In this document: positions 1-12,666 of the stretch, one piece after another
Layout: each line of letters opens with the position of its first letter
How positions within the stretch are numbered: the first letter of the stretch is position 1
DNA from: Acinetobacter geminorum
Lineage (GTDB): Bacteria > Pseudomonadota > Gammaproteobacteria > Pseudomonadales > Moraxellaceae
Direction of reading: 5' to 3'
Assembly: GCF_013009345.1 (NCBI RefSeq)
Contig: NZ_JABELE010000007.1
Coordinates: 186,038-198,703, forward strand
Length of the DNA: 12,666 bases
Position numbers and translations under genes: made by a program
The notes under the pieces: generated by a model
What the model saw: the letters and a program-made list of their open reading frames with translations, nothing else
The model's database searches: none
Told to the model about the DNA's origin: nothing

Positions 1-63
1 TGTAGCAACTTAGTTTTAAAAGAACAATTTGATGATCATTTAGACAAATGTTTAGTGGACTGA
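1..63 (+). CDS. 3' end of an unidentified CDS entering from upstream of the window (last 20 codons ...CSNLVLKEQFDDHLDKCLVD, TGA at 61-63)
   Basis: Frame 1 is the only plus-strand frame open from base 1. The one open minus-strand frame has no start codon. The fragment is too short to assign a function. It converges on adeC across the dif-like site. Confidence 0.3.
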   Translation, partial: CSNLVLKEQFDDHLDKCLVD

Positions 64-64
64 T

Positions 65-92
65 AGTTCGTATAATGTATATTATGTTAAAT
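65..92 (+). other. dif: dif-like XerC/XerD site-specific recombination site (AGTTCGTATAA | TGTATA | TTATGTTAAAT)
   Basis: Read directly from the sequence. Against E. coli dif (GGTGCGCATAA TGTATA TTATGTTAAAT) the XerD arm matches 11/11, the central region 6/6 and the XerC arm 8/11. Against the Acinetobacter plasmid pdif arms ATTTCGTATAA / TTATGTTAATT each arm matches 10/11. The site lies between converging genes. Confidence 0.7.
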
Positions 93-139
93 AGGATATC
101 TAAAGACTGTAGCCTACACAACACTGTTTGTAGCTACAG

Positions 140-182
140 CTCAGCAACGTGAATTTCTACGATCATAATTCACGTTGCTGAG
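140..182. repeat. Perfect 16-bp inverted repeat forming a hairpin (CTCAGCAACGTGAATT, 11-nt loop, AATTCACGTTGCTGAG)
   Basis: The arms at 140-155 and 167-182 are exact reverse complements. No T-run follows on either strand, so it is not a canonical intrinsic terminator. It sits between the two Xer-type sites. Confidence 0.8.
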
Positions 183-188
183 TATCCT

Positions 189-216
189 AAGTAACATAAT
201 ATAAGTTATGCAGAAA
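189..216 (-). other. Degenerate second Xer-type site in inverted orientation (minus strand reads TTTCTGCATAA | CTTATA | TTATGTTACTT)
   Basis: The XerD-like arm matches the pdif arm TTATGTTAATT at 10/11 and the dif arm at 9/11. The XerC-like arm keeps GCATAA. Bases 183-209 are the reverse complement of 72-98 at 23/27 positions. The XerD arms of both sites face inward. Confidence 0.4.
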
Positions 217-341
217 TCAGACCGCTACTCGACTTGCGTATCAGTCGAGCTTACGCAAGTCTGCGTGGCTATGACTTCAATGTCTGGGTACATGAGGAAA
301 ATATCACCTATCGCTTCCCGCATAATTTCATCATCTAAAGC

Positions 342-383
342 AAAAAATAAGCTGATTGGGAAACCTCCAGCAGCTTATTTTTT
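342..383 (-). terminator. Probable bidirectional intrinsic terminator downstream of adeC
   Basis: AAAAAATAAGCTG (342-354) and CAGCTTATTTTTT (371-383) are exact reverse complements, so each strand has a stem followed by a T-run. The structure starts 21 nt after the adeC stop. The stem is AT-rich and the loop is 16 nt, so confidence is only moderate. Confidence 0.55.
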
Positions 384-403
384 AAGATCGAAATGAAATT
401 ATA

Positions 404-1801
404 TTAGCCTTTAGATATTCCTCCCCCTAAAGCTTTATAGAGTTCAATCAGGTTATTTAGTTTCATTTGCTCAAGTGCAAGTAAACCCTGCTGTGCTGCA
501 TAAGCAGAACGTTGGGCATCTAAAACCGTAAAATAACTATCAACGCCCGCTCTGTAATGTGCCATCGATAGTTTATATGTTGCAGATGTGGCTGAAACTA
601 AACGACGTTGAGCACCTAATCGTTCACCAATATGTGCATGTGTAGCAAGCGCATCATTAACTTCACGGAAAGCTGATTGAATGGCTTTTTCATATTTAGC
701 TAAAGCAATTTTCTGGTCAGTTTCTGCAATTTTAATATTCGTTTTTCTTGTTCCCAAATCAAAAATTGGTAGATCGATACTAGGTCCAATTGACCATGCA
801 AAATTACCAGTTTTAAATAAATCTTTAAGTTCAGTCGATGCATAGCCTGTAGAACCAGTAAGGCTTATGGTCGGAAACATACGTGCTTTCGCAGCCCCAA
901 TACTGGCCCCAGCTGCACGCAACTCATATTCGGCAACTTTAAGATCTGGTCGATGATTTAATAAATCACTTGGCAAACCTGCTGCAAAGTTTTTCTCAAT
1001 GGTAATATTTTGAATAGAATGATCCGGAAGTAAATTCTGCGGAATAGAATAACCTGCTAACAAATCCAGTAAATTTTTTGCCTGTTGGATTTGAGTTTTA
1101 TAAGTTGCAACATCATTTCGAGCAGTCTCTACCGAAATTTGCGCTTGTTTTAATGGAACTTCACTATCAATACCGACATCAAAGCGCTTTTTATTAAGAT
1201 GATAAGAATCAAGTTGAGCTTTTAAAGTCTGCTCTGCAAGGTTTAAATTAGCTTGAGCAAAGGCATAATTTAACCAAACTTGTGTGATATTGCTGATTAA
1301 ACTAATTTGAACTGCTTCGCTCGCACTTTGTGTTGCCAGATAATTATTTAATGCCACATCTTTTAAATTTTTTACACGGCCCCAAAAGTCTAATTCATAT
1401 GCAGTCATTCCTAAACCCACCTGAAATGTTGAAGCTGGGTTATTAGGATTAATAGATGGATTCACTTGCCGTACTGCACTCCCCATTACACCGATAGTAG
1501 GTAACTGGTTATTTTTAGTGATTTGGTATTCTTGCTGTACACGTTCAATATTGAGCGTAGCAGTACGCAAATCACGATTATTATTTAAACTGATTTCAAT
1601 CACCTGTAATAATTTCGGATCAGAAATAAACTCTTTATAACTTTTTTCTGCAATCGTTTTTCCAGAATGATTTTGACTAAAATTTTGAGGAATATGAGAT
1701 GTGATTGCAGGCTGTGGCGCTTGCATATTGACACATGCAACTAAAGTGACTGAGAGTGTAGAAAGAATGAGTCCACGAGATACGATTGCCGATTTAGACA
1801 T
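404..1801 (-). CDS. adeC: Outer-membrane channel of the AdeABC RND efflux pump (OprM/TolC-family lipoprotein), 465 aa
   Basis: I recognise the translation as AdeC. It has a signal peptide with lipobox LVA|C. The ORF track starts at a TTG (1813). I prefer the ATG at 1801 (MSKSAIV...) because GGAGA lies 6 nt upstream of it. Confidence 0.93.
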   Translation of the reverse strand: MSKSAIVSRGLILSTLSVTLVACVNMQAPQPAITSHIPQNFSQNHSGKTIAEKSYKEFISDPKLLQVIEISLNNNRDLRTATLNIERVQQEYQITKNNQLPTIGVMGSAVRQVNPSINPNNPASTFQVGLGMTAYELDFWGRVKNLKDVALNNYLATQSASEAVQISLISNITQVWLNYAFAQANLNLAEQTLKAQLDSYHLNKKRFDVGIDSEVPLKQAQISVETARNDVATYKTQIQQAKNLLDLLAGYSIPQNLLPDHSIQNITIEKNFAAGLPSDLLNHRPDLKVAEYELRAAGASIGAAKARMFPTISLTGSTGYASTELKDLFKTGNFAWSIGPSIDLPIFDLGTRKTNIKIAETDQKIALAKYEKAIQSAFREVNDALATHAHIGERLGAQRRLVSATSATYKLSMAHYRAGVDSYFTVLDAQRSAYAAQQGLLALEQMKLNNLIELYKALGGGISKG

Positions 1802-1877
1802 AGTATTCTCCAAATAAAGTAAATTTTGTGCATATGAAGCATCAGAGGAAATTAAGTATTCCCCTGATGCATTGAAC

Positions 1878-4800
1878 TTAGGATGAGATTTTTTTCTTAG
1901 AGGAAAATAGCTTTTCTACTGCACCCAAAATGAAGATAAAAAACACGGGAACAAAGAAAATAGCCAGTATGGTTGCTGAAATCATGCCACCAAAAACCCC
2001 TGTACCTAAAGCATGTTGAGTTTCTGAACTTGCACCTGTTGCAATAACCAAAGGAATTACACCACACGTAAATGCAAGAGAAGTCATTAGAATTGGCCGT
2101 AAGCGAAGTTTGGCTGCGGCAACAGTGGCTTCAATCAAACTCATGCCTTCCTCTTTTAGCATTTTCGCAAATTCAACAATCAAAATTGCATTCTTTGCCG
2201 ATAGACCAATAATGGTAATTAGCCCGATTTTGAAGAACACATCATTCATTAAACCTCTAGACATAATGGCAATGATTGCTCCAAAAATACCGAGTGGCAC
2301 AACCAACATCACAGAAAGTGGAATTGCCCAGCTTTCATAGAGTGCAGCCAATACGAGGAAAACAACGAGCATTGATAAACCAAGTAAAAAGGCCATTTGT
2401 GATTCAGACTGTTTTTCCTGTAAGGAAATACCAGTCCACTCGTAGCCAATACCTTTCGGTAATTTAGCAATCAGTTGTTCCATTTCACGCATTGCTTCAC
2501 CTGATGACGTATCGAAGTTAGGAATACCAGCAATACTCAAAGATGGTCGTCCGTTGTAACGATTATATTGTTGTGGTGCTTTATTCCATTGAGGTGTTAC
2601 TACTTCTGATAACGAAACTAATTGACCACTCGAACCCATCACTTTTAAGTTCAAGATATCTTTGAGTTGCATACGTGATTTAGCCTCAACTTGTACAATC
2701 ACTTGTTGCATACGCCCTTGATTAGGGAAGTCATTGATATACATTGAACCCATCGATGTAGAAATGATGTCTGAAACATCAGAAAACTTAACACCGAGCG
2801 CACTAAGCTTTTCGCGGTCAATTTTTAAAGAAATATTGTCACCTTGTGGTAGCCCTTCATTCCAAACCATATAGAACTTCTTATTTTTGGCTGCCATTGC
2901 CATAAGTTCATCTTGAGCAGCCAGTAAAGCAGGCATACCTAAGTTAGCACGGTCTTGTAAACGTAAACTGAAGCCTGAAAAAGTACCCAACTCATCAATA
3001 GAAGGTGGTAATACGGCCATAGTTTCACCTTCCGTACTGTTTGCCATTGAGGTATTAACGGCGCTTGTCATCTTAGATGCAGAGCTAGTCCGCTCTTTGA
3101 AGTCTTTAAGTGTCGTAAAAGCCACAGCTACGTTTTGTCCTGCGCCACTAAAACCCCATCCCAAAATGGTGGTATTACTTTTTACATCGGGATTATCTTT
3201 CAAATTATTTTCAAATTGATTGACTACATTCCGAGTACGCTCTGCGGTTGCATCTGAAGGTAGCTGGAACGAAGTCATGAACCAACCTTGATCTTCCTCT
3301 GGCATAAATGCTGTTGGCCAATATTTCATTCCGGCAAAGGTAATACCGGTAATTACTAAAAAGATCACCATCATTGGAACTGTATGTTTGATGATTTTAA
3401 GCAGCATCAATTCATACTTTTTAGTGACTTTATCGAAACTACGGTCAAACCATGCAAAGAAGCCCTTCTTCTGATGATGCCCATCGATTGGCTTTAAAAT
3501 CGTGGCACAAAGTGCCGGTGTTAAAATAAGTGCCAATAACGCTGAAAATAAAATAGATACCGACATGGTCAAGGTAAACTGTTTATAGATTACCCCTACA
3601 GAACCACTCGCAAATGCCATAGGTAAAAATACTGCAGCCAAGACCAGCGTAATACCAATAATCGGGCTGGTAATCTCTTTCATTGCTTTAGAGGTTGCAT
3701 CTTTAGGACTTAATCCTTCAGTCGCCATAATCCTTTCTACGTTTTCAACAACGACAATCGCATCGTCGACAATAATCCCGATGGCAAGCACCATACCGAA
3801 CATGGTGAGTACGTTAATTGAAAAGCCGGCAAGCAACATCACGGTAAAAGTACCGAGTAAGGCAATAGGCGCCACAATTGCTGGAATAAGCGTATAGCGG
3901 ACATTGTGTAAAAATAGATACATCACAATGAAAACCAGAACCATGGCTTCAAGTAATGTATGAATTACCTTTTCAATTGAAATTTTGACAAACGGCGCGG
4001 TGTCGTAAGGAATACTAAACTCCATGCCTTCCGGTAAATTTAGCTTCAATTCTTCAATTTTTGCTCGAACACCTTCGGCAGTTTTCACGGCGTTAGCTCC
4101 CGGGCTTAATTGAATTGCAGCCGCGGTAGCAGGCTTACCATTTTCCAAAATGGCAAAGTTATATGCTTGTGAACCTATTTCTACATTGGCAACATCAGAT
4201 AATTTAATTACGCTACCGTTAGTTTTACTTTTTAAGCTGATATTTTTAAATTGCTCAAGACTAGACAATTGCCCTTGAGCCGACAACGGAATAGTAATGA
4301 GCTGGCCTTTTTCAGCTGGTAAATCACCAAGTCTGCCGGGTGCAATTTCGACATTATTTTCACGAATGGCATTATTCACATCACTAATCGATAAACCGTA
4401 AGAAACAAGCTTATTCGGGTCGACCCAAATACGCATAGCTTTCTCGGCACCGAAAGATTGAACCTTCCCTACACCTTCGACACGTTTTAGCTCTTCTATA
4501 ACATTTCGAACCAAATAATCACTCAAATCAACTTCGGAATATTGATTATTTGGAGAGTTAATCCCGACCAGCATTAAAAATCCGGACGATGAAGCCTCAA
4601 CCTGTAAACCTTGCTGACGTACAACTTGCGGTAAGCGAGCTTCTACAGCCTTGATTTTATTTTGAACGTCAACCTGAGCCATTTCCACATCTGTGCCTGG
4701 TTTAAACGTAGCCGTAATCTCTGCTGTACCGGAGGTATCTGTTGTCGCACTATAGTAGAGTAGATTTTTTACACCCGATAATTCGCGCTCAATTAAGGTT

Positions 4801-4988
4801 ACAACGCTATCGTTAATGGTTTTAGCTGTAGCACCAGGATAAGTCGCACTAATATTCACCTGTGGCGGGGCCACACTTGGAAAACGTGCAATTGGCAGTT
4901 TAGGAATACTCAGCAATCCAAATATAATAATAAAGATCGCGATAACCCAAGCAAAAACGGGGCGACGAATAAAAAATTGTGACATCAT
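1878..4988 (-). CDS. adeB: RND inner-membrane multidrug transporter of the AdeABC pump, 1036 aa
   Basis: The full-length translation is recognisable as Acinetobacter AdeB (AcrB family, 12-TM architecture with large periplasmic loops). Its ATG overlaps the adeA stop in ATGA (4985-4988). Confidence 0.97.
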   Translation of the reverse strand: MMSQFFIRRPVFAWVIAIFIIIFGLLSIPKLPIARFPSVAPPQVNISATYPGATAKTINDSVVTLIERELSGVKNLLYYSATTDTSGTAEITATFKPGTDVEMAQVDVQNKIKAVEARLPQVVRQQGLQVEASSSGFLMLVGINSPNNQYSEVDLSDYLVRNVIEELKRVEGVGKVQSFGAEKAMRIWVDPNKLVSYGLSISDVNNAIRENNVEIAPGRLGDLPAEKGQLITIPLSAQGQLSSLEQFKNISLKSKTNGSVIKLSDVANVEIGSQAYNFAILENGKPATAAAIQLSPGANAVKTAEGVRAKIEELKLNLPEGMEFSIPYDTAPFVKISIEKVIHTLLEAMVLVFIVMYLFLHNVRYTLIPAIVAPIALLGTFTVMLLAGFSINVLTMFGMVLAIGIIVDDAIVVVENVERIMATEGLSPKDATSKAMKEITSPIIGITLVLAAVFLPMAFASGSVGVIYKQFTLTMSVSILFSALLALILTPALCATILKPIDGHHQKKGFFAWFDRSFDKVTKKYELMLLKIIKHTVPMMVIFLVITGITFAGMKYWPTAFMPEEDQGWFMTSFQLPSDATAERTRNVVNQFENNLKDNPDVKSNTTILGWGFSGAGQNVAVAFTTLKDFKERTSSASKMTSAVNTSMANSTEGETMAVLPPSIDELGTFSGFSLRLQDRANLGMPALLAAQDELMAMAAKNKKFYMVWNEGLPQGDNISLKIDREKLSALGVKFSDVSDIISTSMGSMYINDFPNQGRMQQVIVQVEAKSRMQLKDILNLKVMGSSGQLVSLSEVVTPQWNKAPQQYNRYNGRPSLSIAGIPNFDTSSGEAMREMEQLIAKLPKGIGYEWTGISLQEKQSESQMAFLLGLSMLVVFLVLAALYESWAIPLSVMLVVPLGIFGAIIAIMSRGLMNDVFFKIGLITIIGLSAKNAILIVEFAKMLKEEGMSLIEATVAAAKLRLRPILMTSLAFTCGVIPLVIATGASSETQHALGTGVFGGMISATILAIFFVPVFFIFILGAVEKLFSSKKKISS

Positions 4989-6175
4989 GGTTGCGCCCCC
5001 TCAGTTATAGAAGCTTTCTTTTCTATACTTGAAGCATGACTGACCACTGCTGAAGCTTTCCATGCTGCCAATGCCAATTTTTGATTTGGCTTAATACGAT
5101 CAATACCCTCAACAACGACTTTGTCACCCACCTTCAAGCCTTTATTGGCAATATAGTACTGTTCATACTGCTGTCCGATTTCAATAGGACGAACATCAGC
5201 TGACCCTTTAGCGTTGATGACATATACCTGAGGCTCACCATTAATATTGCGTTGAATGGCTTGAGCTGGAACTAATAAAGCTTGTGGGATAGAAGCTCGA
5301 TCAATATTAACTCGTACATACATACCCGGGAGTAGTTTTCTCTCGGTATTGTTTACTTCAATACGGAACGTGACATCACCTGTTTCCGGGTCAACATTAA
5401 TATCTTCAAACAACATTTTTGCTGTGACGTTATAAGGTTGCCCGTGACTATTGGTAATACGAACGGTTTTGTCACTATTTGCTGATAATTCTCCGCTTTG
5501 TAGCGCAGCTTGTAAGCGCTCATACTCACTAACTGATTGCTTTACATCGACATAGACTTTATCAATCTGTTGGATTGTGGCCATGGTATTGGTATCGCCT
5601 TGACCAACCAATGCACCTTCAGTGACAAAAGACTGCCCAATACGCCCTGAGATTGGTGCCCGAACAGTTGCATATTGCAAATTCAAATTTTGTCTAGCAA
5701 GCAATGCTTTCATTTGAGCAACATCAGCTTGGGCCTGACGATATTGAGCTTGAGCATTACTTACTTCCTGCTTGCTAATCGCATTACTTGGTAAAAGCTG
5801 CTCATAACGCTCTAATTGCACTTTTAATCGTGTCACCTCAGCTTCAGCTTTATTGAGTGAGGCTCTATTGCTATTTACATCTGCCTCAAAAGTTTCTGAG
5901 TTAATTTTATATAGAGCTTGCCCTGCTCTAACTTCACTACCTTGCTTAAATAGAACTCTTTCAATAATCCCTCCGACTTGCGGACGTATTTCAGCCGTAC
6001 GGAACGCCTGTACCCGTGCAGGAAGATTTTCACTGAAATTAACCGATTGCGGTTGAATACTTAATACACTGACTTTAGCTGGTGGTGGTTCAGCTTGAGC
6101 CGCTTCTTTTGAACCACACCCCTGTAATACCAGCCCAATAGATAAAAATAAAGGAAGTAAAAGATGCTTTTGCAT
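4985..6175 (-). CDS. adeA: Periplasmic membrane-fusion adaptor lipoprotein of the AdeABC pump, 396 aa
   Basis: The translation is recognisable as AdeA (MQKHLLLPLFLSIGL.., lipobox LQG|C, HlyD/AcrA-like coiled coil and beta-barrel). The ORF track begins at a TTG (6184), and the ATG at 6175 is the likely start. Confidence 0.95.
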   Translation of the reverse strand: MQKHLLLPLFLSIGLVLQGCGSKEAAQAEPPPAKVSVLSIQPQSVNFSENLPARVQAFRTAEIRPQVGGIIERVLFKQGSEVRAGQALYKINSETFEADVNSNRASLNKAEAEVTRLKVQLERYEQLLPSNAISKQEVSNAQAQYRQAQADVAQMKALLARQNLNLQYATVRAPISGRIGQSFVTEGALVGQGDTNTMATIQQIDKVYVDVKQSVSEYERLQAALQSGELSANSDKTVRITNSHGQPYNVTAKMLFEDINVDPETGDVTFRIEVNNTERKLLPGMYVRVNIDRASIPQALLVPAQAIQRNINGEPQVYVINAKGSADVRPIEIGQQYEQYYIANKGLKVGDKVVVEGIDRIKPNQKLALAAWKASAVVSHASSIEKKASITEGAQP

Positions 6176-6242
6176 ACTGTCCAAACCTAGTGAGTTTTTG
6201 ATGCTGACATTATTTTTGATGAGTGTGTAGGGATAATCACTA

Positions 6243-6263
6243 AAGTGTGGAGTAAGTGTGGAG
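6243..6263 (+). promoter_or_regulatory. AdeR operator: 10-bp direct repeat AAGTGTGGAG-T-AAGTGTGGAG in the adeA-adeR intercistronic spacer
   Basis: Two exact copies (6243-6252 and 6254-6263) are separated by one T. This matches the published AdeR-binding direct repeat located between adeR and adeABC. Confidence 0.85.
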
Positions 6264-6320
6264 AAATACCGATAATTTAGCGTATGATGAGTTGAAGCAC
6301 TTTGTATAGCCAGATTTTCT

Positions 6321-7064
6321 ATGTTTGATCATTCTTTTTCTTTTGATTACCAACATAAAGTTATCCTCGTTGTGGAAGATGACTACGACATTGGCGACAT
6401 TATTGAAAATTATTTAAAACGTGAAGGAATGACGGTTATTCGTGCCATGAATGGAAAGCAAGCAATTGAATTGCACGCTAGCCAACCTATCGATTTAATC
6501 TTACTTGATATTAAATTACCCGAGCTCAACGGCTGGGACGTGTTAAATAAAATACGTCAGAAAGCTCAAACTCCCGTGATTATGCTGACGGCGCTAGATC
6601 AAGATATTGATAAGGTTATGGCATTACGCATAGGTGCAGATGACTTTGTGGTTAAGCCTTTTAACCCAAATGAAGTCGTTGCTAGAGTTCAGGCAGTGCT
6701 AAGAAGAACTCAATTTGCAAACAAAACATCCACTAAAAATAAAATCTACAAAAACATTGAAATTGATACAGACACTCATAGTGTTTATCTTCACTCCGAA
6801 AATAAAAAAATATTGCTTAATCTGACGCTGACTGAATATAAAATTATTTCCTTCATGATTGACCAGCCCCACAAGGTATTTACACGTGGTGAGCTCATGA
6901 ATCATTGTATGAATGATAGTGATGCATTAGAACGAACCGTAGATAGCCATGTGAGTAAGCTGAGAAAAAAACTAGAAGAACAAGGCATATTTCAAATGTT
7001 AGTTAATGTGCGTGGCGTGGGATATAGGCTAGATAATCCCCTAGCTATAAAAGATGATGCCTAA
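6321..7064 (+). CDS. adeR: OmpR/PhoB-family response regulator of adeABC, 247 aa
   Basis: The translation is recognisable as AdeR, with a receiver domain (phospho-acceptor D63 in LLLD63IKLP) and a winged-helix C-terminus. Residues D20, A91 and P116, sites of reported up-regulating substitutions, are wild-type here. Confidence 0.95.
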   Translation: MFDHSFSFDYQHKVILVVEDDYDIGDIIENYLKREGMTVIRAMNGKQAIELHASQPIDLILLDIKLPELNGWDVLNKIRQKAQTPVIMLTALDQDIDKVMALRIGADDFVVKPFNPNEVVARVQAVLRRTQFANKTSTKNKIYKNIEIDTDTHSVYLHSENKKILLNLTLTEYKIISFMIDQPHKVFTRGELMNHCMNDSDALERTVDSHVSKLRKKLEEQGIFQMLVNVRGVGYRLDNPLAIKDDA

Positions 7065-7094
7065 ATAATATTAAAAATAGCTAGGGAATATTTT

Positions 7095-8165
7095 ATGAAA
7101 AGTAAGTTAGGAATTAGTAAGCAACTTTTTATTGCCTTAACTATTGTAAATTTAAGCGTTACGCTATTTTCTGTAGTACTGGGTTATGTCATTTATAACT
7201 ATGCGATTGAAAAAGGCTGGATTTCTTTAAGCTCACTTCAAGAAGATTGGACCACTTTTCATTTTGTAGATTGGATTTGGTTGGCTACTGTTATTTTCAG
7301 TGGCTGTATGATTTCATTAGTGATCGGCATGCACCTCGCAAAGCGTTTTATTGTGCCAATTAACTTCTTAGCCGAAGCAGCAAAAAAAATTAGTCAAGGC
7401 GACCTCTCTGCTAGAGCTTACGATAACCGAATTCACTCGGCTGAAATGTCGGAGCTTTTATATAATTTTAATGATATGGCTCAAAAGCTAGAGGTTTCTG
7501 TTCAAAATGCACAAGTATGGAATGCTGCCATCGCTCATGAGTTAAGAACTCCAATCACAATTTTACAAGGCCGCCTGCAAGGCATAATTGATGGCGTTTT
7601 TAAACCTGATGAAGCTCTATTTAAAAGCCTTCTAAGTCAGGTTGAAGGCTTATCTCATTTGGTTGAGGACTTACGAACATTAAGTTTAGTAGAGAACCAG
7701 CAACTCAGATTAAATTATGAGTTATTTGACTCTAAGCCCGTAGTTGAAAAGGTTCTTAAAGCATTTGAAGATCGCTTGGAACAAGCTAACCTCGTACCAG
7801 AACTTAATCTTACTACGACTCCTGTTTTGAGTGACCGCCGTCGTATTAAGCAAGTTTTGATTGCTTTAATTGATAATGCTATTCGTTATTCAAATGCGGG
7901 CAAACTTAAAATTTCATCGGAATTGGTATCACAAAACTGGATATTAAAAATTGAGGACGAAGGTCCCGGCATTGCAACCGAGTTTCAAGATGATTTATTT
8001 AAACCCTTTTTTAGATTAGAAGAATCAAGAAATAAAGAATTTGGTGGCACAGGTTTAGGACTTGCTGTTGTACATGCAATTATTGTGGCACTGAAAGGTA
8101 CTATTCAATATAGCAATCAAGGCTCAAGAAGTATTTTCACCATAAAAATTCCAATGGAGAATTAA
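7095..8165 (+). CDS. adeS: Sensor histidine kinase of the AdeRS system, 356 aa
   Basis: The translation is recognisable as AdeS. It has two N-terminal TM segments, HAMP, the H-box AIAH148ELRTP, and N/G boxes (DNAIRYS, EDEGPGI, GGTGLGL). AGGGA lies 7 nt upstream of the ATG. Confidence 0.95.
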   Translation: MKSKLGISKQLFIALTIVNLSVTLFSVVLGYVIYNYAIEKGWISLSSLQEDWTTFHFVDWIWLATVIFSGCMISLVIGMHLAKRFIVPINFLAEAAKKISQGDLSARAYDNRIHSAEMSELLYNFNDMAQKLEVSVQNAQVWNAAIAHELRTPITILQGRLQGIIDGVFKPDEALFKSLLSQVEGLSHLVEDLRTLSLVENQQLRLNYELFDSKPVVEKVLKAFEDRLEQANLVPELNLTTTPVLSDRRRIKQVLIALIDNAIRYSNAGKLKISSELVSQNWILKIEDEGPGIATEFQDDLFKPFFRLEESRNKEFGGTGLGLAVVHAIIVALKGTIQYSNQGSRSIFTIKIPMEN

Positions 8166-8173
8166 GAATAATT

Positions 8174-8359
8174 TTACTTTTGAAATTTTTCTTCCTCCTC
8201 TTTTATCCTTCTACGAATTTCTTCTCGCCATTTTGTGGCATTTTCTTGTTGTTTATTTAATAGGACACCTAACATATAAGCTGTAACCGCTGCGCCAATT
8301 AAAGCAATACCCGTTTCATAAATAATATCTATAACAAACTCTAGCATTCCCTCCGACAA
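8174..8359 (-). CDS. Hypothetical small single-pass membrane protein (57-61 aa) with a highly charged C-terminal tail
   Basis: The ORF has one hydrophobic helix (GIALIGAAVTAYMLGVLL) followed by KWREEIRRRIKEEEEKFQK. The track start is TTG (8359). An in-frame ATG at 8347 follows GGAGGGA but with very short spacing. The stop lies only 8 nt from the adeS stop, in convergent orientation. I recognise no homology. Confidence 0.35.
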   Translation of the reverse strand: MSEGMLEFVIDIIYETGIALIGAAVTAYMLGVLLNKQQENATKWREEIRRRIKEEEEKFQK

Positions 8360-8404
8360 GAAATCTAATGAGCCTGAAAATTTAAGGAATAATGCATTAG
8401 CTAC

Positions 8405-8764
8405 TATAGATTGATCATTGAAGCGAATAAGAATGTGAACAATGAGCCTGCTTTAAAAAACTCTTTGTTTAATAATTCCTATGTTAAGTTAGAAACAGCA
8501 CGGAGCCTTTTAAATGAAGAATATCCAGACTGGATTCAAGGCTTAGATAAAAACGGTTATGACTATGGTGACCTCAATACAATATGTTGGATGACCGTAT
8601 TTATGGAAAACTACGTAAATAAAGTTGAAGGTCAATACAAAAGCCAACTTAAGGATGAAACCGTAAATGATGTTCATAGCCTATACGGTGAAAGACAAAA
8701 AATTATTAAGTTACGCGACAGTAAAGATAAAACTGCTCGAAACTTTGTAGAAGTATGTGAATAG
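8405..8764 (+). repeat. Direct repeat copy 1 (360 bp, 350/360 identical to 12307-12666)
   Basis: My base-by-base hand alignment found 10 substitutions and no indels. The unit period is 3902 bp. Confidence 0.9.
8411..8764 (+). pseudogene. 5'-truncated orphan copy of the 162-aa lipoprotein (putative immunity) gene, lacking the signal peptide and lipobox
   Basis: It corresponds to residues 46-162 of the 12178-12666 product, with 4 aa differences. The 'start' is a TTG that encodes an internal Leu in the full-length copy. The frame is closed by TAA at 8390-8392, there is no ATG or GTG in between, and there is no SD. Confidence 0.6.
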
Positions 8765-8775
8765 ATCATTGTTAT

Positions 8776-8803
8776 AAAAGCCCTGAATGTTCAGGGCTTT
8801 TTT
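8776..8803 (+). terminator. Rho-independent terminator (AAAAGCCCTGA-ATGT-TCAGGGCTTTTTT)
   Basis: A GC-rich 7-bp core stem (8780-8786 / 8791-8797) is extended by A/T pairs. It has a 4-nt loop and a run of six T. Confidence 0.75.
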
Positions 8804-9149
8804 AATTTTTTTACGTAAAAAGAAATATCTACTTTGTACCTCAACCCATCCCACTAAAAAATACCTCCAAAACCATCTCATCAACTTCACCCGAGCTTAT
8901 GGGCCACATTCTATATTTCACGGTAGTTGTATATGCATTTGGATAGTTATTTCTAATTTTAAACAAGCTTTTTATAATAAATCGCCGTGCCGTCATAGTT
9001 CCCGTTTGAACTTAATGCAAAGCCTGAGACCGTCTCCAATCGGGTGCATTCAATTTAGACACAAACAATTAAGCTAATAATATATTGATTTCCAATTTCA
9101 ATAGTTAGAGAATCACGCTTAATTATAAGTTACTACAATAGAGTTCTAT

Positions 9150-10025
9150 ATGCTCGTTAAGAAGAATAAGGCTTTGTTTTACATCTTCCCTTTGGTTTTA
9201 GTTATCGGTTTCTATGTCCTTTTTCGTGTATCTATTCTTCCTTATATTTATACCAAGCAAGCACAGCATCAACTTTTAACAACAAACAATCAAACAACTG
9301 AAATTTATTGGAAAGAGCCAGACCTCTTAGCTAATAAAAAGTATCCAGCAATTATCTTTTTACATGGCATTCAAAAAGATAAACAAGGTGCAAAAGCCTT
9401 TGTACGCTCTGGCTTGTTAAATGAATATAGTAAAAAGAACATTTTCAGTGTTGCTGTATCTATGAGTGGATATGGTGAGTCCTCTGGGAAATCAGATTTT
9501 TGTGGTAAAGCCTCACAATATAATCTTGTAAAAGCCATTAATTTTGCTCGTTCACAACCTCATGTTGACCCAAATAAAGTTGCGGTGATTGGTATTAGTT
9601 GTGGTGCGTCTATAGCAAATGTTGTAGCTAACTCTGGAAAGATAAATGCTTTGGTTCTGGTATCTGGGTTTTATGATTTTAAAGGTATGTATACTCAGTG
9701 GAGTTCTAACACTAGAACGCTACCGTCAAATGTAATGGAAGAAATAAATGAATCTATTGCTGCATCAAAAAATATAGAAAATGCGTCGGCATCTAGATCA
9801 TCGCTACCAATTTCGTCTCACTATCCATCTACTCTTATATTAGTTGGTACTAAAGACCCAATTGTTGACCCGAAGCAAAGTACTCAGCTACATCAATTAC
9901 TTGATAGTAAAGGTATTCCGAATACCTTAGCACTGATTCAAGATGCTAAGCATCCTGTGCCTGCTAATGTGTGGAAAACTAAAAGTGATTCATTTTTAGA
10001 AAATACTTTGAATATAAAAAATTAA
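9150..10025 (+). CDS. Membrane-anchored alpha/beta-fold serine hydrolase (dienelactone-hydrolase / S9-peptidase-like esterase), 291 aa
   Basis: There is an N-terminal hydrophobic anchor (ALFYIFPLVLVIGFYVLF) and a nucleophile elbow G-I-S150-C-G (Ser codon at 9597-9599). Acid and His candidates are GTKD236P and AKH268P, in the canonical Ser-Asp-His order. An IIFLHG oxyanion-region motif is also present. Confidence 0.85.
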   Translation: MLVKKNKALFYIFPLVLVIGFYVLFRVSILPYIYTKQAQHQLLTTNNQTTEIYWKEPDLLANKKYPAIIFLHGIQKDKQGAKAFVRSGLLNEYSKKNIFSVAVSMSGYGESSGKSDFCGKASQYNLVKAINFARSQPHVDPNKVAVIGISCGASIANVVANSGKINALVLVSGFYDFKGMYTQWSSNTRTLPSNVMEEINESIAASKNIENASASRSSLPISSHYPSTLILVGTKDPIVDPKQSTQLHQLLDSKGIPNTLALIQDAKHPVPANVWKTKSDSFLENTLNIKN

Positions 10026-10142
10026 GAGATAAATGGGCTGCTCTGTAGATACCTTATATCAACCCTATGGCGGTACTGTTCGACCAAACCCACCTCATAC
10101 TAAATTTTCTTTTACCTTAAATTCAGCAGCAAGACGTAAATC

Positions 10143-10214
10143 ATGAATAGAAAATTTATCAGCACTATTGTTCTCATTTCTGTGTTTGGAGTTGCTGCTT
10201 GTGGTAAAGCTTAA
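10143..10214 (+). pseudogene. Detached lipoprotein signal peptide (MNRKFISTIVLISVFGVAA|CGKA) ending at an in-frame TAA. It is the 5' part of the following gene.
   Basis: It shows the classic n-h-c signal peptide plus lipobox VAAC. It is in the same frame as 10224-10835, separated only by TAA (10212-10214) and three sense codons (N-E-Q). Confidence 0.55.
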
Positions 10215-10223
10215 AATGAACAG

Positions 10224-10835
10224 ATGGATACTTCAAAAAACAGTTCTAAAAACGTAAAAACTGAACTATCAGCAAGTGATAAAGCGATTTTAGATAGATA
10301 TGACTCTATCACAAATGAAGTTGTGACCTCAGGTGAAAATGAAAAGATAAAGCAAACTTTAGAGCCTTTAATTCCTGAAATAAAGAAAGTTACTGCTAAG
10401 AAACAAAGAGAAATGGCATTAATGAATATTTATATGTTGTCAGGAATGTACAAAAAAGCTTATGAGCTAAATGAGCAACAGATCAAAGATAAACCCTTGC
10501 CTCAACGGATAATGTTTAGATGTACATTGCTTAAAAAACTAAATGAGGCCAAAGTAAAAATTCAACAGTGTCACGAAGCTTCAGCGCAACTCATACAAAC
10601 CGAATTAAGTAAATCATCTAACAAAAATGATCCTCATTACAGAGACGCCGAATTTGTATATTTAACTGAAATGTATAAAGCTGGTCACACTGAATATAAA
10701 GCTAAAATACAGAAATTTATTGATGAGACTAAAGATGTCGCATCAAAAGATAGATATAAGTCTTTGTATGATGTAGATATTGAGTCATTTTATGGTACTG
10801 ATTCACCAAATTATGTACCAGAATCATTAAAGTAA
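10224..10835 (+). CDS. Hypothetical helical (TPR-like?) protein, 203 aa. It is probably the mature part of a lipoprotein separated from its signal peptide by a nonsense codon.
   Basis: This is a long ORF with Lys/Glu-rich composition that is predicted to be helical. No convincing SD precedes the ATG at 10224. The upstream in-frame signal-peptide ORF is listed separately. A terminator follows. Confidence 0.6.
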   Translation: MDTSKNSSKNVKTELSASDKAILDRYDSITNEVVTSGENEKIKQTLEPLIPEIKKVTAKKQREMALMNIYMLSGMYKKAYELNEQQIKDKPLPQRIMFRCTLLKKLNEAKVKIQQCHEASAQLIQTELSKSSNKNDPHYRDAEFVYLTEMYKAGHTEYKAKIQKFIDETKDVASKDRYKSLYDVDIESFYGTDSPNYVPESLK

Positions 10836-10844
10836 AACTTAAAT

Positions 10845-10872
10845 AAAAAGCCCTGAATACTCAGGGCTTTTT
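10845..10872 (+). terminator. Rho-independent terminator (AAAAAGCCCTGA-ATAC-TCAGGGCTTTTT)
   Basis: It has the same GCCCTGA/TCAGGGC stem as the terminator at 8776-8803, differing in only two loop bases, and is followed by a run of five T. Confidence 0.75.
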
Positions 10873-11011
10873 AAATTGCTTTACACAGATCGAGATATTC
10901 ACATTCGTATTGAACGTATATGCTGTACATCCTGATAAATAAAACTATACAGCACTGTCTACCCCTCTTTGCTATCATTCCGGCACTTCATGAAAATAAG
11001 AAGGAAGAGTT

Positions 11012-11557
11012 TTGGCGACACCATATATAACTATAGGCTGCCCAACTTCAGGTGGTGGTCAAGTAATTTCTGGGAACAGTATGTTTCTAGTTGACGGTAT
11101 TCCCGTTGCCTGTGTCGGTGATAAAGCAACCTGCCCAACTCATAAAGTTGTTGCGACAATTGTCTCAGGTGATCCATACATGCAAATTTTTGGTAAATCA
11201 GCTGCGCGTGTGAATGATTCACTTTCATGCGGTTGCAAATTATTGCCTCAACAAAATTTAGTTGTGCAGGATAATGGCGGTGGTTCGTCTCAAAGTGCCA
11301 CTACTACTAATACAGCTGCTCAAGATAGCTTTGTAGAAGATAAGTCAAAAGAATATGGAATTCAGTTCCAGTTAAAGGATGAGAAGACACAAAAGATCTT
11401 TAGTGAAATTCCTTATTCAATTATTTATAAGAAGGATGGAAAGGTGGAAACCGGTTGGACCGATAAAGAAGGTAAAACGCATGTTATCAATGCTGCCACA
11501 CCTGATGAGGTGGAGTTTCAGACGATTGATGCTTCTAAACCGCTACCACCGCTTTAA
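11012..11557 (+). CDS. PAAR-domain protein (T6SS spike-tip family) with a Gly/Ser/Thr linker and a ~75-aa beta-rich C-terminal extension, 181 aa
   Basis: The N-terminal ~86 aa carry PAAR-family signatures (GIPVACVGDKATCPTH, GKSAARVNDSLSCGC). The start is TTG, with AGGAAG 4 nt upstream. The first in-frame ATG (M24) would cut into the PAAR fold. The linker is GGGSSQSATTTNTAAQ. Confidence 0.85.
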   Translation: MATPYITIGCPTSGGGQVISGNSMFLVDGIPVACVGDKATCPTHKVVATIVSGDPYMQIFGKSAARVNDSLSCGCKLLPQQNLVVQDNGGGSSQSATTTNTAAQDSFVEDKSKEYGIQFQLKDEKTQKIFSEIPYSIIYKKDGKVETGWTDKEGKTHVINAATPDEVEFQTIDASKPLPPL

Positions 11558-11566
11558 GGATTGAAA

Positions 11567-12181
11567 ATGGCACAAGATAAAGTATTTTCTCCGACACTCA
11601 TTCCATCTTTGGATAACGAGGTAAAAGTCTGTCATGCAGATGAGTTACTGGACCCTCTCTTATGTAATAGCATTGTTAAAATCCTAAACTACCATACAAC
11701 AGTACCCTACACTTTCATGATGAATCAGGCACAATGGGATTGGGTAAAACAGCATTATCCATTTGAGCATGATCTAGCAATCCGTTTTGGTCTTGAATTT
11801 GATTTACGTCAATTTTCAGATGAAGTGTTAGAACGCTATTCATTCCATACGATGATGTATTTGAAGTTCACCCTTTATGCTCAAAAACACTCTAGGAATA
11901 AAGGCGCCGAGATGATTACAGAGCTTGCAAAAGATACTTTTAAAGCTCGTATGGCAATTGCAAAACAAAACTTTGGTGAAATAATAGATTTGGCATTATC
12001 TAATGCGAGTAAGCCTGTTCTTGCAGCTAATGCATTAGCTACGTATACCAACAATGGACCATATGGTATTAACGAATATATGTATAAAAACGTCTTTGGT
12101 CGTACTTACGATCAAGCCACTGTTTCATTATATATTCAGAAATACCACTACACTCCACCTAATAACCGCTTCTCACTATGA
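11567..12181 (+). CDS. Hypothetical 204-aa protein: candidate T6SS cargo effector (toxin) of unknown family
   Basis: AGGA lies 6 nt before the ATG at 11567, whereas the track start TTG at 11561 sits inside that spacer. The gene begins 9 nt after the PAAR stop, and its stop overlaps the next gene's ATG (ATGA at 12178-12181). There is no signal peptide, no TM segment and no motif I recognise. The CDS call is solid, but the function is inferred from context only. Confidence 0.75.
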   Translation: MAQDKVFSPTLIPSLDNEVKVCHADELLDPLLCNSIVKILNYHTTVPYTFMMNQAQWDWVKQHYPFEHDLAIRFGLEFDLRQFSDEVLERYSFHTMMYLKFTLYAQKHSRNKGAEMITELAKDTFKARMAIAKQNFGEIIDLALSNASKPVLAANALATYTNNGPYGINEYMYKNVFGRTYDQATVSLYIQKYHYTPPNNRFSL

Positions 12182-12666
12182 AAATTACATTAATATCAAT
12201 ATTGATACTTTCCAGCTTATTCCTAACTTCTTGTAAGGCTTCGACAGATAAAGAAGACATTGATAACTATGTGAAAGTAGATCTGAAAAATTATGCTACT
12301 GACAATTATAGATTGATCATTGAAGCAAATAAGAATGTGAACAATGAGCCTGCTTTAAAAAACTCGTTGTTTAATAATTCCTATGTTAAGTTAGAAACAG
12401 CACGGAGCCTTTTAAATGATGAATATCCAGACTGGATTCAAGGCTTAGATAAAAACGGTTATGACTATGGTGACCTCAACACAATATGTTGGATGACGGT
12501 ATTCATGGAAAACTACGTAAATAAAGTTGAAGATCCATACAAAAGCCAACTTAAGGATGAAACCTTAAATGATGTTCACAGCCTATACGGTGAAAGACAA
12601 AAAATTATTAAGTTACGCGACAGTAAAGATAAAACTGCTCGAAACTTTGTAGAAGTATGTGAATAG
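12178..12666 (+). CDS. Exported lipoprotein, 162 aa: candidate cognate immunity protein
   Basis: It has a signal peptide MKITLISILILSSLFLTS|C19 with lipobox LTSC (Cys codon at 12232-12234) and two further Cys. It is translationally coupled to the preceding gene. A diverged truncated copy lies at 8405-8764. Its stop codon is the last triplet of the window. Confidence 0.85.
   Translation: MKITLISILILSSLFLTSCKASTDKEDIDNYVKVDLKNYATDNYRLIIEANKNVNNEPALKNSLFNNSYVKLETARSLLNDEYPDWIQGLDKNGYDYGDLNTICWMTVFMENYVNKVEDPYKSQLKDETLNDVHSLYGERQKIIKLRDSKDKTARNFVEVCE
12307..12666 (+). repeat. Direct repeat copy 2 (partner of 8405-8764)
   Basis: See copy 1. The match is 350/360 identical. Six of the differences are synonymous and four are non-synonymous in the lipoprotein frame. 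Confidence 0.9.

Follow-up and report, generated by a model that had tools for sequence, protein, structure and literature searches.

Copy 1, a 360-bp gene fragment next to adeS at positions 8405-8764 of the DNA analysed here, is probably the dead 3' relic of a once-complete PAAR/206-aa/lipoprotein cassette that was located downstream of adeRS, where A. baumannii still carries one. The window, i.e., the whole stretch that we analysed, comprises 12,666 nucleotides from Acinetobacter geminorum. Its left part holds adeC, adeB and adeA on the minus strand. These are followed by adeR and adeS on the plus strand and then by a small minus-strand ORF (8174-8359), the relic and a terminator. Copy 1 lies on the plus strand and corresponds to codons 44-162 and the stop codon of a gene for a 162-aa lipoprotein, a putative immunity protein. 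An intact version of this gene (12178-12666, plus strand) closes the window, its stop codon being the final triplet.

The earlier note on this DNA described an ungapped 360-bp repeat with 10 substitutions, of which 6 are synonymous and 4 non-synonymous. Our base-by-base comparison of 8405-8764 with 12307-12666 (copy 2) agrees exactly. There are 360 ungapped positions and 10 substitutions, the synonymous ones at codons 50, 63, 101, 107, 109 and 134 and the non-synonymous ones being E81D, G119D, Q120P and V130L. Copy 1 is thus 97% identical to codons 44-162 of the putative immunity gene and, as had been read before, begins in frame at codon 44, so that it is without the signal peptide and the lipobox. 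Comparison of the window with itself, proposed earlier as a check, recovers the direct pair (8405-8704 and 12307-12606, 97%, spacing 3902). The true right end of the repeat is a terminator hairpin, t, found by a terminator scan at 8776-8802 on the plus strand. In the contigs L001-L003, which extend past the end of the window, the full repeat runs through t to 8802 and measures 398 nt with the same 10 mismatches (97.5% identity). Beyond the hairpin, the tails on the two sides are merely loosely alike. The longest identical blocks between the repeats are 125, 59, 53 and 38 nt.

These contigs were obtained by an exact look-up of the 162-aa protein, which gave four NCBI contigs. L001-L003 have the arrangement of the window from adeB onward at 99.96-99.98% identity, and L004 holds the PAAR cassette only. 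The sole differences between the window and L001 or L002 (~10.5 and 9.6 kb aligned) are at 8683 and 8694, both in copy 1 and 11 nt apart; L003 has two further differences outside copy 1. The pair at 8683 and 8694 could be one multi-base event or a mapping or assembly effect at the repeat in the L001-L003 assemblies. Gene conversion from copy 2 to copy 1 is rejected as the source of the two L001 SNPs, since the window has the ancestral state.

Homology to copy 2 ends sharply at 8405, and the sequence to the left of this position belongs to a different gene. In the A. baumannii loci L029 and L030, adeS is followed by a 137-aa minus-strand ORF whose 3' portion is homologous to window 8166 to ~8388. 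This remnant (8166-8388, minus strand) reads as a 57/61-aa ORF at 8174-8359 and forms the left side of the junction. It is identical in L015, a related contig, with 0 differences in 239 nt. The alignment of L001 3019-6213 with L030 2-3223 passes adeS and continues into the 137-aa ORF, where the base-level alignment stops near window 8388. Within the next 16 bases of ambiguous origin (8389-8404), homology passes over to the lipoprotein gene at its codon 44. Compared with L030, ~6.9 kb is absent (L030 3224-10129), and this segment contains adeT, an AraC regulator, a hydrolase, two SDR genes, the PAAR gene, the 204-aa gene and lipoprotein codons 1-43. Since homology switches directly from the 137-aa ORF to codon 44 and ~6.9 kb is missing in between, the alignments identify the 5' edge of copy 1 as an apparent illegitimate deletion junction with the truncated 137-aa ORF next to adeS. 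The weak similarity upstream to ~8374, previously suspected to be an extension of the repeat, is not one: 8166 to ~8388 is instead homologous to the post-adeS sequence of L029 and L030.

The junction bases themselves allow more than one reading. The 15-mer at 8390-8404 (TAATGCATTAGCTAC) matches the 206-aa gene exactly at 12028-12042, and the score of 8363-8404 aligned to the 206-aa gene is reached by 12 of 1000 shuffles. The stretch upstream of the 15-mer is not above chance in its likeness to that gene (335 of 2000 shuffles). Alternatively, TTAGCTAC extends the homology to the 137-aa ORF with a 6-nt indel. A derivation of 8363-8404 from the 206-aa gene by decay is mostly rejected, because 8363-8388 belong to the 137-aa ORF remnant. 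The 15-mer may be filler DNA or a chance match, and its identity to the 206-aa gene may point to a junction of greater complexity.

The right side of copy 1 is in keeping with its being part of a former cassette. The gene order in A. baumannii is adeRS-(137aa)-adeT-AraC-hydrolase-SDR-SDR-PAAR181-204aa-162aa-t-233aa-t', after which come ANT or GNAT, TetR, HD_4, OEP and GH3. This far flank (ANT, TetR, HD_4, OEP, GH3) is common to A. baumannii and the window lineage (L001). In the window, copy 1 and t, and then a 230-aa lipoprotein gene (10143-10835, plus strand) and the hairpin t' (10845-10871, plus strand, 93% like t), are collinear with imm162-t-imm233-t' of A. baumannii. The exception is a 1.26-kb insertion at 8803-10066, which is absent from the A. 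baumannii arrangement. It holds a fragment like the 3' end of the locus's TetR-family gene (8841-8899, minus strand; L001 6664-6722 versus L026 18366-18424, 80.6%), a 3' fragment of a GNAT acetyltransferase gene (8908-9029, minus strand; L001 6731-6852 versus L026 12951-13071, 89%) and a gene for a 291-aa alpha/beta hydrolase (9150-10025, plus strand) with Pfam Peptidase_S9 and Abhydrolase matches. The TetR and GNAT fragments sit between t and the hydrolase, and intact versions of both are found further downstream in related genomes. Three metagenome loci (L039, L041 and L042) have an intact cassette with the collinear equivalent of 8765-9021 after it. Because of these collinear flanks in A. 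baumannii and in the metagenome loci, we consider copy 1 to stand in the native 3' context of a full cassette. As this native downstream flank has been kept, copy 1 would be the relic of a cassette that was once complete.

This synteny indicates that one illegitimate deletion of ~6.9 kb (relative to L030) fused the 3' part of the 137-aa ORF to codon 44 of the lipoprotein gene. The deletion would have taken adeT, the AraC, hydrolase and SDR genes, the PAAR gene, the 206-aa gene and the lipoprotein signal peptide. The relic would have kept its downstream context of t, the TetR and GNAT fragments, the 230-aa gene and t'.

Downstream of t' (from ~10899 on), the intact cassette represents an additional copy, 95.7% identical to that of A. 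baumannii. It consists of a PAAR protein of 181 aa with a C-terminal extension (11012-11557, plus strand), a putative cargo effector of 206 aa without a recognisable domain (11561-12181, plus strand; 204 aa from the ATG at 11567) and the intact 162-aa lipoprotein. The terminator that follows copy 2 (L001 10490-10575, hairpin at 10502) combines a t-type hairpin with a t'-type tail, and the tail is exactly like the one preceding ANT in A. baumannii. Such a hybrid implies past recombination between hairpins that would have removed a 233-aa-type gene from the distal unit. In all, the locus holds three near-identical terminator hairpins, including those at 8776-8802 and 10845-10871.

Comparison of the adeS-flanking region across related contigs, which had been proposed as a means to find, among other variants, alternative effector alleles, gives an alternative cassette in L015. 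Over window 370-11282 this contig shows 98.4% identity; it shares the junction, the relic and the hydrolase with the window, and its 230-aa gene is intact. The same slot is occupied, at 12598-14094, by the gene for a 271-aa PAAR protein whose C-terminal extension is longer and, directly after it, the gene for a 224-aa lipoprotein. Thus, cassette exchange does take place at this locus, as the earlier note supposed, since L015 keeps the relic and carries a different PAAR cassette. A second copy of the GNAT fragment is found in L015 at 14233-14345, so that direct repeats bracket the L015 unit too. Between the window and L015, divergence is 0.3-1.4% in the ade genes, the hydrolase and the 230-aa gene, 0% in the 137-aa ORF remnant, 3.3% in the relic, 4.9% in the adjacent junk, 9% from t' to PAAR and 14% in the PAAR N-terminal domain. 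It rises from <1% to 9-14% immediately after t', so the exchangeable slot begins at t' and not within the immunity gene. A breakpoint inside the PAAR gene at 11282 was also considered and is rejected, since the per-feature divergence puts it just after t'. The right end of the L015 cassette is a t'-type tail, and ~90 nt upstream of PAAR are common to all cassettes. The slot would therefore be limited on the left by t' and the conserved PAAR upstream region and on the right by the t'-type tail, with none of these limits in the immunity gene.

These boundaries bear on the origin given in the earlier note, where copy 1 was taken for the remnant of another allele that stayed behind after an effector/immunity swap with the crossover in the conserved 3' part of the immunity gene. 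Admittedly, cassettes are exchanged here, the copies differ by 2.8% and mostly at synonymous sites, as alleles would, and V. cholerae (PMC5361080) and the vgrG loci of A. baumannii (PMC6833914) offer known examples of displaced immunity genes. However, a crossover within the gene would yield a hybrid full-length gene and not a fragment attached to a truncated, unrelated ORF. In addition, the observed swap boundaries (t', the PAAR upstream region and the t' tail) are outside the immunity gene, and the relic lies upstream of the current cassette with three other features between them. Since copy 1 begins at a deletion junction, we do not retain this explanation, which now appears quite unlikely.

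We favor, rather, a deletion relic accompanied by a second cassette, the latter being placed, by synteny, in a slot where strains exchange whole cassettes. The two copies could have arisen by an old tandem or segmental duplication that was trimmed by deletions, or by re-acquisition of the same cassette type. In the simplest history, such a duplication would have come first, and the 6.9-kb deletion, a t-by-t' deletion within the distal unit and decay by point changes would have come after it. A cassette of this type re-acquired in the distal slot would account for the data equally well. A Campbell-type integration has to be weighed as well. Here a circular or tandem donor with the hydrolase, the 230-aa gene, the PAAR gene, the 206-aa gene and the 162-aa gene would have crossed once into a pre-existing relic, making the flanking direct repeats. 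This would explain why the repeats bracket the 3.9-kb unit exactly and why the unit is circularly permuted with respect to L005 (hydrolase, GNAT fragment, PAAR) and A. baumannii (162-aa, 233-aa). It is nevertheless unlikely, because L015 has the relic, the hydrolase and the 230-aa gene at >99% but another cassette, so these are better seen as ancestral parts, with exchange confined to the slot downstream of t'. Also, no integrase or circular form is seen.

The relic is not young. The earlier argument against a recent in-situ duplication is borne out by L015, which has the same relic with the same junction, and by relic-specific bases that are common to all relics. At repeat positions 174, 198 and 230, every relic copy has a base that is present in no full-length allele. 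At position 192, a synonymous site, every relic copy again has a common base, and the site varies among full-length alleles. Because the relic-specific bases are common to all relic copies, the relic must be older than the strain split. It is extremely improbable that the pair arose by recent tandem duplication in situ or is an artefact of assembly. The direct orientation of the repeats, their high identity and the breaks of short-read assemblies within them would fit such an origin, but ten differences are fixed between the copies. The relic is also found in at least four independent assemblies and in a lineage diverged by 1.6%, which share the relic-specific bases.

The three changes that are unique to the relics and shared by them comprise 2 synonymous and 1 non-synonymous, and the changes private to single relic copies comprise 3 synonymous, 4 non-synonymous and 1 frameshift. 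Though these numbers are small, this is the pattern expected if constraint ended at truncation. The frameshift is that of the L015 relic (protein P0007), due to a 1-nt deletion at the equivalent of 8706, and copy 1 of L001-L003 has an R>K change. Each of the two copies in the window has the other as its closest relative (10 differences), and at repeat position 51 they have a common base that is found in no other allele. Both observations are compatible with paralogy or gene conversion. The relic and the adjacent junk (8405-9000) are 3.3-4.9% diverged from L015, while the neighbouring non-coding DNA is identical. Simple neutral decay fails to explain this excess, which suggests a separate recombination history for the patch.

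As to whether copy 1 is a gene, an in-frame TAA is present at 8390-8392, four codons upstream of 8405. Copy 1 has no ATG, the in-frame starts near its 5' end being just TTG 8411 and GTG 8435, and by inspection no SD-like sequence is seen ahead of either. This agrees with what had been noted from the letters. There is no promoter-like site immediately upstream of copy 1. An Rfam search of the window gave no family, searches of Pfam, NCBIfam and PADLOC gave no match for copy 1, and exact look-up of its 109-aa GTG-start product found nothing on record. Copy 1 is shorter than all full-length homologues (161-162 aa), and the gene that it abuts is itself truncated and unrelated to it. No effector gene lies beside copy 1; the closest 206-aa gene, 2.8 kb downstream, is paired with an intact partner of its own, and no cognate cassette for the relic is seen in the L015 contig. 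With codons 1-43 absent and the reading frame broken in L015, the description of copy 1 as a truncated, non-functional remnant without signal peptide and lipobox is upheld. The label of orphan immunity gene, on the other hand, overstates the case, since copy 1 is a headless fragment with no intact ORF and intact orphans of the family exist elsewhere, in L006 and L037. Because of the frameshift in one lineage and the lack of an ATG or SD-like sequence, copy 1 is best read as a pseudogene, the product of ordinary gene decay in a recombination-prone putative toxin/immunity locus, and not as a working orphan immunity gene.

Another possibility that we considered is expression of copy 1, with TTG 8411 or GTG 8435 as its start, as a signal-less cytoplasmic immunity protein or decoy, or a role as a regulatory RNA acting on copy 2. 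In favor of this, the window has an open 117-aa ORF here, products of 109 and 112 aa are annotated by gene callers, and copy 1 is co-oriented with adeS, with just a weak terminator between them. Since only this weak hairpin (8227-8239) intervenes, read-through from adeS into copy 1 is possible. Even so, expression of a functional product is very unlikely, given that the start region has neither an ATG nor a visible SD-like sequence, that the frame is lost in L015, that L001-L003 have an R>K change, and that the private changes look neutral and Rfam has no hit. In the reading we prefer, the relic would be neither translated nor functional. It would merely provide 398 nt of homology for rare RecA-dependent loss or amplification of the 3.9-kb unit.

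The earlier note expected the repeats to make the segment between them prone to deletion or amplification. This is plausible as a capacity, because the longest identical block is 125 nt and the repeats are long enough for RecA-dependent recombination, but no such variant occurs in the related contigs. No deletion or amplification product between the repeats is found among L001-L004 and L015-L024, a small search space, and the junction 24-mer is absent from the JGI metagenomes scanned. A crossover between the repeats would remove the hydrolase, the PAAR gene, the 206-aa gene and the start of the intact lipoprotein gene, and all that remained would be a headless fragment. The sole deletion found, of 1266 bp in L002 (window 9197-10462), does not use the repeat, and its ends show no evident repeat of their own. 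It takes away most of the hydrolase together with the 5' portion of the 230-aa gene. L002 also has an IS256-family (Transposase_mut) element inserted after copy 2, at 9862-11070. The Logan short-read contigs with adeRS (L019-L024) end ~108 nt past the small ORF, ~50 nt into copy 1, which is the expected assembly break in the 38-nt identical block at 8426-8463. A more active role can be imagined, in which the relic and the hairpins t and t' are standing homology anchors to capture, amplify or shed PAAR cassettes. We regard this as decidedly unlikely. If true, it would mean a hairpin-bounded slot next to adeRS in which the fragment is kept for promoting cassette turnover and not by chance.

By its gene context, the cassette itself would encode a putative effector-immunity pair. 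It is headed by a PAAR-domain gene (PF05488, E = 1e-21, residues 9-78), and the start of the 162-aa gene overlaps the stop of the 206-aa gene (ATGA at 12178-12181). The 162-aa family forms 8 clusters at 90% identity and occurs in ten species-representative contigs, nine from Acinetobacter and one a 2.5-kb MAG contig labelled Longicatena. The full-length members from these ten loci are 161-162 aa long, and all have the lipobox. The 206-aa family has 23 representatives among 1.84 billion proteins, and all of them are stand-alone, with no fusions to carrier proteins. The order PAAR / X / lipoprotein is kept in a distant homologue, L031, where 828-3225 encodes a PAAR protein of 184 aa, then a homologue (236 aa) of the 206-aa protein and, in tandem, lipoproteins of 167 and 161 aa. 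These lipoproteins have a weak likeness to the 162-aa family (hhalign E = 8e-4 and 0.05). In two further loci, L006 3480-4093 (A. lactucae NRRL B-41902) and L037 6227-7228 (metagenome), the 162-aa gene is intact and the PAAR gene and most of the 206-aa gene are deleted; a 42-aa fusion ORF in L006 retains only the last ~30 codons of the 206-aa gene. L006 and L037 would be genuine full-length orphans of the 162-aa family, with the pattern typical of toxin loss and immunity retention.

No recognisable toxin domain or fold is found in the putative effector. The 206-aa protein has no match in Pfam, NCBIfam, PADLOC or PDB, and the 162-aa protein has none in Pfam, NCBIfam or PADLOC. A PDB sequence search with the 162-aa profile gave nothing meaningful, and the AF2 models are unusable (pLDDT 44 for the 206-aa and 43 for the 162-aa protein). 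We thus infer the putative toxin (206-aa) and immunity (162-aa) roles from gene context, because of the upstream PAAR gene, the ATGA overlap, the lipobox, the linkage kept in L031 and the immunity-only loci L006 and L037. The 230-aa lipoprotein gene in the window is interrupted just after the lipobox by a nonsense codon (TCA>TAA, 10212-10214); it is intact in L015, L007, L006, L025 and A. baumannii. Its product has distant homology (E = 1e-12) to the 224-aa lipoprotein encoded right after PAAR271 in L015, and for this reason the gene probably represents a second orphan immunity gene that has decayed, from a different family.

Orphan immunity genes of the T6SS have been described in V. cholerae, where they are intact, lie 3' of the current module and are thought to be protective (Kirchberger et al. 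2017, PMC5361080). As in those arrays, traces of an earlier module are found here beside the current one, at a T6SS auxiliary locus that exchanges modules. The 230-aa-type lipoprotein gene after the 162-aa gene in A. baumannii fits the orphan-array pattern of V. cholerae. Copy 1 differs from the V. cholerae orphans in being headless, 5' of the module, made by deletion and decaying. In A. baumannii, PAAR proteins with extended C-termini have been reported, with no effector adjoining any PAAR gene (Lewis et al. 2019, PMC6833914), and in the TagP/PAAR-C study of ATCC 17978 the genes neighbouring TagP are uncharacterised (PMC11348943). The locus resembles the vgrG/PAAR loci of these studies (PMC6833914, PMC11348943) in belonging to the same genus and in having PAAR genes of 172-280 aa outside the main T6SS locus. 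It also resembles the vgrG loci (PMC6833914) in that non-cognate immunity genes lie beside effector loci. It differs in that the PAAR / 206-aa / lipoprotein module is uncharacterised. A further comparison is with the displaced 3' ends of rhs and CDI genes which, as far as they are described by way of PMC5361080 (Jackson 2009, Koskiniemi 2014), are toxin-tip and immunity pairs that recombination can reactivate. To the extent of that description, the two cases have in common direct repeats of partial genes beside a complete toxin module and the ability to recombine. They differ in that recombination between the copies here would delete the putative toxin module and leave a headless immunity fragment.

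Copy 1 is best classed as a relic pseudogene within a T6SS cassette locus and is ordinary in kind; as a pseudogene, the fragment itself is of little importance. There is a practical consequence, in that the 398-nt repeat breaks short-read assemblies just downstream of adeS. The wider interest is in the locus. The adeRS-adeABC region is clinically important, adeRS being a resistance regulator, and the PAAR / 206-aa / 162-aa module was not recognised as an effector-immunity pair in the 2019 survey of A. baumannii T6SS effectors (PMC6833914). At base resolution, the locus clearly illustrates the duplication, exchange and erosion of PAAR-linked cassettes near adeRS-adeABC in the A. calcoaceticus-baumannii complex.

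Follow-up and report, generated by a model that had tools for sequence, protein, structure and literature searches.

A PAAR protein, a small cargo protein and a lipoprotein as a putative T6SS effector-immunity cassette of Acinetobacter

Three genes that lie beside the AdeABC drug-efflux genes on an Acinetobacter chromosome, at the end of the window (the whole stretch of 12,666 nucleotides that was analysed), probably form one translationally coupled operon, which would encode a type VI secretion system (T6SS) spike-tip carrier, an antibacterial cargo bound to it non-covalently, and the immunity protein of this cargo. The cargo, encoded by gene 2, appears to represent a new family of effectors, although the type of system to which it belongs is already known. 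A reading made from the letters of this DNA (the sequence-only reading) had already proposed that gene 2 specifies a T6SS cargo toxin acting in the periplasm or envelope, and gene 3 its immunity protein, a putative assignment that is now supported by the linkage to PAAR, the co-divergence of the two genes, the pattern in which they decay and the Cys pairs conserved in both products.

Organization and distribution of the module

The features of the module are listed in Table 1. The sequence-only reading had described three plus-strand genes separated by a 9-nt gap and then an ATGA overlap, and both coordinates and junctions agree with our own, the spacer between genes 1 and 2 being ggattgaaa. 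The TTG start of gene 1 is preceded by an AGGAAG Shine-Dalgarno sequence and is kept in the orthologues of loci L001, L002, L007, L008 and L028. At its 5' side the module is bounded by a hairpin terminator that closes the upstream gene. Since the same layout recurs in three NCBI assemblies (identity 99.96-99.98% across >11 kb), the arrangement is not an assembly artefact. An upstream ORF (10224-10835) gave a Colicin_D match with E 3e-4 and 21.5 bits, below the cut-off of 25.

Table 1. Features of the module and of a related remnant, in positions of the window
Feature	Position	Strand	Remarks
Bidirectional hairpin terminator	10844-10873	both	stem of 13 bp, then a T run
Gene 1, PAAR protein	11012-11557	+	TTG start, 181 aa
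PAAR core, aa 1-95, putative VgrG-spike cap	11012-11296	+	Pfam PAAR_motif; PDB profile matches
Gly/Ser/Thr-rich linker, aa 96-112, putative recombination joint between core and cassette	11297-11347	+	identity break against L028
C-terminal domain (CTD), aa 113-181 and stop, beta-rich, putative cargo-docking domain	11348-11557	+	conservation, co-variation
Gene 2	11567-12181	+	ATG start, TGA stop, 204 aa
Gene 2 N-terminal segment, aa 1-45, putative CTD-docking region	11567-11701	+	low pLDDT; invariant Cys22/Cys33
Gene 2 helical domain, aa 46-204 and stop, putative toxic domain	11702-12181	+	all-alpha model
Gene 3, lipoprotein, putative immunity protein	12178-12666	+	162 aa; ATG overlaps the TGA of gene 2 (ATGA)
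5'-truncated gene 3 copy with its own terminator	8405-8801	+	remnant 8405-8764, terminator-like hairpin 8776-8801

The clear PAAR core noticed earlier in gene 1 is borne out by the Pfam model PAAR_motif (PF05488), which covers residues 9-78 with E 9.8e-22 and 77.4 bits (cut-off 27), and by profile matches to the PAAR structures 4jiv, 4jiw, 7pq5, T4 gp5.4 and phiKZ in the PDB. The NCBIfam model T6SS_PAAR_dom, for which the cut-off is 124, gave 29 bits, a score so far under it that gene 1 is not taken as a canonical 88-aa core PAAR. With PF05488 at its N-terminus, its product would rather be a class 2, C-terminally extended PAAR spike-tip protein. Behind the linker, whose alignment is gapped and variable, stands a CTD that is present in every PAAR preceding a member of the gene 2 family, with Q118, F119, Y135, G148, T150, G154, T156, D173, S175, L178 and L181 invariant, and whose type goes with the type of the cargo and not with that of the PAAR core. 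A transthyretin-like (TTR) fold of the CTD is weakly indicated by matches that are all sub-threshold, namely to the SpaA prealbumin-like family PF17802 (E 0.03-0.08), to bMG3 (E 0.007-0.1) and to 6h56, the C-terminal construct of VgrG2b (residues 11-63, in its TTR-containing N-terminal part, E 0.17). A large protein search with the CTD profile retrieved only 11 short fragments.

The gene 3 product starts with MKITLISILILSSLFLTSC and was rightly recognised as a small lipobox lipoprotein: it has a signal peptide (aa 1-18) and the lipobox LTSC, with the lipidation residue Cys19 encoded at 12232-12234, and two further Cys, Cys104 and Cys161. The 20 downstream proteins examined, one per locus and spanning 27-98% identity, all share this pattern, that is, a lipobox-type Cys at position 16-26 and exactly two more conserved Cys. 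Homology between the lipoproteins of different clades is weak (hhalign probability 45%; 16-20 bits versus at most 7 for shuffles) and is considered probable. The conserved Cys pairs of gene 2 and of the lipoprotein fit a periplasmic site of action, as does the pairing of an exported lipoprotein with a cargo that has no signal peptide.

The gene 2 family is restricted to Acinetobacter, where it comprises some 100 clusters when grouped at 90% identity, none of which has a name; one member, P0083, was found in 841 indexed blocks of the assembly collection, in the A. calcoaceticus/baumannii complex. Gene order was counted in 21 genome loci, L028 and the plasmid locus L033, and every intact locus presents the order PAAR with CTD, family member (202-238 aa) and lipoprotein (160-172 aa), which is the layout of an effector gene beside PAAR followed by a small cognate gene. 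No other neighbour of gene 2 is conserved across the loci. The module is located directly 3' of tssM (IcmF domains), tagF and tagN (encoding an OmpA-domain TagN-like protein) in L005, L018 and L019, the last two of which additionally have an 88-aa core PAAR, and a PAAR-5 gene precedes PAAR-2 in L012-L016, L020 and plasmid L033. No T6SS core genes were found within the window or within its 20-kb relatives (L022).

Exchange, co-divergence and decay of the cassette

Natural chimeras show a joint exchange of CTD, cargo and lipoprotein, as a single cassette, behind a PAAR core that stays conserved. The PAAR core of L028 is 94% identical to that of the window, versus 36% for the CTD, 37% for the cargo and 27% for the lipoprotein, and its DNA identity drops from 80-96% to about 50% at around nt 270 of gene 1. 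In the L018 chimera, a core of the window type (58-65%) is joined to the CTD, cargo and lipoprotein of the other clade.

A finer division can be seen in L007/L008, whose PAAR is 96-97% identical to that of the window (96% in the CTD) and whose cargo is 98% identical over aa 1-45, while identity falls to only 70% over aa 105-204 of the cargo and to 51% in the lipoprotein. In this comparison the N-terminus of the cargo tracks PAAR, and its C-terminal half, the variable part of the protein (aa 105-204), tracks the lipoprotein. The lipoprotein co-diverges with gene 2 at a faster pace, the paired identities of gene 2 and lipoprotein to those of the window being 97/98, 97/95, 90/75, 87/73 and 80/51. 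Identities of CTD and lipoprotein are also correlated across clades (Spearman 0.89), so that on clade structure alone either the CTD or gene 2 could be the partner of the lipoprotein, and only the comparison with L007/L008 separates the two. With its lipobox and conserved Cys pair, the putative immunity protein would be placed in the compartment where the putative toxin is proposed to act, and it seems to co-evolve with this toxin.

Decay of the locus is toxin-like. Gene 2 is truncated or disrupted by an IS beside an intact lipoprotein gene in L006, L011, L012 and L021; in L006, L011 and L012 the cargo genes are 5'-truncated, so that their 3' pieces stand beside full-length lipoproteins without any CTD, and in L011 and L012 such 3' fragments of the putative toxin gene form arrays, in which the putative immunity genes are intact. 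In A. ursingii, which has been reported to be T6SS-negative (PMC6838775), an IS3-type transposase interrupts the cargo gene and only a truncated PAAR is left, the lipoprotein gene being intact.

Nature of the gene 2 product and alternative readings

Gene 2 had been read as having neither an export signal nor a transmembrane (TM) segment, and this is upheld: no signal peptide and no TM-grade segment was detected, the maximum Kyte-Doolittle mean over 19 residues being 1.04 (family median 0.78, family maximum 1.51). Hydropathy was also the measure used for a comparison with pore-forming T6SS toxins (colicin-like, VasX, Tse4, Ssp6), whose mark is a hydrophobic helical hairpin or membrane-inserting segments. 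No toxin-family motif had been placed in it either, and our searches against Pfam, NCBIfam and PDB sequences were likewise empty, while a Pfam scan of 54 family members at E<=1 gave scattered single matches only. A first structure model, from an alignment of 18 sequences, had a pLDDT of 60 and Foldseek matches that were noise. A second one, from 54 sequences, is all-alpha and of moderate confidence (overall pLDDT 74.8); aa 1-45 are below 50 in both models, and most of aa 46-204 reaches 80-94 in the second. Foldseek against PDB and BFVD found no relative of the second model at E<1, the best PDB match having E 2.2 and a TM-score of at most 0.2, and gene 2 would then apparently define an uncharacterised family with a new fold. 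In spite of an overall identity of 26-37%, about 20 residues are invariant in the family, many of them charged or polar. They include C22 and C33 (54/54 sequences) and, in the helical domain, E67, R73, E77, D79, T95, Y98, Y104, R128 and N162, with H94 present in 51/54; none is a Ser. Such conservation looks enzyme-like.

Several known activities were considered and rejected. Membership of the Tpe1/VgrG2b-Cter metallopeptidases had been considered because of the identical PAAR-5/PAAR-2 layout, but HEXXH occurs in 0/91 members, DUF4157 is not matched and the profile misses 6h56. A Tle phospholipase is excluded by the absence of GxSxG and HxKxxxxD in 91 members and of an invariant Ser, and a Tae amidase, with its papain-like Cys-His alpha+beta fold, was rejected on the all-alpha model of gene 2 and the absence of a PDB relative. 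For a Tge muramidase an acidic pair exists (E67/E77-D79), but a match to the lysozyme fold is absent. A Cys22-His94 catalytic dyad is at odds with the replacement of H94 in 3/54 members and with the all-alpha fold; a disulfide is likelier, because C22 lies in the low-confidence N-terminus beside a second invariant Cys.

The sequence-only reading had itself suggested profile and Foldseek searches with gene 2, and these returned no match that would mark it as an adaptor, a chaperone or a housekeeping enzyme, an outcome in favour of that reading. It can still be proposed that gene 2 encodes an adaptor or chaperone for PAAR, in which case the small CTD would be the real toxin and the lipoprotein would neutralise it. 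Gene 2 always accompanies this CTD, the correlation between CTD and lipoprotein across clades is high, and gene 2 contains no recognisable catalytic motif, all of which would agree with such a role. Yet neither gene 2 nor 54 members of its family matched the T6SS adaptor/chaperone families DUF4123 (Tap/Tec), DUF1795 (Eag) or DUF2169 in Pfam at E<=1, gene 2 sits after PAAR whereas adaptor genes are usually upstream of their effector, and its set of largely polar invariant residues also argues against an adaptor. The CTD, for its part, has only about 70 aa, is beta-rich and gives weak prealbumin-like matches typical of docking domains. In L007/L008 the CTD is nearly unchanged, and the divergence of the lipoprotein is matched by that of gene 2; the orphan units of L006, L011 and L012 keep 3' pieces of gene 2 with the lipoprotein and no CTD. 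We regard this role as quite unlikely. It could also be the case that gene 2 is delivered by the T6SS for a purpose other than antibacterial (as a host-directed or nutrient-scavenging protein, or as an accessory of the spike) and that the lipoprotein has an unrelated role in the envelope. Host-directed T6SS effectors normally have no exported partner of the immunity type, and tight coupling, co-divergence and retention of the partner upon decay of gene 2 are the signature of immunity. The lack of a recognisable toxic domain is in favour of a non-antibacterial function, as is A. baylyi Tpe1, which has the same layout and is toxic only conditionally (PMC6899460), and on balance such a function seems unlikely.

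If gene 2 were a toxin acting in the cytoplasm, with its immunity encoded elsewhere or not needed, the lipoprotein would be a passenger. The lack of an export signal in gene 2 and its unassigned activity would allow for this, but the constancy of the lipoprotein and its Cys pattern in 20/20 loci, its translational coupling or close spacing, its co-divergence with the C-terminal half of gene 2 and the lack of any further conserved neighbour make it very unlikely. The module might finally derive from a phage or mobile element, with PAAR as the tip of a tail spike, gene 2 as a virion protein and the lipoprotein acting in superinfection exclusion. Two PHROGs were matched, 24557 (of unknown function) by gene 2 at E 2.5e-29 and 26452 by the neighbouring ORF; PAAR-like proteins cap phage spikes, as in the T4 gp5.4 and phiKZ structures matched by gene 1; some copies of the module are on plasmids or in islands with integrase, UmuDC and antirepressor genes; and in L022 a gene for an ANT-domain protein follows downstream. 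However, only 2/50,697 phage records gave matches, and both come from a bacterial assembly that was mislabelled, as contigs with locus tags >3500 and with ndpA and umuDC nearby. Because these records are mislabelled and phage structural genes flank none of the copies examined, a phage origin, to which the embedding of three loci in a T6SS core cluster is also opposed, was rejected as extremely improbable.

Proposed mechanism and relation to known systems

For the preferred reading, that of a spike-borne toxin with its immunity protein, we propose that the PAAR core caps the VgrG trimer and that the CTD, behind its flexible linker, is the docking site of gene 2, as inferred from their co-variation. 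The first ca. 45 residues of the cargo, disordered on their own, would bind the CTD, and the compact helical domain would be the toxic part. Firing of the T6SS would put PAAR and cargo into the periplasm of a neighbouring cell, where gene 2, possibly after formation of a Cys22-Cys33 disulfide, would attack a component of the envelope with a polar site made of conserved residues (E67, R73, E77, D79, H94, Y98, R128, N162); as a guess, we favour a hydrolytic action on the cell wall or on cell-wall precursors over the formation of pores. Sibling cells would be shielded by the lipoprotein, which would carry its lipid on Cys19, would probably be anchored in the outer membrane, given Lys at +2, and would probably contain a C104-C161 disulfide; it would bind the toxin in the C-terminal half that varies. 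By recombination at the linker of PAAR, the CTD/cargo/lipoprotein cassette would be exchanged, and displaced 3' toxin fragments and immunity genes would be left behind. We put forward more tentatively the fuller picture of a genus-specific T6SS effector family that would combine an unseen all-alpha fold, a new envelope-directed enzymatic activity, a disordered docking peptide with its dedicated CTD, and a three-gene plug-in cassette swapped in Acinetobacter, clinical A. baumannii included.

The closest layout is that of A. baylyi ADP1 ACIAD0051-0054, described, in the account of Ringel 2017 given in PMC6899460 and PMC6838775, as PAAR-5, PAAR-2, Tpe1 (a DUF4157 metallopeptidase with periplasmic action) and Tpi1. 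Both systems have an orphan class 2 PAAR with a C-terminal extension, a cargo of about 200 aa and a small envelope-exposed immunity protein (putative here), and they share the PAAR-5/PAAR-2 order in the seven loci named above and the periplasmic site of action (proposed here). Unlike Tpe1, gene 2 has no HEXXH or DUF4157 and no zincin relative for its predicted fold; VgrG2b-Cter (6h56) is not matched by its profile, the match to this structure being confined to the PAAR CTD; and unlike Tpi1, which is anchored in the inner membrane, the putative immunity protein is a lipoprotein. TTR adaptor domains, which carry cargo effectors in EAEC VgrG1-Tle1 and in the PAAR-TTR of Shneider 2013 (as cited in PMC6899460), resemble the CTD in being small beta-rich domains on a spike protein with a type matched to the downstream cargo, the prealbumin-like matches of the CTD being sub-threshold; the proposed partner differs in being a short disordered cargo N-terminus that moves with the CTD as one recombination cassette. 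With polymorphic toxins (Rhs, CDI, V. cholerae aux clusters) the module has in common a constant 5' delivery part, a variable 3' part with its cognate immunity gene, recombination at the junction, and, as in L011 and L012, 3' toxin fragments that lie in arrays together with immunity genes still intact. In contrast to these toxins, the exchanged unit comprises CTD, cargo and immunity genes rather than the tip of one large protein, and in contrast to Rhs/CdiA the putative toxin is a free 200-aa protein rather than an encapsulated domain. The A. rudis pair T6EC3/T6IC3 (PMC11148199), in which a lytic transglycosylase of SleB-like type is joined to PAAR and the immunity protein is located in the periplasm, is likewise PAAR-associated, unannotated by sequence and accompanied by a partner with an export signal, and T6EC3 toxicity needs periplasmic targeting; T6EC3 is a covalent fusion that matches the SleB fold 4F55, whereas gene 2 is separate and its model matches no SleB or lysozyme-like structure.

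Two surveys of Acinetobacter T6SS bear on the meaning of these results: no A. baumannii PAAR gene was found co-located with a predicted effector in one (PMC6833914), and the neighbourhood of the 181-aa PAAR-2a (PGN1) was catalogued without a toxin in the other (PMC6838775). The gene 2 family would fill this gap beside PAAR genes and, if a toxin, would be among the weapons with which a priority pathogen competes. The putative pair formed by genes 2 and 3 would still be one further effector-immunity pair, of a system whose kind is already well understood. A domain of 160 residues with no fold relative and a compact invariant polar set is nevertheless attractive for finding a new envelope-directed activity and could reveal a new antibacterial target, and the natural chimeras amount to a map of the spike-docking and immunity-facing parts that may be useful for the engineering of T6SS cargo.

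Displaced orphans of toxin tips and immunity genes have been noted at A. baumannii vgrG loci (PMC6833914). In the window, the copy of gene 3 at 8405-8764, taken in the sequence-only reading for a diverged orphan fragment, turned out to be a 5'-truncated remnant and not a diverged immunity gene: it has 97.2% DNA identity to 12307-12666, lacks the signal peptide and the lipobox, and lies in a region that matches L001 past the stop codon.

Layout and boundaries of the module

Two thirds of the window, on its left, are taken up by efflux genes: the AdeABC operon on the minus strand and, divergent from it, adeRS on the plus strand (see table). AdeC, AdeR and AdeS pass the curated NCBIfam cut-offs, which marks the organism as an Acinetobacter of the calcoaceticus/baumannii type. 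The efflux set is complete, and the T6SS module is thus an accessory island placed beside a clinically important resistance locus. Its three genes lie exactly where the sequence-only reading had placed them. The TTG start of gene 1 and its AGGAAG are kept in orthologues, and the 9-nt spacer between genes 1 and 2 contains the gene-2 Shine-Dalgarno sequence, which overlaps the PAAR stop codon. The same 11 kb is found in three NCBI assemblies at 99.96-99.98% identity and runs on beyond the end of the window; this shows the gene order to be genuine and the end of the window to be arbitrary.

Features of the window
Feature	Position	Strand	Remarks
adeC	404-1813	minus	above NCBIfam curated cut-off
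adeB	1878-4988	minus	part of complete AdeABC RND efflux operon (404-8165 including adeRS)
adeA	4985-6184	minus	part of AdeABC RND efflux operon
adeR	6321-7064	plus	divergent from adeABC; above NCBIfam curated cut-off
adeS	7095-8165	plus	divergent from adeABC; above NCBIfam curated cut-off
61-aa ORF	8174-8359	minus	just downstream of adeS; hydrophobic N-terminal half, Glu/Lys-rich tail
gene-3 remnant	8405-8764		copy of last 360 nt of lipoprotein gene, 5'-truncated, 97.2% identical; 8405-8801 with own terminator hairpin
alpha/beta hydrolase	9150-10025		291 aa; Peptidase_S9/BD-FAE/Abhydrolase matches; N-terminal hydrophobic segment
203-aa ORF	10224-10835		5'-truncated homologue (90% identity) of 233-aa lipoprotein downstream of module in locus L002
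hairpin terminator	10844-10873		strong; sets module apart from upstream gene
gene 1 (PAAR)	11012-11557	plus	TTG start after AGGAAG
gene 2 (cargo)	11567-12181	plus	204 aa
gene 3 (lipoprotein)	12178 to last base of window	plus	start within ATGA overlap with gene 2

Gene 1 encodes a PAAR protein (PF05488, E 9.8e-22) with a core of ~95 aa, a Gly/Ser/Thr-rich linker and a C-terminal domain (CTD) of ~70 aa. The CTD has no Pfam family and gave sub-threshold matches only, all to prealbumin (transthyretin)-type beta-sandwich domains, as well as a weak match to the crystallised C-terminal construct of VgrG2b, in its N-terminal part; according to its authors, VgrG2b has a TTR-like linker fold immediately before its metallopeptidase domain (PMC6899460). 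Gene 3 carries a classical lipoprotein signal (LTSC with Cys19, and Lys in the +2 position) and two more cysteines, C104 and C161. In each of the 20 downstream lipoproteins, the cysteine of the lipobox is accompanied by exactly two others, conserved in equivalent positions, a pattern that fits a disulfide-bonded periplasmic protein. Between lipoproteins of different clades, homology is only weakly detectable.

The cargo family

Gene 2 had been described from sequence as a protein of no recognisable toxin family, signal peptide or TM segment, and this description holds: neither a signal peptide nor a TM-grade segment was found in its 204 aa, and searches of Pfam, NCBIfam and PDB sequences, with the single sequence or a profile, were empty. 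In multi-billion-sequence protein collections its relatives are almost confined to Acinetobacter; grouped at 90% identity they form about 100 clusters, at 50% identity 27 representatives stand for them, and all are labelled hypothetical. In an alignment of 54 sequences, whose identity to the window protein ranges over 26-88%, about 20 positions are invariant, including C22 and C33 in the N-terminal 35 residues and the polar set E67, R73, E77, D79, T95, Y98, Y104, R128 and N162; H94 is kept in 51 of the 54. So many invariant polar residues suggest that gene 2 may be an enzyme. HExxH, GxSxG and HxKxxxxD are absent from 91 of 91 family members. AlphaFold2, run on this alignment, predicts a disordered N-terminus and an all-alpha fold for residues ~46-200 (pLDDT mostly 80-94, pTM 0.74), for which Foldseek, the structural check that had been proposed, found no relative in PDB or BFVD (best E 1.5-2.2, TM at most 0.2). 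No description of the family was found in the searchable literature, and two surveys of Acinetobacter T6SS missed it (PMC6833914, PMC6838775). Gene 2 is a member of an uncharacterised, Acinetobacter-restricted family without a fold relative in the libraries searched.

Two metagenome-assembled genomes binned outside the genus, 'Longicatena sp.' (L004, 2.5-kb contig) and 'Vitreoscilla sp.' (L016, 4.5-kb contig), carry modules that match the window at 87% identity or closely resemble other Acinetobacter loci; their assignment is probably a binning error and not a sign of spread beyond the genus. A 294-aa protein of a Logan assembly (P0015) appears to join a DHDPS (PF00701) N-terminal part to family residues ~70-204; most likely this chimera arose in assembly or gene calling and is not a true domain fusion.

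Conservation, exchange and decay of the cassette

The loci compared were 21 from species-representative genomes, one from the A. baumannii complex (L028) and one from an A. soli plasmid (L033). Wherever the locus is intact, a PAAR gene with this CTD is followed by a gene-2 family member and a lipoprotein of 160-172 aa. In L005, L018 and L019 the module is directly 3' of TssM, TagF and an OmpA-domain TagN-like gene, and therefore the family is physically tied to the T6SS main cluster; L018 and L019 additionally carry an 88-aa core PAAR. In L012-L016, L020 and L033 the PAAR-2 gene has a PAAR-5 gene before it. The same layout is described for A. baylyi ACIAD0051-0054, with the metallopeptidase Tpe1 as cargo and Tpi1 as its partner (PMC6838775, PMC6899460).

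L028 is 94% identical to the window in the PAAR core and 36%, 37% and 27% in CTD, cargo and lipoprotein, DNA identity falling from 80-96% to about 50% at the PAAR linker. In L018 a window-type core is joined to a CTD, cargo and lipoprotein that belong to the other clade. These natural chimeras show that CTD, cargo and lipoprotein are exchanged as one cassette. Within the close clade, in L007 and L008, the PAAR is nearly unchanged (96-97%), as are cargo residues 1-45 (98%), while the lipoprotein (51%) has diverged along with cargo residues 105-204 (70%). By these identities, the N-terminus of the cargo tracks the carrier, and the C-terminal half tracks the lipoprotein, which speaks against a pairing of the lipoprotein with the CTD. 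The cargo genes of L006, L011 and L012 are 5'-truncated next to full-length lipoproteins, and in A. ursingii, reported to have no T6SS (PMC6838775), an intact lipoprotein gene remains beside a truncated PAAR and a cargo gene that an IS3-type element has split.

The chimeras, the divergence in L007/L008, the decay pattern and the conserved lipoprotein cysteines all favour the sequence-only reading of gene 2 as toxin and gene 3 as immunity protein. An adaptor match, which would have spoken against it, was not detected in Pfam searches of gene 2, which sits downstream of PAAR. Genes 1-3 are a genuine, well-delimited PAAR-cargo-immunity module, a known type of system with an uncharacterised cargo family. 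We infer toxicity and secretion of gene 2, its contacts with CTD and lipoprotein, the disulfides and the target, which the export of the partner protein suggests to be in the envelope.

The commonest family member, P0083, from A. calcoaceticus/baumannii-complex genomes, is indexed in 841 collection blocks. In L028 (CP156041.1, 1-12696) it lies in an island with tyrosine integrase, SRAP, UmuD/UmuC-like and P22-type antirepressor genes and IS elements, a content suggesting that an integrative element is another vehicle of the cassette. Two 'Acinetobacter phage MD-2021a' records of a phage collection (CAKLQF020000027.1, L032, and CAKLQH020000065.1) carry the module; its neighbours there include ndpA, umuDC and a DNA methylase, locus tags exceed 3500, and the PAAR is annotated as 'Pyocin large subunit'. 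These records look like bacterial-genome contigs deposited under a phage name.

The stretch between adeS and the module

The fragment of gene 3 that had been taken for a diverged orphan is a recombination remnant, probably non-functional, which with its terminator (8405-8801) is also present in the close-relative loci L022, L023 and L024. Its presence suggests that the cassette was once replaced or duplicated between adeS and the present module. Orphan units in other genomes are better support for immunity-like behaviour.

The 203-aa ORF, with a 35%-identical lipoprotein downstream of the module in L005, matches PHROG 26452 and 36356 (function unknown in PHROG) and, below threshold, Colicin_D (21.5 bits, cut-off 25); it may be a second, orphan immunity-type gene. 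An 89%-identical copy of the alpha/beta hydrolase is found upstream of PAAR in L001 too, and the 61-aa ORF corresponds to a 57-aa gene call in L023 (GCA_964266385.1). This last locus, otherwise 99.97-100% identical, lacks window positions 9197-10462 (1.27 kb), which hold the hydrolase gene and the 5' part of the 203-aa ORF, and has an extra transposase (PF00872) 3' of the lipoprotein gene; structurally, this region is unstable among close strains.
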